A DNA stretch of 64,000 nucleotides, from NCBI GenBank assembly GCA_037445735.1, contig JBBIJY010000013.1, positions 1 to 64,000 on the forward strand, written 5' to 3'. The notes beneath the pieces were generated by a model, which saw nothing but the letters and a program-made list of their open reading frames with translations, did not search any database and was not told the DNA's origin. The stretch comes from Armatimonadota bacterium (GTDB taxonomy: Bacteria > Armatimonadota > Fimbriimonadia > Fimbriimonadales > GBS-DC). Position 1 is the stretch's first letter; every line of letters begins with the position of its first letter. The position numbers were made by a program, and so were the translations under genes. Positions 1-64,000 of this stretch are shown piece by piece.

Positions 1-53
1 GCACCAGACTTCGGATCTGGGGGTCGGGGGTTCGAATCCCTCCGGGCGCGCCA
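1..53 (+). tRNA. tRNA-Arg(TCG), 5' part truncated by window edge
   Basis: Anticodon arm CCAGA-CT-TCG-GA-TCTGG, T-arm GGGGG-TTCGAAT-CCCTC, ends in encoded CCA at 51-53. Confidence 0.9.
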
Positions 54-171
54 GCTCACCCTCAGCGCTACACCCCAGATGAAATTTAGATGAAACCGTG
101 CGTCAGGATGAACCCCAGCGCGACCGATTCGTTCATCACAGTACCATCCTTTTCGAAGGGAGGATCGAACG

Positions 172-669
172 ATGAGACGAGTGCTGAGTGTTGTGCTGAG
201 TGCGCTCGCGCTGGGTGTGTGGAGCGCTGGAGCGCAAATCTGGACCTTCAACACGCCGCTGTCGGGAAGCGAGGAAGTGCCGCCAACCGATAGCCCCGCC
301 TCAGGCACCGCGACAGGCACCTATGACCAGCAGACAAATGTGCTGCGAATCATAGTGAGCGCCTCTGGCTTCGAGAGCGACCTGCGGTTCGGGCATATCC
401 ATCGCGGGGCGGCTGGACAGACGGGACCCGTGGTTTTCACTCTGACCAACACCAGTGGCAACCCGCGTGTCTGGTCATCCGACAACACCTTCACGCTCAC
501 CGAAGCGCAGGAGGCGGACTTTCTGAGCGGGCTGTATTATGTGAATCTGCACACGCAGCGGTTCGGTAGCGGCGCCATTCGCGGGCAAATCTTTCCCGTG
601 CCTGAACCCGCTTCGTTGCTCGCGCTGGGTACGGGGCTGGCACTGTGCCTGCGTCGCCGACGCCGTTAG
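172..669 (+). CDS. CHRD-domain secreted protein with PEP-CTERM sorting signal
   Basis: Signal peptide; CHRD motifs LSGSEEVPP..SPASG, HIHRG, YYVNLHT..GAIRGQI; C-terminal VPEP-TM-RRRRR; GGAGG SD. Confidence 0.9.
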   Translation: MRRVLSVVLSALALGVWSAGAQIWTFNTPLSGSEEVPPTDSPASGTATGTYDQQTNVLRIIVSASGFESDLRFGHIHRGAAGQTGPVVFTLTNTSGNPRVWSSDNTFTLTEAQEADFLSGLYYVNLHTQRFGSGAIRGQIFPVPEPASLLALGTGLALCLRRRRR

Positions 670-1571
670 AAATCGACAGGGCGCAGGTAATACTCCCCGA
701 TAGCGGTGGTGGACAGCATCGCGGTGGTGGGCAGATGCCGCTTCCAGTGGGTGCTGTCCACCTTGTTTTTGACCAGCATCACCTCCTCGCGCGGGAAGCC
801 CATCTGCACCAGCCGCTCCGGCGAGTAGCCCTGCGTGAGAAAGTACAGAATGCGATCCGCCTTGCGGTAGGAGATGCCGAAGTCGCCCTCATCGGTCTGA
901 CCCACGATCAGATCGGCGGAGGCGGGCTTCTCCACAATCACTTCGGGCACGCCCATATAACGCGCCAGCTGCCACACCTGCGTTTTGAACAGGTCGCCCA
1001 GCGGGTTCACAGGGGGCGAATCGTCGGCATGCCAGGTGAAGTAGCCGAATAGACGCTCGCTCTTATTGCCCGTGCCAATCGGCAGCGCGTTCAGTTTGGC
1101 GGACTGGTCGAACAGCACAATCATGCGCATGCGGGCGCAGATGTTGCCGATGCGCGCGGGTGTCGCATCGGGTTCATAACGCTCGATGTAGGGGTCCACC
1201 ATCGGCGTGATATCGATCACGCGCGAATGGATGCCCAGCATATCCACCACCAGCTGCGCATGTTCCAGGCTCTGCGGGCTGCTGATTTTGTAGGGCATCA
1301 TGAACGCCCACACATTCTCGGCGCCGAACGCGCGGGCGCATAAAAACGCCACCAGCGACGAGTCGACGCCGCCCGACAGCCCCAGCAGCACGCGCTCGAA
1401 GCCGCGCCGCCGACGCACCTCATCGCGCAGGAACTCGATCAGCCACTCCGCCACCAGCGGCGCGTTAATGCGCAGCGGGTCGTCCGAAGTGGGATCGAAC
1501 GCTGGCGCATACAGCACAGGGAACCCCTGCCCTGCCTCGCTCTTCGCTGCTACCATCGCGCGTTTCACCAC
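666..1571 (-). CDS. nadE: NH3-dependent NAD+ synthetase
   Basis: GLSGGVDSS PP-loop, GNICARMRM, GTGNKSE, PLGDLFKTQV, PASADL..GQTDE. Confidence 0.95.
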   Translation of the reverse strand: MVKRAMVAAKSEAGQGFPVLYAPAFDPTSDDPLRINAPLVAEWLIEFLRDEVRRRRGFERVLLGLSGGVDSSLVAFLCARAFGAENVWAFMMPYKISSPQSLEHAQLVVDMLGIHSRVIDITPMVDPYIERYEPDATPARIGNICARMRMIVLFDQSAKLNALPIGTGNKSERLFGYFTWHADDSPPVNPLGDLFKTQVWQLARYMGVPEVIVEKPASADLIVGQTDEGDFGISYRKADRILYFLTQGYSPERLVQMGFPREEVMLVKNKVDSTHWKRHLPTTAMLSTTAIGEYYLRPVDF

Positions 1572-2803
1572 TATTGATGAGTGTACCTCAGCGGCGCGCG
1601 ACGCTCGTCTTCAGAGACCGCCCGAAAGCCCGCCTGCTTCAGCCCCTTCTGAATGGGTGGCATCCGCGCCGTCAGCTCCCAGATGAAGCCGCTCGCATGG
1701 TTCTCCAGCGCCAGCAGCATCATGCCCAGATCGATGCCGACCACCTCGCGATCCCACCAGTCGCGCTCCACATTAAAGGCGTTGCCGAAGCCGTAGCGTC
1801 CCCACAGTTTGGAGTGGTAGCGGTCATAGATGGCTTTGAGCGCTTTCAGGCTCTCGTCCGGCGTGAAGATGATGGAGGTGATGGGCGCGGTGGGCGCGAC
1901 GGTGCCGTCATGTTCGATATCGCCGGGCGCGCCGTAGCCCCTGTAGCCGTCGGGTCCATCGGACGCTGTCAGCCCCCACACATCCTCGCTGTAGGTTTTG
2001 TAGCGGCACGCCATGTCGATGCAGAAGGCGCGTTGCGCCAGCGTCGCGTTGCGTGAGGCAATCCAGTAGTTATAGCCCAGCCTGTCGCGCTTGCCCCGAA
2101 AGTCGATGAACACATGGCTCATCTGGTGCAGGAAGAGCGGTCCGCCGAACAGGATCGGATAGTTCTGATAGCGCAGGAGGGGGCGATACCAGGCGTCCCA
2201 GCATTCAGATGGGATGGGGTGCGTGGGCGAGCCGAGCGCGAGCAGATACAGGAACATCATCTCGGCGTAGTGGTCCCAGCGGTTGGGCAGGAAGCCCGTT
2301 TCGGGTTTCCAGCCCATCGCGAGCGTCTTTTCGGCGGGGCGCGCGCCGCCATCGGTCAGCATCCAGGTGAAGTCGGCGCGCTCATAGAGGCTCTGCGCCT
2401 GTTTGCGGAGGGTGGGCGTGTCCAGCCCCTCGGCGGCAATCAGCGCGCCCATTATGAGCAGCCCCGTGTCGATGGAGGAGACCTCGCAGTGCCAGTGGCG
2501 TTCGCCCGTTTCCCGGTGGATGAAGTGATAGAGCCAGCCGCGCTGGTGGGGCAGCTGCAGGTGCGATTCGAGCATCTGCTCGGCGCGGTTGACCGCCTGA
2601 CCCTTCTCCAGCCAGCCGCGTCGGACAGCAATCGGCAAGGCGGCGAGCGCGAAGCCACTGGCGGCGACGCTCGACACCACGAACTCGTCGCGCTCGTGAT
2701 TATTTGCACGGTCTTTGACGAAGCCCGTGTCGGGATGCGCCTCGCGCCAGAAATAGTCAAACGCCCGCCGCGCTAACTGCTCCAGCAAAACTTTCGTATC
2801 CAT
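1571..2803 (-). CDS. Glucoamylase-fold glycoside hydrolase, probably GH144 endo-beta-1,2-glucanase
   Basis: AFDYFW, SVAASGFAL, GWLYHF, EVSSIDT, GPLFLHQMSH, WGLTASDGP, GIDLG motifs. Confidence 0.8.
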   Translation of the reverse strand: MDTKVLLEQLARRAFDYFWREAHPDTGFVKDRANNHERDEFVVSSVAASGFALAALPIAVRRGWLEKGQAVNRAEQMLESHLQLPHQRGWLYHFIHRETGERHWHCEVSSIDTGLLIMGALIAAEGLDTPTLRKQAQSLYERADFTWMLTDGGARPAEKTLAMGWKPETGFLPNRWDHYAEMMFLYLLALGSPTHPIPSECWDAWYRPLLRYQNYPILFGGPLFLHQMSHVFIDFRGKRDRLGYNYWIASRNATLAQRAFCIDMACRYKTYSEDVWGLTASDGPDGYRGYGAPGDIEHDGTVAPTAPITSIIFTPDESLKALKAIYDRYHSKLWGRYGFGNAFNVERDWWDREVVGIDLGMMLLALENHASGFIWELTARMPPIQKGLKQAGFRAVSEDERRAPLRYTHQ

Positions 2804-2891
2804 CAGCTTTAAGCATAGCAGAACAGGATGCCCCTGACCCGATACAGGTCTGGAGCATCCTGCCTGTCGAGCAAGCAGTGAGTTGCAGGGT

Positions 2892-3746
2892 CTAAAAACA
2901 GGGAGGGGTGTTGCTCGGCGTGCGATTCAACAGGGTGTAGCAGAAGGTGTTGAGCCATCGGATGTCGGGATTGCCGCCCGTGATGTCGTTCGGGTTGCAC
3001 GGGTTATATTGCCACATATTGGTGATGTTATCGTTGATAGCAGGACATGTGGCGTTCCAGTGGGTATATTTGGCGTGACCATCGGCGAACACAAGATTAC
3101 TGTAGAGGTCACTCCCCCGATGGTTCGCGCCCCAGTTGCTGTAAGGAGAATCCGACCATGTGCCAGGTCGGAAGTAGGCTATCCACGGACCGTAGTCAGG
3201 GTATCGATCTTTACTCTCGCCCAGCACAATAGCGGTCGCCGGGTGTGTGATGCTGGAATAGCGGTATCCAACCCCTACCCACCAGAAGTTGGGATCATTT
3301 TGAGTGCGAGGTGGTGAGTAGCTGGATTTGAAAAACGGACGATAATAGAAGTAACCCACCATAAAGCGCGGTTGCCGTAGCAGATTCGCAGGACATTCAG
3401 CAGCTTGATCGGGTGTTCTTGATCCAGGGTTGGTTGGGCAGCGAAACAGATCGGTATTCTTGTTATACGGATAAACAAGGTGTTTCCAGGTGATGCAACC
3501 GTTCTCATTAAGAGTGTTAGGTCCGCTTGGGATGTAGTCGTATCTGGGCGGCATTACCTCGTCATGATCATCACTGTACATGGTGATGGACTGCCCGATC
3601 TGTTTCAGGTGGCTCACACACTGGGTCAATCGCGCCGATTCGCGCGCCTGCGCGAACACGGGGAACAGAATCGCTGCCAGAATGGCGATAATCGCTATCA
3701 CGACCAGCAACTCAATCAATGTGAACCCATTACCGTGTCGCTTCAT
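2892..3746 (-). CDS. DUF1559 prepilin-type N-terminal cleavage / H-X9-DG protein
   Basis: [42 protein letters not shown]-terminus; [10 protein letters not shown] motif; AGGAGG SD. Confidence 0.92.
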
Positions 3747-3757
3747 CGTTCATCCTC

Positions 3758-3994
3758 CTATCGTGGATTAACGGGGGGTTGACTCTGCGAAGATGTGCCT
3801 GGAGGCGGCGCCCAGGGCGGGGGAGGTGTGCCCGGTGGGAGCTCACCAGGTCTCACAGGTTTACCCAATCCCGCCTCCTTCGCGCTGAGTTCGCCCGAAG
3901 GCGTGCGGAAAAAGAAGTAGTAGACGGCAATGACGAGAACAACCGCCACCACAATAATGCCCCATGCAATTCTGGGATCGATCTCGGTTTTCAT
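3758..3994 (-). CDS. Small single-TM protein with Pro-rich tail
   Basis: GGAGG SD before ATG (MKTEIDPRIAWG...), TM segment, ATGA overlap with LacI stop. Confidence 0.75.
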   Translation of the reverse strand: MKTEIDPRIAWGIIVVAVVLVIAVYYFFFRTPSGELSAKEAGLGKPVRPGELPPGTPPPPWAPPPGTSSQSQPPVNPR

Positions 3995-5022
3995 GGTTGT
4001 GCCTCCCTGGAAGCGCCGCAAGAGGCGCGGATGTCGAGGCTGGGCGTGTAGAGGCGCGGCTCCACCCGCTCGCCCCGAATCAGCTGCACCAGCATGGTCA
4101 GCGCGTCGGCTGCCATCTGATAGATGGGCTGGCGGACGCTGGTCAGCGGCGGATGAGTGTGTTCACAGATGGGCGTCGAGTCGAAGCCGACAATCGCGAT
4201 ATCGTCGGGCACCTTCAGCCCCAGCTCGTTGCAGAGGCTCAGCGCCCGAAACGCCACCTCGTCGCTCCATGCGAAGAGGGCGGTCGGGCGATTGGGGCTG
4301 CAGAGCAGCTCGCGCAGGGGCGCCAGATCCGCGCCGCCGTGATGGAGCGGAATAATGTAGTCCTCGCGAATGCGCAGACCGTGTTCCGCCATCGTCTGGC
4401 GATAGCCCTGCAGGCGATCGCGGGCGCTGCAGGCGCGCGGCGAGCCAGCCAGATGGGCAATCCGCCGATGTCCCAGCCGAATCAGATGCTCCACCGCCAT
4501 GCGTGCGCCCGCCACATTATCGCAATCGACCCAGCACACATCGTCGCGGTGGCTGCGCGTGAAGAACAGCACCATCGGGAAGCCCCGCTCCGTTAGCAGG
4601 TCAATCAGCGGGTCTTCGTAATCGCGCAGGAGGAGTGCGCCGTCCACGCGCCCGTCCATCAGCACCGACGCCTCCGCCTCCGCCGACGGCTGGGCGCGCG
4701 TGTGCATGAGGATATCGTAGCCCAGCTCGATGGCTTTGTCCGACACGCCGTGCATCAGCTCGTTGGTGAAGCCGGACCAGCCCTGAAAGATGGCAGGGAA
4801 CTGCAGCACGACGGCAATCGTGTCGGTGCGCTGGCGCACCAGTGCGCGCGCGACGGCGTTCGGATAGTAGCCCAGTTCCTGCACCGCTGCCAGCACGCGC
4901 TGGCGCGTCGCCTCGCTGATGGGCACCGCCGTCGGACGGTTGTTCAGAATGTTCGAGACCGTCACCTTAGAGACGCCCGCTCGCCTTGCCACATCCGCCA
5001 GCGTCACTCTGCGCCGATTCAT
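3991..5022 (-). CDS. LacI-family transcriptional regulator
   Basis: TLADVARRAGVSKVTVS HTH, YYPNAVARAL hinge, VGFD..PPLTSVRQP. Confidence 0.95.
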   Translation of the reverse strand: MNRRRVTLADVARRAGVSKVTVSNILNNRPTAVPISEATRQRVLAAVQELGYYPNAVARALVRQRTDTIAVVLQFPAIFQGWSGFTNELMHGVSDKAIELGYDILMHTRAQPSAEAEASVLMDGRVDGALLLRDYEDPLIDLLTERGFPMVLFFTRSHRDDVCWVDCDNVAGARMAVEHLIRLGHRRIAHLAGSPRACSARDRLQGYRQTMAEHGLRIREDYIIPLHHGGADLAPLRELLCSPNRPTALFAWSDEVAFRALSLCNELGLKVPDDIAIVGFDSTPICEHTHPPLTSVRQPIYQMAADALTMLVQLIRGERVEPRLYTPSLDIRASCGASREAQP

Positions 5023-5044
5023 CGCTACGCGCCTCCCTCTGGAT

Positions 5045-5070
5045 GGGGAGCCTCCTTCAGGAGGCTCCCC
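5045..5070. terminator. Perfect 11-bp stem-loop between the secreted-protein gene and lacI (terminator or mRNA stabiliser)
   Basis: GGGGAGCCTCC-TTCA-GGAGGCTCCCC; no U-tract. Confidence 0.5.
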
Positions 5071-5090
5071 GCTGGGGGTATGGTTGGGTG

Positions 5091-5984
5091 TTATCCACCC
5101 GCTCCGAAGTTGAACAGCACGGTCAGCAGGTCGGCGTCATCCACGCGACCATCCAGGTTCACATCGCCGACGCCCGAACCCAGCACGGTGCGCCCGTTGA
5201 ATTTGATGTTGCACCACTGGGCGGTGCCGCCCGCCGTGTTGCCCTGATTGATGCCGTTGATCTGCAGGTAGCCGCCGATGGAGAAGTAGCGCAGCCCGTG
5301 CGGACCGCCGTTGTAGGTGCTGCCCGAGTCGCCGGGGCTGAGCCAGCCGCTGGTGTAGGTCTGATTGTTGTAGCGCACCTCGTATTGCACCTTCTTCTGG
5401 GCGCCGTCATAGCGGAAGATGAGCGTGATGGGACCGCCCTGATAGCGGGCGCCGCCACCGTTCCAGAAAGGCAGGCGTCCACCGAAGGCAGCAATCTCGC
5501 CGCCTGCACCGCCCGCCGACTCGTTGGCGACCATCAGCACGCCGTCCGCCCACCAGTTGCCCTGATCGTTCACCTCACGCGGATAGCGCGGGAAGGGGCG
5601 CTCCAGCACAAACAGCCCCGCCTCCACGGTGCGGTTCGCCTGCATCACCGGGGTCAGATTGAAGGTGACTTCCAGCTCCAGCGTGCTGCCAGTCGTGTCG
5701 GGGTCAAACCAGGTGGGACCAATCCCGTCCGTCGTGATGAACCACACATGGCGGTTGCCCCAGCCACACTGGGAGTACCAGTCAGGGTCAGGATTACCGT
5801 TCGGGTCGGTGCCCTGACAATCGGTCGAGGTGTCCGACAGGGTGAGACACCCGTTCGCAAAGGACCAGGTGAAGGTGGACGACGCATCGTCGTGCCACAC
5901 ATAGGGTCGCACCCACACATCCTGCGCGCTTGCCCACAGTGCAACGGCAGCGCTTCCGATCAGAATCATCAGCCATCGCTTCAT
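5091..5984 (-). CDS. Secreted beta-rich protein with a single dockerin-like C-terminal repeat
   Basis: Signal peptide (..ASA/QD), GGAGG SD, C-terminus [25 protein letters not shown]. Confidence 0.85.
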   Translation of the reverse strand: MKRWLMILIGSAAVALWASAQDVWVRPYVWHDDASSTFTWSFANGCLTLSDTSTDCQGTDPNGNPDPDWYSQCGWGNRHVWFITTDGIGPTWFDPDTTGSTLELEVTFNLTPVMQANRTVEAGLFVLERPFPRYPREVNDQGNWWADGVLMVANESAGGAGGEIAAFGGRLPFWNGGGARYQGGPITLIFRYDGAQKKVQYEVRYNNQTYTSGWLSPGDSGSTYNGGPHGLRYFSIGGYLQINGINQGNTAGGTAQWCNIKFNGRTVLGSGVGDVNLDGRVDDADLLTVLFNFGAGG

Positions 5985-6050
5985 CGCCTGTACCTCCGTT
6001 CGTCGGATTGTGAACCAATCGGCACGGTTTGTTGAGGCTAATCGAGTGTC

Positions 6051-6064
6051 GTTAACCGATTAGC
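6051..6064. promoter_or_regulatory. Candidate LacI-family operator
   Basis: Near-palindrome GTTAACCGATTAGC with AAnCGnTT core at the predicted transcription start of an operon containing a LacI gene. Confidence 0.65.
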
Positions 6065-6070
6065 GTCTCG

Positions 6071-6100
6071 ATTATACCCCACTCTGGGGGCGTTTGTCAA
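6071..6100 (-). promoter_or_regulatory. Consensus sigma70 promoter
   Basis: TTGACA (6100-6095) - 18 nt - TATAAT (6076-6071) on the minus strand. Confidence 0.85.
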
Positions 6101-6109
6101 GGGGTTGAG

Positions 6110-6277
6110 GAGGCTGTTCGCAAATTCGGGTCATAACATCGATCTGGGTGAAGCCCCTCACCCGTGCCCTCTCCCCCGCCTGCGGGGGAGAGGGATTTAG
6201 TTGCTTCCTCTCCCCTCTGGGGAGAGGGTTGGGGTGAGGGGCATCCTCTCCTCTGGTTGGATTTTTTGAACGCCCTC
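6110..6277. mobile_element. MITE-like element (168 bp) carrying REP-like hairpins
   Basis: Imperfect TIRs GAGGCTGTTCGCAAA / TTTTTGAACGCCCTC (11/15 match); flanking direct repeat AGGGGTTGAG at 6100-6109 and 6278-6287. Confidence 0.65.
6154..6241. repeat. Composite REP-like palindrome (CCCCTCACCC outer stem enclosing two CCCTCTCCC..GGGAGAGGG hairpins)
   Basis: Same architecture at 21215-21315; partial copies at 6596-6727 and 42627-42666. Confidence 0.85.
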
Positions 6278-6335
6278 AGGGGTTGAGGGAGGGTGTCAGG
6301 CTGCAGGGATCTCTGGCGGGGGAGCGGGAGTGAGG

Positions 6336-7316
6336 TTAGAAAACCTCTATCGAATCGTCGTGCTGTTGCCAGCGGGCGATTAAATTCTGTCCGCCGACGA
6401 AGAACGCCGTGCTGAGTGCATCGCTCAGCGTTGCGTTCGGCGCGCTCACCGACACGCTGTGGCAGGCGTTTGCTGGATAGCCTGTGCGCGGGTCAAGGAT
6501 GTGCGCATAGCGGACGCCATCCACCTCAAAAAACTGCTCGCTGCCGCCAGAGGTGGAGAGCGCACGGTCGCGCAACGAGAGGGCTATTTGAGATGCCCCC
6601 TCACCCGTACCCTCTCCCCCGCAGGCGGGGGAGAGGGGTGGGTTGGGCGTAGCCTTTCCCCCTGAGGGGGAGAGGGATGGGTTGGGCGTAGCCTTTCCCC
6701 CTGAGGGGGAGAGGGATGGGTTGGGCGGGATTTCGACGCGCCAGCCGTCGGCGTCGGGCGGTGCGCCCAGCGCGTAAAAAGTGCTGCCGCCTGCCGACAG
6801 CAGCGCCGCCTGAACGCCGAGCTGTTTCAGCCGCCGAACGCAGGAGTCGACCGCCCAGCCCTTGCCAATCGCGCCGAAACTGAGTTCCACTCCCTCACGG
6901 GCATAATACACCCATCGCCCTTCGGGTTCCAGAAGCACCCACTCCATACCGACCCGCTCCAGCGCATTAGCAATCTCGTCGGGTGATGGCACCCGATAGC
7001 ACCGATCCACGAAACCCCACAGGCGCAACAGTGGAGTGACGGTTGGGTCAAACGCGCCCTCCGTCTGCTCCCAGAGCGTTTTGCTGGTTTGCAAGAGTTG
7101 AAATAGCCCCGGCTCGACGCGCACAGGCTCGCGGGCAGCATGCGCGTTCAGATAGTTCAGGTCGCTATCGGGCTGATAGAGGCTGAGCTGGCGTTCCAGC
7201 CGCTGCACCTCCTCACGCAGCTCGCCCGCTATTGCCTCCGCATGTCGCTCATCAGGCTCCACCAGATAGAGTTCGTAATCGGTGCCCATCGCCTGCCAGC
7301 GGAAGGCGCGAATCAC
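6336..7316 (-). CDS. apbE: FAD:protein FMN transferase (ApbE family) with in-frame repeat insertion
   Basis: AMGT, GAFDPTV.PL..LWGF, GAIGKGWAVD, LSTSGG.E, HILDPRTGYP, DALSTA motifs. Confidence 0.9.
   Translation of the reverse strand: MIRAFRWQAMGTDYELYLVEPDERHAEAIAGELREEVQRLERQLSLYQPDSDLNYLNAHAAREPVRVEPGLFQLLQTSKTLWEQTEGAFDPTVTPLLRLWGFVDRCYRVPSPDEIANALERVGMEWVLLEPEGRWVYYAREGVELSFGAIGKGWAVDSCVRRLKQLGVQAALLSAGGSTFYALGAPPDADGWRVEIPPNPSLSPSGGKATPNPSLSPSGGKATPNPPLSPACGGEGTGEGASQIALSLRDRALSTSGGSEQFFEVDGVRYAHILDPRTGYPANACHSVSVSAPNATLSDALSTAFFVGGQNLIARWQQHDDSIEVF
6596..6727. repeat. REP-like hairpin plus two 39-bp tandem units inside the apbE coding sequence
   Basis: Encodes PNPSLSPSGGKAT x2 + PNPPLSPACGGEGTGEG; first hairpin nearly identical to 6154-6194. 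Confidence 0.85.
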
Positions 7317-8224
7317 GGGTTGATCACCGCCCTGAGCGCGCTCTCCAGATGGGGATAGTGGAACTCATAGCCTGCGGCAAGCAGTCGGCGGGGCAGCACG
7401 CGCGAACCCGTCAGCAGTGTTTCCGCCAGCTCGCGCCCGAAAAGCATCCGCAGTGCGAAGGCAGGCACGCGCAACGACGCAGGGCGATCCAGCACCCTGC
7501 CCAGCGTGCGGGCAAACTCGTCCATCGTCACGGGGTTCGGCGCGGTGAAGTTGAACGCACCCGACAGGTCCGCACGCTCCAGCAGGAACAGCACCGCGCC
7601 CACCACATCAGCAAGATGAATCCATGAGAGCCACTGCCTGCCAGAGCCAATTGGTCCGCCCAGACCCCATCGGAACGGGGTCAGCAGGCGCTGCATAATG
7701 CCGCCACCCTGCCCAAGCACCACGCCGAATCGCAGCCAGCACACGCGCACGCTGAGCGATTCGGCAGGTCGCGCCGCCGCCTCCCACTCCTTCGCCAGAT
7801 TCGCCAGAAAGTCGTGCCCGAACGCGCCGTTCTCGTCCAGCTCAAGGCTCGGGTTCTGGTCATAGATGCCGATTGCCGAGGCTTGCAACAATGTGGCAGG
7901 ACGGCGTTGTACCTGGGCGAGGGCTTCCGTTAGCAATCGGGTGGGTCCGATTCGGCTCTCGCGCAGGCGCTGCTTGACCGCAGGCGTCCATCGCCGGGCG
8001 ATATCCTCGCCCGTGAGATTGATAATCGCGCCTGCGCCCTCCAGCGCCGACACCCACTCCCCCAGCGTGCGTCCGTCCCAGTGCACCAGCTCAACTTCGG
8101 CAGGCAATCGGGCGCGGGCGCCCGCTACCTCGCGAGTCAGCACCGCGACGGTGTATTGCCCCACGCACGCCTGAACCACCGCCCGCCCGATGAAACCCGT
8201 GCCACCAGCCACCACCACTTTCAT
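7313..8224 (-). CDS. TIGR01777/YfcH-family NAD-dependent epimerase-like protein
   Basis: GGTGFIG, INLTGE, LGGPIGSGRQWLSWIH, FNFTAPNPV, RVLPRRL...Y.F.YP.LE.AL. Confidence 0.92.
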   Translation of the reverse strand: MKVVVAGGTGFIGRAVVQACVGQYTVAVLTREVAGARARLPAEVELVHWDGRTLGEWVSALEGAGAIINLTGEDIARRWTPAVKQRLRESRIGPTRLLTEALAQVQRRPATLLQASAIGIYDQNPSLELDENGAFGHDFLANLAKEWEAAARPAESLSVRVCWLRFGVVLGQGGGIMQRLLTPFRWGLGGPIGSGRQWLSWIHLADVVGAVLFLLERADLSGAFNFTAPNPVTMDEFARTLGRVLDRPASLRVPAFALRMLFGRELAETLLTGSRVLPRRLLAAGYEFHYPHLESALRAVINP

Positions 8225-8268
8225 AACTTAACCACCGATTCGCCATGCGAGTATATATCCCTGCAATG

Positions 8269-8302
8269 AAAAAGAGCCGGGCGGCTGGTCAACCGCCCGG
8301 CT
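8269..8302 (-). terminator. Intrinsic terminator
   Basis: AGCCGGGCGG-loop-CCGCCCGGCT followed by CTTTTT on the minus strand. Confidence 0.8.
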
Positions 8303-8410
8303 TGGCAGGCACGGCAGGGACGATCCCCTGTCTTTGGGAGCAAAGCCTCGCGACATTGCATGGGCAGCCGGTACCCGTTTAAATCGCTTCCCCTCCCACC
8401 CAGCGCTGCC
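8269..8410 (-). ncRNA. Candidate structured small RNA (about 140 nt), family unassigned
   Basis: TATAAT at 8420-8415, closing stem GGCAG../..CUGCC, internal hairpins, ends in an intrinsic terminator; no convincing ORF. Confidence 0.4.
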
Positions 8411-8442
8411 TCCAATTATATCCTGTCGACAGTGCTATTGTG

Positions 8443-8677
8443 CAGGGACTTTAGTCCCTGTTTACGGATTTCTGCTCTCAGCAGTTCCCGATTGGATGGG
8501 ACTGCTCTCACAGACCGTCGCGAGCCTGTGAGAGACTTTCTCCCATCGACATGGGGCGCATCAGGGCAAGACCCTGTCAACTTGCGCTGGCGCCGTGGCA
8601 ATCCCCCTTCTCCACGCGTTCTGTTAACCCCCAGTATAACTACTGGCATAGCGGCTCTGGTAGGGACTTTAGTCCTG
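8443..8677. repeat. Hairpin-rich segment bounded by two REP-like AGGGACTTTAGTCC palindromes
   Basis: CAGGGACTTTAGTCCCTG (8443-8460) and GTAGGGACTTTAGTCCTG (8660-8677), several stem-loops between. Confidence 0.55.
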
Positions 8678-8720
8678 ATTCGGGGTTTTCGAGGGGTTCG
8701 AAAGGGGTATACTTCGGTCG

Positions 8721-11276
8721 ATGAGGCGAATGGCGTGGTTCGCTGGCTGGGTGTGTCTGGTGATGGCGCTGAGTCTGGCGCAGCCAAATCGAAGTTCGAG
8801 CGTGCAGAGCCTTCAGCAGCGGTTCGACCGCGCGATTGCGCTGGCGCGACAGGGCAAGTATGAACCGGCTGCCCAGCTCTTGCGCCAGATTCTGAAGGAG
8901 CAACCGAACCTGGCGCCCGCCCATCTCAATCTGGGGCTGGTTTACCGCATGCAGGGTCAGCTCGATAAGGCGGCTCATCATCTGCGTCGCGCTGTGCAGT
9001 TAGACCCGCGCAATCCCACACCGCTGGTGGAGCTGACCCGACTGGCGCTCGACCGCAATCGTCTGGAGGAGGCGGACGGCTACCTGCGCATGCTGCGCGA
9101 CCGATTCGGAACCCATCCCGAGTTGCCTCTGCTCGCTGGCTCGCTCGCCGCCCTGCGCGAGGACTGGAAAACCGCCTACAGTGAGTTTTCAAAAGCCGTT
9201 AAGACGCGCCCGAACGACTTCCGAATCCATTACAATCTCGGCATCGCCGCGTATCAGCTTAAACGCTTCCCGGATGCCCGCCAGCACCTGCAGAAGACGG
9301 TGCAGCTCAAGCCCGACTACACCACCGCATGGAAAGCGCTGGGAATGACCTGCGAGGCGCTGAGTGAACCACGCGAGGCGATACGCGCCTACACCGAGGC
9401 GCTCAAGCGCGACCCCGATGACCTGCCTACCCGCCTCAAACGCGCCGAACTGTTTATTAAAGCGCAGGAGCCAGCCAGCGCGCTCGCCGATTATCAGCAC
9501 CTCGCGCAGCTCTATCCGAACAATATCGAAGCCCATCTGGGCGCGGGACTGATGCTGATGGAGCTGAAACGCTATCGCGAGGCGCTGCCCTATCTGGGAC
9601 GCGCTTTCCAGCTGCTCAAACCCGACGACCCACGCTACTGGGAGACGCTCACCGATATTGCCCTCTGCGAGCTGAACCTCAAAGAGTATGGCAAAGCGCG
9701 CGAGCACTTCGCCGAGGTGCTGAAATACAGCCCGCGCAACCGACGCGCCTACGAAGGGCAGTTCCAGATTCTGCAATTGCAGGAAGCCGAGCAGGAGATT
9801 CTGCCCTTTCTGCGCCACTGGGCGGAAAACCTGCCCGACGACCCCACCCCGCGCCTGCACATCGCGCGAATCTACGAACGCCACAACGAGAATGTCCTTG
9901 CCGAGCAGGAATACAGAAGCCTGCTCGAAAAGTTCCCCAACAACACCGAGCTGCGCCGCGAGTATGCCCGGTTTCTCAGCCGACTGGGACGGCTGGACGA
10001 TGCCGCGAAACAGTACGATTTGATTCTTCAGCAGACGCCCGACGAGCTGGGCGCACTGCTGGGCAAAGCGCGCTTGCTGGAGCGACGCCAGCAATATGCC
10101 GATGCGCTTCGGCTCTACCTCAAGGTGCTGGAGCAGCAGCCGCTGAACACGCCCGCCGCGCTGGGCGCCGCCGCCATGTACCGCCAGCTGGGACAGATCG
10201 ACGAGGCGGGCAAACTCTATCGCCAGCAGGCGCTCCAGCCCGAACCGAACGAGTTAGCCATCTCGAACGCCGTCGAGATGTACACGCAAGCCAGGCGCAT
10301 CGATGACGCCGTCGCCTTCCTGCGCGACTGCATCCAGAAACACGGCTACCGCTACCTGAACATGCTTGCCATCGTGCTGATCCAGAACAATCGCGCCGAG
10401 CAGGCGATCCAGGAGTATCAGCAGGCGATCCGCACGCTGGAACCCGCAGGGAATGGCAAAGAGCCGAAAGCCATGCTCGAAGCCCTCTATCAGGAGCTGG
10501 GGCTGATCTACCGCCAGCTGAACCGCCTGCCAGAGGCGCTTCAGGCGTTCCAGAAGGCGCACCAGCTCAACCCCAGCCGCACCTGGACACTCTACCAGAT
10601 GGCCGACCTCCAGCAGCAGATGGGGCATAAAGAGTCGGCATGGAACACCCTGCTCCAGGCGCTGGAAACGAACCCTGACGACATCAGCCTCTACCCGCTT
10701 ACCGAGCGACTTGCTGCCGAGCTGAAGCGTGAAACGGACTATATCGCTTTCATCGAGCGGCTGGCAGGGCGCGACACAAAAGGTCAGGAGGCGGCGAAAG
10801 CCTATGTGGAGTGGCTCCGCCGCTCCAACCGCGCTGAAGACGCGCTCCGCTGGCTGCAAAACCGTCTGCGTCAGCGACCCGACGATGTGCCCCTGCTGCA
10901 ACTGCAATTGAGCCTGCTGGAGGAACTCAAGCGCTACAAAGAGACCCTGCCAATTTATGCGCGACTGGCACAGCTGATGCCGAACGATTCGGTCATCCTG
11001 CGCAGCTGGGCTATCCGCGCCGACGAGTACGGCACCACGCTGGACGCTCTGCGTGCCTACGAAGCCCTCTTTCGCGCCTTCCCCGATGAGGTCGCCACCG
11101 GTCTCAAAATCGTCACGCTCTACGAGCAGTTAGGCAACCGTGAACGCGCCCTGCAGTTGCTGCGCCAGCTGAGCGAGAACTTCCCGAACAACGAGGATGT
11201 GAAGCGCCGCCTGAACGCGCTCACCAGCCAGAAACCGCCCGCCGACGGCAATCCCGAAAAGCCGAAAGAGCCGTGA
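8721..11276 (+). CDS. Exported multi-TPR protein
   Basis: Signal peptide followed by many TPR-like repeats (AHLNLGLVY..A...LRRAVQLDP). Confidence 0.9.
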   Translation: MRRMAWFAGWVCLVMALSLAQPNRSSSVQSLQQRFDRAIALARQGKYEPAAQLLRQILKEQPNLAPAHLNLGLVYRMQGQLDKAAHHLRRAVQLDPRNPTPLVELTRLALDRNRLEEADGYLRMLRDRFGTHPELPLLAGSLAALREDWKTAYSEFSKAVKTRPNDFRIHYNLGIAAYQLKRFPDARQHLQKTVQLKPDYTTAWKALGMTCEALSEPREAIRAYTEALKRDPDDLPTRLKRAELFIKAQEPASALADYQHLAQLYPNNIEAHLGAGLMLMELKRYREALPYLGRAFQLLKPDDPRYWETLTDIALCELNLKEYGKAREHFAEVLKYSPRNRRAYEGQFQILQLQEAEQEILPFLRHWAENLPDDPTPRLHIARIYERHNENVLAEQEYRSLLEKFPNNTELRREYARFLSRLGRLDDAAKQYDLILQQTPDELGALLGKARLLERRQQYADALRLYLKVLEQQPLNTPAALGAAAMYRQLGQIDEAGKLYRQQALQPEPNELAISNAVEMYTQARRIDDAVAFLRDCIQKHGYRYLNMLAIVLIQNNRAEQAIQEYQQAIRTLEPAGNGKEPKAMLEALYQELGLIYRQLNRLPEALQAFQKAHQLNPSRTWTLYQMADLQQQMGHKESAWNTLLQALETNPDDISLYPLTERLAAELKRETDYIAFIERLAGRDTKGQEAAKAYVEWLRRSNRAEDALRWLQNRLRQRPDDVPLLQLQLSLLEELKRYKETLPIYARLAQLMPNDSVILRSWAIRADEYGTTLDALRAYEALFRAFPDEVATGLKIVTLYEQLGNRERALQLLRQLSENFPNNEDVKRRLNALTSQKPPADGNPEKPKEP

Positions 11277-12175
11277 AGCGCGAATGGCTGGCTGTGTTCG
11301 CGATCCTGCTCACGCTGGGCAAGAGCGCGATTCGCGAAGTGGAGAAAACGGCTGCTCGTGAAATCCGCCAGCGCGTCGGTGGCGGCACGATTCAGGTCAA
11401 AATCGAACCCGACGGTGTGGACGGGCTGCTGCAGGGACGCCTGAAACGGCTCACGGTGAATGCCAGCCACTTCACGCTCGATGGGTTGCCCTTCACACTG
11501 GAAGAACATCGCCCCCAGACGGGTCGCATCGAGCGGTTCATCATGCGCCTGCACGATGTGTCGCTGCGTGGGCTGCGCGCACACACCGTCTACGCCGAAA
11601 TCCCCGATGTGCGTTACGACCGACGGCTGGCAATCCGCAAACGCATCTTTCGGCTATCGGGCACCGGCGTCGGACACGCCGAGATTGTGGTGCTGCAGGA
11701 CGACTTGGCTGCCTACCTTCGGCGCAAGTACGCGCCTTACATTCGGGAGGTGCGCGTCGAAATCACGCCTGCTGAAACGCGCGTGAGTGGTGTTGCGCTC
11801 TTTCTGGGTAATGAGGTGCGCTTCCGGGCGGTGGGTCAGCTTACCCCGCGCGAGGGACGCTTTCTGGACCTTGCGGAAGCCCGAATCGAAATTGAAGGCA
11901 CGGAGCTGGCGCCCGCCGCCGTGCAGAGCCTGCGCCAGTGGCTGAACCCGCTCATCGACGCTGAACGCGATCTGGGCATCCCTGACGGACTCTATGTGGA
12001 GCAGGTCATCAGCGAGCAGGGTCAGATGCGGGCACAGGGCAAAGCCAGCATCCCGCGCCCCATCACCATCCCCCGCGAACGGATAATCCCCCATCGGATC
12101 GCACCAGACAGCAGGGATCAGACGGACGCCCTGCAAATCATTCAGCCAGCACAGGGGCAGCGATGCCCGTTCTGA
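11273..12175 (+). CDS. DUF2993/LmeA-like putative lipid-binding protein
   Basis: N-terminal hydrophobic stretch, GLLQGRLKRLTVNA and DDLAAYL patterns; GTGA overlap with the TPR gene. Confidence 0.6.
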   Translation: MKREWLAVFAILLTLGKSAIREVEKTAAREIRQRVGGGTIQVKIEPDGVDGLLQGRLKRLTVNASHFTLDGLPFTLEEHRPQTGRIERFIMRLHDVSLRGLRAHTVYAEIPDVRYDRRLAIRKRIFRLSGTGVGHAEIVVLQDDLAAYLRRKYAPYIREVRVEITPAETRVSGVALFLGNEVRFRAVGQLTPREGRFLDLAEARIEIEGTELAPAAVQSLRQWLNPLIDAERDLGIPDGLYVEQVISEQGQMRAQGKASIPRPITIPRERIIPHRIAPDSRDQTDALQIIQPAQGQRCPF

Positions 12176-12225
12176 ACCAGACGGCGCCTCGCCACCAGCC
12201 CGCCAAACCAGGCTGCCCGATTGCC

Positions 12226-14058
12226 TTACTCCACCGTCACGCTCTTGGCGAGGTTGCGCGGCTGATCGATCTCGCAGCCGCGCAGTCGCGCCACATGGTA
12301 GGCAAAGAGCTGCAGCACGGGGATGGAGACCAGCGGCGAGAGTTCCTCCAGCGGCGGACGCGGCACTGTGATCGTGTAATCGGCTTCCTGCGGCAACAGC
12401 GCTTCGTCCTCATAGGTAACAAGCAGAATTGTGCCGCGCCGCGCCTTGATCTCTTTCATGTTGCCCAGAATCTTCTCGCGGGTGCGCTCCTGCGTGGCGA
12501 TGAACACGGCGACCACGCCTGGCTCCACCAGCGCGAGCGGTCCATGCTTCATCTCGCCTGCGGGGCACTCCTGCGTGGGCACATAGGCGATCTCTTTGAT
12601 TTTGAGTGCGCCCTCCATCGCGACCGCCGCGTCGATCCCGCGCCCCAGATAGAACGCCAGCGGCATCGAATGGAGCTGCTCGGCAATCTGGCGAACCTGC
12701 GGCTCGGTTTCGAGGCTGCGCGCGATCAGCGAGGGCATCTGCATCAGCCCTTTCACGCCCTCCGTGTAGGTCTGCATCGGCAGTGTGCCGTTGATGGCGG
12801 ACAGGTACAGCCCCAGCAGGTAGAGCAGGGCGACCTGCGTGCTGTAGGCTTTGGTGGACGCCACGCAGATTTCGGGACCCGCCTGCGTGTACAGCACATG
12901 GTCGCACTCGCGAGCGATGCTGCTGCCCACCACATTCACGATGCCGAGCGTGGTGTAGCCCGCCTCGCGGCACAGGCGCAGCGCGGCGAGCGTGTCGGCG
13001 GTCTCGCCCGATTGACTGATGAAAATCGCCAGCGTGTTGGGCTGAAGGATGGGATCGCCGTAGCGGAACTCCGAAGAGTAGTAGACCTCCACAGGTCGGC
13101 GCAGCCACCGCTCCAGCACATATTTGCCGATCAACCCCGCGTGATACGCCGTGCCACACGCCACAATCAGCATCCGCCGAAACTTCTGCCAGTCTTCGAC
13201 TTCGAGTTTGAGTTCAGGGAACTGGATGCCGCCGTTGGGCTTGAGCCGTCCGCGCAGGGTGTCGCGCACCGCTTCGGGCTGCTCCAGAATCTCCTTGATC
13301 ATAAAATGCGCGTGCCCGCCCTTCTCGGCAGCCTCGGCTGACCATTCGATCTGCACGGGCGGGCGCTCCACTGGCGAGCCGTCCAGTCGGAACAGGCGCA
13401 CCGAGTCGCGCGTGACCACGCCCAGATCGCCGTTCTCCAGCAGGATTACGCGCCGCGTGTAGGGTAGCAGCGCGGGGATGTCGGAGGCGATAAAGTTCTC
13501 GCCCTCACCCAGCCCGATCACAAGGGGCGAGTCGTTGCGGGCAACCACCACGCGGTCGGGATGGTCGGCAAACAGCACGGCAATCGCGTAGGAGCCGCGC
13601 ACGGGTTGCAACGCGCGTCGAACGGCTTCTTCGGGCGATTCGCACAGGGGCAGCTGCTCCTCGATCAGGTGCGCCAGCACTTCGGTGTCGGTCTCGGAGC
13701 TGAATCGGTGTCCGCGCGCGCTCAGCTCCTGGCGCAGCTCCAGATAGTTTTCGATGATGCCGTTATGCACGACAGCGACGCGCCCCTGCTCGTCGGTGTG
13801 GGGATGGGCGTTCGGGTCGTTCGGGATGCCGTGCGTCGCCCAGCGCGTGTGGGAGACCGCCAGCCCGTGCGCTTCAACGCCGTTCAGCAGCTCGCTCAGC
13901 TGCTGGATTTTGCCCGCGCGTTTCATCACCTGCAGGCAGTCGCCGCTCCAGAAGGCGACGCCCGCCGAATCGTAGCCCCGATATTCGAGGCGTCTCAGCG
14001 TGTCCAGCGCGACCTCTAACGGCGGTCGCGAGCCAATATAACCCGTGATACCGCACAT
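12226..14058 (-). CDS. glmS: Glutamine-fructose-6-phosphate aminotransferase
   Basis: MCGITGY, LEYRGYDSAG, HTRWATHG, SQSGETADT, PRNLAKSVTVE. Confidence 0.98.
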   Translation of the reverse strand: MCGITGYIGSRPPLEVALDTLRRLEYRGYDSAGVAFWSGDCLQVMKRAGKIQQLSELLNGVEAHGLAVSHTRWATHGIPNDPNAHPHTDEQGRVAVVHNGIIENYLELRQELSARGHRFSSETDTEVLAHLIEEQLPLCESPEEAVRRALQPVRGSYAIAVLFADHPDRVVVARNDSPLVIGLGEGENFIASDIPALLPYTRRVILLENGDLGVVTRDSVRLFRLDGSPVERPPVQIEWSAEAAEKGGHAHFMIKEILEQPEAVRDTLRGRLKPNGGIQFPELKLEVEDWQKFRRMLIVACGTAYHAGLIGKYVLERWLRRPVEVYYSSEFRYGDPILQPNTLAIFISQSGETADTLAALRLCREAGYTTLGIVNVVGSSIARECDHVLYTQAGPEICVASTKAYSTQVALLYLLGLYLSAINGTLPMQTYTEGVKGLMQMPSLIARSLETEPQVRQIAEQLHSMPLAFYLGRGIDAAVAMEGALKIKEIAYVPTQECPAGEMKHGPLALVEPGVVAVFIATQERTREKILGNMKEIKARRGTILLVTYEDEALLPQEADYTITVPRPPLEELSPLVSIPVLQLFAYHVARLRGCEIDQPRNLAKSVTVE

Positions 14059-14088
14059 GGTCTATTCCTCGTTCAGCCCCTTCTCGGT

Positions 14089-14111
14089 CCTGGGCAGGAT
14101 GCCCAGGCTGC
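14089..14111 (-). repeat. REP-like palindrome between rplI and glmS
   Basis: Minus strand GCAG-CCTGGGCATCCTGCCCAGG; flanked by the 10-bp direct repeat CTATTCCTCG at 14062-14071 and 14119-14128. Confidence 0.6.
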
Positions 14112-14118
14112 GAATCTC

Positions 14119-14583
14119 CTATTCCTCGCCTGGCTCTTCGCTCTGAACTTCGACGGTGAGCGTTGCCTCCACGCCTGGCTCCCAGCGGATGTCGACGGTG
14201 TGCGTGCCTGTGGTGCGGATAGGATCGAGCAGTTCGATACGGCGTTTATCGACCTTGATGCCGAACTGTTGCTGGATAGCTTGCGCGATATCGGCGGCGG
14301 TGATGGCGCCAAACAGGCGGGTGGAGTTGGGCGCGGTCTTGCCCCGCAGCGTGATGGTTTGCCCGTTCAGTTGCTGGGCAGCCTGAATGGCTTGCTGGCG
14401 CAGGCGCTCGGCGCGTGCCTGCTGGAGCTTCTGCTGCTCCTGCCAGGTGCGCAGGTTGCCCTCGGTGGCGGGCACTGCCAGCCCGCGCGGGATCAGATAG
14501 TTGCGGGCGTAGCCACCCGCTACATTCTTCAGTTCGCCCTCTTTGCCCAGATTCGGCACATCCCGTGTCAGAATCACACGCAT
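14119..14583 (-). CDS. rplI: 50S ribosomal protein L9
   Basis: MRVIL..DV.NLG..G....V..GYARNYLIPRGLA, LFGAIT..DI. Confidence 0.97.
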   Translation of the reverse strand: MRVILTRDVPNLGKEGELKNVAGGYARNYLIPRGLAVPATEGNLRTWQEQQKLQQARAERLRQQAIQAAQQLNGQTITLRGKTAPNSTRLFGAITAADIAQAIQQQFGIKVDKRRIELLDPIRTTGTHTVDIRWEPGVEATLTVEVQSEEPGEE

Positions 14584-14601
14584 CGGTTGACCCTCCTGTG
14601 T

Positions 14602-16029
14602 TTATCGTTCGATGCGGACGCCGAACGCTGGCTGGTTGCGGCGGAAGGGGCTTTCGATGCCGCCCCACAGCAGAACATGTTCGGACACACGCCAGTTCAG
14701 GCGCAGGTTGCCCTGCCAGTCGTTCGGGTCGAACAGCTCCAGCGTCAGCAGTCCGCGTCCGCTGAACCTATAGTCTACCCCAACGCCAGGCTTGGCGGCA
14801 TACAGACCATAGCGCAGATGGAGCTGAGGTGAGAGGGGCGTGCCGTACTGGGCAATCAGCTTGTTGCCTTCGGTAAGGTCGTATAGCCCCAGCGACACCG
14901 TGCGCCGATCGCGCGTGAAGAAGGTCACCAGCACATCGGTGCGGTAGCGCTCGGTCTGTGCATTGAAGCCGAGATCGAGGCGATAGGTGGCGTCTTCGAA
15001 GCCGAGCGTGCGCAGGCTGACGGCGTTCTCCAGCGCATTATTCACCCGCTCGAAGGTGCTTTTCGCCTGCTGGATGACCGCTTTCGATTCAGTGACGGTC
15101 TCGTTGAGGTTGCGGGTGAGTTCGGTGGCGTTCTCCAGCACGGTTTCGGTCTTATCGGCGAGGGTGCTGGCGCGTTCGCTGAGCGTGCGCAGGTTATGGG
15201 CAGTCTGACGCACATCATTCTGCAGTTGCGGGTCGCTGACGAGCGCATTTACCTGCTGGAGCGCCGATTCAGCGCGTTCGGCGGCGGCGCGCGCGCTGGC
15301 AAGTGTCGCCTGAAGGTCGTCGCGCAGCTGCGGGTCGCTCAGCAGGCGGTTCGCGGTCTGCAGGGCGAGCCGCAGTTCGCGCGTCGCCGACGCCGCCTGA
15401 CCGAGCAGATGGCGGATGGTGGCGCGGTTCTCGGCAATAAGGCGGTCGGCTTGCGTGAGCAGGCGTGTGGTCTGCTCCGTTGCCCGCTCAACAGCGTCCA
15501 GCGTCTGAAGCAGGCTCTGGCGCAGCTGCTGGTCCTCAAGCAGGTGGCGCGCGGCAGCAAGCGTGCGGCGCAGCTCAACCAGGGTGCGTTCCGCCTGGGG
15601 CGTGAGCCGATTGAGTGCGGCGTTGAAATCGAGCGGGTTCTCGCCCACGAGGCGCTCGTTGGGGCGCAGGTAATCGGACACAGCGGTGGGCGGGATAATC
15701 TCCACGCGCGTTTCGGTGGGCAACAGCGTGCCACCAACAAGCCGAAAGGTGGAGCCACGCGGGATTCGGACCTCTTCGCGGATCGCCAGCGTCAGCTCGG
15801 CGACGGGCGGCGCGCCCACCAGCGCGATATCGCGCACGAAGCCGACTGGCACGCCCGCCATCAGCACCGACGCCCCCACCGACACATTGCGCGCATCGCT
15901 GAACTGCACATAGAGCCGATAGTGCCCCCGCTCCGAGAAACGCGCCTGCAAAAAGCGCAGCCCCGTTATCAGCATCGCGATGCCCAGCACCAGTATCGCG
16001 CCCACACGCGCCAGATCCGCCCGCATCAC
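14602..16029 (-). CDS. MlaD/MCE-family protein with long coiled coil and beta-rich C-terminus
   Basis: TM anchor, F.DA....GA.V..AGV.VG.V..I MCE motif, heptad region. Confidence 0.88.
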   Translation of the reverse strand: MMRADLARVGAILVLGIAMLITGLRFLQARFSERGHYRLYVQFSDARNVSVGASVLMAGVPVGFVRDIALVGAPPVAELTLAIREEVRIPRGSTFRLVGGTLLPTETRVEIIPPTAVSDYLRPNERLVGENPLDFNAALNRLTPQAERTLVELRRTLAAARHLLEDQQLRQSLLQTLDAVERATEQTTRLLTQADRLIAENRATIRHLLGQAASATRELRLALQTANRLLSDPQLRDDLQATLASARAAAERAESALQQVNALVSDPQLQNDVRQTAHNLRTLSERASTLADKTETVLENATELTRNLNETVTESKAVIQQAKSTFERVNNALENAVSLRTLGFEDATYRLDLGFNAQTERYRTDVLVTFFTRDRRTVSLGLYDLTEGNKLIAQYGTPLSPQLHLRYGLYAAKPGVGVDYRFSGRGLLTLELFDPNDWQGNLRLNWRVSEHVLLWGGIESPFRRNQPAFGVRIER

Positions 16030-16041
16030 CGTCTTTAATTC

Positions 16042-16071
16042 GTTTCAATCCCTCACAGGTAGGCTACAAAT
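16042..16071 (-). CRISPR. Solitary CRISPR-type repeat (no spacer or second repeat, no cas genes in window)
   Basis: Minus strand ATTTGTAGCCTACCTGTGAGGGATTGAAAC, 30 nt ending in ATTGAAAC; recognised as the GTTTnTAGCCTACCTATGAGGGATTGAAAC-like type I-B/III repeat family. Confidence 0.75.
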
Positions 16072-16078
16072 CAGCCCC

Positions 16079-16108
16079 ACTATACCCCATCAATGACAGT
16101 AAAGTCAA
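16079..16108 (-). promoter_or_regulatory. Sigma70 promoter firing into the solitary repeat and mce gene
   Basis: TTGACT (16108-16103) - 18 nt - TATAGT (16084-16079), 7 nt upstream of the repeat; A-tracts further upstream. Confidence 0.7.
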
Positions 16109-16276
16109 GCGTTATAACCGCAAACAGGCGCTTTTTGCCTGCTTTTTGAGAGACCTGCAGGATGGCGCCGCCGCTCTGCAAGCAGGTGTGCTGGTAGAGA
16201 TTCGCGAATACATGGGCGCCGTTACATAGCCAGGCAGGAGACTCGCCTCGCAGGGCGAATCGCGCCTGTTAGAGGC

Positions 16277-17128
16277 GTGGCAATGATAACGGCGAGCAAG
16301 CAGTACGGGCTGCGACCAGAGGAGGTCGCCTTCTATCACGAGAATGGCTACCTGCACCTGCCGGGCGTGCTGGCGCCTGAAGAGGCGGCGTATTTGCGCG
16401 AGGAGGCGCACGCGCTGATTCGGCGACTGATGACAGCCTGGGACGACGAGCAGGCGGTTCAGGCACGATGGGGCAGCGCCCAGCTCATCACCGAGATGCC
16501 TACCAGCCTGCTGCACTGCCATAATGTGCAGTTCCACAGCGCGGCGTTCACCCGCCTGATTTGCGACCCGCGCCTGACCGACCGAATCGCGGATCTGATC
16601 GGACCCAATATCCAGCTGCATCACACCAAGCTCTTTATCAAGCCGCCAGAGCGTGGTGCGCCCTTCCCGCTCCATCAGGACTACCCCTACTTCCCCCACG
16701 AGAAACACACCATGCTGGCGGCGGTGTTCTTCTTCGATGACGCGCCGCCTGAAAAGGGCTGCCTGTGTGTGGTGCCCGGCAGCCACCGGCTGGGACCGCT
16801 GCCGCATGACCCCGAAGGCGGCTGGCACCTGCCGATTGAGCAGTACCCGCTGGAGATGGCAATCCCCATCCCCACGCAAGCAGGCGATGTGGTGGTGTTC
16901 AACTACCTCACCATTCACGGCTCCGGGGTCAACCGCACGCAGGAGGCGCGCACCACCTTGCTGGTGCAGATGCGCGACCCGACTGACCACCCAACGAAGG
17001 CGGTTCACCTGTCGCGCGGGCAGGGCATGATGCTGCGCGGCATCGACCCGCAAGCCGACGCGGGTCCGCACACCGATTCAACATCACGCTACCTGAAGCA
17101 ACTAACGGAGTCCAGACAGGGAGGCTGA
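16277..17128 (+). CDS. Phytanoyl-CoA dioxygenase (PhyH) family 2OG-Fe(II) oxygenase
   Basis: FYHENGYL, KPP..G..FPLHQD, GCL.VVPGSH, HGSG.N....R. Confidence 0.9.
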   Translation: MAMITASKQYGLRPEEVAFYHENGYLHLPGVLAPEEAAYLREEAHALIRRLMTAWDDEQAVQARWGSAQLITEMPTSLLHCHNVQFHSAAFTRLICDPRLTDRIADLIGPNIQLHHTKLFIKPPERGAPFPLHQDYPYFPHEKHTMLAAVFFFDDAPPEKGCLCVVPGSHRLGPLPHDPEGGWHLPIEQYPLEMAIPIPTQAGDVVVFNYLTIHGSGVNRTQEARTTLLVQMRDPTDHPTKAVHLSRGQGMMLRGIDPQADAGPHTDSTSRYLKQLTESRQGG

Positions 17129-17129
17129 T

Positions 17130-17876
17130 ATGAGACAGAGCAAGCGCAATCCGTATGGTAAATTTCGGATGGGCGTTCAGAGTTATTCGCTGCGCCATTT
17201 TGGCTTCGAGCGCGCGCTGGAGCTGATTCGCGAACTGGGGCTGAACCTGTGCGAGGCGTTCCCGAACCATCTGCCCTACTTTATGCCGCGCGAGCAGTGG
17301 GCGACGATGCAGGCGACGGTCAAACGCTCAGGCGTGCAGGTGGTCGCCTATGGCGTGGTGGGCTTCGGTGCGGACGAGAAATCCGCCCGCACCCTCTTTG
17401 AGTTCGCGAAGGCGATGGGCATCGAGGTGCTGACCGCCGACCCCGAACCTGCCAGCTTCAGCTACCTTGCCCGACTGTGCGACGAGTTCAAAATCCCCAT
17501 CGCCATCCACAACCACGGACCCGGCTCCCGCTACGATAAGATCAAAGATGTGGAGCAGGCGATGGCGGGTCAACCCGACTGGATTGGTGCCTGCATCGAC
17601 ACGGGGCACTATCTGCGTTCGGGCGAGGACCCGGTGGAAGCCGTGCGACGCTTCGGCAAGCGCGTGCATGGCGTCCATCTGAAGGATGTTAAGGGGCGCA
17701 CGACCTTCACGGTGCTGGGCAAGGGCGATCTGGATACGGTCGGCTTTCTGCGGGCGTTGCAGGCGGCAGGCTTCAGAGGCTGTCTGGCGCTGGAGTACGA
17801 AGAGAACCCTGAAGACCCGATTGCCGACATGCGCGAGTGCCTGCAGGTGGTGCAGCAGGCGGTGCGCCGCATGTAG
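17130..17876 (+). CDS. Sugar phosphate isomerase/epimerase (xylose-isomerase-like TIM barrel)
   Basis: GVQSYSLR, IHNHG, CIDTGH, VHLKD, LEYE motifs. Confidence 0.88.
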   Translation: MRQSKRNPYGKFRMGVQSYSLRHFGFERALELIRELGLNLCEAFPNHLPYFMPREQWATMQATVKRSGVQVVAYGVVGFGADEKSARTLFEFAKAMGIEVLTADPEPASFSYLARLCDEFKIPIAIHNHGPGSRYDKIKDVEQAMAGQPDWIGACIDTGHYLRSGEDPVEAVRRFGKRVHGVHLKDVKGRTTFTVLGKGDLDTVGFLRALQAAGFRGCLALEYEENPEDPIADMRECLQVVQQAVRRM

Positions 17877-17893
17877 GGGCACGGCGATGCGCC

Positions 17894-18811
17894 CTATTCC
17901 TCGCTGAGCGCGTACTCGAGGCAGGCGCAGCGGGCTGCCAGCCCGTGGCGCACCTGCTGTAAAATCAGCGAGCGGGCGCCGTCGGCAACCGCGTCGCTGA
18001 TCTCCACCCCGCGCTGAACGGGTCCCGGATGCATCACGACGCAATCGGGTCGGGCGCAGGCGAGGCTGCGCTCGTTGATCTGATAGTCGCGGCGGTAGGC
18101 GTTCAGGCTGGGCACAAGCCCGTGCTGCATGCGCTCCAGCTGCAGGCGGAGCGCCATCACCACAGTGGTGTTCTGGAGCGCCTCCTGCAGGCAGGTGGTC
18201 ATGCGGGCACCAGGCAACGGTGAATCGGGCAGCAGTGTCGGCGGCGCACAGAGCCACACCTCCGCCCCCGCCTTCGTCAGCAGAATCAGGTTCGAACGCG
18301 CCACACGGCTATGCGCAATATCGCCCACGATGGCTATCTTGCGTCCTGCGAGCCAGCGTGTGGTGGGGTCGGGCATGCCGAAGTGAACCCACAGCGTGTA
18401 GAGGTCGAGCAGCGCCTGCGTGGGGTGCTGGTGCGCGCCATCACCTGCGTTGAGGATGGGCGCGGTCGCCACCCGCGCAGCGGCGTGCGCTGCGCCCGCT
18501 TCAGGATGGCGCAACACAATCCCCTTCACACCCTGCGCGCAGAGCGTGCGAACGGTATCGGTCAGCGTTTCGCCCTTCTGGATGCTGGCGCCTGCTGCCG
18601 TGATAACCAGCGGGTGCAGACCCAGCGGGAGCGCCGCCTGCTCGAAAGCGGCGCGAGTGCGCGTGCTTGGCTCATAGAACAGCAGCGCGAGCACGCCCCG
18701 CACCGCCTGCGGGTGAACAGGCTGCCCGTTATTCAGGCGCCGCTGCCACGCATGCGTGCGCAGCAGCATGTCGGGCATCGGCAGCTCCTCAACCGTGAGA
18801 ATGTGCCGCAT
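17894..18811 (-). CDS. pyrB: Aspartate carbamoyltransferase catalytic subunit
   Basis: FYEPSTRT, NAGDGAHQHPTQALLD, GDIAHSRVARSN, LRLQLER, MHPGP. Confidence 0.95.
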   Translation of the reverse strand: MRHILTVEELPMPDMLLRTHAWQRRLNNGQPVHPQAVRGVLALLFYEPSTRTRAAFEQAALPLGLHPLVITAAGASIQKGETLTDTVRTLCAQGVKGIVLRHPEAGAAHAAARVATAPILNAGDGAHQHPTQALLDLYTLWVHFGMPDPTTRWLAGRKIAIVGDIAHSRVARSNLILLTKAGAEVWLCAPPTLLPDSPLPGARMTTCLQEALQNTTVVMALRLQLERMQHGLVPSLNAYRRDYQINERSLACARPDCVVMHPGPVQRGVEISDAVADGARSLILQQVRHGLAARCACLEYALSEE

Positions 18812-18883
18812 GGTCGCCTCCTCGCCGCAATCCCTCACCGTCAGGCTCCAAACAATACCAGGTCAAACACCATGCTGGTAGTT

Positions 18884-20449
18884 TCAATGCCGAAAATGGC
18901 GGATGGCGGTGAAAACCATCGCGATGCCGTGCTGGTTGGCAGCGGCAATCACTTCGGGGTCTTTTTTAGAGCCGCCGGGCTGAATGATGGCGCGGATGCC
19001 CGCCTGTGCCGCCAGTTCGATGCTGTCGGGGAAGGGGAAGAAGGCGTCGGACGCCAGCACGGCGCCGCTGGCTCGCTCGCCCGCCTGCTCCAGCGCGAGG
19101 CGCACCGCCCCCACACGGTTCATCTGCCCCGCGCCGACGCCCAGCACCTGCCCCGCTCGCGCCACCACAATCGCGTTCGACTTCACATGCTTGACCACGC
19201 GCCAGGCGAAGCGCAGGTCGCGCCACTGCTCGTCGGTCGGCGCATGCTCCGTCGCCACCTGCAGCAGGTTGGGGTTCCAGTCGATAGAATCGCGCTGGGT
19301 GTAGAGCACGCCGCCCGTCAGCCCTCGCACGGTGAAGCGCGCCTCCAGCGCGTCGGGCGATGGCAGCGCGCCTGTGCGCAACAGGCGCACGCTCTGACCC
19401 CAGCCTTTGCGCTCCTGAAAGAGCGCGATGGCGTCAGGCGTGAAATCAGGCGCAATCACCACCTCGAAGAAGTTGCCCTGCGCGGTGATGGCGCGCGCGG
19501 TCGGCTCGTCCACTGTGCGGTTGAACGCCACGATGCCGCCAAATGCAGAAACGGGGTCTGCCCGCAGCGCGCGCTCGAAGGCGTCGGCAGGCGTATCGGC
19601 AACGGCTACGCCGCAGGGGTTGGTGTGCTTGATAATCGCGCATGCGGGCTGATCGAACTCGCGCACCAGCTCCAGCGCGGCGTCGGCGTCCAGCAGGTTA
19701 TTGTATGACAGCTCCTTGCCCCAGAGCTGCTCGGCGGTCGCGACACAGCCGTCGGGCGCGAACGGCTCCCGATAAAACGCCGCCTGCTGATGCGGGTTCT
19801 CGCCGTAGCGCAGGCGCTGGACACGCCGATAGGTGAGCGTCAGCCGTTCGGGTAGCGCACCGTCGGGGTCATAGCGGCGGAACCACTGGGCAATCAGCGC
19901 GTCGTACTCGGCGATGCAGGCGAAGGCGCGCGCCGCCAGCAACGCGCGTTCCGCACGGCTCAAACCACCCGCTCGCAATCGCTCCAGCACCCACTCATAA
20001 TCGGCAGGGTTCACCACCACCGCCACATGCTCGAAGTTTTTGGCGGCGGCGCGAATAAGCGTCGGACCGCCGATATCGATCTGTTCAATCTGCTCGGCTT
20101 CCGACGCGCCTGCCCGCCAGGCTGCCTCAAAGGGATAAAGGTTGACCACCACCAGCTGGATGGGTGTGAGCTGCAGCTCCTGCAGGGTGCGCTGGTGGTC
20201 GGGGCGGTTCAGGTCGGCGAGCAAAGCGGCATGCACGCGCGGATGGAGCGTCTTCACGCGCCCATCGAGGATTTCAGGGAAGCCTGTCCAGTCGCTGATC
20301 TCGATCACGGGCAGTCCCCACTCGCGCAGGGCGCGCGCCGTGCCCCCCGTGGAAAGCAGGCGATAACCCAGCTGATGGAGCGCGCGGGCGAACGGCTCCA
20401 GCCCCGTTTTGTCCGACACGCTGATGAGAGCCAGCGATTCCTGCCTCAC
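18884..20449 (-). CDS. purH: Bifunctional AICAR transformylase/IMP cyclohydrolase
   Basis: ALISVSDKTG, GRVKTLHP, IDIGGP, LRYGENPHQ, ASDAFFPF, RHFRH; GTG start 6 nt below TACAAT. Confidence 0.97.
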   Translation of the reverse strand: MRQESLALISVSDKTGLEPFARALHQLGYRLLSTGGTARALREWGLPVIEISDWTGFPEILDGRVKTLHPRVHAALLADLNRPDHQRTLQELQLTPIQLVVVNLYPFEAAWRAGASEAEQIEQIDIGGPTLIRAAAKNFEHVAVVVNPADYEWVLERLRAGGLSRAERALLAARAFACIAEYDALIAQWFRRYDPDGALPERLTLTYRRVQRLRYGENPHQQAAFYREPFAPDGCVATAEQLWGKELSYNNLLDADAALELVREFDQPACAIIKHTNPCGVAVADTPADAFERALRADPVSAFGGIVAFNRTVDEPTARAITAQGNFFEVVIAPDFTPDAIALFQERKGWGQSVRLLRTGALPSPDALEARFTVRGLTGGVLYTQRDSIDWNPNLLQVATEHAPTDEQWRDLRFAWRVVKHVKSNAIVVARAGQVLGVGAGQMNRVGAVRLALEQAGERASGAVLASDAFFPFPDSIELAAQAGIRAIIQPGGSKKDPEVIAAANQHGIAMVFTAIRHFRH

Positions 20450-20476
20450 ACGCCTATTGTACCCGCCTGCCACCCA

Positions 20477-20508
20477 TTTTCAGTGCTTTTTCAGTGCGTT
20501 TTCAGTGC
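20477..20508 (+). repeat. Three TTTTCAGTGC direct repeats at 11-bp period
   Basis: Exact copies at 20477, 20488 and 20499 in the divergent purH / sigma-factor intergenic region. Confidence 0.8.
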
Positions 20509-20551
20509 CCTGTCGTAAACTGCCCGCGACACCTTTCGGGAGGTGGTGACG

Positions 20552-21217
20552 ATGATGACGATAACGGAACAGAACGGGGCGACGCTGGATTCGATCTGGC
20601 AGGAGCGACTGACCGAGCAGTTTCTGCAGTTCGCTCGCGCGCATGTGTGGGGCTGGCTGGTGCGCTGGAACCGCGTCAACAGCTGCCCGCTGCCCGAAGT
20701 CGACCTGGAGGACATCCTGAGCGAGATTCTGCTGACCGTGCTGCATTTCAAGCTGCCGGAGGGGGCGTCGGTGTGGGAGCCGTGCCTGATGGCGTATCTG
20801 AAGCGGGTGGCACGCCGAATCTATAATCGCTTCCGCTCCCAGCGGCGGATAGTTCTCTCGCTGGACGCGCTTCCGCCAGAGCTTTTACCGACCGTGAGCA
20901 TCGAGGACACCTGCTCGCAGGACGAGGGGGCATTTGTGCAGGCGGTTGCCCAGCAGCTGCTGAAGATGCCACGCCATCACGCGCTGGCGTTCCTGTTGCA
21001 GCTGGAATCGGAGCTGGCGGAGTGCCTGTTGCAGGCGGGCGGCGCGGCGCTGGAGCGTCATCTGGCGTGCGACGCCCTGTATGAGCTGGTGCAAGGTGCG
21101 CCCCTGCCCGACCGCGAGATTGCCCGACACCTGCAACTGACACCCCGTGCGGTGATCCGTGCCCGCCAGCACGCCCGCGAACGGCTCCGCAACTGTCTGC
21201 AAGCCATCGGTGCATAG
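20552..21217 (+). CDS. ECF-type sigma factor-like protein
   Basis: Region-2-like DLEDILSEILL...YLKRVARR and region-4 HTH DREIARHLQLT..AVIRARQHARERLR; GGAGG SD. Confidence 0.65.
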   Translation: MMTITEQNGATLDSIWQERLTEQFLQFARAHVWGWLVRWNRVNSCPLPEVDLEDILSEILLTVLHFKLPEGASVWEPCLMAYLKRVARRIYNRFRSQRRIVLSLDALPPELLPTVSIEDTCSQDEGAFVQAVAQQLLKMPRHHALAFLLQLESELAECLLQAGGAALERHLACDALYELVQGAPLPDREIARHLQLTPRAVIRARQHARERLRNCLQAIGA

Positions 21218-21315
21218 CCCCCTCACCCAATCCCTCTTCCCCGCGCGGGAGAGAGGGACAAATGAAACCCCCCTCTCCCACAGCGTTGGGAGAGGGGGCA
21301 GGGGGTGAGGGCTAC
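21215..21315. repeat. Composite REP-like palindrome
   Basis: TAGCCCCCTCACCC...GGGTGAGGGCTA outer stem with two CCCTCT..AGAGGG hairpins. Confidence 0.85.
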
Positions 21316-21445
21316 CTCTGGAAAGAAGCATTTAGGGGCGATTTTCGGTCGAAATCCGCATCTTTATGGGTACATTTCGGGGTTCGCCTGCATTATATTA
21401 GATGGAGCCGAAAAAGCTCCCAGACCAAACGATGGAGGTACAACG

Positions 21446-22567
21446 ATGATGAGACGAACGATCTGGAGTATCGGGCTAATCATGAGCGCACTGCTGGCAT
21501 CGCTCTTCACGCCAGCGTCAGCGCAGAATGAGCGGTGCTGCGACTTCCAAGTGCGGCACAATTTCCGCGTCTGCTTGCCAAGGGGCTGTCAGATCCCGCA
21601 GGTTCGCTGGGATTGGTTCACACAAGCAATGGTGTGGCCGCCCCTGCAGACCAACACCAATTCTGGCTCGAATCTCTATCCTGTTCCGAGTGCTGACACC
21701 CAGTGTGCAAGCGCTGTTGCGCCACAGGATTGCGCGTTTGCAAACGCCTGTGCGCGGTTCAGTGTAGCCCCGATTCCGGGCACTAACTGCATTCAGGGCT
21801 TTCACGAAGCCTTCGGCCGCGCCTGCGTTCGCTGCCGCGGTTTCGGGGCGCGGGCGAGCGCAGCCTCCCGAATCACCATTCTGTGCCGCGCACCGAACGC
21901 TGCCGGGCAGATTGTGTGGCAACCTGCTTTTCGGGATACAGTGCGAGCGGGGTGCGGCGTGCAAAATACGGACCCTGTGGTGCTGAAGCTGCGCAACTCT
22001 GCGACGGGTGAAACGCGCAACGATGTGCTGTTTGACCTGCGCGCCTCACGCTTCAGCTGGGAAGGTCAGGATGTAGACGGGGACGGCTGGTATGACACCG
22101 CGCGAATCCGCTACTGCTGCATGGATGTGGATGGAGACGGATATCTTGCCATACAGGTCGGTGGAGAGTCTCTGCGTGCGTCAGCGGGCGAGCTGCGCCT
22201 TCGAACCCGCAACAACATCGTCACCGAGGCTTTCAAAAACGGTCTTTTCGATAGTGTACGCCTGCCAAATGTTGGTGAGCAGGTGCCGCCCGAGATACCG
22301 CTTCCCTTCGCCGAGTTCGACCTGACCTTCCAGGTGCCCGACGGCTGGGTGCTGGAAGAGGTAGAGATGGGTGGCGGCGGCGAATCGGGCGATACACCCC
22401 CGCCACCCGGCGATGTGAACGGCGACGGCTGTGTGGATGACGCCGACCTGCTCGCCGTGCTGTTCGCCTTCGGCGGTTCTGGTGGACCCGAGGATGTGAA
22501 CGGCGACGGCGTGGTGGACGACGCCGACCTGCTGATCGTGCTGTTCAACTTCGGTCAAGGCTGCTAA
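21446..22567 (+). CDS. Secreted Cys-rich protein with dockerin-like C-terminal module
   Basis: GGAGG SD, signal peptide (..ASA/QN), 16 Cys, internal DVDGDG loops, tail [36 protein letters not shown]. Confidence 0.88.
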   Translation: MMRRTIWSIGLIMSALLASLFTPASAQNERCCDFQVRHNFRVCLPRGCQIPQVRWDWFTQAMVWPPLQTNTNSGSNLYPVPSADTQCASAVAPQDCAFANACARFSVAPIPGTNCIQGFHEAFGRACVRCRGFGARASAASRITILCRAPNAAGQIVWQPAFRDTVRAGCGVQNTDPVVLKLRNSATGETRNDVLFDLRASRFSWEGQDVDGDGWYDTARIRYCCMDVDGDGYLAIQVGGESLRASAGELRLRTRNNIVTEAFKNGLFDSVRLPNVGEQVPPEIPLPFAEFDLTFQVPDGWVLEEVEMGGGGESGDTPPPPGDVNGDGCVDDADLLAVLFAFGGSGGPEDVNGDGVVDDADLLIVLFNFGQGC

Positions 22568-22587
22568 CCGTCCCTGCCGTGCCTGCC

Positions 22588-22619
22588 AATCCCCCTCCTT
22601 CCGATGAAGGAGGGGGATT
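22588..22619 (+). terminator. Stem-loop after the dockerin-tail gene
   Basis: AATCCCCCTCCTTC-CGAT-GAAGGAGGGGGATT. Confidence 0.65.
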
Positions 22620-22656
22620 CGAGGTATAATAGAACATCTGAAGGTGGCTAACCGAT

Positions 22657-24279
22657 ATGAACAGATCGAAAGGGTGGCTTTCTGGTGCGCTATTAGTGAG
22701 TCTGGTGGCGGCAGTCTGCGCCCAGCAGAATGTGTCCATCACTCTCAGCCTGATTGACCCCGTGAATGTGGAGTATCAGATGCAGGTGGTGAACAACAAC
22801 GCCAGCGGCTCGGGCTGGACGGTGGATCAGGTGGATGTGCTGTACACGACGGCAGGTGTGCTGCAGGCGACCTTTGTGCCCAACGGCTGGGGCTGGCGCG
22901 GCGATGTGCCCTGGGATGCCATCCCCAACGCGCTCGAATTCACCGCTAACACAAGCGCCGACCGTATCGCGCCTGGCGGGGGCAGTCGCACCTTCCGCTA
23001 TAAAATGAACACCAAAACGCCAGCGGAAGACTTCTATATCATGTTCCGTGTGGTGAACGGAACCCAGAGTCAGGAATATGTGCGCCGAATCAAGGTTCCC
23101 CAGACCATCGATGTGCCCAAAGATTCGGCGCAGTCGCAGCAAATTAATGTACCGACCCCTGGTGGAGGGGCACAGCAGCTGCTGCGCCTGCGTTTTCGTG
23201 CGGCGTTCGCCATTCCCACTCTGCGCTATGCTCTTACCACCACCGACGCGAACGGGCTGCAGGTGGATCAAGCCGAGTACCCGCCCGCGCCCATACCGTC
23301 CCCACCGCACCTGGAGCATTTCTTTCTTGGCTCTGTGGAGCGGCTGATCGAAGAAGAGAGCGTGCCACCAGGTCAGTACTGGACGATTTGCGATGAAAGT
23401 GCGCAGTGGAACGGTGGTACAGCAGGCATCTCCGGGCTGCAGTGGGAGCGCGGTCAGACTTCCATCCCGCGTCCATCCGCTTGCTGGCAGTTTTTCCCGT
23501 CGTTGCGTCAGCCGAATGGTTCGCGCCTTGTGCGATTCCGCATCAACAACTGCGGGAGCCTGCCCTTTCAGGGCATTCTATTGCTGTACCTGCGTGGGGA
23601 TCGGCTGCTGGCTTGCGGACCGGAGCTGGCGGGCTGGCCGGCGCTCTACCCACCCGATGTGAACCTGCCCATCGAGCTGCCCAGGGGGGCATCCCGACAG
23701 TTTGATCTGGAGATTCCGCCCGATGTGCCGCCGAACCGTTTCTTCTACGGTGCGTTGCAGATGCGAACGGGTCAGGACACGCCGACCATGCTCTTCTTCG
23801 CGCATCAGGAATCGGACGCGCCGCTGCTGATAGGGCTGCTGCAGAACAACAGTGGCAGGCGACCCGTGCAAATCGCGGTGCACAATCCGCTCTCTGGCTT
23901 CACCCAACTGTTCACTACGCTGACCGATGCCGATGGTGTCTGGCGCATTCGGCTTGATGCCAGCAACGGCTTCGCCTTTTTCAACGACGCGGGCTTCTAT
24001 CTCCCTGTCTGGCGGGTGCGGGTCAAGCCGCAGGGCGCGCTTTCGCGCACTTTCCAGCAGGTGCTGGTGCCCGGCGGCGACACGCTCGATCCCTACCTGC
24101 GCATGCGGCTGGTGCTGGGCGATGTGAACGGCGACGACTGCATCGACGATGCCGACCTGTTAGCCGTGCTGTTCGCCTTCGGGCAGGTGGGCAACCTGCC
24201 TGAAGACCTGAACCTCGATGGCATCGTCGACGACGCCGACCTGCTGATTGTGCTGTTCAACTTCGGCGCAGGGTGCTGA
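22657..24279 (+). CDS. Secreted multi-beta-sandwich protein with dockerin-like C-terminal module
   Basis: Signal peptide, GGTATAAT upstream (22623-22630), tail GDVNGDDCIDDADLL..EDLNLDGIVDDADLL..NFGAGC. Confidence 0.88.
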   Translation: MNRSKGWLSGALLVSLVAAVCAQQNVSITLSLIDPVNVEYQMQVVNNNASGSGWTVDQVDVLYTTAGVLQATFVPNGWGWRGDVPWDAIPNALEFTANTSADRIAPGGGSRTFRYKMNTKTPAEDFYIMFRVVNGTQSQEYVRRIKVPQTIDVPKDSAQSQQINVPTPGGGAQQLLRLRFRAAFAIPTLRYALTTTDANGLQVDQAEYPPAPIPSPPHLEHFFLGSVERLIEEESVPPGQYWTICDESAQWNGGTAGISGLQWERGQTSIPRPSACWQFFPSLRQPNGSRLVRFRINNCGSLPFQGILLLYLRGDRLLACGPELAGWPALYPPDVNLPIELPRGASRQFDLEIPPDVPPNRFFYGALQMRTGQDTPTMLFFAHQESDAPLLIGLLQNNSGRRPVQIAVHNPLSGFTQLFTTLTDADGVWRIRLDASNGFAFFNDAGFYLPVWRVRVKPQGALSRTFQQVLVPGGDTLDPYLRMRLVLGDVNGDDCIDDADLLAVLFAFGQVGNLPEDLNLDGIVDDADLLIVLFNFGAGC

Positions 24280-24280
24280 A

Positions 24281-25444
24281 TCAGCGCACGCCTAACAGCA
24301 GCTCCATCGTCAGCTGGTCTAACTTCTCATAGTTGTAGCCGCGCCGACCCAGCGCCTCGCGGTCAAACGGATACGATTTGAGCCACTCGGCATTCTCGCG
24401 CGAGTAGGTCATCCGCGCCTGCAGCTCCATGTCCCATTCGCGAATCTCCGCCAGTAGCCCCTGAATCTCGGGGTCCTGATTGAACCGCTCCGCTTTCTCC
24501 TTGAGGATGAGGTAGGTGCGCATACAGCCCTTCGCGAACTCCCACACGCCCTCCTCGTCTTCGGTGCGGTAGGCGTGCGCGTCGAAGTGGCGCGGACCGC
24601 TGTAGCCGTTGTCCTCCAGCAGCTTCACCAGGAAAAACGCGCCCTTGATGTCTTCTGCGCCGAATCGGTAGTCCTGATCGTAGCGGCAGAACTTCTGGGC
24701 ATTCAAGTCGATGTGGAACAGCTTATTGCGCTCGATGGCTTGCGCGACGGCATGCACAAAGTTCAGCCCGACCATGTTCTCGTGCGCCACTTCGGGGTTC
24801 ACGCCGCACATGCTGGGGTCATCGAGCGTTTCGATGAACGCGAGCATGGCGCCGACGGTGGGCAGGAAGATGTCGCCGCGCGGCTCGTTAGGTTTCGGCT
24901 CCAGCGCGAACCTGAGCCGATAGCCCTGGTCTTTGACATAGTGGATGAGGAAGTTCATGCATTCACGGTACCACTGCAGGGCTTGCACGGGGTCTTTGGC
25001 GGCGTCGGTCTCGGTGCCCTCGCGTCCGCCCCAGAACACATAGATTTCGGCGCCCAGCTCCACCGCCAGATCGATGGCGTGCATGCTCTTTTGCAGGGCG
25101 TAGGCGCGCACTTTCGGGTCGTTGCTGGTGAACGCGCCATCTTTGAACACGGGGTCATAGAAGAGATTGGTCGTGCCCATCACCAGGCGCATGTTGTAAT
25201 CGTCGAGGGCTTTTTTGAACTCGCGCACGATGCGGTCGCGTTCGGCGGGCGTGGCGTCGATGGGCACCAGATCGTTATCGTGCAGGTTGACGCCCCATGC
25301 GCCCAGCTCGGAGAGTTTCTGCACGATGCGCACGGGCGAGATGGGCGGGCGCACAAAGTCGCCGAACGGGTCGCGCCCGCGATTGCCTACCGTCCACAGC
25401 CCGAAAGTGAACCGATGCTCCGGTTTGGGTGTATAATCTGCCAT
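24281..25444 (-). CDS. xylA: Xylose isomerase (short Thermus/Actinobacteria type)
   Basis: [57 protein letters not shown]. Confidence 0.96.
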
Positions 25445-25546
25445 GATGGGAACACCTCCCGGCATGCTTTGTTCGATGGGGGGATGCGCTTTCCTGCAGG
25501 GAACCTGCCTCGGAGGCTGTTCGTTCCACCTGTCGAGGTGATGAGA

Positions 25547-28090
25547 ATGCACTGGCGAACGGAATGGCGGAGAGCAGTCGCCTGCTGGTATACCGCAATC
25601 GGGCTTCTGAGTCTGTTCAGCCTGGCTCCGGCGCAGTTTGTATGGCTTCAGCACGCGCCGACCTTCACCGATGACCTGTATGGAGTGGCATTTCCGACGC
25701 CGACGCACGGCTTTGTGGTCGGCACGCGCGCCCTGCTGAAAGAGACGCGGGATGGTGGTCAGAGCTGGCGCTATCGCAGTGGCGTCGGCGCCACCACGCC
25801 CAGCGTGGATCCCTTCTACGCCATTCTCTTTTATGGCTCGCAAAACGGGTGGATCACCGGCAATAACAACTACGCTTTTCGGACCACCGACGAGGGCGCC
25901 ACATGGACTCGCATGACCAGCGTGCCCGCTGGCTCCTGGGGACACATCGACTTCGTTTCGCCCAGCACGGGCTTTATCGGTGCGAACGGCGCCTGCGCCT
26001 TCACCAGCGATGGCGGTCAAAACTGGCAGTTGCGCTCGGGCTATCCCGACTGCCCGATTATGTACGGCATGGATTTTCGGGATGCGAATCTGGGGCTGGT
26101 GGCGGGCGACCACCTTTCGCAGGGCACGGGCATCTACCGCACGACCGATGGCGGGCGTACATGGAGCCGACGGCTGACGGGCATTTTCAACGATGTGGTC
26201 TTTATGGACGCCAGCACCGCGCTGGCAACCACCAACACAGGGGTGATTTATCGCTCCACCGACGCGGGCAACAACTGGATGCAGATCGCTCCCGACCGCC
26301 CTAACGGGCTGCTGGATCTCGAACGGGTGGATAGCACCACCATCGTGGGCGTGTCGGCGTTCGGCGATATCTGGCGCAGCGCGGACGGTGGATTCACATG
26401 GAGCAGAGTTGGGGACGACCTGGGCGATTTGCCTGGCAGGTGGCGTGTGCGTTTCCGCGACGCGCAGAACGGCTGGGTGGTGGGTCCCAAAGGGATGATG
26501 CTCGCGTCTACCGATGGCGGTCTCACCTGGCGCGTGGCAAGCAACGGCATCGCGGACAATATTACCGACATTAAGATGGTCTCCCGCGCTTTCGGTTATG
26601 CCGTCACGCGCAACGCCTATGTGCTGCGCACGCGCGATGGCGGAGCGCACTGGGATTTGCGCCACCTGAAGGTCACCGGCAATGTGTTTGGACATGCTGA
26701 AGGCTTGCAGGCGATCGATGTGGTCGATGAGCAGTTCGCGGTTGCAGCGGGTCTGGGCGGGATCGTGTTCAAAACAACCGATGGCGGCGAGACATGGCAG
26801 CCAATCGGCTATCCCACGCTCCCTGGACTTTTTGACATCTACGATGTGCGCTTCACCAGCCGCCAGACAGGATGGGTCGTGGGGCTGGATAACGATCTGG
26901 GGCACTACCGCACCATCTATCGCACGATGGATGGCGGTCTAACCTGGCAACTGGTTGTGCCTGTGCAGGCAGCGGTTCAATACAACGCGGTCGATTTCGT
27001 GGGCAACAGCGGCTGGGTGGTGGGTCCACGCTCCTACCTGCTGCGCACGACGGATGGGGGCAACACATGGCAGCAGGTGAACCTGCCTTATGGCAATGTG
27101 ACCAATCTGCAGTTCACCGATGTGGGCTTTGCAAATGAGCAGGTGGGCTGGATGATTGGCACGGTGGGCTATGTGTTGCGCTCCACCGATGGCGGTCAGA
27201 GCTGGGTGCGCCAGAACCTCGGCACCAGCGAAGATTTAGCTGCGCTCTATGTGGTGAGCGCGAGCGAGGCGTGGATTGCGGGCGCACTTGGCAGCCTGTT
27301 CCACACCACCGACGGCGGTCAGAGCTGGCTCCGCGAGTCGACAGGCTACCCCTCCGCGCTGGGGCTGAGCGCATTGCACGGCACACCCGACGGACATCTG
27401 GTCGGCGGCGGCTATGCCGGCTTTCTGGTGGTGCGCCATCACGGTGAGCGGGTGACGGCGACCAGCTTCTCGGTGCCGTTCGGGCGAATGACGGCGGGCA
27501 ATCTGACCGCCCTGCAAAACAGCGACGATGCCTACCTGATGCTGGAGAGCCGCGCGCCCAGTCAGTCGGGCAATCCCTATACCCAGCTCATCGTCGAAGG
27601 CACAGCCAGCCTGCGCCCATGGTCGCAGCTCGCCTTTCGCTTCGAAGGGCGCACGAACGCCAGCCCCGCAACGGGCGTCAAGCAGGTGCTGGAACTGTTC
27701 AACTTCACGACCAACCAGTGGGAGTTTCAGGAAGAGCGATTGGCGGACAACTCGCTTGATGCCGTCTGGGAGACCATGCTCACGGAGCCGTCGCCCTACA
27801 TTCAGGCGGGCACAGGGCGCGTGCGCGCTCGAATCAGCTGGTACAAGGTGGGCAATCTGAGCGCGGAGCCGTGGGTGATATGGGTCGACTATGTGCAGTG
27901 GAGCCTGCTCCCACCGGCGATTACGGGCGATGTGAACGGCGACGGCTGTGTGGATGACGCTGACCTGCTCGCGGTGCTGTTCGCGTTCGGGCAATCGGGC
28001 TCGGGCTTGCCTGAAGATGTAAACGGCGACGGTGTGGTGGACGACGCCGATTTGCTCACGGTGCTGTTCAACTTCGGGCAGGGCTGCTAA
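25547..28090 (+). CDS. Secreted YCF48/BNR (Asp-box) beta-propeller protein with dockerin-like tail
   Basis: Numerous T.DGG..W repeats, signal peptide, C-terminal beta domain then [21 protein letters not shown]; start 25547 (or 25541) after GAGGTG. Confidence 0.9.
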
Positions 28091-28098
28091 ACCGCACC

Positions 28099-29874
28099 TC
28101 AGGGTTTTGGCAGTCCGAGCGCGGTGAGCCACTCGGTGAGCTTGTGGCGGCGCAGGGCGTTATCCGCGGGCAGCTGGAGCGGTCGCCCGCGCGCATCGAC
28201 GATGATGCCCACCACGCCGCCTTCCAGCACCACCTGTCGGGCGCGCCCTCTGCCCGCGCCGACATCGAAGCCCCGCGCCGGCTTCAGCACCGCCTCCAGC
28301 GTCTCGCCCACGCCCATCGGCAGCACACGAATCTCGCCCACCTTGAAGGTCTCGCTCTTGCCGTTGTATTCGATGGTGAGGCACGGCTCGCCCTCCCTGC
28401 CCTGACCGACGGGCGCGACGCACGAACCCAGCCGAATGAGGCAGTCGCGGTCGAACACCTGCGCCGCCGCCTCCGGATGCACCGTCGACAGCACGCCCAG
28501 CTGCGGCATCATGAAGATGGAGTCGACCGCCAGCATCGTGACGCCTTCAGGTTGATAGGCATCCATCATCATCAGCGCCGATTGTGCGCGGCGCGGGGCA
28601 TGGCTCAGCACACCGCCGCTGCCCACAATCATGTCGAGGTGCATCATGTCCACCAGTGTCTGACCCGTTTCGGTCTGCTCCAGCGCCTCGCCAATCGTGC
28701 GCTGTTGCTGAACGCCCTTCAGTCCGCGAGCGAGCTGCTTGTGGTGCAGGAACGCCAGGCGCAGCGCTTCCCGCGCCACCGCCTGCTCCAGCAGCAGGTC
28801 GTGATAGGTCTGTGGGATGGTGGTGGGGCGAATCATCTTGTTGCGCAGGCGGTTGCGAATCTCGTAGTCGTCCAGTTCGAAGGGCAGCCAGCGGCGGATG
28901 TTCGCCAGCCCCGCCTCCAGCATCACATTGCAGATGGAGTAGCTCATGCCGAGATTTGCGCTCACCGTGCGCGTGTAGTTGCCGTTGAACACCGAGAACA
29001 CATCGGTCGTCGCGCCGCCGATATCCACGCCCAGAATATTGATGCCGCGCTGCTCGGCGATCGTCACCATAATCTTGCCGACGGCGTTCGGCGTGGACAT
29101 GATATCGGCGGAGGTCCAGCTCATCAGCTTGGAGTAGCCGGGCGCCTGCTGCATCACATGCTCCAGAAACAGCTCGTGGATGGCTTCGCGGGCGGGACCG
29201 AGGTTCTCGCGGTCGAGCGTCGGGCGCAGGTTGTCCACGATGCGCAGGTCGAACCGCTCGCCAAGGATGCGCTGAATCTCGTCGCGGGCGTCCCTGTTGC
29301 CTGCGAAGATGACAGGCAGTTTCATGGTGCCGAAGCGCGGGCGCGGGTCGGCGGCGATCAGCAGTTCCGCCAGCTCCACCAGGTGCGTTACGGTGCCGCC
29401 GTCTGTGCCGCCCGACAGCAGCACAATATCGGGGCGCAACTCGCGCAGGCGCTGAATTTTCTGATAATCTTTGCGTCCGTCATCGATGGCGATAACATCC
29501 ATGATGATGGCGCCGGCACCAAGCGCGGCACGCTGCGCGCTCTCGGCGGACATCTGGCGCACCACGCCCATCACCATCATCTGCAGCCCGCCGCCCGCGC
29601 TGGAGGTGGACAGGTAGAGATCAACGCCCTCCTGCTCGTTGCGCTGCGGGGTCAGGATCGTGCCGTTTTCGATAAGTTTGCGCCCCGTGAGGTCTTCCAC
29701 CTCGCGGGTGGCGTTCAGCACGCCAATCGTTACATCATCGAACGGCGCTTCGACGGTGGTGGGCGCCTCGCCGCGCGTCACCAGCCGATACTCGCCGTCC
29801 CGCCGCTCAATCAGTATCGCTTTGGTTGTCGTGCTGCCGCAGTCCGTCGCCAGAATCGAACGCACCTGTGTCAT
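28099..29874 (-). CDS. GlmL/MutL-family (glutamate mutase L-like) ASKHA ATPase
   Basis: DCGSTTTKA, SSAGGGL, LSGGTDGG, VDIGGATTDVFS, IVDARGRP. Confidence 0.85.
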   Translation of the reverse strand: MTQVRSILATDCGSTTTKAILIERRDGEYRLVTRGEAPTTVEAPFDDVTIGVLNATREVEDLTGRKLIENGTILTPQRNEQEGVDLYLSTSSAGGGLQMMVMGVVRQMSAESAQRAALGAGAIIMDVIAIDDGRKDYQKIQRLRELRPDIVLLSGGTDGGTVTHLVELAELLIAADPRPRFGTMKLPVIFAGNRDARDEIQRILGERFDLRIVDNLRPTLDRENLGPAREAIHELFLEHVMQQAPGYSKLMSWTSADIMSTPNAVGKIMVTIAEQRGINILGVDIGGATTDVFSVFNGNYTRTVSANLGMSYSICNVMLEAGLANIRRWLPFELDDYEIRNRLRNKMIRPTTIPQTYHDLLLEQAVAREALRLAFLHHKQLARGLKGVQQQRTIGEALEQTETGQTLVDMMHLDMIVGSGGVLSHAPRRAQSALMMMDAYQPEGVTMLAVDSIFMMPQLGVLSTVHPEAAAQVFDRDCLIRLGSCVAPVGQGREGEPCLTIEYNGKSETFKVGEIRVLPMGVGETLEAVLKPARGFDVGAGRGRARQVVLEGGVVGIIVDARGRPLQLPADNALRRHKLTEWLTALGLPKP

Positions 29875-29893
29875 CGCTGCTCTCCTGATTCTT

Positions 29894-30904
29894 CTATTGT
29901 ACCTCGCGCGGCTCGATAATCAGCACGGGCTTGAAGGCGGCGCGGGTCTGGGCGGCGTGAAAGGCGTCGTCCGCCTCCTCGAAGGTGTACAGGTGGGTCA
30001 GTGGGCGCAGCTGCAGGGCGTTCGAGGCGACCAGGCGCAGGCTCTGCTCCCACGCATGGTTGCTGGAGCGCGAGCCGATCACACTCAGCTCTTTGAGCGT
30101 GATGGCGTACCAGTCCAGCTGTACAGGTTCGGGTCGATAGCCGAAGACCACGATACGCCCCGCTTTGCGCGCGATTCGGACGCAGGTATCGGGCGCGTCG
30201 GGTGAGCCAGCCGCGTCGAGGACCACCGTCGCTTCAGGCAGCGGCTCGCTGGCGGGGTCTATCGTTTCCGCCCCACTCAGCTGACGGGCGACCTCCCGCC
30301 GCTGGGGTAGCGGGTCCAGCCCAAAGAGTTGCTGCACGCCCCACAGGCGGGCGAGCTGGAGGAACACCTGCCCGAAGAAGCCCAGCCCGACGACGGCGAG
30401 GCTCTCGTCGGGGCGCGGGTTCGCCAGATTCATCGCCGCGACGCAGGTCGCCACCGGCTCAACCAGCGCGAACCGCCAGCGCTCGTCGGGCGAGATCCCC
30501 TCAGGCAGACGATAGAGGTTGCGCAGGGGCACGCGCAGGTACTCCGCGAAGCCGCCATCGACGCTGATGCCGATATGCTCCAGCCGCTCGCACAGGTTCA
30601 GCCGACCCCGACGACAGAAGAAGCAGTCGCCGCACACAATCTGAGGGTCGACCACTGCCCATTCGCCCGCGCGATGGGCAGGCTGGACAATCTCGCCGAC
30701 AATCTCGTGCCCCAGCGTGAGCGCGTCGCCGCGCCAGTCGTGATGCCCGCGCTGTTTGAGATGGAGGTCGGTGCCGCACACGCCGCAGGCATGCACGCGC
30801 AACAGAGCTTCGCCCTCGCCTGGCGCGGGCGCTTCGATCACCTGCATGCGCATCGTGCCGGGCGCAACGAGCCGATAGGCGCGCATGGTCGCTTCGCGCT
30901 TCAT
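29894..30904 (-). CDS. Zinc-dependent alcohol dehydrogenase (MDR family)
   Basis: CGVCGTD, GHE, C..C..C.......C zinc motif, GGFAEY, GLGFFG. Confidence 0.92.
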   Translation of the reverse strand: MKREATMRAYRLVAPGTMRMQVIEAPAPGEGEALLRVHACGVCGTDLHLKQRGHHDWRGDALTLGHEIVGEIVQPAHRAGEWAVVDPQIVCGDCFFCRRGRLNLCERLEHIGISVDGGFAEYLRVPLRNLYRLPEGISPDERWRFALVEPVATCVAAMNLANPRPDESLAVVGLGFFGQVFLQLARLWGVQQLFGLDPLPQRREVARQLSGAETIDPASEPLPEATVVLDAAGSPDAPDTCVRIARKAGRIVVFGYRPEPVQLDWYAITLKELSVIGSRSSNHAWEQSLRLVASNALQLRPLTHLYTFEEADDAFHAAQTRAAFKPVLIIEPREVQ

Positions 30905-32784
30905 GGCAGTGCGAACCGAAGCACCTCCTCCCTTGTTAGCGGCTGATCCAATCCCGATGGATAGACCTCGAAAACGAACCTGCAGCCGCCAGCCGTTGGA
31001 ATCTTTAGTCCCTTCACCACTGGCTCCTTGAAAAAGTAGATGGCGGACGCGAAGCCGCTCCGCTCCTGCTTGAGCATCCGAACCGCGAGGGGCAGGGTGG
31101 TTGGCTCCAGCTGGAAGGCGACCGATTGCGGTTCACCAGTGAACCCTGTCCTGGAGGCGATGAAACCCATCTGGGCAGGAGTCAGCAGGGGCTGCTCCAG
31201 ACGCCCATACCGCTGGAGCGTGGCTTTTTGGGCAGGGGTCAGCGAGGCATAGAAGCGCAGCAGCTGGCGGGTTGGGCGGCTTGTCAGCTCTGTCAGCGAA
31301 TCACCGAGCGCGTCGGTGAACGAGTACTCGAAGTAGCCATACGGGTCTGTCATGTCTACCCGATTAAGACGGGCGGCGAAAGTGGTGCGCCAGCACTCGC
31401 GCAACCGATCCAGACCGCGTATCTGCAGCGAGTTAAGCTCCATCGCCAGCTTCGACGCCGCCGAAAGGGAAAGAAGATAAGGGGTGTTCAACAGATTCAG
31501 AGTTGCCTCGTTTACATCCATCGCGCGTACGAAGGCAGGGCGTGCAAAGCGCAGCAATCGCCACGAACCGTCTATCTCCACCTTATAAATCTGCTCACAA
31601 ATATTAAGTAGTTTTTCCCACGAAGAGAGGCTCTCATTAGAGGCAAACAGCCCAAACCATGGCGCGTTCCATTCCGCGACCAGGTTCAAATTGCTCACTT
31701 CGGCGTATCGAACCAGCAGCTCGGCGGGTAAATGCACCCAGTGAGCCAGTCGCTCAAAATCGGGCGGTTCCAGAGGCGCCTTCGGGCGCTTTAACAGGGC
31801 AGGATTGAATGTACGAACCGTGTGAGCGCGCATGAACTGCTCCACAAGGCTTTGCGGATTAAGCGGACCGATCGGCGGAACCCCTATGGCAAACTCGAGG
31901 CGACCTGCCTCGTGCCCGTCTCGAAGTTGAACTGCCGCGATGCCGAGGGTCAGCAGCTCGCCCACCCGAAGCATGAGGCACCGTTCACTGATTTCGATGC
32001 CTGCACTCTGATACAGCTCCTTTTCTCTGGCGATGAGGTGCTGATAGCCATCGGGCAGATAGGACAGCGGGAGTTCGAGGGAGCGTTTCTGGCGCAGAGT
32101 CTGCCACTGCCCGCTATCAAGCGCGCGCAGAACATGCAGAAGCTCGTAGTTGCGCACAATCTGCTGGGCTACATCGATCAGGGTGGACTGGTAAAGCGCC
32201 TGCAGGTTGCCCGTTTGTGGGGGTGTGTTCGGCTTCAGCAGCGCCTTTAAGCGCGAGTCTGCGGCGCTATCGGGATTCTTAATTATTCGCTGATGCGCTT
32301 CGCGTGAGAGTTTAAACGCCGCGGGCGGAACCAGGGCAAGCGCTTCCTGAATCAGGTCAACTGGCTCCTTCTCTTCCAGCAGACGAACAAAACGGGTCAA
32401 CTGCTCCCGTTCGGTGCGCGCTCTGGCAGGCTCCCCCAAGAGATAGTACAGCCTGCCGTCCTGCCGCTCGCCCCGCGTCCATTCAAAGCCGAGCGTGGTC
32501 GCCAAGTGGCTGAGCAGTTCATGAAGCGGCTGTTCGTGCACGAAAAGGCATACGCGGAACTGCCCTGCGGTCATGCCTGCGCGAAGATCAAGCCCCGTCT
32601 CCCGCGAAAGCTGGCGCATAAGCGATTGCAGCGTGATTGCTGGTTCACGCAGGCTCACTTTTTGAAGCAGTCGCGGCTCGCGGTCGGGATCCAGCGCATT
32701 CTGCCCCGATGTCTGTCCAATAAGCGCCGCACAGCTGAGTGATAGCCCCATTATCCAGACAGTGCGACTCGCTTTCCCTGCCAT
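30901..32784 (-). CDS. Exported hypothetical protein with STN/secretin-N-like N-terminus
   Basis: Signal peptide; RL.QKVSL....TL..L...LS..TGL.L..V.LFV.E.PL.E.L..LA pattern; GGAG SD. Confidence 0.7.
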   Translation of the reverse strand: MAGKASRTVWIMGLSLSCAALIGQTSGQNALDPDREPRLLQKVSLREPAITLQSLMRQLSRETGLDLRAGMTAGQFRVCLFVHEQPLHELLSHLATTLGFEWTRGERQDGRLYYLLGEPARARTEREQLTRFVRLLEEKEPVDLIQEALALVPPAAFKLSREAHQRIIKNPDSAADSRLKALLKPNTPPQTGNLQALYQSTLIDVAQQIVRNYELLHVLRALDSGQWQTLRQKRSLELPLSYLPDGYQHLIAREKELYQSAGIEISERCLMLRVGELLTLGIAAVQLRDGHEAGRLEFAIGVPPIGPLNPQSLVEQFMRAHTVRTFNPALLKRPKAPLEPPDFERLAHWVHLPAELLVRYAEVSNLNLVAEWNAPWFGLFASNESLSSWEKLLNICEQIYKVEIDGSWRLLRFARPAFVRAMDVNEATLNLLNTPYLLSLSAASKLAMELNSLQIRGLDRLRECWRTTFAARLNRVDMTDPYGYFEYSFTDALGDSLTELTSRPTRQLLRFYASLTPAQKATLQRYGRLEQPLLTPAQMGFIASRTGFTGEPQSVAFQLEPTTLPLAVRMLKQERSGFASAIYFFKEPVVKGLKIPTAGGCRFVFEVYPSGLDQPLTREEVLRFALP

Positions 32785-32977
32785 GACGCTCCACCTGCCC
32801 GATTATACCTTGCCTGCTTCCGCATCCCAAACCATCCTCCCGCATCGGCTTCAGGCTCACACACAGCACCCGGTGGGGTGCGCCTGCCTGCTGCCCTTGA
32901 AGCCACAAAATACGAACACGCGCGACGGTTTTGCACAACACCCCGAAAACATCTCACCCTTTTAGAAGGCGGAATAA

Positions 32978-35572
32978 TCAGGAATCGGGTGCAGGAGCGG
33001 GCTTGAGAAGGCGTTCGTACTCTTCGGGTGGGATTTTGCGTCCCTGCGTGTCGGTGCAGTAGAAGCTGAGCAGGGTGCGCCCAGCCCACTGACCCAGCCG
33101 TGCGCTGTGGATGTTCCAGCCCAATCGCGAGAGGCGGTACGCTGCCCGATAGAGCGCGCCCGCGTCCGGCTCCGTCTGCATATCGACCACCGTGTAGCTC
33201 TCGGACGCATCGTCGTGAATCTGCAGCTGGCGCACGCGCAGCTGGCTTTCGGGGTCTTTCTGATGCTCGCGCAACAGCTCGCTCACCGACTGCTCCCCTG
33301 TGAGCACGCGGCGCAGCGCTTTCTCTATCAGGGCGCACTGATTGGGCGAGAGCGGGCGATGGCGGATGGTAATCCAGAGCGTGTCGAGCGCGACGCGCGG
33401 CTCGTCCTCGCGGGTCAGCACCCGCGCCGCGCTCACCTCCGCGTCCAGCGCGTACAGCACGCCCGCTATCTTGCTCAACAGACCCGGCTGCGGGTCATCG
33501 AAGGTGCAGAGGGTCAGCTCGGTGTAGGGCGAACCCTGCGCCTGATGGAACTCGATCACGGGACCCTTACCCTCGCGCACGCGCTGGATGTAGCGGATGT
33601 GCAGCATAATCTGCTCGGTGGGTGTGTTGAGCAGGTAGGCGGAGGGCATCTGCTGGATGTGCTGCTCGATGAGTTCGGGCGGCAGCGGATGGCGCGACAG
33701 CTCGCGCTGGAGCCGTTTGCGCAGGGCGGTGAGGTTCGGCGCGGCGACTGGCTCGCCCTCCTCAAGGGCGCGCATCGCCCGCCGATAGAGTTCCTGCAGG
33801 AACGCCGCCTGCGCGGGCGTCCAGATACGCTCGCCGACCGCCTGCGTATCGGCGCAGGTGAGCAGGTAGAGCATCTGCAGCCGTTCGGGGTCGTTCACAA
33901 TGCGGGTGAAGTCGCGAATCGTTTCGGGCAGGTGCAGATCGCGCTGGCGGGCGGTCTGCGCCATCAGCAGGTGGTGGCGCACCAGAAACTCGATATCGGT
34001 GGCGTGTTCGTCCCAGCCCAGCTGCAGGGCGGTCTCGCGGGCGATTTCGGCGCCCGACTCTGCATGGGGGCGTGCGCCGTCCTGCTTGCCCACATCGTGC
34101 AGCAGCAGCGCCAGGTAGAGCACCTCCGGGCGTGGTAACTGGTTCAGGATGAGCGTCAGGGGCGACGGCGGCTCTGATGGGTTCTGCGCGAAGCTGTCCA
34201 GGATTCGGATCGCCTGCAGGGTATGCTCGCCGACGGTGAACTCGTGGGTAGGGTCGCCTGCGGGCAGGCTCATCACCGCGTTGAAGGCGGGCAGCGCCCA
34301 GCCCAGCACGCCCAGTCGCGCCATCGGCTCCAGCACGCGATACACCTCGCCCGGCTGGCTCAGAATCTCGCGCAGGCACTGCCCGACCTCGCGTGGGTCG
34401 GGCGGGCGCGGCGAATCGCGCAGCACGGCTTCGATGCGTGCCTCAATCTGCGGGCTGAGCGCGAGGCGATACTTTTGCGCCAGTCGGAACACCCACAGGC
34501 ACCATTCGGGCGGTTCGCGCTCCAGCGCGGGCGCAGGCTCAATCTGCAGGTTCACGCTGTCCAGCCCCAGCCCCAGCACGAGCGGCGAGCGGATGAGCTG
34601 TTCAACGGCGCGGCGGGTGAGACGGGCATGCGTCGCCAGCGCGTCCATCACCATGCGCGTGAATGCGCTCGCTTCGAGTCCCAGCCGTTCGGCGATTTCG
34701 GCTTGACGGCTCCGCGTGAGGATGTCGCGCGCCTCGCCCGTGATGGCGTGCAGCCATGCTCGCACGCGCGCGAGCGTGCGCGTCGCCCGCTCCAGCGCTT
34801 CGGCTTCGGTCGAGCTGAGAACGCCTTCGGCGGTCAGGGTCGCCAGCACGGCGTGGGAGGGTACCCCGTAGCGCACCTGTGCGAGCCAGTTGAGCGTATG
34901 GCGGTCGCGCAAGCCGCCGCGCCCCTCTTTCAGGTTCGGCTCCATGCGCAGCACGCCCGCGCCCTGCTTCGCCCAGCGCGCCCGATACTCCTGATAGCGC
35001 TCCAGCATGAAGCCTGTCGGATCCAGCGTGTGCCAGAAGCGCGTCTCGAACTGCTCGGCAACCGCGCTGCTGCCCGCCACTAGGCGCATATCGAGCAGAC
35101 CCGTGCGCGTCTTATCGTCCAGCGTGGGGCAGTCGTCCATCAGCCGATAGGCGTAGCCGACCCTGAGCCGCGCCTGCGTGTGCAACACATTCATCAACGC
35201 CTGAAACAGGTGCTTCACCAGCCGCTCGGTGAACGGCTCGTTCTCGTGCAGCGGAATGAAGGTGAGGTCAATATCGGAGCAGGGCGCGAGGTCGGCGCGT
35301 CCGTAGCCGCCAGTGGCGAAGATGGCGAGCGACTGTTCAGGGATCAGGGCGACCTCCTGCGCCGCCTGCTCATACGCCCACTGATAGAGCGCCTGTAAAG
35401 CCGAATCGATGAGCGCGGTGTATTCGCGGGCGAAGGCGTCCTCATCATTCTGCTCCCAGAGGTGTTCGATCAGGCGCGTGCGCGCTGTCAACAGCCACGC
35501 GCCCATCTCCTCTGGTGTCGGCTTCACTCCCGCTGCAACCCTCGCGCTCACAATCCCGATTCTACCCCTCAT
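32978..35572 (-). CDS. glnD: [Protein-PII] uridylyltransferase/uridylyl-removing enzyme
   Basis: GGYGR..LAP.SDIDL NTase, EPNLKEG.GGLRD, HD domain (EHT..LLHDVGK), two ACT-like domains. Confidence 0.88.
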   Translation of the reverse strand: MRGRIGIVSARVAAGVKPTPEEMGAWLLTARTRLIEHLWEQNDEDAFAREYTALIDSALQALYQWAYEQAAQEVALIPEQSLAIFATGGYGRADLAPCSDIDLTFIPLHENEPFTERLVKHLFQALMNVLHTQARLRVGYAYRLMDDCPTLDDKTRTGLLDMRLVAGSSAVAEQFETRFWHTLDPTGFMLERYQEYRARWAKQGAGVLRMEPNLKEGRGGLRDRHTLNWLAQVRYGVPSHAVLATLTAEGVLSSTEAEALERATRTLARVRAWLHAITGEARDILTRSRQAEIAERLGLEASAFTRMVMDALATHARLTRRAVEQLIRSPLVLGLGLDSVNLQIEPAPALEREPPEWCLWVFRLAQKYRLALSPQIEARIEAVLRDSPRPPDPREVGQCLREILSQPGEVYRVLEPMARLGVLGWALPAFNAVMSLPAGDPTHEFTVGEHTLQAIRILDSFAQNPSEPPSPLTLILNQLPRPEVLYLALLLHDVGKQDGARPHAESGAEIARETALQLGWDEHATDIEFLVRHHLLMAQTARQRDLHLPETIRDFTRIVNDPERLQMLYLLTCADTQAVGERIWTPAQAAFLQELYRRAMRALEEGEPVAAPNLTALRKRLQRELSRHPLPPELIEQHIQQMPSAYLLNTPTEQIMLHIRYIQRVREGKGPVIEFHQAQGSPYTELTLCTFDDPQPGLLSKIAGVLYALDAEVSAARVLTREDEPRVALDTLWITIRHRPLSPNQCALIEKALRRVLTGEQSVSELLREHQKDPESQLRVRQLQIHDDASESYTVVDMQTEPDAGALYRAAYRLSRLGWNIHSARLGQWAGRTLLSFYCTDTQGRKIPPEEYERLLKPAPAPDS

Positions 35573-35602
35573 GACCCCCTTTATGGGTGGCTGGCAGCGG
35601 CA

Positions 35603-36229
35603 TCAGCGCGTCAGGTTCTTTTGCTTCCACTCCTTGAGCAGGGTCGGCGCACGCTCCGTCAGAAAAACATTCTCCACGAAGAACATGTAGAGCTGGTCGC
35701 GCTCCAGTTTCCCGGTGTCCACTTTGCTGGCTTGCAGAACCTCGCGGCTGCGTTTGACCATATAGTCCATCTGTTCTTCGGTGAAGCGCGGTTTGAGTTC
35801 GGTGCTGATTTCGGTGATGAGGCGGGTGCGCAGGTCGCGTCGGCGCTGGGCGGCTGTGGTCTCCAGCTGGCGCATGGCATCCAGAAACTCTTTCGGCACG
35901 CTTTTGCCGCGTGAGGCGTCCTCGCGCACGCGCAGGATCTCGTCCTTGCGGTTGCGCAGCTCCTTTGCCTCCTGCTGGATCAGCTCATTCAGTTGTTTGA
36001 ACGCCTTTTCGTTGGCTGCGATCAGCCGATCGACCTGTTCGGTGGTCAGGTTCAGCGGGCGCACATTGTGGAACCAGTTGATGTCGGTCAGCGCGAGCAG
36101 CAGCTGATCGATTTCGGCGGTGGATGGAGCGGTCGTGCTGCCCGATGGCTGGCTCTGCTGGGAGTGAATCGCAAGCAGCATCAGCCCACCCAGTATCCCT
36201 CCAAGCCCCAACAGTCCGACGCTTCGCAT
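35603..36229 (-). CDS. Exported helical hypothetical protein
   Basis: N-terminal hydrophobic segment, LNLT.EQ motif, TATACT 7 nt upstream of ATG. Confidence 0.7.
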   Translation of the reverse strand: MRSVGLLGLGGILGGLMLLAIHSQQSQPSGSTTAPSTAEIDQLLLALTDINWFHNVRPLNLTTEQVDRLIAANEKAFKQLNELIQQEAKELRNRKDEILRVREDASRGKSVPKEFLDAMRQLETTAAQRRRDLRTRLITEISTELKPRFTEEQMDYMVKRSREVLQASKVDTGKLERDQLYMFFVENVFLTERAPTLLKEWKQKNLTR

Positions 36230-36271
36230 GGCAGCAAGTATACCTTGAAGATGGGGTATTATGGGGCTGCA

Positions 36272-37549
36272 GTGTCGGTTCAACCGTCGGGAACGTTAGA
36301 GCCGCCGGAGCCTCCGCAAGGGGGCTCGTTTCTCGAGACTGGCTGGCTGGGTTCAACTTTTCAGGCGATGCGGTACCCCGTCTTTCGGCGGTACTGGGTA
36401 GGCGCGTTCCTGTCGTTCATCGGCTCATGGATTCAAAATGTTGCCCAGAGCTGGCTGGTGTATGAGTTGACGCGCTCGGAGTTCTTGCTGGGCGTGGTGG
36501 GGTTTGTGCAGGGCTTACCGATGCTGTTGTTCGCGCCGCTGGGTGGCGCCATCTCCGACCGCTGGAACCGCCGCACCATCCTGCTCCTCACGCAAAGCAT
36601 TTTCGCATTGAGCGCGCTCACACTCGCGATCCTCACCTACACCGGGCTGATCCGATACGAACACATCCTGGGGCTGGTGCTGCTGAATGGGCTGGTGTTA
36701 TCCATCGATTTGCCGACACGCCAGTCGCTGGTGGCGCATCTGGTGGACAAGCGCGATCTGGCGAACGGCATTGCGCTGAACGCCGCTGCGTTCCACACCG
36801 CGCGCATTCTGGGACCCGCGCTGGGCGGTCTTTTGCTGGAGCGGGTCGGCGCGGCGCCATGTTTTCTGATTAACGCCATTAGTTTCGGCGCGATCCTGCT
36901 GGCGCTGCTGACGATTCGGGTGCAGTCGGTGGATGATGGCGAGTCGCGGGGCGGGCTGCTCCGCTCACTGCGGGAGGGCGTGCAGTTTGTGGTGGCGCGG
37001 CGCGGGCTGTTCGTGCTGTGGCTGAATGTGATTGTGCTGAGTCTGTTCGGGCTATCCTATCTGGTGCTGCTGCCCGTGTTCGCCGCGGAGATACTGAAAA
37101 TCGGCAAGGCGGGGCTGGGTCAACTCTACACCTTCGCCGGCATCGGCTCGCTGATTGGACTGTTAACGGTGGCGCGGCTTTCAGGCGAAATCCCGCGCGG
37201 CGTGCTGGTGCTGATCGCCGCCAACGGCTTCGCGTGGAGCGTTCTCCTGTTCTCGCAGTCGCACCATCCATTGCTCGCCAAGCTCATGCTGATGCTGGCG
37301 GGCATGTTCGGTGTGATGCAGCTGGTATCGACCAACACGGCGTTGCAGACAGCCGCGCCGGACCATCTGCGCGGGCGTGTGGTCTCCCTGCATACCTGGG
37401 CGATTAACGGTCCTGCGCCCTTCGCCGCGTTGATGATTGGCAAGCTGGCGCAGATGCTGGGCGCGCCGACCGCCGTGCTGATCGGCGCCGGCATCTGTGC
37501 TGCCTTCGCGCTCGGTCTGCTCCTCATCAAAGAGGTTCGACAGGTTTGA
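36272..37549 (+). CDS. MFS transporter (MFS_3/H+ antiporter-like)
   Basis: FRRYW.G..LS..GSW.Q.VA..WLVY, GGAISDRWNRR, about 12 TM segments; start approximate. Confidence 0.9.
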   Translation: MSVQPSGTLEPPEPPQGGSFLETGWLGSTFQAMRYPVFRRYWVGAFLSFIGSWIQNVAQSWLVYELTRSEFLLGVVGFVQGLPMLLFAPLGGAISDRWNRRTILLLTQSIFALSALTLAILTYTGLIRYEHILGLVLLNGLVLSIDLPTRQSLVAHLVDKRDLANGIALNAAAFHTARILGPALGGLLLERVGAAPCFLINAISFGAILLALLTIRVQSVDDGESRGGLLRSLREGVQFVVARRGLFVLWLNVIVLSLFGLSYLVLLPVFAAEILKIGKAGLGQLYTFAGIGSLIGLLTVARLSGEIPRGVLVLIAANGFAWSVLLFSQSHHPLLAKLMLMLAGMFGVMQLVSTNTALQTAAPDHLRGRVVSLHTWAINGPAPFAALMIGKLAQMLGAPTAVLIGAGICAAFALGLLLIKEVRQV

Positions 37550-37609
37550 TTCGTCCGCACGGCTGGTTTTTTCACTCATTCGGGGGCACGATATTTTTGA
37601 GCAGGGGGC

Positions 37610-39610
37610 TTACTCCGCCCATTCGAACAGCAGCTGATCGATCAGCAGTTGGGCGCTGGCGCCTGCGCCTGTGATGAGAATGCGCACGAACAGGTCGCCT
37701 TCATAGGAGACATACTGGGCGGGGTCACCGGGCAGGCTGACGGTAACGGTCTGATAGCTGCTGGTGGGAGGGGGTGCACTCAGCGCGGTGGTGAAGGCTC
37801 CGTAGGGGTAGCTCCCTGTCGCGAAGTTGTAGAGTTCGACCTGTTCCACGACGCCTGCGGGCATGTTTTGCGCCATGCGTCGGTAGGTGAAGCGCAGAGT
37901 GCCACGCACCCGGTTTTTGTCCAGCCCGCGCACCAGCAGGTAGAGTGCAATATCGCCGCTGTCGTCGCGGGCATCGGCAATCAGGGGCTGACCATCGGCG
38001 GCGCGAAGCTCATTGAAACCGCCTGATACCGATGCGCCCGCTCGATCGCCCTTGATCTGGCGGTCGGCAGGTGCCGCACCGCGCAACGCGGGCGAAGAGG
38101 ATCGCTCCAGCCAGATGCGATTGGAAGGCACGCCGCGCACCACCACCTGCAGCCAGCCAGGGCGCGCCCCGCGTGGCACCCACGCCACGATTTTGCCGTC
38201 CGTCCACTCCAGCACCTGCAGCCGCTGATGGTTCAGCATCACGCGCCCCCAGAGCGGGTTCCAGCCGAAGTATCGCCCGCCAATCGTGATGCGCCCACCA
38301 TTATATGGAACGCGGTGCGGGCTGACCCAGTGGATGGCGGGCTGGATGGAGTCCCAGAGCGCGAAGCCATCGGGCAGAAGGGTCACTTCACGCAAATAGC
38401 GCAGGGCACGATCGGCGTTCACGCGCCCGTAGTTCACATAGTATCCCGCCGATGGGTCGGGGATCGGTTCGGCGGAATACTCCAGCGCTTCACGAATGGT
38501 CTCGATGCGGGCATTCGGCGCCCACGACCAGAGCAGGGCAGCGACGCCCGCCGCGTTCGGCGCGGCGGCGGAAGTGCCACTGAACGAATCGGTGTAGCCG
38601 CCGCCCAGCGTGGTCGCATAGATGCTGACGCCCGGCGCCGCCACATCGACCCAGCTGCCCATGTTGGAGAAGCTCGCCTTGCGATCGGACGCGGTGCTGG
38701 CAGCCACGCCGACCGCCCGATCATAACCCGCCGGGTAGAGCGGCAGCGGCTCGTTGTAGTTGCCCGCCGCCACCACCAGCAGCGAGCCGTTCCGCCACGC
38801 ATAATCGGTCGCCGCGCGCAGGGCGGGGGTCAGATCATCGCTGAAGTAGCTGATGCTCTGCACCTTCGCGCCCATCCGCGCCGCGTAGATCACCCCTGGC
38901 GCGAACATCGAATCGTAGCTGTAGCCGTTCGACAGCCCGATCTTGACACACATAATGCGGCACTGGAACGCCACTCCCGCGATTTGCAGGTTGTTGTTGC
39001 CCGCCGCAGCCACGATGCCCGCGCACGCCGTGCCGTGCCCGTGATCGTCCATCGGGTTCGGGTCGTTGTAGGCGAAGTCGTAGCCGAGATAATCGTCCAC
39101 CAGCCCATTCCCATCGTCATCGACACCGTTGGAGGGTATCTCACCCGTGTTCACCCAGAGGTTCGGCGCCAGTTCGGGATGGTTGTAATCGACGCCTGTG
39201 TCCAGCACAGCGACCACCACCTGCGGGCTGCCGCGCGTCCAGTCCCAGGCGCTGGGCACCTGCATGCGGAACAGGTTCCACTGGGAGGGGAACAGCGGAT
39301 CGTTCGGCTCGTATGCCAGCTGGTAGGCGCGGTCAGGATAGGCTTCACTTGCCCAGCCCTTCTGAACCAATCGCTCGATGCTCTCATCGACCTGACCCCA
39401 CGGCACGCGCAGCACGCTGTAGCCGATTTCGGGAATGTCGCGCAGGACAGCAAAGCCCGCCTGCTCGCACGCCCTGCGAGCGGTTTCGTCTTGGAAGCGC
39501 ACGATTATTCTATCGGGCGCCGCCAGCACATGCGTGCGTCGGGTCAGAATGGGTTGTTCGGCAGCCGAAAAGAGGCTGATCAGCGCCAGAGCCGTTAGCA
39601 GCGCGTTCAT
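37610..39610 (-). CDS. Secreted S8 subtilisin-like peptidase with IPT/TIG-like and C-terminal beta domain
   Basis: VAVLDTG, HGTACAG, AAGN, GTSAAAP catalytic motifs; signal peptide MNALL... Confidence 0.93.
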   Translation of the reverse strand: MNALLTALALISLFSAAEQPILTRRTHVLAAPDRIIVRFQDETARRACEQAGFAVLRDIPEIGYSVLRVPWGQVDESIERLVQKGWASEAYPDRAYQLAYEPNDPLFPSQWNLFRMQVPSAWDWTRGSPQVVVAVLDTGVDYNHPELAPNLWVNTGEIPSNGVDDDGNGLVDDYLGYDFAYNDPNPMDDHGHGTACAGIVAAAGNNNLQIAGVAFQCRIMCVKIGLSNGYSYDSMFAPGVIYAARMGAKVQSISYFSDDLTPALRAATDYAWRNGSLLVVAAGNYNEPLPLYPAGYDRAVGVAASTASDRKASFSNMGSWVDVAAPGVSIYATTLGGGYTDSFSGTSAAAPNAAGVAALLWSWAPNARIETIREALEYSAEPIPDPSAGYYVNYGRVNADRALRYLREVTLLPDGFALWDSIQPAIHWVSPHRVPYNGGRITIGGRYFGWNPLWGRVMLNHQRLQVLEWTDGKIVAWVPRGARPGWLQVVVRGVPSNRIWLERSSSPALRGAAPADRQIKGDRAGASVSGGFNELRAADGQPLIADARDDSGDIALYLLVRGLDKNRVRGTLRFTYRRMAQNMPAGVVEQVELYNFATGSYPYGAFTTALSAPPPTSSYQTVTVSLPGDPAQYVSYEGDLFVRILITGAGASAQLLIDQLLFEWAE

Positions 39611-39632
39611 CGCAGGCTTATTATACACCAGC

Positions 39633-39721
39633 TGGTGCCGGAGGTGGGAATCGAACCCACACCCGGGTCCCCCCGGACCGGTTTTTGAGACCGGCGCGTC
39701 TACCAGTTCCGCCACTCCGGC
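39633..39721 (-). tRNA. tRNA-Leu(CAA)
   Basis: GCCGGAGTGGCGGAACTGGTAGACGCG, anticodon arm CCGGT-CT-CAA-AA-ACCGG, long variable arm, GGTTCGATTCC, CCA end; TATAAT upstream. Confidence 0.97.
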
Positions 39722-39732
39722 AGCGGTTCGAA

Positions 39733-40734
39733 TTATACCCGTTCGGCTTCGAGGTCGGCGCGTTTGCCTGCGAAGATGTCGCGAACAATCTCGTCCACCT
39801 CCACCTCTTCGATGGTGATGTCGTGCACGGGCAGTTGCTGAAGGATTTGCGCGGCGACACGGCTGACCTGCTCGCGCGGCACCTCCAGCACCGCTTCCAG
39901 TCCGTCATGGCGCACCACGCGCCCGAAGCGCATCAGTGCCATCGGCTCGATGGGCTGTTCGAACTGCAGGCGCAACGCCTTGCTGGGGCTGTACTGCTCC
40001 ACCAGCGCGCGGAGGGTGTCATCGAAAATCAGTCGTCCGTGATGAATAATCAGCACGCGCTGAGCCAGCTCCTGCACATCCTGCATGTAGTGGCTGGTGA
40101 GCAGGATGGTGGTGCGCTCGCGCTGGTTATACTCTTTCAGGAACTCACGAATGCGCTTCTGCGAGACCACATCCAGCCCGATTGTTGGCTCGTCCAGAAA
40201 CAGCACGCGCGGGCGATGGAGCAGCGCCGCCAGCAGCTCGCATTTCATGCGCTCGCCCAGCGACAGGCGCCGCACCTGCACATTCAGCACATGGCGGATT
40301 TCGAGCATCTCTGCCAGCTCGTTCACGCGCCGTTCGAACTCGTCGTCAGGCACCTCGTAAAGCGCTTTGAGCAGGAGATACGATTCATAGGCGGGCAGGT
40401 CCCACCAGAGCTGCATTTTCTGTCCCATCACGAGCGCGATCTGGCGTTGCATTTCGGGGCGTCGCTCCCAGGGCACATAGCCCAGCACGCGCGCGGTGCC
40501 TGAAGTCGGAAAGATGATGCCCGACAGCATCTTCAGCGTGGTGGTCTTACCCGCGCCGTTGGGTCCCAGAAAGCCGACCAGTTCGCCCTCTTCAATCGTG
40601 AAGGAGATGTCGCGCACCGCCTCCACATACTGGCGCTCGCGCCGAAACAGGCTTTTGATGGCGCCGAGCAACCCGGGCGGACGCTTGTAGGTCACATAGG
40701 TCTTCGACAGATGCTCCACCACGATTGCGGACAT
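39733..40734 (-). CDS. ABC-2 type transporter ATP-binding protein
   Basis: GPNGAGKTT, LSLGERMK, LFLDEPTIGLD, TSH. Confidence 0.95.
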   Translation of the reverse strand: MSAIVVEHLSKTYVTYKRPPGLLGAIKSLFRRERQYVEAVRDISFTIEEGELVGFLGPNGAGKTTTLKMLSGIIFPTSGTARVLGYVPWERRPEMQRQIALVMGQKMQLWWDLPAYESYLLLKALYEVPDDEFERRVNELAEMLEIRHVLNVQVRRLSLGERMKCELLAALLHRPRVLFLDEPTIGLDVVSQKRIREFLKEYNQRERTTILLTSHYMQDVQELAQRVLIIHHGRLIFDDTLRALVEQYSPSKALRLQFEQPIEPMALMRFGRVVRHDGLEAVLEVPREQVSRVAAQILQQLPVHDITIEEVEVDEIVRDIFAGKRADLEAERV

Positions 40735-40789
40735 ACACGGGAAGTATACCTTGAGGACTGATACCCTGGAGTGCCTGCAAGCAAAGGCA

Positions 40790-41152
40790 TTAATCCTGCC
40801 CCGAAAGATGGACAATCCGCACTCGCGTTTCCGTCACCACTACCAGATTGCCCGCTAACTGATCAGAATAGTCGCGCAATAGGTGCGACAATACACGAAT
40901 TTTGTTGGGTGCCCGTTCGTCATTCAATCGGAGCAGAATAACCCCGCAGTGTGCTTGACGATCCCGCATAATCCACGTGCCGAATTCCTTGTCGCTGGTG
41001 ATCAGGATTCGCTCTTCTGCTACAGCCATCTTTAAGACCGCCGCATCATCTGCACCGCGTGCCTGTTCATAAACCGAGACAACATCATAGCCCTGCTCTC
41101 GGAGCCAGCGTGCGACGGAGGGTCCCGTGCATTCATCTACAAGGAATCGCAT
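40790..41152 (-). CDS. DUF5615 PIN-like toxin
   Basis: MRFLVDE, D..VL..A..E.RILITSDKEFG. Confidence 0.88.
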   Translation of the reverse strand: MRFLVDECTGPSVARWLREQGYDVVSVYEQARGADDAAVLKMAVAEERILITSDKEFGTWIMRDRQAHCGVILLRLNDERAPNKIRVLSHLLRDYSDQLAGNLVVVTETRVRIVHLSGQD

Positions 41153-41409
41153 CAGGAAACCTCTGCCTCCAGAGGAGCAAAGCTAACATTTTTCAGCATT
41201 TCGGCGGCGAACAGCAGACATGCGCGAATATCGTCGATGGTTAGACCCTCATATTCCTGCAGAATCTCCTCGACGGTGGCTCCCGCAGCCAGCAGCCCCA
41301 GAATGTAAGCGACACTCAGGCGAGTGCCGCGAATGACTGGCTGTCCAGCCAGAATGTGCGGATTGCTCACTATTCGCTCCAGCAGAGCGTTTTTTTCCAT
41401 CAGCCTCAC
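41152..41409 (-). CDS. DUF433 antitoxin-like protein
   Basis: RI..NP.IL.GQPVIRGTRL.V..IL..LA.G....EIL.EY..LT.DDI.ACL; start 41409 (GTG) or 41400 (ATG). Confidence 0.9.
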   Translation of the reverse strand: MRLMEKNALLERIVSNPHILAGQPVIRGTRLSVAYILGLLAAGATVEEILQEYEGLTIDDIRACLLFAAEMLKNVSFAPLEAEVS

Positions 41410-41441
41410 CTGTAGAGATTATACCAGACGAACCCTATGCT

Positions 41442-42509
41442 CTAAGGCTCATCGAGACAGGCATGGTGGGGACGGTAGCCTGCCTGTTCCGCTTCTGCGC
41501 GGGTGCGGAAGTAGACGCGATTGTCGGGTTTAGGTAGACCCTTGCAGTCAGGCGCGTGATACACTTTGCTGATTCGGTTGCCGATAAAGCCCGTGGTTGG
41601 GGATGCTGAGGCGGGTGGCACGGGCACTGCGGGCGATTTGCGAGCGGTGAACACCTGCAGGCGCTCGCCCTGCACGCGCACAGTGATGTCGCCATGCAAA
41701 TCGGTGCGATAGATGGTGGCGCCGATGCGCTGCAGCGCCTGCAACGCCTCTTTGTGCGGATGACCATACCGATTGCGCACCCCGCAGGAGATAATCGCCA
41801 TGCGCGGGCGCACGCGGCTCAAGAACGCCATGTCGGTGCCGTTGTGGGAGCCGTGATGGGCGACCTTCAGCACCTCCGCTCGCAGATCGGCGCCCTGCCG
41901 ATAGATTCGCGCCCGTCCCTCCCGCTCGATATCGCCTGTGAATAGCACGCGCACCTTGCCGCAGCGCAGGCGCATCACGATGCTGGCGTTATTGGCATCC
42001 GAGTCGGTGCCGCGCAGGAACGGCTTGCTCGGCGCGAACACCTCGATCTGGCAGTCAGGCGCAGGCTCCATCCGATAGCCTCGACCAACTGTGCGGAACC
42101 GTGCGCCACTGCGCTTGACCGCCCGCAGATAGTCCAGATAGACGGGCGAGTCGTACACGAAGCCCGAATCCCATACTTCATCGACGGCGAACTCGCGCAG
42201 CACCCGAATGAGTCCGCCGATGTGGTCGCTGTGCGGATGGCTGGCGACCAGCCAGTGGATTCGACCCACCTCAAGCTGGCGCAATTTTTGCACCAGTTCG
42301 TCCCCCGATTCGGGTGGACCGCCGTCGATGAGCATCGTTTTGCCGTTGGGGAACTGCACCAGCGCGGAATCGCCCTGCCCGATATCGAAGAAGGTGATCT
42401 GCAGAGTGCGCTGCGGAGGCGGCTGCAGCGCGGGCAGGGGTGCCTCCCGTCGCTGACAGCCAATCAGCGCCGCTGCCAGCAGCCCCAGCAGGAGAATGAG
42501 TTTACGCAT
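41442..42509 (-). CDS. ComEC/Rec2-like metallo-beta-lactamase-fold lipoprotein with C-terminal Ada-type metal-binding domain
   Basis: Lipobox LIGC, DIGQGD, SHPHSDHIGG, KVAHHGS, YGHPH, GN..SKVYH.P.C...A..AGYRP...C. Confidence 0.88.
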   Translation of the reverse strand: MRKLILLLGLLAAALIGCQRREAPLPALQPPPQRTLQITFFDIGQGDSALVQFPNGKTMLIDGGPPESGDELVQKLRQLEVGRIHWLVASHPHSDHIGGLIRVLREFAVDEVWDSGFVYDSPVYLDYLRAVKRSGARFRTVGRGYRMEPAPDCQIEVFAPSKPFLRGTDSDANNASIVMRLRCGKVRVLFTGDIEREGRARIYRQGADLRAEVLKVAHHGSHNGTDMAFLSRVRPRMAIISCGVRNRYGHPHKEALQALQRIGATIYRTDLHGDITVRVQGERLQVFTARKSPAVPVPPASASPTTGFIGNRISKVYHAPDCKGLPKPDNRVYFRTRAEAEQAGYRPHHACLDEP

Positions 42510-42626
42510 CCGTATCCGCATTATACCTGCGCTGCACCCGCTGCCCGTATCAACCGCACCTTCTCCACAAACAGCAGCGGCACATCTCCACGCGCCCATA
42601 TCACCCGCGCAAACGAACCAGAAAAT

Positions 42627-42666
42627 CCCTCTCCCCCGTCAGGGGGAGAGGGCATAGGTGAGGGGG
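42627..42666. repeat. Half copy of the REP-like family
   Basis: CCCTCTCCCC-CGTCAG-GGGGAGAGGG..GGTGAGGGGG. Confidence 0.75.
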
Positions 42667-42695
42667 TCTTTTTCTGAATGAAAGGCTTGAGCGAT

Positions 42696-45600
42696 TCACT
42701 GGCGTCCCAGCCCCAGCAGTTCCATCAGTGAGGGCACGCGCATCTCCGGCATGCCCAGCATATACTGCGCGTTGAGGGCTTTCTCGATGGTGTCGATGGC
42801 TTCGCTGTAGTGGGCGCGGGTGTAGTCGTCCTGCACCTTCGGCAGTGCCTGTTTCAGCTGGGCGTGCAATCGGCGCAGGTGGTAGCGTGCCAGCATCTTC
42901 GCATCGTCGGGCGCCGCCGAGCTTTTGACCAGCATATCGGTCATCTGCTGGAGATAGGCGCGTTGCAGGAGGCGTCGGAGCGCGTTCACGGGCTTGCCTG
43001 ATGGCGCTTCCGACCAGATGGCGTCCTGCAGGGTGCGGAACATCTCGGCAAGGGTGAAGGTGTCTTTGGAGTCGCCCTGTTTGAACTCGTTGTTCACGAT
43101 GCGGCGCAGGGTGTCGGGCGCGAGCAGGCGCGTGAGCGTGAGCCGCTGGATGTTGCTGACGAAATCGCGCACGGGCGCATCGGGCGGGATGGGACCGCCC
43201 CCGCGCGCGGGGTTCGGCGCCAGCTTGTCGTAGTAGCTCTTCGGAAGGTTGAACGCCCGCTCCGAGAAGATATATTTCACCAGCAGGTTCAGCGCGCGCC
43301 GCTGGGTCGCGCCATCAATCGGCTTCAGGGGTGGCTGCGCGTTGGGGTCATCGCGGAAGTTGCGCCGAATCTGTAGCGCCCCAATAAATCGGCTCAGCTG
43401 CACCGACGCCTGACTGTAGTTCGCCAGCACGCTGAAGAAGTAGCGGGTGAACTCGTAATAGCTCTCGCCAGGGCGCGGCACGCGACCGGGCAGCGCTTTG
43501 AGCAGTTCGTCGGTGTCCTTCAGCGTCAGCTCCCAGTAGGCGATGGGGTCGCGCCCCAGATCGAAGCGCGTCACATAGGGGTCAAAGCGGTCGGCGTACT
43601 CGTCGGTCTCGAACGCCAGTCCCGGCTCGGTGTTGCGCCGTGCGATGGCGTTCAGATACGGCTTCTCGGCTTCAGGTGTGGCGACGCCAAAGTCCCTGTA
43701 GCCGTACTCGATTGCCCAGTAGTCGTAGGGACCGATGGTCGGGTTCCAGTAGACGGTGTTGGGCGCGTGGAGCGCCATCTGGTTGAACGGGTCATACTCC
43801 ATCACGCTGGCGACCACACCGCTCTGCCGCACGAGGGTGCCATTTGCCAGCTCGTCCAGCGAGTGGTAGCAGCTGGCGACGAAGTTATGGCGCAGCCCCA
43901 GGATGTGCCCCATCTCATGCATCGTCACCGAGCGCAGGTAGTCCTTCACGAACTGGTCTTCGGTGGTGCGGGTGGCGTTGCGGCGCGGGGCAAGCAGGTT
44001 CATCATCAGGTAGCCCATCCAGGCACGGAACATGGAGCCTTCGGCGAGCGTGCAGACGCGCGGGTCGTAATGGACATAACCTTTCTCCCACGCTTCCGCC
44101 TCGCGGAACGCCGCCAGCGGGTCGATGTCGCGCTGATAGATCAGGCGCGTGATGCGTGCCATGTTGCCGTCGATGGTGATGCTGGCGTTCAGAATCTGAC
44201 CCGTAATGGGGTTTACCCGAAAGAGCGCGACCGCGTAGCCATTATTGGGCGAGGAGACCCAGCGCACCACATTGTAGCGCATATCGGCGTGATCCCAGTC
44301 GGCATCGTCCGGCATCTGTTTGACCACAATCGCGTCCTTGATGCCAATCTTCTCGAACGCTTTATTCCATTCCAGAATGCCCTCGCGGATGGCATCGCGA
44401 TACTCTTCGGGGATGGCGTTATCGAGCCAGAAGACGATTGGCTCTTTGGGGGGTGAGAGAGGGGCGTTCGGGTCGGCTTTTTCCAGTTTCCAGCGCAGGA
44501 TGTAGCGCTTCTCCTGCTGCGGCTGGTCGGTGGTGAAGTCGAGATATTCGGTGTAGAAGTAGCCGACACGCGGGTCAAAAAGGCGCGGGCGATAGCCGTT
44601 GTTGACAGGCAGCTCCCACAGGTTATAGTTGACCGTGATGGGCAGGCTGCGCGGGTCGGCTAATTCGGCACTGCCTGTCAGCCCGGGCAGCAGCCCTGCC
44701 AGCCCGCCACCACGCTGCTGACCGCCTGCAAAGTGGTATGCCGTCTGCACGAAGATGTTGTTCGGGAACGCCTTCACGGCGAGGTAGGCGGTCTTCTCAC
44801 GGTCGATGGTGTAGTTGCCGCCTGCCGCTGCGCTCGCCAGCTGCTGAATCTGCACCACATCGGAGCGGAAGAAGTTCGACACATCGATCAGGAAGGTCTT
44901 GCCCTCCTTGTCTTTGGCTTCGATTTTGAACGCCTCCAGATAAGCGTCGGCGAAGGAGCGCTGCACCGAGCGGGCGATGGGCTTTTTGGGGTCGGCATAG
45001 AAGCGCAGGTTCGGCTCCACCAGCAGAATCTGCTCATCGCGGCGAACGAACTTGAACACGATATCGTTGATGGGTGTGCCCGCTGCCATGAAGAAGGTGG
45101 GGATACCCTCGCTGATGGTCGCCTGCAGGAAGTAGAGTTTGTTCAGCTGCTCTTCACGGATTGCCATATAGAGGGTGTCTTTGCCCGCCTCCTTCTTGCG
45201 GTAGAGGGTGAACAGCCCGTCCAGCTTCTCGAAGTCCTTGACCACCTCGTCGATGGTTTTCTCTTTCCTGGTCTCGGTTTTCTGTTCGGCTTTTTGTTCA
45301 CTCTTTTCGGGTTGGGTCGCTTTTTCAGCTTTATCGCTTTTGGCGGGTTGTGCGGGCTGTTGTTCGGCAGGTTTAGCAGGGGCGGTTGCAACCTGTTCGC
45401 CTTCTGGCAGCGGTGTGCCCTCGATGCGCTCGTACTCCACCTGCGCTTTCGCAGCGGCGCCCGCACCCGGTTCACCAAACCGCATGCCCTCCACACTGCC
45501 AGTGGCGTATACTGTGTCGCCCGTGCGCACCTCCACAAGGAACTCGATAACGGCGTTCAGCTTGCTGTCGCCGCCAGCTGTGTAGGCGCTTGTGATACGG

Positions 45601-46151
45601 GCGACACGGATGCCCTTCCACTCTTCAAAGCCCTTCAGGGTGTACTCGGCTGTGCCTGGCACCGTGCCCGCTTTCGAATCTTCTTTGAAGGTATAGCTCC
45701 ATTGGTCGCCCGCGCCGACGGGGTTGGCGGGGAAAATCAGGGCAAACGCCTGGCTCATCTGGCGCGAATCGGCGTTCTGGTCAGAGCCTTCCGACTCTCT
45801 GGCAATGATCTCGCCGTTGGGTTTGATGGTGGTCACGGTGCGTTCGCGGAGCGCCTCTTCCGGGGTGGGCATCTTGTTGCCGTTGAAGGTCATCTCGTAC
45901 GATTCGGTGGTCTGTTCCTGCTTGATGTTGCCTTCGGGGGTGACCTCCAGCACCTTCTGCACGGCGACACTGCTGATTTCGAGATTGAAGGTTCTTCCGG
46001 CGGCTTCGACGGTGATGGTGGCGTTGAGCCGGTAGCGCATCGTTTGACCGGCTTTGGCGCGATAGACGAGTTGCACCTTCTCCTGCGCGTACGCGCCCAG
46101 CAAAAGCGTCAGCATTAAAAGCCCGACCATCAGCGTAGTTGCTTTTCGCAT
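42696..46151 (-). CDS. Secreted zinc metalloprotease (DUF5117/DUF4953, EcxA-like) with extra N-terminal domain
   Basis: PRLFDPRVGYF, WNKAFE.IG, HEMGHILGLRHN, SVMEY Met-turn, GPYDYWAIEYGY. Confidence 0.9.
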   Translation of the reverse strand: MRKATTLMVGLLMLTLLLGAYAQEKVQLVYRAKAGQTMRYRLNATITVEAAGRTFNLEISSVAVQKVLEVTPEGNIKQEQTTESYEMTFNGNKMPTPEEALRERTVTTIKPNGEIIARESEGSDQNADSRQMSQAFALIFPANPVGAGDQWSYTFKEDSKAGTVPGTAEYTLKGFEEWKGIRVARITSAYTAGGDSKLNAVIEFLVEVRTGDTVYATGSVEGMRFGEPGAGAAAKAQVEYERIEGTPLPEGEQVATAPAKPAEQQPAQPAKSDKAEKATQPEKSEQKAEQKTETRKEKTIDEVVKDFEKLDGLFTLYRKKEAGKDTLYMAIREEQLNKLYFLQATISEGIPTFFMAAGTPINDIVFKFVRRDEQILLVEPNLRFYADPKKPIARSVQRSFADAYLEAFKIEAKDKEGKTFLIDVSNFFRSDVVQIQQLASAAAGGNYTIDREKTAYLAVKAFPNNIFVQTAYHFAGGQQRGGGLAGLLPGLTGSAELADPRSLPITVNYNLWELPVNNGYRPRLFDPRVGYFYTEYLDFTTDQPQQEKRYILRWKLEKADPNAPLSPPKEPIVFWLDNAIPEEYRDAIREGILEWNKAFEKIGIKDAIVVKQMPDDADWDHADMRYNVVRWVSSPNNGYAVALFRVNPITGQILNASITIDGNMARITRLIYQRDIDPLAAFREAEAWEKGYVHYDPRVCTLAEGSMFRAWMGYLMMNLLAPRRNATRTTEDQFVKDYLRSVTMHEMGHILGLRHNFVASCYHSLDELANGTLVRQSGVVASVMEYDPFNQMALHAPNTVYWNPTIGPYDYWAIEYGYRDFGVATPEAEKPYLNAIARRNTEPGLAFETDEYADRFDPYVTRFDLGRDPIAYWELTLKDTDELLKALPGRVPRPGESYYEFTRYFFSVLANYSQASVQLSRFIGALQIRRNFRDDPNAQPPLKPIDGATQRRALNLLVKYIFSERAFNLPKSYYDKLAPNPARGGGPIPPDAPVRDFVSNIQRLTLTRLLAPDTLRRIVNNEFKQGDSKDTFTLAEMFRTLQDAIWSEAPSGKPVNALRRLLQRAYLQQMTDMLVKSSAAPDDAKMLARYHLRRLHAQLKQALPKVQDDYTRAHYSEAIDTIEKALNAQYMLGMPEMRVPSLMELLGLGRQ

Positions 46152-46341
46152 GGTTTGTCCCTCCTGTTAGCGGGGCATCTGCCCGACGGGAGATTATACC
46201 TTCTGAAGAGCTATGGAGCCTCCCACAGTGCGCTGATGGGTTGCGCCCAGAGTCGTTCGCCGAAGGGCAGAGTATGCGTGCCTGTGTACAGCACCACGTC
46301 CATCAGTCATCGCTCAATCATCATGAAAGATGCCCGTTCAA

Positions 46342-46380
46342 TGGCTGAAAATCCACCACTTGATGGCGGATTTTCAGCCA
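46342..46380. terminator. Long stem-loop downstream of rnj
   Basis: TGGCTGAAAATCC...GGATTTTCAGCCA, 13-bp perfect stem. Confidence 0.55.
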
Positions 46381-46397
46381 CAGGCAGGGCGAGCAGG

Positions 46398-48035
46398 CTA
46401 TACCTCCGTTACAATCGGCAGGATGAGCGGGCGGCGGTTGAGGTGCTTGCGGCAGAATCGGCGGAGTACCATGCTCACCTCTTCGCGCACATTGTCCCAG
46501 TCGTTGAGTTCGGCGGGCAGCATTTTACCCAGCGCGTCGCGCACGGCTTCGCGTGCCAGCTCGGGTTGAACTTCGTTGAGCCATTCGAAGCCGCGCGGGA
46601 TGAGCTGCGGGTCATCGACGAGGTCGCCTGTCTGGGCACGGATGGTGAGAATGGCGATCAGCATGCCCTCGCGGGCGATCTGACGGCGGTCGTGAATCAC
46701 CTCTTCTGGCACGCCCTCCACACCCTCTTCGATGAGGTAGCGTCCAGCGGGCACTGGCTCGCCCAGCGACGCGACGCCGTTCTCGATGCGCAGCACGGAG
46801 CCGTTCTCCAGCAAAAAGAGCTGGTCGCTGGAATAGCCCATCTGGCGCGCCAGTTCCAGATAGAGCGCCTGATGGCGTGGCTCGCCGTGAATGGGCGCGA
46901 GGTAGCGCGGCTTGAGCAGGCTCAACATGAGTTTGAGTTCTTCCTGGCAGGCGTGCCCCGACACATGCACGGGCGCAATCTTCTCATGCACCACGCGCGC
47001 GCCCAGCCGCACCAGGCGGTTCACCGTGCGCCACACGAGGCTCTCGTTGCCAGGAATGGGCGTCGCCGACAGAATCACCATATCGCCCGAGCGAATCTTG
47101 AGGCGGGGGTACTCGTCGGCGGCGATCTGGCTGAGCGCGGAGAGCGGCTCGCCCTGACTGCCCGTGGTCAGCACCAGCAGGCGGTCGTCGGGATAGTCGT
47201 CGATCTGGCGGGCATTAATGAGCAGGTCTGGCTCCACCTGCAGGTAGCCGTGCTGGAGCGCAATCTCCACATTCTGCTCCATGCGCCGTCCGAGAATCGC
47301 CACCTTGCGCCCGTAGAGCGCCGCCATATCGAACGCCTGCTGAATGCGATGGATGTTGGAGGCGAAGGTGGTGATGAGGATACGCCCTGTCGCCTGCGCG
47401 AAGAGCGTATAGAGCGCGTCGCTCACCCTGCTCTCCGATTCGCCCCAGCCCGGTCGCTCCACATTGGTGCAGTCGCTCAGCAGCAGCAGCACGCCGCGCT
47501 CGCCCACCCGCGCCAGCTGGTTGAAATCGGTGCGCTGACCATCGACGGGGGTGTGATCGAACTTGAAATCGCCCGTGAACACGATGGCGCCTTCGGGCGT
47601 GTGCAGAGCGAAGGCGACCGAATCGGGGATGCTGTGCGTAACGCGGATCACCTCTACCTCGAAATCGCCGATGGGGAACCGTTCGCCTGGCTGGATGAGG
47701 CGCAGGTCGGCGCGGATGCGCCGCTCGCGCAGTTTGCCCTCCACCAGCGCGAGCGTCAGGCGTGTGCCATACACCGGCACGGGCAGGTTCGGCAGGATAT
47801 AGGGCAGTGCGCCCACATGGTCTTCGTGCCCGTGCGTCAGCAGGATGCCCCGCACCTCGTCCCGACAGCTGTAGAGATAGGTCGGGTCGGGCATCACCAG
47901 ATCGACACCAGGCAGCTCTTCGCCCGGAAAGGCGATCCCGCAATCCACCATCACTGCCTGCCCGTTATAGCGAACCAGATTGAGATTCTTGCCGATTTCG
48001 CCTGCGCCGCCCAGCGGAATGATTTCTATTGCCAA
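46398..48035 (-). CDS. rnj: Ribonuclease J
   Basis: PLGG.GEIGKN, THGHEDH, TGDFKFD, TGSQGEP, HVSGHA; TTG start with GGAGG SD. Confidence 0.96.
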   Translation of the reverse strand: MAIEIIPLGGAGEIGKNLNLVRYNGQAVMVDCGIAFPGEELPGVDLVMPDPTYLYSCRDEVRGILLTHGHEDHVGALPYILPNLPVPVYGTRLTLALVEGKLRERRIRADLRLIQPGERFPIGDFEVEVIRVTHSIPDSVAFALHTPEGAIVFTGDFKFDHTPVDGQRTDFNQLARVGERGVLLLLSDCTNVERPGWGESESRVSDALYTLFAQATGRILITTFASNIHRIQQAFDMAALYGRKVAILGRRMEQNVEIALQHGYLQVEPDLLINARQIDDYPDDRLLVLTTGSQGEPLSALSQIAADEYPRLKIRSGDMVILSATPIPGNESLVWRTVNRLVRLGARVVHEKIAPVHVSGHACQEELKLMLSLLKPRYLAPIHGEPRHQALYLELARQMGYSSDQLFLLENGSVLRIENGVASLGEPVPAGRYLIEEGVEGVPEEVIHDRRQIAREGMLIAILTIRAQTGDLVDDPQLIPRGFEWLNEVQPELAREAVRDALGKMLPAELNDWDNVREEVSMVLRRFCRKHLNRRPLILPIVTEV

Positions 48036-48118
48036 CTTCGATCCTCCAGATAGAGTATAGCATGGTTGAGCAGGAGCGATAGAGCGGGCTGGCGAATCGA
48101 GAAGCGGGTGATGGCACG

Positions 48119-48619
48119 ATGCGTCGGAGCATGCAGGAGTGGATGAGCCTGCTGGTCGCGCTGGGGTTCATTTTGCTGGCGCTGGGGGGCTTTCTCGCGG
48201 TGGTGCTGGGCTTGACCGGTGGGGCGCAGCTGTTTGGCACGGGCGAATCGCCCCTGCTGCTGGCATTCGGTGGTGCGCTGGGGCTGGCGCTGCTGGGGGG
48301 ATTGCTCATCGGCGCGGTTGCCGGCTACGGGCTGTGGCTCAATCGCAACCGATACCGCGCCCCGATGCGGAGTTTTCCCAATGTGTATGTGGTTGCCCGC
48401 TATGCGGTGGACATCCACACGGGCGATATAGTCCCCTACTGGTACGACTACGCGCCCGAGAACCTGCGCTACTATGTGCGCCTCGATCACGGTCGCGGCG
48501 TGCAGGAGGAGTACGAATGCGCGCTGGAGACCTTCCAGAGCGTGGGCGAGGGCATGCGCGGTGAAGCGCTCTGTCAGGGTCAGTGGCTGTGCGCGTTCCG
48601 CCCCTACACAGGCGCTTAG
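48119..48619 (+). CDS. Two-TM hypothetical membrane protein
   Basis: Two hydrophobic segments then a soluble domain; fills the gap between rnj and the next gene. Confidence 0.7.
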   Translation: MRRSMQEWMSLLVALGFILLALGGFLAVVLGLTGGAQLFGTGESPLLLAFGGALGLALLGGLLIGAVAGYGLWLNRNRYRAPMRSFPNVYVVARYAVDIHTGDIVPYWYDYAPENLRYYVRLDHGRGVQEEYECALETFQSVGEGMRGEALCQGQWLCAFRPYTGA

Positions 48620-48659
48620 CGAACAGGAGAGCGCAACTTCAACCCGAATCGCATGCTGG

Positions 48660-50639
48660 ATGCAGGCAGATGCAGGGAGGCGGACACAGGCGGAAAGCCG
48701 TACGGAAGTTCGGTTCCGCGTCGGGCGCGTGCTGATTGCAGGTGGTCTGCTCATTGCGCTCACCTCTGTTATAGTGGCGTCGGCGGAGCTGGTGGCGCAG
48801 ACCATTCAGATTGGCATGATGCAGTTGCCGCCGGCGGTGGTGGCGCTATTGTTCGTGCTGGTGCTGCTCAATCGCGGGCTGGCGCGGCTCAATCCGAAAT
48901 GGGCGTTCAGTCCGCAGGAGCTGGCGGCGCTCTTCGTGATGATGCTGTTCGGTGCGATGCTCGCCTCGCGCGGGCTGATGGAACGGCTCATCCCCATCCA
49001 GGTCGCCCTCAGCTACTATGCGGACGCCAACCGCTGGGACACGCTCTATTTCCCCTACCTGCAACCCTTCATGGTGCCCTGGTCGCTGGAGCGGGCACAG
49101 CCGGAGCCGCTGGTGCGCTGGTTCTATCAGCGCATGCCGCACGGTGAATCGATCCCGTGGGGCGCATGGCTTGGCTCCACGCTGAACTGGCTGGTGCTGA
49201 TTGGCGCGGTCTTCTTCGCCTTTTTGTGCATCAGCGTGCTGTTACGCAAGCAGTGGGTGGAGAACGAGCGGCTGGCGTTCCCGCTGGTGCAGTTGCCGCT
49301 GGAGCTGATGCGCGGGGGCGAGTTTCTGGGCAATCGCGCTTTCTGGTTCGGCGCGCTCGTGCCCATCTTCGTGTTCACGCTGAACGGTCTGCACAAGAAC
49401 ATCCCGACCATCCCCGAAATCACGCTCAGCCTCCCGCTCAACACCTACTTTACGAACCCGCCGCTGGACAGGCTCACCTTTTTTCGCGCCTATCTCTCCT
49501 TCGCGGCGGTCGGCTTCTTCTTTCTGATCCCGACCGAACTGCTGTTCAGCTTCTGGTTCTTCTATCTGTTGAGCAAGGGGCTGGAGATGCTGGGCTTGCT
49601 GAACGGTTTTGAGACGGAGGCGCGGCATGCGGCGGCAGCGGGCTTCGTGAAGTGGAGCTGTTCGGGCGCGTTTTTTGCGGTCGCGCTCTACATTCTCTAT
49701 TCGGCACGCCATCACCTGCGCTATATCGGGCGCGTGGTGATTGGCTCGGAGCCGCCGCCTCCGCGCGGCAGCGAGCTGATGCCCTATCGGGTCGCCTTCT
49801 GGGGGCTGGTAATCGCCTTTCTGGTGATTGTGGTCTGTTGCATTCGCATGGGGATGAGCGTGTGGACAGGTGCGGTGGTGTTCGCGATCTATCTGTTCGT
49901 ACAGGGGCTGGTGATGGCGCGTTGCACAGCTGAAGGTGGGTTGCTCATCACCGAAGGCTGCTTCACCCCGATGGATGTGGTGACTCTGGAGCGGTATGCC
50001 AACTTTTCCCCACGCACGCTGACTGCGATGGCGTTTGTTGATGGGCTGTTCACGCGCGATCTGCGCGGCATTACCCTTACGGGCTATCTGGACGCGCAGA
50101 AGCTGGGCGAGGAGGTGCGCCTGAACCGACGCACCCTGCTCGCAACGATTGGGGGCGGTGTGATGCTGGCGGTGGTGGTGGCGTTCGTGTTCCAGCTCTG
50201 GCTGCCATATCAGTATGGCGCGCTCAATCTTTATCCCTATGTGTATCAGCATGCGCCCGTGCAGTTCTTTCGGGAGAACGCGCCCTTTATGACGGGCGGT
50301 CAGACCGCGCCCATTCCGTCCTATCGCCCGCTGTTTCTGGGGCTGGGGTTTGTGATCACGCTGGCGCTGGCGTGGGCGCGGTCGGTGTTCGTGGGCTTTC
50401 CGTTGCATCCGCTCGGCTTCGCGATGAGCGCGAGCTGGGGCGTGGTGGTGCTGTGGTTCTCGATGCTGGTGGCATGGCTGATTAAGGCGCCGCTGTTGCG
50501 CTATGGCGGGATGGCGATGTATCGGCGCGTGCGCCCCTTCTTTCTCGGAATGATTTTTGGCGAGTTCTTCTCCGCCGCTGTGTGGGCGCTGCTCGCCCTG
50601 CTGTTTAGAGTCGAAACGCCCGACTATCCGTGGCCCTGA
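48660..50639 (+). CDS. Polytopic membrane protein, DUF6785/DUF6784 (OPT-like) family
   Basis: RKQWVENERLAFPLVQLP, FPLHPLG, RYGG...YRR.RPFFLG.I.GE motifs; many TM segments. Confidence 0.8.
   Translation: MQADAGRRTQAESRTEVRFRVGRVLIAGGLLIALTSVIVASAELVAQTIQIGMMQLPPAVVALLFVLVLLNRGLARLNPKWAFSPQELAALFVMMLFGAMLASRGLMERLIPIQVALSYYADANRWDTLYFPYLQPFMVPWSLERAQPEPLVRWFYQRMPHGESIPWGAWLGSTLNWLVLIGAVFFAFLCISVLLRKQWVENERLAFPLVQLPLELMRGGEFLGNRAFWFGALVPIFVFTLNGLHKNIPTIPEITLSLPLNTYFTNPPLDRLTFFRAYLSFAAVGFFFLIPTELLFSFWFFYLLSKGLEMLGLLNGFETEARHAAAAGFVKWSCSGAFFAVALYILYSARHHLRYIGRVVIGSEPPPPRGSELMPYRVAFWGLVIAFLVIVVCCIRMGMSVWTGAVVFAIYLFVQGLVMARCTAEGGLLITEGCFTPMDVVTLERYANFSPRTLTAMAFVDGLFTRDLRGITLTGYLDAQKLGEEVRLNRRTLLATIGGGVMLAVVVAFVFQLWLPYQYGALNLYPYVYQHAPVQFFRENAPFMTGGQTAPIPSYRPLFLGLGFVITLALAWARSVFVGFPLHPLGFAMSASWGVVVLWFSMLVAWLIKAPLLRYGGMAMYRRVRPFFLGMIFGEFFSAAVWALLALLFRVETPDYPWP
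50584..50635 (+). repeat. 52-bp direct repeat, copy 1 (3' end of the membrane-protein gene)
   Basis: GGGCGCTGCTCGCCCTGCTGTTTAGAGTCGAAACGCCCGACTATCCGTGGCC, identical at 51406-51457. Confidence 0.95.
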
Positions 50640-50645
50640 GAAGCG

Positions 50646-51116
50646 CTATTGGTCAAGGAGAAGAACTTCAGCAGGCTCTGAGACAAGCGCACTGGTGAGG
50701 GCAATAATGCCTCTATCGAAAGTCACGAGTCGAGCCCGAAAACGGAGGCAGATGCCCAAAAGGTGGAGATCGGTCAGCTGTCGGTGACCAGTTAGTGCGC
50801 TTAAATCAAATCGGGATGAATCCAGAAGCGAGGTGTCATCGTGCAGGAAATGATGTGTTTCAGGGTGGTGGGTTATCAGGTAGCGCAGATGGAAAGCGGC
50901 GTCGGCTATTGTAAGGCGGCGGTTGGGGTAGGCAGGATTGGTAACGACACGCAGAAAGCCGCTCTGGGTAAGCGGGCAGGTCGCCCATGCTTTATGGCGC
51001 GCTTCAGCAAACCACTCATGAGCAACCGCGTGGCGCTCATGGGCGGGTTCGAAGAGCGCAACCAGCACATTCACATCGGGCAGGTCAATCGGTAGATGCT
51101 TTTTCCTTTTCCTCAT
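50646..51116 (-). CDS. VapC-family PIN toxin
   Basis: LPDVNVLVAL...H..H..A..W, ATCPLTQSGFLRV, TD.HLL, LVTFDR. Confidence 0.9.
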   Translation of the reverse strand: MRKRKKHLPIDLPDVNVLVALFEPAHERHAVAHEWFAEARHKAWATCPLTQSGFLRVVTNPAYPNRRLTIADAAFHLRYLITHHPETHHFLHDDTSLLDSSRFDLSALTGHRQLTDLHLLGICLRFRARLVTFDRGIIALTSALVSEPAEVLLLDQ

Positions 51117-51348
51117 CGAGCAGCTGCCTCACTATCTCTGCCGTCACAGGCACCATATCTGGTAAATCAGGAAATAGAGGGACACCGTTGAAGACACAAA
51201 CCCCCTCTGGCAGAGAGGATTCGGCACACCCTGCCGTCCCCCGCTCATCCTCTCTGATGATGAGCGTGAGCTGCTGAATTTCAGGATGGCTTTGTAGATA
51301 AGCCATCACCTGTTTTCGGTCGCCACGCAGAACCTGAACCCGTCCCAT
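51085..51348 (-). CDS. Putative antitoxin
   Basis: Small gene upstream of and overlapping the PIN toxin; NGVPLFP....PVTAEIVRQLLDEE tail typical of such antitoxins. Confidence 0.75.
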   Translation of the reverse strand: MGRVQVLRGDRKQVMAYLQSHPEIQQLTLIIREDERGTAGCAESSLPEGVCVFNGVPLFPDLPDMVPVTAEIVRQLLDEEKEKASTD

Positions 51349-51405
51349 ATCAGACGAAGTATACCTCTTCGATGTGGAGGAGCCGTTGCGTTTCGGTGGT
51401 TATTG

Positions 51406-51457
51406 GGGCGCTGCTCGCCCTGCTGTTTAGAGTCGAAACGCCCGACTATCCGTGGCC
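51406..51457 (+). repeat. 52-bp direct repeat, copy 2
   Basis: Identical to 50584-50635. Confidence 0.95.
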
Positions 51458-51511
51458 ATAAAGAGTTGTCGGGGGGTAAAGAGCAGGACCGCTTCAGGTA
51501 TTCTGCTATGG

Positions 51512-52393
51512 ATGCAAGCGGAGAGCCAGCGCCACTCATCTGTTACGCTCAGCATCTGCATCGTGAACTGGAACACGCGCGAGCTGCTGCGTGCCTGCCT
51601 GCGCTCCATTTATCAGAATCCGCCTGACGAGCCGTTTGAGGTGATTGTGGTGGATAATGCGTCCGGCGATGGCAGTGCAGCGATGGTTCAGGCGGAGTTT
51701 CCACAGGTGGTGCTGATTGCAAACGCCGAGAATCGGGGCTATGCGGCGGGCAACAATCAGGCGATGCTGCGGGCGCAGGGCGAGTTCATTCTGCTTTTGA
51801 ACCCCGACACGGAGGTTCAGGCGGACACTTTGTCGACCGCGTTGCGCTTCCTGTGCGAGCATCCAGAGGTGGGCGCAATCGGGGCGAAGCAGCTCCTGCC
51901 CGACGGGCGGGTTCAGCCGTCCGTGCGCGGCTTTCCGACGCCGCGCAACCTGCTGTTTGAGGTGCTGGGGCTGGCGCGGCTCTTTCCCCACTCGCGCCTG
52001 CTCGCCGCCTATCGCATGCGCTGGTTCCGCTACGACCGCGCGAGCCCCGTCGATCAGCCGATGGGCACTTTTCTGATGGTGCGGCGTGCAGTAATTGAGC
52101 AGGTGGGGCTGATGGATGAGTCGTTCCCGCTCTTTTTCAACGATGTGGACTGGTGCTATCGCATCTGGCAGGCGGGCTGGCAGATCTGGTTCGTGCCCGA
52201 TGTGGTGATTCTGCATCATGGGGGTGCCAGCACGCGCCAGGTGCGCCGCGCGGCGATTGTAGAGTCGCACCGTGCGCTGGAGCGGTTCTACGCGAAGCAT
52301 TATCGCCGGCGACTGCCGCTGCCCCTGTACGCGCTGATTATTGCGCTGATTCGGCTGTCGGCGTGGCTGCGCGTGCTGCTGAATCCCCGATGA
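51512..52393 (+). CDS. Glycosyltransferase family 2 (WbbL-like)
   Basis: SICIVNWN, VVDNASGDGS, N.GYA.GNN, LLNPD, DE.F.L...DVDWC.R. Confidence 0.92.
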   Translation: MQAESQRHSSVTLSICIVNWNTRELLRACLRSIYQNPPDEPFEVIVVDNASGDGSAAMVQAEFPQVVLIANAENRGYAAGNNQAMLRAQGEFILLLNPDTEVQADTLSTALRFLCEHPEVGAIGAKQLLPDGRVQPSVRGFPTPRNLLFEVLGLARLFPHSRLLAAYRMRWFRYDRASPVDQPMGTFLMVRRAVIEQVGLMDESFPLFFNDVDWCYRIWQAGWQIWFVPDVVILHHGGASTRQVRRAAIVESHRALERFYAKHYRRRLPLPLYALIIALIRLSAWLRVLLNPR

Positions 52394-53690
52394 TTCTCAC
52401 GAACGCTTCGGTCGCGGCGCGGGCGCGTTCGAGTTTGAGGGCACGGCGCTGCTCGCGGTCGCGTGGCGCATCGTCTGGCTCTGGCAACAGCCCCCAGTTC
52501 GCGTTCATCGGCGGAAAATCGGGGTGCGGATAGGTCGCGATATAGTGCAGGAGGGAGCCAATCACCATCTCGCGTGGGGGCGTCAGCGGCGGCTTGCCTT
52601 TGAGCAATCGCGCCGCGTTCAGCCCCGCGATGATGCCCGACGCCGCCGACTCGATGTAGCCCTCCACGCCCACCAGCTGACCCGCAAAGAAGAGGCGCGT
52701 GTCCTCGCGAAACTGCAGGGTGGGCATCAGCAGGCGCGGCGAATCGAGATAGGTGTTGCGATGCACCACGCCGTAGCGGACGAACTCGGCGCTCTCCAGA
52801 CCGGGCACCAGTCGGAACACGCGCTTCTGCTCGCCCCACTTCAGGCGCGTCTGGCACGCCACGAGGCTGTAGAGCGTGCGCTCGTTGTTCTCCGGGCGCA
52901 GTTGCAGCACAGCGTAGGGGCGCTTACCCGTGCGCGGGTCGATCAGCCCGACAGGTTTCAGCGGTCCGAATCGCAGCGTGTCCTTGCCGCGCTCCGCCAG
53001 CTCCTCAATCGGCACGCAGCCTTCAAAGAAGCGCAGCTGCTCAAAATCGTGCAATGGCGCGCGCTCCGCCGACACCAGCGCTTCCCAGAATCGCTCGTAC
53101 TCGTCGCGGGTGAACGGGCAGTTGATATAGGCGGGGTCGCCCTTCTCGCGCCGACTACCGAAAAACACTCGCTCATAGTCTATCGTGCTGGCGTCCACAA
53201 TCGGCGCGACTGCATCGTAGAAGTAGAGATGCTTGCGCCCCGTGAGGCGGGCAATCGCGTCCGCTAACGGCTCGGAGGTGAGCGGTCCCGTCGCGATGAT
53301 CAGCGGGCGGTCGTCAGGGATGGTGGTCACTTCCTCACGGATGATCTCAATCAGCGGGTGGCTCTCCAGGCGGGCGGTGATGGCTTGCGCGAACGGCTCG
53401 CGTTCGACGGCTAACGCCTCGCCCGCGGGCACTGCGAACTCGCGTGCCGTCGGGATTACAATCGAGCCGAGCCGCTCCATCTCCCACTTGAGCTGACCTG
53501 ACGGCGTGGTGGGCAGCATCGATTTGAACGAGTTGGAGCAGACCAGTTCAGCGAGCCAGCCCGTTTTGTGCGCGGGGGTCATCTTTTGCGGGCGCATCTC
53601 ATAGAGGCGCACACGCACACCCTGCCGCGCCGCTGCCCATGCCGCCTCCACGCCAGCAAACCCGCCCCCGACAATCGTCACATGCGCCAT
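52338..53690 (-). CDS. trmFO: FADH2-dependent tRNA (m5U54) methyltransferase
   Basis: GGGFAGVEAAW, AELVCSNS, ATGPLT, FYDA.AP, FFEGC.PIE, GPLKPVGL, AGQ..GVEGY.ESA. Confidence 0.96.
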   Translation of the reverse strand: MAHVTIVGGGFAGVEAAWAAARQGVRVRLYEMRPQKMTPAHKTGWLAELVCSNSFKSMLPTTPSGQLKWEMERLGSIVIPTAREFAVPAGEALAVEREPFAQAITARLESHPLIEIIREEVTTIPDDRPLIIATGPLTSEPLADAIARLTGRKHLYFYDAVAPIVDASTIDYERVFFGSRREKGDPAYINCPFTRDEYERFWEALVSAERAPLHDFEQLRFFEGCVPIEELAERGKDTLRFGPLKPVGLIDPRTGKRPYAVLQLRPENNERTLYSLVACQTRLKWGEQKRVFRLVPGLESAEFVRYGVVHRNTYLDSPRLLMPTLQFREDTRLFFAGQLVGVEGYIESAASGIIAGLNAARLLKGKPPLTPPREMVIGSLLHYIATYPHPDFPPMNANWGLLPEPDDAPRDREQRRALKLERARAATEAFVRIIGDSAARAATPTAESAQ

Positions 53691-53707
53691 AGCATGCCGA
53701 TTGTACC

Positions 53708-55036
53708 TTATGCCAAGGCGTCGGGTTCGTGCGTGCTGTTATCCGCGCCGCGCCCGACGCCGTAGTAGAAGAAGCCCAGCTTCTGCATGCGGGACGGGTC
53801 ATAGAGATTGCGCCCGTCGAACAGATTGGGCGTGCGCATCAGCGAGCGGACGCGCTCCATATTGAGCTGTTTGAACTCGTTCCACTCGGTAATCAGCGCG
53901 AGGGCGTCGGCGCCTTCGGCGACTTCGTAGGCGTTGCGGCAGTAGGTGATCTGGGGATAAATCGCCTGCACTCGGGGCATCGCGGCGGGGTCGTATGCCT
54001 TGATGGTCGCGCCTTCCTGCAGCAGGAGTCGGATAATCTCCAGCGAGCGTGCCTCGCGGATGTCGTCAGTGTTGGGCTTGAACGCCAGCCCCAGCAGTCC
54101 GATCACGCGCCCCTGCAGCGTGCCCAGCCGCTCGCGTATCCGCGCCACGAACTGCACCGGGCGCTGCTCGTTAATGGTCAGCACCGCCTCGAACAGCGTG
54201 GCATCCAGCCCGTACCGCTTCATGGTGTGGGCGAACGCCTGCACATCTTTGGGGAAGCAGGAGCCGCCGAAGCCCAGCCCCGCCTGCAAAAAGGCGGGCC
54301 CGATCCGCGAATCGGCGCCCATCGCCTTCGCCACCTGCACCACATCCGCGCCCGCACGCTCGCACAGATCGGCAATCGCATTAATAAACGAGATTTTGAG
54401 CGCGAGGAAGGTGTTGGAGGCGTATTTGATAATCTCAGCGGTCGCCAGATTGGTGATGAGCATCGGGCGCTCCAGTGGCGCGTACAGCTCCACAATCTTC
54501 ATCGCCGCGCGCGGGTTGTCCGCACCGATCACGATACGGTCGGGGTAGAGCGTATCGTGGACGGCGGAGCCTTCGCGCAAAAATTCGGGATTGGAGACCA
54601 CATCGAACTCGTGCGGCTCCACGCGATAAGCTTCAATCATGCGGCGCACCAGGTCGCCAGTACCGACGGGCACGGTGGACTTGTTCACGATAATCTTGTA
54701 GCCGTTGAGGGCACGCCCGATGGTCTGCGCCACCTCAATCACATGGCACAGGTCGGGTTCGCCGTCTTCGCGGGGCGGTGTGCCCACCGTGATGAAGATA
54801 ATCTCCGACTCGCGCACCGCCGATTCCAGATCGGTGGTCGCCGTGAGCCGTTCCTCTTCCAGATTGCGCTGGAGCAGCTCCTCCAGACCCGGCTCGTAGA
54901 TAGGCGGTATGCCTTTGCGGATCAGCTCCACCTTGCGGGCGTCCACATCGACGCAGATGACCTCGTTCCCCAGGTCGGCGAACACCGCGCCCGTCACCAG
55001 CCCCACATAGCCCGCACCAGCAATCGCGATTCGCAT
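53708..55036 (-). CDS. ugd: UDP-glucose 6-dehydrogenase
   Basis: GAGYVGL, VGTP, KSTVPVG, SNPEFLREG, GFGGSCFPKD, AFKPNTDD.R. Confidence 0.95.
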   Translation of the reverse strand: MRIAIAGAGYVGLVTGAVFADLGNEVICVDVDARKVELIRKGIPPIYEPGLEELLQRNLEEERLTATTDLESAVRESEIIFITVGTPPREDGEPDLCHVIEVAQTIGRALNGYKIIVNKSTVPVGTGDLVRRMIEAYRVEPHEFDVVSNPEFLREGSAVHDTLYPDRIVIGADNPRAAMKIVELYAPLERPMLITNLATAEIIKYASNTFLALKISFINAIADLCERAGADVVQVAKAMGADSRIGPAFLQAGLGFGGSCFPKDVQAFAHTMKRYGLDATLFEAVLTINEQRPVQFVARIRERLGTLQGRVIGLLGLAFKPNTDDIREARSLEIIRLLLQEGATIKAYDPAAMPRVQAIYPQITYCRNAYEVAEGADALALITEWNEFKQLNMERVRSLMRTPNLFDGRNLYDPSRMQKLGFFYYGVGRGADNSTHEPDALA

Positions 55037-55140
55037 CGTTCAGCCCTTTCCTATTATCGGCAGCGTTCCAAGTTTACCTGATGGGCGCCCTATCGGGTAC
55101 AATCCCTGACAGGCTAACCCAGGCAGCATGGAGGGCACTG

Positions 55141-56559
55141 ATGGCAACGCAAACCTACGAGGTGGATGTGGCGGTTCTGGGCGCGGGTCCGGGCGGCTAT
55201 GTGGCGGCGATCCGCGCAGCCCAGATAGCGAAAGAGCGCGGCGGCACCGTCGCCTGCATCGAGCGTGAGTTTCTCGGCGGCACATGCCTCAACTGGGGCT
55301 GTATCCCCAGCAAGGCGATGATCGCGCACGCCGAACGCTACCAGCATGTGCTGCACGCCAGCGAGATGGGCATCCAGATTGGGGGCGCCATTCGCTACGA
55401 CTTCACCCAGATGCAGGCGCGCAAAGACAAAATCGTGCAGACTCTGCGCAACGGCATCGCCACGCTTTTCAAAAAGAACGGCGTGCAATCGATTGAGGGC
55501 ACAGGCAAACTGCTGGACGCGAACACGCTGGAGATTACCCGCGCCGATGGCAGCCGCCAGACCCTGCGCGCGAAAAATATCATTCTTGCCACTGGCTCCA
55601 GCGTGATGAAGCTCAACATTCCGGGGCTGGAAGGCGAGAATGTGTGGACGAGCGACGACGCCGTGAACGCGCCCTTCGTGCCCGACAGCATGCTGATTCT
55701 GGGCGCGGGCGCGGTCGGCGTGGAGTTCGCCTATGTGTTCAACGCGCTCGGCTCAAAAGTCACCGTCGTGGAGATTATGCCCCAGATTCTGCCCACCTTC
55801 GACGAAGAGGTCGCTAAAGAAGCCGAGCGCGCGCTGAGTCGTCAGGGCATCCAGTTCATTCTGAGCAGCACGCTCAAATCGGCGGAGCGCAGGGGCGACC
55901 GCTGGCTCTGCCATGTGGAAACGCCCGGAGGCGAGCAAAATATCGAGGTGCAGGTGGTGCTGATCGGCGTCGGGCGCAAGCCGAATGTGGAGGGCATCGG
56001 GCTGGAGACCGTCGGCATCCAGATGAACAAGCGCTGGGTCGCCGTCGATGAATACATGCGCACGAACATCCCGAACATCTACGCGATTGGCGACATCACG
56101 GGGATTGCACCGCTCGCCCATGTCGCCAGTATGCAGGGGATTGTGGCGGCGGAGAACTGCTTCGGGGCGGAGCGACGCATGGATCATCGCGCCATCCCGA
56201 ATGTGGTCTACACCGTGCCGGAGGTGGCGGGCGTCGGGCTGACCGAACAGCAGGCGCGCGAGCAGGGCTACGAGGTGCGAATTGGCCGATTCCCGCCGCG
56301 AATCTTAGGGCGTGCGATGGCGGCGGGCGTCCGTGAAGGGCTGGTGAAGGTGGTCGCCGACGCCCGATACGGGCAGATACTCGGTGTGCATCTCTGCTGC
56401 GAGCATGGAAGCGACCTGCTGCAGGAGGCGGTGCTTGCCATCAAGCTGGAGGCGACGCTCGATGAGCTGGTGGACACCATCCATCCGCACCCGACGCTGG
56501 TGGAATCGCTGATGGAAGCCTTCCACGACGCCGCCGGACACTGCATCCATAAAGCATGA
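55141..56559 (+). CDS. lpdA: Dihydrolipoamide dehydrogenase
   Basis: GAGPGGYVAAIRAAQ, GGTCLNWGCIPSK, IYAIGD, HPHPTL.E; GGAGG SD before ATG 55141. Confidence 0.95.
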   Translation: MATQTYEVDVAVLGAGPGGYVAAIRAAQIAKERGGTVACIEREFLGGTCLNWGCIPSKAMIAHAERYQHVLHASEMGIQIGGAIRYDFTQMQARKDKIVQTLRNGIATLFKKNGVQSIEGTGKLLDANTLEITRADGSRQTLRAKNIILATGSSVMKLNIPGLEGENVWTSDDAVNAPFVPDSMLILGAGAVGVEFAYVFNALGSKVTVVEIMPQILPTFDEEVAKEAERALSRQGIQFILSSTLKSAERRGDRWLCHVETPGGEQNIEVQVVLIGVGRKPNVEGIGLETVGIQMNKRWVAVDEYMRTNIPNIYAIGDITGIAPLAHVASMQGIVAAENCFGAERRMDHRAIPNVVYTVPEVAGVGLTEQQAREQGYEVRIGRFPPRILGRAMAAGVREGLVKVVADARYGQILGVHLCCEHGSDLLQEAVLAIKLEATLDELVDTIHPHPTLVESLMEAFHDAAGHCIHKA

Positions 56560-56634
56560 TATAGTAGCGCGTGCCCGACGGGTTCTGATGGTCGATTCGT
56601 GCCAGCCATTGCCGCGCGCTGGCAATTTATGCTT

Positions 56635-57162
56635 CTACGCCTGACGATGGGAGCGCAGGTAGAAAGCGCAGGTGAGCACAACCACCAGCAACAGTGGGAT
56701 GCCAAACAGCATCACGCGCCACCAGTTACCCTGCGTTAGCAGGATAATGGCTAATGGAAGACTTATGGGTAGCGAAACGATGGACGCGCTGGTGATGAAG
56801 ATAACAGGAATCATCCAGAACAGCCCATACATACCCCCACCCATAGCGCTTCCAATCGCCGAGAGGAGCAAGCCAGCGATGGTGTAGATGAGCAGCGCGA
56901 AACCCATGACCCGACTGAATTCGGGGTGAACCCGCGTGAACCAGAACACCAGCAGGATGGACGGGATCGCTGTCAAAAACCCGATTGCTGCCGCTATCGG
57001 AAAGATCAGGATGTACTGCCCATCTTTGAGATATTCGGGTGTGGTGAGCATAATCCATGCATGGAACCCCAGCGCCGACAGCATCATGTTGACCACGGCG
57101 GTCATGAAGATGACCAGCCAGCGCGCCCATCGCGGGTAAGAACCCGACTCACCCAGAGTCAT
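56635..57162 (-). CDS. Hypothetical membrane protein
   Basis: About 5 hydrophobic segments; GAGGGAG SD-like sequence upstream. Confidence 0.7.
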   Translation of the reverse strand: MTLGESGSYPRWARWLVIFMTAVVNMMLSALGFHAWIMLTTPEYLKDGQYILIFPIAAAIGFLTAIPSILLVFWFTRVHPEFSRVMGFALLIYTIAGLLLSAIGSAMGGGMYGLFWMIPVIFITSASIVSLPISLPLAIILLTQGNWWRVMLFGIPLLLVVVLTCAFYLRSHRQA

Positions 57163-57197
57163 TGGTATGCTCCCTCTCCTGAGGGTATACCTGCATA

Positions 57198-57548
57198 TTA
57201 CCTGCTATCTGCCTTCAACAACGAGCGTAAGACAGGCAAATGTTTAGGGACTTCCTGTGTAGCGACATTCCATACAATATCATAATTAATACTTGAGTAA
57301 TCATGAACGATTTTATCTCGCATGCGTGCCATCTCGCTCAAAGGCAACTCTGGATGCTGGGTTCGAAACTGCCTCGATACACGCTTGGCAGCCTCACCCA
57401 TAACCTGAATGTTGCGCACAACAGCATCTTGGGTGCGCTGATCCTGCAGGAAGGTGGCGTAATCCATTCCCTGCACATACTCCGCGATGCGCTCCATCGC
57501 TTCCAAAATGTCCTGCAGGTACTGCTGGTCGCGGTCTGCCTTAGACAT
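57198..57548 (-). CDS. HEPN/DUF86 (HepT-like) RNase toxin
   Basis: YL.DIL.A...I, DAVVRN....GEA, RDKIVHDY (RX4HXY). Confidence 0.92.
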   Translation of the reverse strand: MSKADRDQQYLQDILEAMERIAEYVQGMDYATFLQDQRTQDAVVRNIQVMGEAAKRVSRQFRTQHPELPLSEMARMRDKIVHDYSSINYDIVWNVATQEVPKHLPVLRSLLKADSR

Positions 57549-57864
57549 ACACTTTTGTCCTCTCGATTTGCTCGGCAACGATGCAATAACGCGGGTGTGA
57601 AAGGTTTCGGCGCACTGTTTCCGCGGTCACGACGCTCACTTTTCTTCCCAGAGCGCGTTCCAGGTAATCAACAAGGTTGACGAACTCAAACCCCAGTGGT
57701 CGGCTGAGTTCCACAACCAGATCGACATCGCTATCGGAACGGGGTGTGCCGTGTGCGAAGGAACCATAGATAGCGATGCGTGCGACGCCGAACTGCTCCG
57801 AAAGGTATGGTAGTTCACTCCGCAATCGTTCTATCAGCTCCTCGCGCGTTGTGACCTTCGTCAT
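57541..57864 (-). CDS. Minimal nucleotidyltransferase (MntA-like) antitoxin
   Basis: YGSFAHG....DSDVDL (GS-X10-DXD); overlaps the HEPN gene. Confidence 0.92.
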   Translation of the reverse strand: MTKVTTREELIERLRSELPYLSEQFGVARIAIYGSFAHGTPRSDSDVDLVVELSRPLGFEFVNLVDYLERALGRKVSVVTAETVRRNLSHPRYCIVAEQIERTKVYV

Positions 57865-57892
57865 GGTTGACCCCCGCTGATCATGATCGACA

Positions 57893-60019
<2,127 letters not shown>

Positions 60020-60153
60020 TTACAAATCAGTGGGCGCGGCGGGTCAGGGAGCGGGGAACAGGCACAGCGGGCGACTCGCTGCCTCTGAAGAAGTCGCGGA
60101 AGGTGGTCTGGATGAGATTGGTCAGCATCCGTTTGCGCAACTCGTGCCCCCTA

Positions 60154-62454
60154 TTACGGCGTTTGTGTGGGAACAACCCATTCGAAATCGCCATTCAGCT
60201 GTTCGAAAGGCACCTCGTGCTTGGGCATCAGATACCATTTTAAACGCCAGCGCGAGCGACTGCTCCGTTCATCTTTTTCACCGCCCTCCTGTGGGGCTGT
60301 GTGCTGAAGCGGTTCGATGCGGATTCGCTGGCGAGCGAGCCAGTTCGCGAAGTCGGGATGGAACACAGCAGCCGTCTTCCACGACACCTCTGCGGTCGCT
60401 TCCTGCCAGACCTGAACCACCTGCCGAAGGGCTTGCGGCGACCATCGGTCAAACAGTACATAACCACCTGCCTGCAGAGTCTGCATGAACAGCGGCAGTC
60501 GCGACACGGCAGTGTAAAGATGCCAGAAGGCAGGTAGCTCGTTGAAGTCGTTTGAACCCGTCAGGTCCAGGGGTGTCCAGACACCCAGCTTCGCCAGCCA
60601 TCGAACCTGTCGGGGCGAAACCGCCTGACAGAAGGCGATGCAGGCGTCGAGAGGGAACTTTTCGGCAGCTGCTGATGCGGTACACGCCAGCGCCAGCAAC
60701 TGAGCCGCAGGATAGTCATACCCCCGATCCAGGAACGCCATCCCGCAGGGGATTATCAGCACACCATTTTCCAGCCGCAGCTGCAAGAGAGCCTCCAGCG
60801 AATACGCCTTCCGATAGGCTTCTACAAGCTGGGCTAACGAAACCCAACGAGGAGATTGCTCAATCCAGATCAGATCCCGGCAGGGTAGCAGCTCCATAAT
60901 CACCTCTGCCTGAACTGCTTTCGCCCACCGATAGACCCACTCAAACCAGCGTCTGTAGCTCCTGCCATCCAGCTGCACGCCCTGTTTCGCCAGTGGGGAT
61001 TGAATCGCACGCTCAGTCTCGGCTCGCAGCTGGCTGAGCAGCTCGCTGGCATCCTTGCCCAGTGAAGCCAGCAGACGAGCGAACCGCTCGCGATTGTACC
61101 GAGTCCCAAGATAATAACTGGCATCCACTCTGCGCTGATGGGCGGGATGAGCCATGACCCCGATCCCTGCAAGCCCCCAATAAGGATGCCAGTTGATCCC
61201 GTAGATCAGTGCCCATTCCTCTGGTCGAACCTGTTGCTCTTCAGCACGGTCGCTCTGCCAGAACCATGGGGCATCATTTTCAACCATCCACGCGCGAAGG
61301 GCTGGATCCGGGATCAGATCGGGCAGCATGATGAGACGCACCGCTCGCCCCTGCTCAAAAGCCTCCTCTACAAGCGCACGAAGCATCCCGCGGTTCGCCA
61401 AGCACTGCAGCAAAAGCTTTTGCAGATAGCTCTGCTTGTAATAGTGGTACCTCACGGACAGCGAGCGCAGCGCCATTTTGAACCGAAGCTCCTCATCGGC
61501 TGGCAGATTGTTCCGTTCAGCGTCGGACAGCGACGGCTCATAGATAGTCGTTCGATACTCATCCAGCCGACGCAAAAGCGCGGCGCTAACATCGGCTCGA
61601 CGCAGGGGGAGTGCCTCCAGCATTGCCTGTGAACCTGATCCGTCATTACCATAGCTGTTACTATTTTCATATTCCCACTTAGAAATGCGAGCATACAGGC
61701 GTCCCAGCTCCAGCAGCTGCTCTGGCGGAAGGGAACGGAGAAAAATATCCGATTGATGCTCCGGCACATAAACAGCGACCACTAAAATCTGCATTTTTGC
61801 CTGCAGGGCAGCGTCCGAGGGCCACCACTCGCTATCCTCTCGTTTGATCGCCTCAGCAATCTTCTGTCCCCATGCCTGTATCTTTTGCCGTGTCGCCTCG
61901 CTTACATCGGAGAGCTGAAAGGGGATTGTTCGCAGAAGCTCTTCTGGGCTGAGGTCGCTCGGGAAGTTTTCGATGTTTTCCCGGGACCACTGTTTGAGGC
62001 GTCGAGCCTGCGCGGTTAACTCCTGAATCTCTTCAGGTGTCAGGGTGCTTATCAGCGTGTCCAGCAGGTCTTCAGGGCGCCCCTGCTCGATGGCTGTCTC
62101 TGCCTCCTGGATAAGGAAGTTTTTCAGGTTCTGTTGCCACCGCTTTTCACGAGCCTGCACCGTCGGGTCTCTTTCCATCACCCAGCGATTCTCCCCGATC
62201 TTGCGAAAGCGCACATCCAGCCCCTGAGCGATGAGTTTTTGCGCTTCACTCCATGCACGCGGTTTGAGATGGAGCAGGGCAACTCGCTGGCGCAAGTCGG
62301 AAGTGCATTCGACCCTGCGTCTACCCACCGAGAAGCCCTCTGCGATTTGCGGGAACGAGTACCAGCCCAGCGGGAAAGCCACCTGAGGCTCCAGCGCCCA
62401 CAGCGTGCCCGTCAGCCCGATAAAAATCAGCCACCCGATGGTTCGGCACCCCAT
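60154..62454 (-). CDS. Exported hypothetical protein
   Basis: 766-aa ORF with signal peptide (..LWA/LE); no recognisable catalytic motif. Confidence 0.75.
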   Translation of the reverse strand: MGCRTIGWLIFIGLTGTLWALEPQVAFPLGWYSFPQIAEGFSVGRRRVECTSDLRQRVALLHLKPRAWSEAQKLIAQGLDVRFRKIGENRWVMERDPTVQAREKRWQQNLKNFLIQEAETAIEQGRPEDLLDTLISTLTPEEIQELTAQARRLKQWSRENIENFPSDLSPEELLRTIPFQLSDVSEATRQKIQAWGQKIAEAIKREDSEWWPSDAALQAKMQILVVAVYVPEHQSDIFLRSLPPEQLLELGRLYARISKWEYENSNSYGNDGSGSQAMLEALPLRRADVSAALLRRLDEYRTTIYEPSLSDAERNNLPADEELRFKMALRSLSVRYHYYKQSYLQKLLLQCLANRGMLRALVEEAFEQGRAVRLIMLPDLIPDPALRAWMVENDAPWFWQSDRAEEQQVRPEEWALIYGINWHPYWGLAGIGVMAHPAHQRRVDASYYLGTRYNRERFARLLASLGKDASELLSQLRAETERAIQSPLAKQGVQLDGRSYRRWFEWVYRWAKAVQAEVIMELLPCRDLIWIEQSPRWVSLAQLVEAYRKAYSLEALLQLRLENGVLIIPCGMAFLDRGYDYPAAQLLALACTASAAAEKFPLDACIAFCQAVSPRQVRWLAKLGVWTPLDLTGSNDFNELPAFWHLYTAVSRLPLFMQTLQAGGYVLFDRWSPQALRQVVQVWQEATAEVSWKTAAVFHPDFANWLARQRIRIEPLQHTAPQEGGEKDERSSRSRWRLKWYLMPKHEVPFEQLNGDFEWVVPTQTP

Positions 62455-62702
62455 CGCTGCTCACCCGCTGGTTATTCTACCTGACTGTCGCCTGCGCCTG
62501 TTGCATTTCAGAACTCTATCGGTCGGCGCCTCAAGCCACCAGCAGGAATCGCATAACCCAAAGGCGTATTCTCTATTATACAGGAGGACAACGATGTCTC
62601 TGCGCAGATTATCGAGCATCGCTGTGGCTGGTAACCTATCTCGATATAGGGCGCGATGCCCCCAGTCAGTGAACCAATCCAGCACGCGCGGGGGGGGGCA
62701 CC

Positions 62703-63197
62703 ATGAAAACTGTCAAGGTGTTTGTCTGGGCACGCCATCCCTCCATCGAGACCCGCCTGCGCGAGCGCTTGCGCACGCTATCGGCGCTGAGCCTGATTGA
62801 GAAAGCTGGTCCTTTGAACAACCTGGCGCCTGACAACGATTCTGACAGCCCACAACCCCTCCAGGTCATTCTGCTAACACGCGATCCACTTGTAGAAGCC
62901 TATTTGCGTCATCAATTGCGCACTCTGCCTGACCTGACCTGCACCTGCGTAAGCTGTCAGGAGGAGCATCCTGATGCAGTGATTATAGATAGCCAGTTGC
63001 TGACACCGAGTGAGCAGCGCGTTCTGCAAGCCTGTGCGAAGTATGACCGTCTTTCAGAGGTTGCCGCAGAGTCGTGCCTGACCGAAGCAACGGTCAAAAA
63101 GCACCTGTGCCACATTTACACCAAGTTAGGGCGGCACAGTCTGCATCGGGCGCTGCTGTGTGCGATTCGGTGGGGATTGATAGAGGTGCCTGATTAG
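62703..63197 (+). CDS. LuxR-type HTH transcriptional regulator
   Basis: LTPSEQRVL......LSEVA....LTEATVKKHL.HIYTKLG C-terminal HTH. Confidence 0.8.
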   Translation: MKTVKVFVWARHPSIETRLRERLRTLSALSLIEKAGPLNNLAPDNDSDSPQPLQVILLTRDPLVEAYLRHQLRTLPDLTCTCVSCQEEHPDAVIIDSQLLTPSEQRVLQACAKYDRLSEVAAESCLTEATVKKHLCHIYTKLGRHSLHRALLCAIRWGLIEVPD

Positions 63198-63295
63198 CAA
63201 TTTCTCCAGAAGTAGAAGGAAAAAGTTTCGCCCATAGGGGGTTGAAATGGGGTTCAGGGATGGAGTAAGCTACAGAGACAGAAAAGGTACGAGCA

Positions 63296-63769
63296 ATGGC
63301 GACCTTGAGCCGAACGGAGATGACCGAAGGCACACACCGCCGCGGATGGTGGGTAGAGCTGTTGCTGGGTGCAGCTCTGATGTGGCTGGCACTGATTGCC
63401 TATGCCGAGTGGCGCAGCGAAGGGCGCTACCTGTGGCTTTTTGGGGCGACTTACGAGGCGGGCAAAGTGCGTGCTGGGTCAACAATCCACCATCGTGTGT
63501 GGGTGTTCAACCCGACGCTGCGCTCGTTGCAGCTAGATACGGAGCCGAGTTGTGGTTGCACCGTGGTCGAGGGCGGTTCCCGCGCGCTGGGCAGGCTGTG
63601 GGGTTTGCCGTTGACCGTTGCGGTGGACACGACAGGCAAGCCGTTGGGTCGGCAGGTGCAGCGGGTAGATCTGATTGTGCGTGATCAGGAACGCGGTGTG
63701 AGCTGGCGGGAGCGGATAGAGGTGCGGTTTGAGGTGGTTGGCTCGGCTTCTTCGGCAAAACCACACTGA
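63296..63769 (+). CDS. DUF1573-like Ig-fold membrane-anchored protein
   Basis: TM segment, FNPT...L.....PSCGCT motif, L.V.VDT.GK..G. Confidence 0.75.
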   Translation: MATLSRTEMTEGTHRRGWWVELLLGAALMWLALIAYAEWRSEGRYLWLFGATYEAGKVRAGSTIHHRVWVFNPTLRSLQLDTEPSCGCTVVEGGSRALGRLWGLPLTVAVDTTGKPLGRQVQRVDLIVRDQERGVSWRERIEVRFEVVGSASSAKPH

Positions 63770-63785
63770 CAGGAGGGACAGAGCG

Positions 63786-64000
63786 ATGCGACGGACAGAG
63801 CGTGGTGTGATGCTGATACGCGCACTGCTGCTGACAGGCAGCTTGGCATTTGTTATGATGCTGACAATCCAGTCGAGCTGGGCGCTTAGTTCTGGTTGTG
63901 GTTGGTGCTTTACTCAACGTGTGCGAATGTGTGATGAATCGGTATGTGGTCCATATCCTGCCTGCATGGGTTCCTGCGAGTGTGAAGAGTGGAACTTTCG
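63786..64000 (+). CDS. Secreted Cys-rich small protein, truncated by window edge
   Basis: AGGAGG SD; my translation is MRRTERGVMLIRALLLTGSLAFVMMLTIQSSWA-LSSGCGWCFTQRVRMCDESVCGPYPACMGSCECEEWNF, open to the end; absent from the ORF track. Confidence 0.7.
   Translation, partial: MRRTERGVMLIRALLLTGSLAFVMMLTIQSSWALSSGCGWCFTQRVRMCDESVCGPYPACMGSCECEEWNF

Follow-up and report, generated by a model that had tools for sequence, protein, structure and literature searches.

Organization of the region upstream of mce

The window considered here, namely the whole 64-kb stretch of DNA that was analysed, lies on contig C13 of an Armatimonadota MAG (G000; C-numbers denote its contigs) and carries three consecutive genes on the minus strand: mce, which encodes an MlaD/MCE-domain protein of 475 aa (14602-16029); rplI, for ribosomal protein L9, which follows 18 nt after mce (14119-14583); and glmS, 60 nt after rplI (12226-14058). 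On the other side of the intergenic region a divergent gene for a PhyH-family dioxygenase is found on the plus strand (16277-17128). A promoter scan of positions 15800-16500 revealed a single sigma-70-like site, with 10/12 matches against a shuffle mean of 0.2; it is located on the minus strand at 16079-16108 and is composed of a -35 box, TTGACT (16108-16103), and a -10 box, TATAGT (16084-16079), separated by 18 nt. On the same strand the -10 box is followed by the heptamer GGGGCTG (16072-16078), which, by comparison with the canonical CRISPR leaders, ending in GGGGTTG, is probably a remnant of the final 7 nt of a leader, and then by a solitary 30-nt type I-B CRISPR repeat, ATTTGTAGCCTACCTGTGAGGGATTGAAAC (16042-16071). 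A linker of 12 nt (16041-16030, minus strand) leads from the repeat to the candidate start codons of mce, GTG at 16029 and ATG at 16026, the latter being the conserved start. The order of elements in the original prediction (TTGACT-N18-TATAGT, 7 nt, 30-nt repeat, 12 nt, mce start) was thus reproduced on the minus strand, and its placement of the promoter, from which transcription should begin at the repeat, agrees with the spacing from the -10 box, which predicts a start at about 16072/16071 on that strand.

The last 8 nt of the repeat, ATTGAAAC (16042-16049, minus strand), would represent the 5' handle: from what is generally known of type I-B/III Cas6 enzymes, the transcript is predicted to be cut between 16050 and 16049, and the processed end at 16049 would read AUUGAAAC... 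on the minus strand. The first 36 nt 3' of the repeat (16006-16041, minus strand) form a pseudo-spacer made of the linker, the start codon and early mce codons. The scan detected no terminator between the repeat and mce and no intergenic terminator among mce, rplI and glmS; the one terminator-like site in the operon lies within glmS (13045-13029) and scores below the shuffle mean. We infer that the three genes are co-transcribed. Among the sequencing runs listed as containing this DNA, none is an RNA run. No significant folding was found for the 5' UTR (z = -1.1 and -0.05).

Upstream of the promoter, a stretch of about 41-42 nt (16118-16158) separates it from the sequence homologous to the PhyH side; this segment has no match in the related genomes G001-G003, being specific to G000, and includes a terminator-like hairpin on the plus strand (16125-16141). 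With 3 mismatches allowed, the window contains the repeat once (0 expected), as had been stated beforehand, and with 7 allowed it is again found once on the whole of C13, with no regularly interspaced array. The sequencing data, in which a collapsed array might have been recognized, indicate that the single repeat is real: a 4576-nt contig of run X1, possibly the source of the assembly, covers 15300-16800 with 0 differences and even depth, and an independent 3914-nt contig of run X2 crosses the repeat with a variant similar to that of the relative G002. Both contigs bridge the repeat without additional units, which rules out an assembly collapse or a concealed multi-spacer array.

The repeat and the CRISPR system of the genome

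The solitary repeat is identical at 28 of 30 positions to the array repeat of G000, GTTTGTAGCCTACCTCTGAGGGATTGAAAC, found in the arrays on C20, C41, C45 and C9, and from position 2 to position 30 it does not differ from the array repeat of sister genera. It is also matched by the Rfam family CRISPR-DR2 with 37.9 bits (E = 6.8e-5), barely over the gathering score of 37. A whole-genome search revealed one type I-B operon, cas6-cas8b?-cas7-cas5-cas3-cas4-cas1, at C2:49276-56928, with cas6 at C2:49276-50067. Matches to Cas6 and Cas1 are confined to this contig, hence none falls in the window, in agreement with the absence of cas genes from the 64 kb noted earlier; the search for arrays and cas6 elsewhere, which had been proposed as a check, thus found both, the Cas6-encoding operon on C2 and the arrays on other contigs. 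The Cas6 of G002 is 96% identical to that of G000, and those of sister genera 76-77%. Concerning the type of system, the original prediction had left the choice between I-B and III: the cas operon accounts for the first, and no type III system was found in searches of the genome, which gave no match for Cas10, none for Cmr2 and only weak sub-threshold HD-like matches for Csm1. Judging from these comparisons, the solitary repeat is a repeat of the type I-B system of G000 itself.

Besides the one at mce, solitary repeats of this genome lie inside broken genes and, in antisense, at the 3' ends of ubiD and uvrA. Several loci further carry leaders in a degenerate state, or repeats that are solitary or degenerate, and G002 has solitary repeats of its own.

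Occurrence and conservation in related genomes

The promoter-repeat-mce structure is shared by G002, the closest relative (about 95% identical), and this is the only one of 11 relatives' loci where it is found. No repeat is present upstream of mce in the congeners G001 and G003, which are about 20% diverged, nor in 8 loci of other genera; in the repeat-less relatives the upstream sequence ends with ...gCCATAATTAAAGC GCG ATG, or is an unrelated short sequence. In G001 and G003 the mce upstream region reads CCA|TAATTAAAG...ATG, without a repeat. The comparison of relatives that had been suggested, between a single repeat, a full array or none, gave the single repeat in G002 and none at the other relatives' loci; a full array was not encountered. 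The gene order mce-rplI is conserved in 10 of the 11 loci, with glmS after rplI in 3 of the 11, the remaining loci ending too early, and mce is not flanked by the PhyH gene in G002, G001 and G012. On the basis of this distribution, the arrangement is a single event of the G000/G002 lineage.

The two haplotypes that carry it, G000 and G002, are the whole basis for a comparison of selection on its parts. The promoter shows 0 substitutions in 44 positions; at the rate of the third codon positions, where 47 of 476 differ (9.9%), this outcome has a probability of about 0.01. Conversely, of the 30 positions of the repeat 3 are substituted and 2 gapped, and of the 12 in the linker 1 is substituted and 3 are gapped. 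The changes in the G002 repeat, at positions 1, 3 and 19 and at the 3' end, are of a kind that Cas6 might tolerate. Between these two sequences the promoter thus appears to be the part under selection, whereas no selection is visible on the repeat, which seems to decay at an approximately neutral rate.

Origin of the promoter

The best genome matches of the promoter 30-mer are three CRISPR leaders, each with 27/30 identities. The heptamer before the repeat agrees at 6 of 7 positions with the end of the canonical leaders, where GGGGTTG lies directly 5' of the first repeat. Relative to the array leaders, about 110-115 nt are absent between the mce promoter and the repeat. Indeed, the first repeat lies 76-121 nt downstream at 16 of the 30 loci of the family with the promoter motif, and the gap of 7 nt is found only at the two mce loci. 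A leader origin of the promoter is likely on these homologies, rather than proven, because the next-best match, at 26/30, is a non-CRISPR promoter and the motif is also found elsewhere: the 30-mer fits the general strong-promoter consensus of the lineage and occurs 5' of tRNA and other genes as well.

The promoter 46-mer has one copy in G000, so no cassette of this kind is dispersed there. A recurrent class of promoters abutting a repeat was ruled out by a pattern search of the genomes of the order: GGTATANT-N1-30-TGTAGCCTACCT was found in 3 of 151 genomes, two of the hits being the mce locus and the third a spacer within an array.

PAM at the repeat-host junctions

The PAM of this CRISPR family is CCN. 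It was deduced from three protospacers of G011 spacers (0, 2 and 2 mismatches), whose 5' flanks are CCG, CCG and CCA; two of the three lie on a phage contig that encodes a terminase, a tape measure protein and an endolysin. A fourth candidate protospacer, tRNA-like and matching at 33 of 36 positions, is flanked by ACA, which is not CCN; counting it, CCN is found in 3/4.

When the junction between repeat and mce is placed on the repeat-less sequences, it falls exactly 3' of CCA in both G001 and G003; here the ancestral sequence is taken from genomes that have diverged by about 20%, and the pseudo-spacer differs at its first base (G vs T). In the nearest unrearranged relative the flanks of the junctions are CCA for mce, CCG for ubiD, CCA for a gene on C18, CCG for uvrA, CCA for pdxT, CCC/CCA for anmK and CCT for a pstS-like gene. 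CCN is therefore present at all seven testable repeat-host junctions of G000, a count that leaves out the trailer flanks of the C20 and C41 arrays, which have no colinear homologue in the congeners. Four of the seven were read after the hypothesis had been set down in writing; since the background probability of CC at a given site is 0.079, these four alone would be expected with a probability of about 4e-5.

Two of the junctions, at pdxT and at the pstS-like gene, belong to mini-arrays in which the unit before the last repeat retains the 3' end of a spacer, and the retained end matches the initial 35-36 nt of the flanking chromosomal DNA without a difference. For mce no remnant of a self-spacer is seen, the leader abutting the repeat, and no reciprocal junction was found in the genome. 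At 4 of 5 junctions compared, the DNA that lies upstream of the PAM in G002 is missing from G000, and at the fifth it is on another contig; likewise, the gene upstream of mce, as derived from G001, is on another contig in G000. This loss agrees with the direction of DNA erosion by Cas3. That a leader-repeat cassette had simply been inserted at CCN sites was also considered and rejected, as the PAM-upstream DNA never adjoins the leader.

The spacers themselves were searched as well. When 142 spacers were compared with G000 and with the loci of relatives, matches were limited to the arrays themselves, apart from one spacer of G001 that partially matches C26 and C50 of G000 over 26 nt (q11-36). 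The other spacers of the C45 mini-arrays gave no match to the neighbouring loci of G002 at up to 3 mismatches. As for the pseudo-spacer, the genome contains no second match anchored in the seed: elsewhere the 40 nt 3' of the repeat find only chance internal matches of 11-17 nt, none of them anchored at the 5' seed, and no trans target was found.

A probable scar of self-targeting and its alternatives

The anatomy of the locus, the homologies of its parts, the PAM, the junction pattern and the contrast in conservation together suggest that the element is probably a scar left by CRISPR activity on the chromosome of the host itself, which now provides mce-rplI-glmS with a promoter and a 5' UTR. 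In the presumed order of events, the common ancestor of G000 and G002 would have had a native mce promoter whose -10 box contained a CCA PAM (gCCA|TAATTAAAG), and the DNA directly 3' of this PAM would have become fused to a type I-B array, at the 3' end of its leader-proximal repeat. Two routes can be envisaged: a newly acquired self-spacer and its protospacer on the chromosome may have recombined, through a crossover or single-strand annealing, once Cas3 had eroded the PAM-upstream side, or the adaptation machinery may have directly joined a PAM-trimmed chromosomal end. Either route would remove the PAM and thereby end the autoimmunity. A single crossover does not account for the tandem order of self-spacer remnant, repeat and chromosomal copy. 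The same event would have destroyed the native promoter of mce, whose transcription would have been taken over by the leader-type TTGACT-N18-TATAGT, and a later deletion of about 110-115 nt would have left this promoter 7 nt from the repeat, so that the mRNA is predicted to begin with the repeat. By analogy with other repeats of this type, cleavage of the mce mRNA by Cas6 8 nt from the 3' end of the repeat is plausible; it looks like a by-product, not a selected function.

The original prediction had already considered that a leader with its first repeat supplies the operon promoter, and this part is the best supported, given the leader-like promoter, its conservation and the disappearance of the native one; the accompanying idea of a plain array collapse is not supported, because the junction is PAM-linked. 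Such a relic would derive from an ordinary array upstream of mce, reduced by repeat-repeat recombination or by an illegitimate deletion, with no self-spacer involved and with CCA as a coincidence. We regard this as very unlikely in view of the CCN at 7/7 junctions against 0.079 per site (about 4e-5 for the four prospective ones), of the self-spacer remnants at two sister junctions and of the lack of any array or repeat near mce in the other relatives' loci examined, even if arrays do decay in the lineage, as the degenerate leaders and the solitary or degenerate repeats at several G000 loci indicate, and even if the 3' end of the repeat, ATTGAAAC, is alike at 6 of 8 positions to the native ATTAAAGC, so that microhomology could have steered a deletion. 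The possibility that the repeat acts as a chromosomal Cas decoy, soaking up Cas6 or Cas7 and damping the CRISPR activity of the host, had been raised too and is extremely improbable: viral Racrs, in the available text of two papers (PMC10651486; PMC11656645), likewise combine a solitary repeat and a strong promoter, but the mce repeat sits among housekeeping genes, with no mobile element, decays at a neutral rate and is not followed by a terminator of its own, and it would therefore belong to an mRNA instead of forming a small RNA.

A different alternative concerns the reason why the repeat is still there, that is, whether a 5' UTR processed by Cas6 was kept adaptively, with Cas6 binding or cleavage, or loading of Cascade on the handle, setting the stability or translation of the mRNA. 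This is the coupling of the operon, with its envelope and ribosome genes, to the CRISPR machinery that had been foreseen at the start, and it seems unlikely for what appears to be a one-off event of a single lineage, seen at 1 of 11 relatives' loci and, as the short promoter-repeat form outside arrays, in 2 of 151 genomes, with a repeat that evolves about neutrally. The placement of the promoter, from which the RNA would start at the repeat, speaks in its favor, as do the Cas6 gene of G000, the 96%-identical one of G002 and the identity of positions 2-30 with the repeat in the arrays of sister genera, which have a Cas6 with 76-77% identity. Moreover, the differences from the cognate repeat spare a small predicted stem and the first 6-7 bases of the handle, the changes of G002 at positions 1, 3 and 19 likewise fall outside them, and the repeat outlasted a leader deletion that took all else between it and the promoter. 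However, repeat and linker have changed at the neutral rate or above it, with 4 substitutions and the deletion of 5 bases over 42 nt next to an unchanged promoter, the UTR has no significant structure (z = -1.1), and the other solitary repeats of the genome lie at clearly non-regulatory sites, for instance within broken genes or antisense to the 3' ends of ubiD and uvrA.

Implications

Self-targeting spacers are usually viewed as lethal accidents, which are escaped by mutation, deletion or loss of cas genes. In G000 a further outcome appears to have occurred, in which the array acts as repair partner and consequently leader and repeat end up attached to a host gene, with the joint precisely at the PAM. 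If this is true, it explains the source of solitary (ectopic) repeats and the scatter of many small arrays with near-identical leaders across the genome, and it implies that CRISPR autoimmunity can swap the promoters of housekeeping genes. The model has a signature, a PAM at the repeat-host junctions in the unrearranged relative, which can be screened in any genome collection.

Leaders or repeats of G000 head several host genes, namely mce-rplI-glmS, pdxT and the pstS-like gene, and the TTG start codon of pdxT lies within the ATTGAAAC handle of its repeat. These fusions could be more than scars: expression of housekeeping genes through leader promoters and Cas6 sites might link the physiology of the host to its CRISPR system, as a natural co-regulation or addiction, and repair of type I autoimmunity with array spacers as the homology might spread leaders and arrays to new loci and rewire promoters. 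We consider this broader proposal quite unlikely. For the mce locus the message is more modest: a genuine CRISPR repeat lies in a predicted mRNA leader, and the promoter seems to be the selected part.

Comparison with known systems

A search of the literature, supplements not covered, for recombination between chromosomal spacers and protospacers or for host mRNAs processed by Cas6 returned nothing on point. A related case is spacer-mediated recombination between phages and CRISPR-cas loci, which Varble et al. 2019 (cited in PMC10608574) reportedly described and whose outcome is said to be the transduction of CRISPR loci. There, as proposed here, spacer and protospacer provide the short homology that joins CRISPR DNA to other DNA; the partner at mce is instead the host chromosome and not a phage, and the outcome would be that promoters are replaced and that leaders and arrays are dispersed. 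Synthetic Csy4/Cas6 cleavage sites serve as engineered insulators of 5' UTRs. The mce mRNA would similarly carry a Cas6-type site at its start, so that cleavage would generate a defined 5'-OH end ahead of the ribosome-binding region; differently from the engineered insulators, the arrangement would have arisen by accident and its cleavage is a prediction.

Ectopic CRISPR repeats that yield crRNA-like regulators are known, and include CreA of the CreTA modules, the mini-arrays that regulate cas genes and scaRNA (as presented in the available portions of PMC9458426 and PMC10120712). To the extent that those portions describe them, the mce repeat resembles CreA-type repeats in lying outside an array, with its own promoter and a sequence degenerate with respect to the array repeat, and the sequence 3' of it would serve a type I-B Cascade as pseudo-spacer. 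Unlike them, it lies neither within nor beside the cas locus, being on C13 while the latter is on C2, it is one repeat instead of two, no target with partial complementarity to its pseudo-spacer is found elsewhere, and it is fused to a protein-coding operon and conserved in one lineage only. Solitary repeat units are also carried by viruses as RNA anti-CRISPRs, or Racrs (PMC10651486, PMC8616872 and PMC11656645, from the text available). As in the Racrs described there, a single unit matching the CRISPR repeat of the host is found downstream of a promoter. Conversely, the mce repeat is chromosomal and located in an mRNA leader amid conserved housekeeping genes, with no indication of an inhibitory role; its flanks are mce-rplI-glmS and the PhyH gene, not a virus or mobile element.

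Escape from self-targeting has been reported to proceed through deletion, rearrangement, loss of the spacer or mutation of the PAM (PMC6990116; PMC3630108; PMC7521656); the available portions of these three papers describe no fusion of leader, repeat and gene at a PAM. Compared with the escapes recounted in those portions, the mce locus is similar in that the target is altered, the PAM being replaced and the PAM-upstream DNA lost. It differs from them in that the repair partner appears to be a CRISPR array, resulting in a leader-repeat-gene fusion exactly at the PAM.

Structure and conservation of the mce 5' region

The minus-strand arrangement originally described before mce is confirmed by reading the sequence back: a -35 box (TTGACT, 16108-16103) is followed after 18 nt by a -10 box (TATAGT, 16084-16079), by GGGGCTG and, directly, by one 30-nt CRISPR repeat, ATTTGTAGCCTACCTGTGAGGGATTGAAAC (16071-16042); 12 nt 3' of the repeat lies the GTG/ATG start (16029/16026) of a 475-aa MlaD/MCE-domain protein, with rplI and glmS next on the same strand. 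A divergent PhyH-family gene starts at 16277. The promoter scan found no other sigma-70-like site within 15800-16500, and this one has 10/12 matches to sigma-70 vs a shuffle mean of 0.2. The repeat is single-copy in the window and scores 37.9 against Rfam CRISPR-DR2 (gathering score 37 bits); a hidden multi-spacer array is not seen, since contigs from two sequencing runs, one possibly the source of the assembly, span the repeat without extra units. Folding of the UTR gave no significant structure. A terminator-like hairpin with a T-run (16125-16141, plus strand) lies in 41 nt specific to this genome, G000, on the PhyH side of the promoter; no gene on either strand reads into it.

The closest relative, G002 (~95% identical), has the identical promoter and GGGGCTG, with a degenerate repeat immediately 5' of mce; among 11 relatives' loci and 10 public loci (overlapping sets) it is the only one with the repeat, in this form. 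The congeners G001 and G003 are without it, and their mce upstream region ends in cattcgCCATAATTAAAGC GCG ATG; homology across the four genomes begins at AATTAAAG, immediately 3' of the G000 repeat. Synteny of mce and rplI is kept in 10/11 relatives' loci; PhyH is not adjacent to mce in G002, G001 and G012. G000 has lost the native -10 box (CATAAT). Since -10-like boxes of the relatives' mce loci (L029, L028, L033, L039, L041, L042 and L048) are found only 6-10 nt before the start codon, comparison of these sequences suggests that the native mRNA is leaderless or nearly so, vs a UTR of ~45 nt in G000 and G002.

An alignment of G000 with G002 has no substitution in the 44 nt of the promoter. 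Of the 30 repeat positions 3 are substituted and 2 gapped, and of the 12 linker positions 1 is substituted and 3 are gapped; the mce coding sequence differs at 64/1428 positions, and at 47/476 third codon positions (9.9%), a rate at which 0/44 has a chance of ~0.01. On these counts the promoter is under constraint and the repeat is drifting. Transcription is predicted to start at ~16072, so that the repeat would form the first 30 nt of the mce mRNA, and Cas6 cutting at the predicted site between 16050 and 16049 is plausible; the Cas6 of G002 is 96% identical to that of G000. The original prediction went further, coupling expression of the mce unit to Cas6, and here it is not upheld: nothing indicates that such cutting is selected, and the repeat changes at about the neutral rate.

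CRISPR system and origin of the promoter

The genome (2.78 Mb, 59 contigs, the window being on C13) does encode a Cas6 outside the window, in a single type I-B operon on C2 consisting of cas6, an unassigned gene of 487 aa at the place of cas8b, cas7, cas5, cas3, cas4 and cas1; a search for Cas10 found none. Related arrays are present as well: the repeat GTTTGTAGCCTACCTCTGAGGGATTGAAAC forms arrays and mini-arrays on C20, C41, C45 and C9, and single copies stand alone on C13, C21 (the variant of the mce repeat), C18 and C10 (degenerate). In sister genera (Cas6 76-77% identical) the repeat has the G16 form, equal to positions 2-30 of the mce repeat. Leaders are located upstream of the repeat's GTTTG end; the mce repeat is therefore in the same sense as mce. 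Another degenerate leader (promoter and first leader part), with no recognisable repeat after it, is found at C9:45236-45265.

The proposal that a leader with its first repeat supplies the operon promoter is favoured by the loss of the native -10 box and by the identity of the promoter 30-mer to the promoters of three canonical leaders of G000 (27/30). These leaders have ~120 nt between TATAGT and the first repeat and end in GGGGTTG; as only GGGGCTG is left at mce, an internal leader deletion is implied. Across the family, the motif occurs at 30 loci: in 16/30 the first repeat follows 76-121 nt downstream, two are mce loci, three are truncated and nine stand before other genes. However, in G000 it is also found in front of tRNA genes, and a non-CRISPR promoter agrees with the 30-mer at 26/30; the motif is thus the consensus of strong promoters in this lineage, and derivation of the mce promoter from a leader is probable, short of certain.

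Strong promoters genome-wide share the unusually long consensus ccccTTGACTTTTnTGTCAnnnnnnGGGTATAAT, spacer region included (e.g. C5:27525 and C9:49913, tRNA genes, and C10:92), suggesting that promoters of this lineage have an extended architecture or share an operator. A dispersed GC-rich element of ~60 nt (GGGGTGAGGGGCATCCTTGCCTCTGGTTGGATTTTTCGAACAGCCTC), probably of the CCCTCACCC-box family, has 29 copies genome-wide (e.g. C20:39816, C9:63017, C27:10781; in the window, C13:6231-6277); by eye, at least 10 are immediately upstream of strong promoters, and in G002 one lies upstream of the mce promoter, at the contig end.

Other repeat-host fusions

Other solitary repeats likewise join host genes precisely at the repeat end. 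At C21:33239-33417 a leader with one repeat borders ubiD at its 3' end, on the opposite strand, a gene intact in G002 with no CRISPR DNA; at C10:55544-55573 a degenerate leader and repeat adjoin the uvrA 3' end, also on the opposite strand. UbiD and UvrA have gained C-terminal tails, starting FQS, encoded by the antisense repeat. At C18:15616-15645 (locus L022), ~817 nt of a gene that is intact in G002 (C13:21512-22330 there) have given way to one canonical repeat; spacer boundaries with CCN PAMs fit both sides, the 36 nt before the repeat being preceded by CCT. The upstream ORF is now terminated by the repeat's TAG.

A longer CRISPR stretch is found at C9:97877-98675 (L024:7878-8676), where pdxT is fused to a full leader, a repeat, a scrambled 25-nt unit and another repeat. 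The gene, for a SNO glutaminase of 189 aa, has its sole in-frame start, TTG, within the repeat's ATTGAAAC handle; G002 reads ATGACCA and, past the junction, TCGG, with no CRISPR DNA. C45 carries two mini-arrays (4385-4480 and 10529-10822): one truncates anmK (~134 N-terminal profile positions missing) and the other, with spacers of 32 and 21 nt, is separated by 65 nt from a PBP-like (pstS-type) gene downstream. The last 17 nt of the 21-nt unit before its last repeat equal flank positions 20-36, and the last 9 nt of the corresponding pdxT unit equal positions 27-35; both units are what is left of self-derived spacers, next to the chromosomal copies of these.

Junctions and the PAM

The occurrence of CCN before the junction was first noted at the solitary repeats and then tested with an independently derived PAM and further junctions, scored as the host sequence in the unrearranged relative. 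Three protospacers of G011 array spacers (35/35, 33/35 and 34/36 matches) have the 5' flanks CCG, CCG and CCA; two of them, both flanked by CCG, lie on a phage-like contig (G018:C194; L125:1-12000) that encodes a large terminase, an endolysin, a tape measure protein and a DNA methyltransferase. A fourth candidate, the tRNA-like G007:C205:8723-8758 (L149; G001 spacer, 33/36), is flanked by ACA and may stem from an integrative element carrying a tRNA fragment. The junction flanks are CCA at mce, CCG at ubiD and CCA at the C18 gene and, in the later-read set, CCG at uvrA, CCA at pdxT, CCC (G002) or CCA (G001) at anmK and CCT at the pstS-like gene; CCN thus precedes 7/7 testable junctions in G000, with two further flanks outside this count. 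With a CC probability of 0.079 at a given site, the four prospective junctions (uvrA, pdxT, anmK, pstS-like) alone give ~4e-5. The PAM-upstream side is the one degraded by type I Cas3. At the pdxT, pstS-like, anmK and ubiD junctions, G000 lacks the PAM-upstream DNA that G002 has; at uvrA it lies on another G000 contig, as does the mce upstream gene (derived from G001).

Most likely, a self-spacer would have been taken from the mce promoter region, beside its CCA PAM; alternatively, the region could have been processed at this PAM as a chromosomal end. The attack would have been resolved by joining leader and first repeat to the protospacer side, with loss of the PAM as well as of the native promoter; selection would then have kept the leader-type promoter, and a later deletion would have brought it next to the repeat. 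This route does not account for the tandem layout of spacer remnant, repeat and chromosomal copy.

Relation to known systems

Spacer-mediated recombination has reportedly been observed for phages. A literature search found no report of array-chromosome fusion at a PAM or of a CRISPR leader taking the place of a promoter. Cells are known to escape self-targeting through mutation, deletion, loss of the spacer or of cas genes, and Acr proteins (PMC6990116). Solitary or ectopic repeats are described as viral Racrs/SRUs (PMC10651486, PMC8616872, PMC11656645) and as cr-like RNAs with a regulatory role close to cas loci (PMC9458426, PMC10120712); the mce locus differs from both, falling outside the definition of the viral elements as well as that of the cas-linked RNAs.
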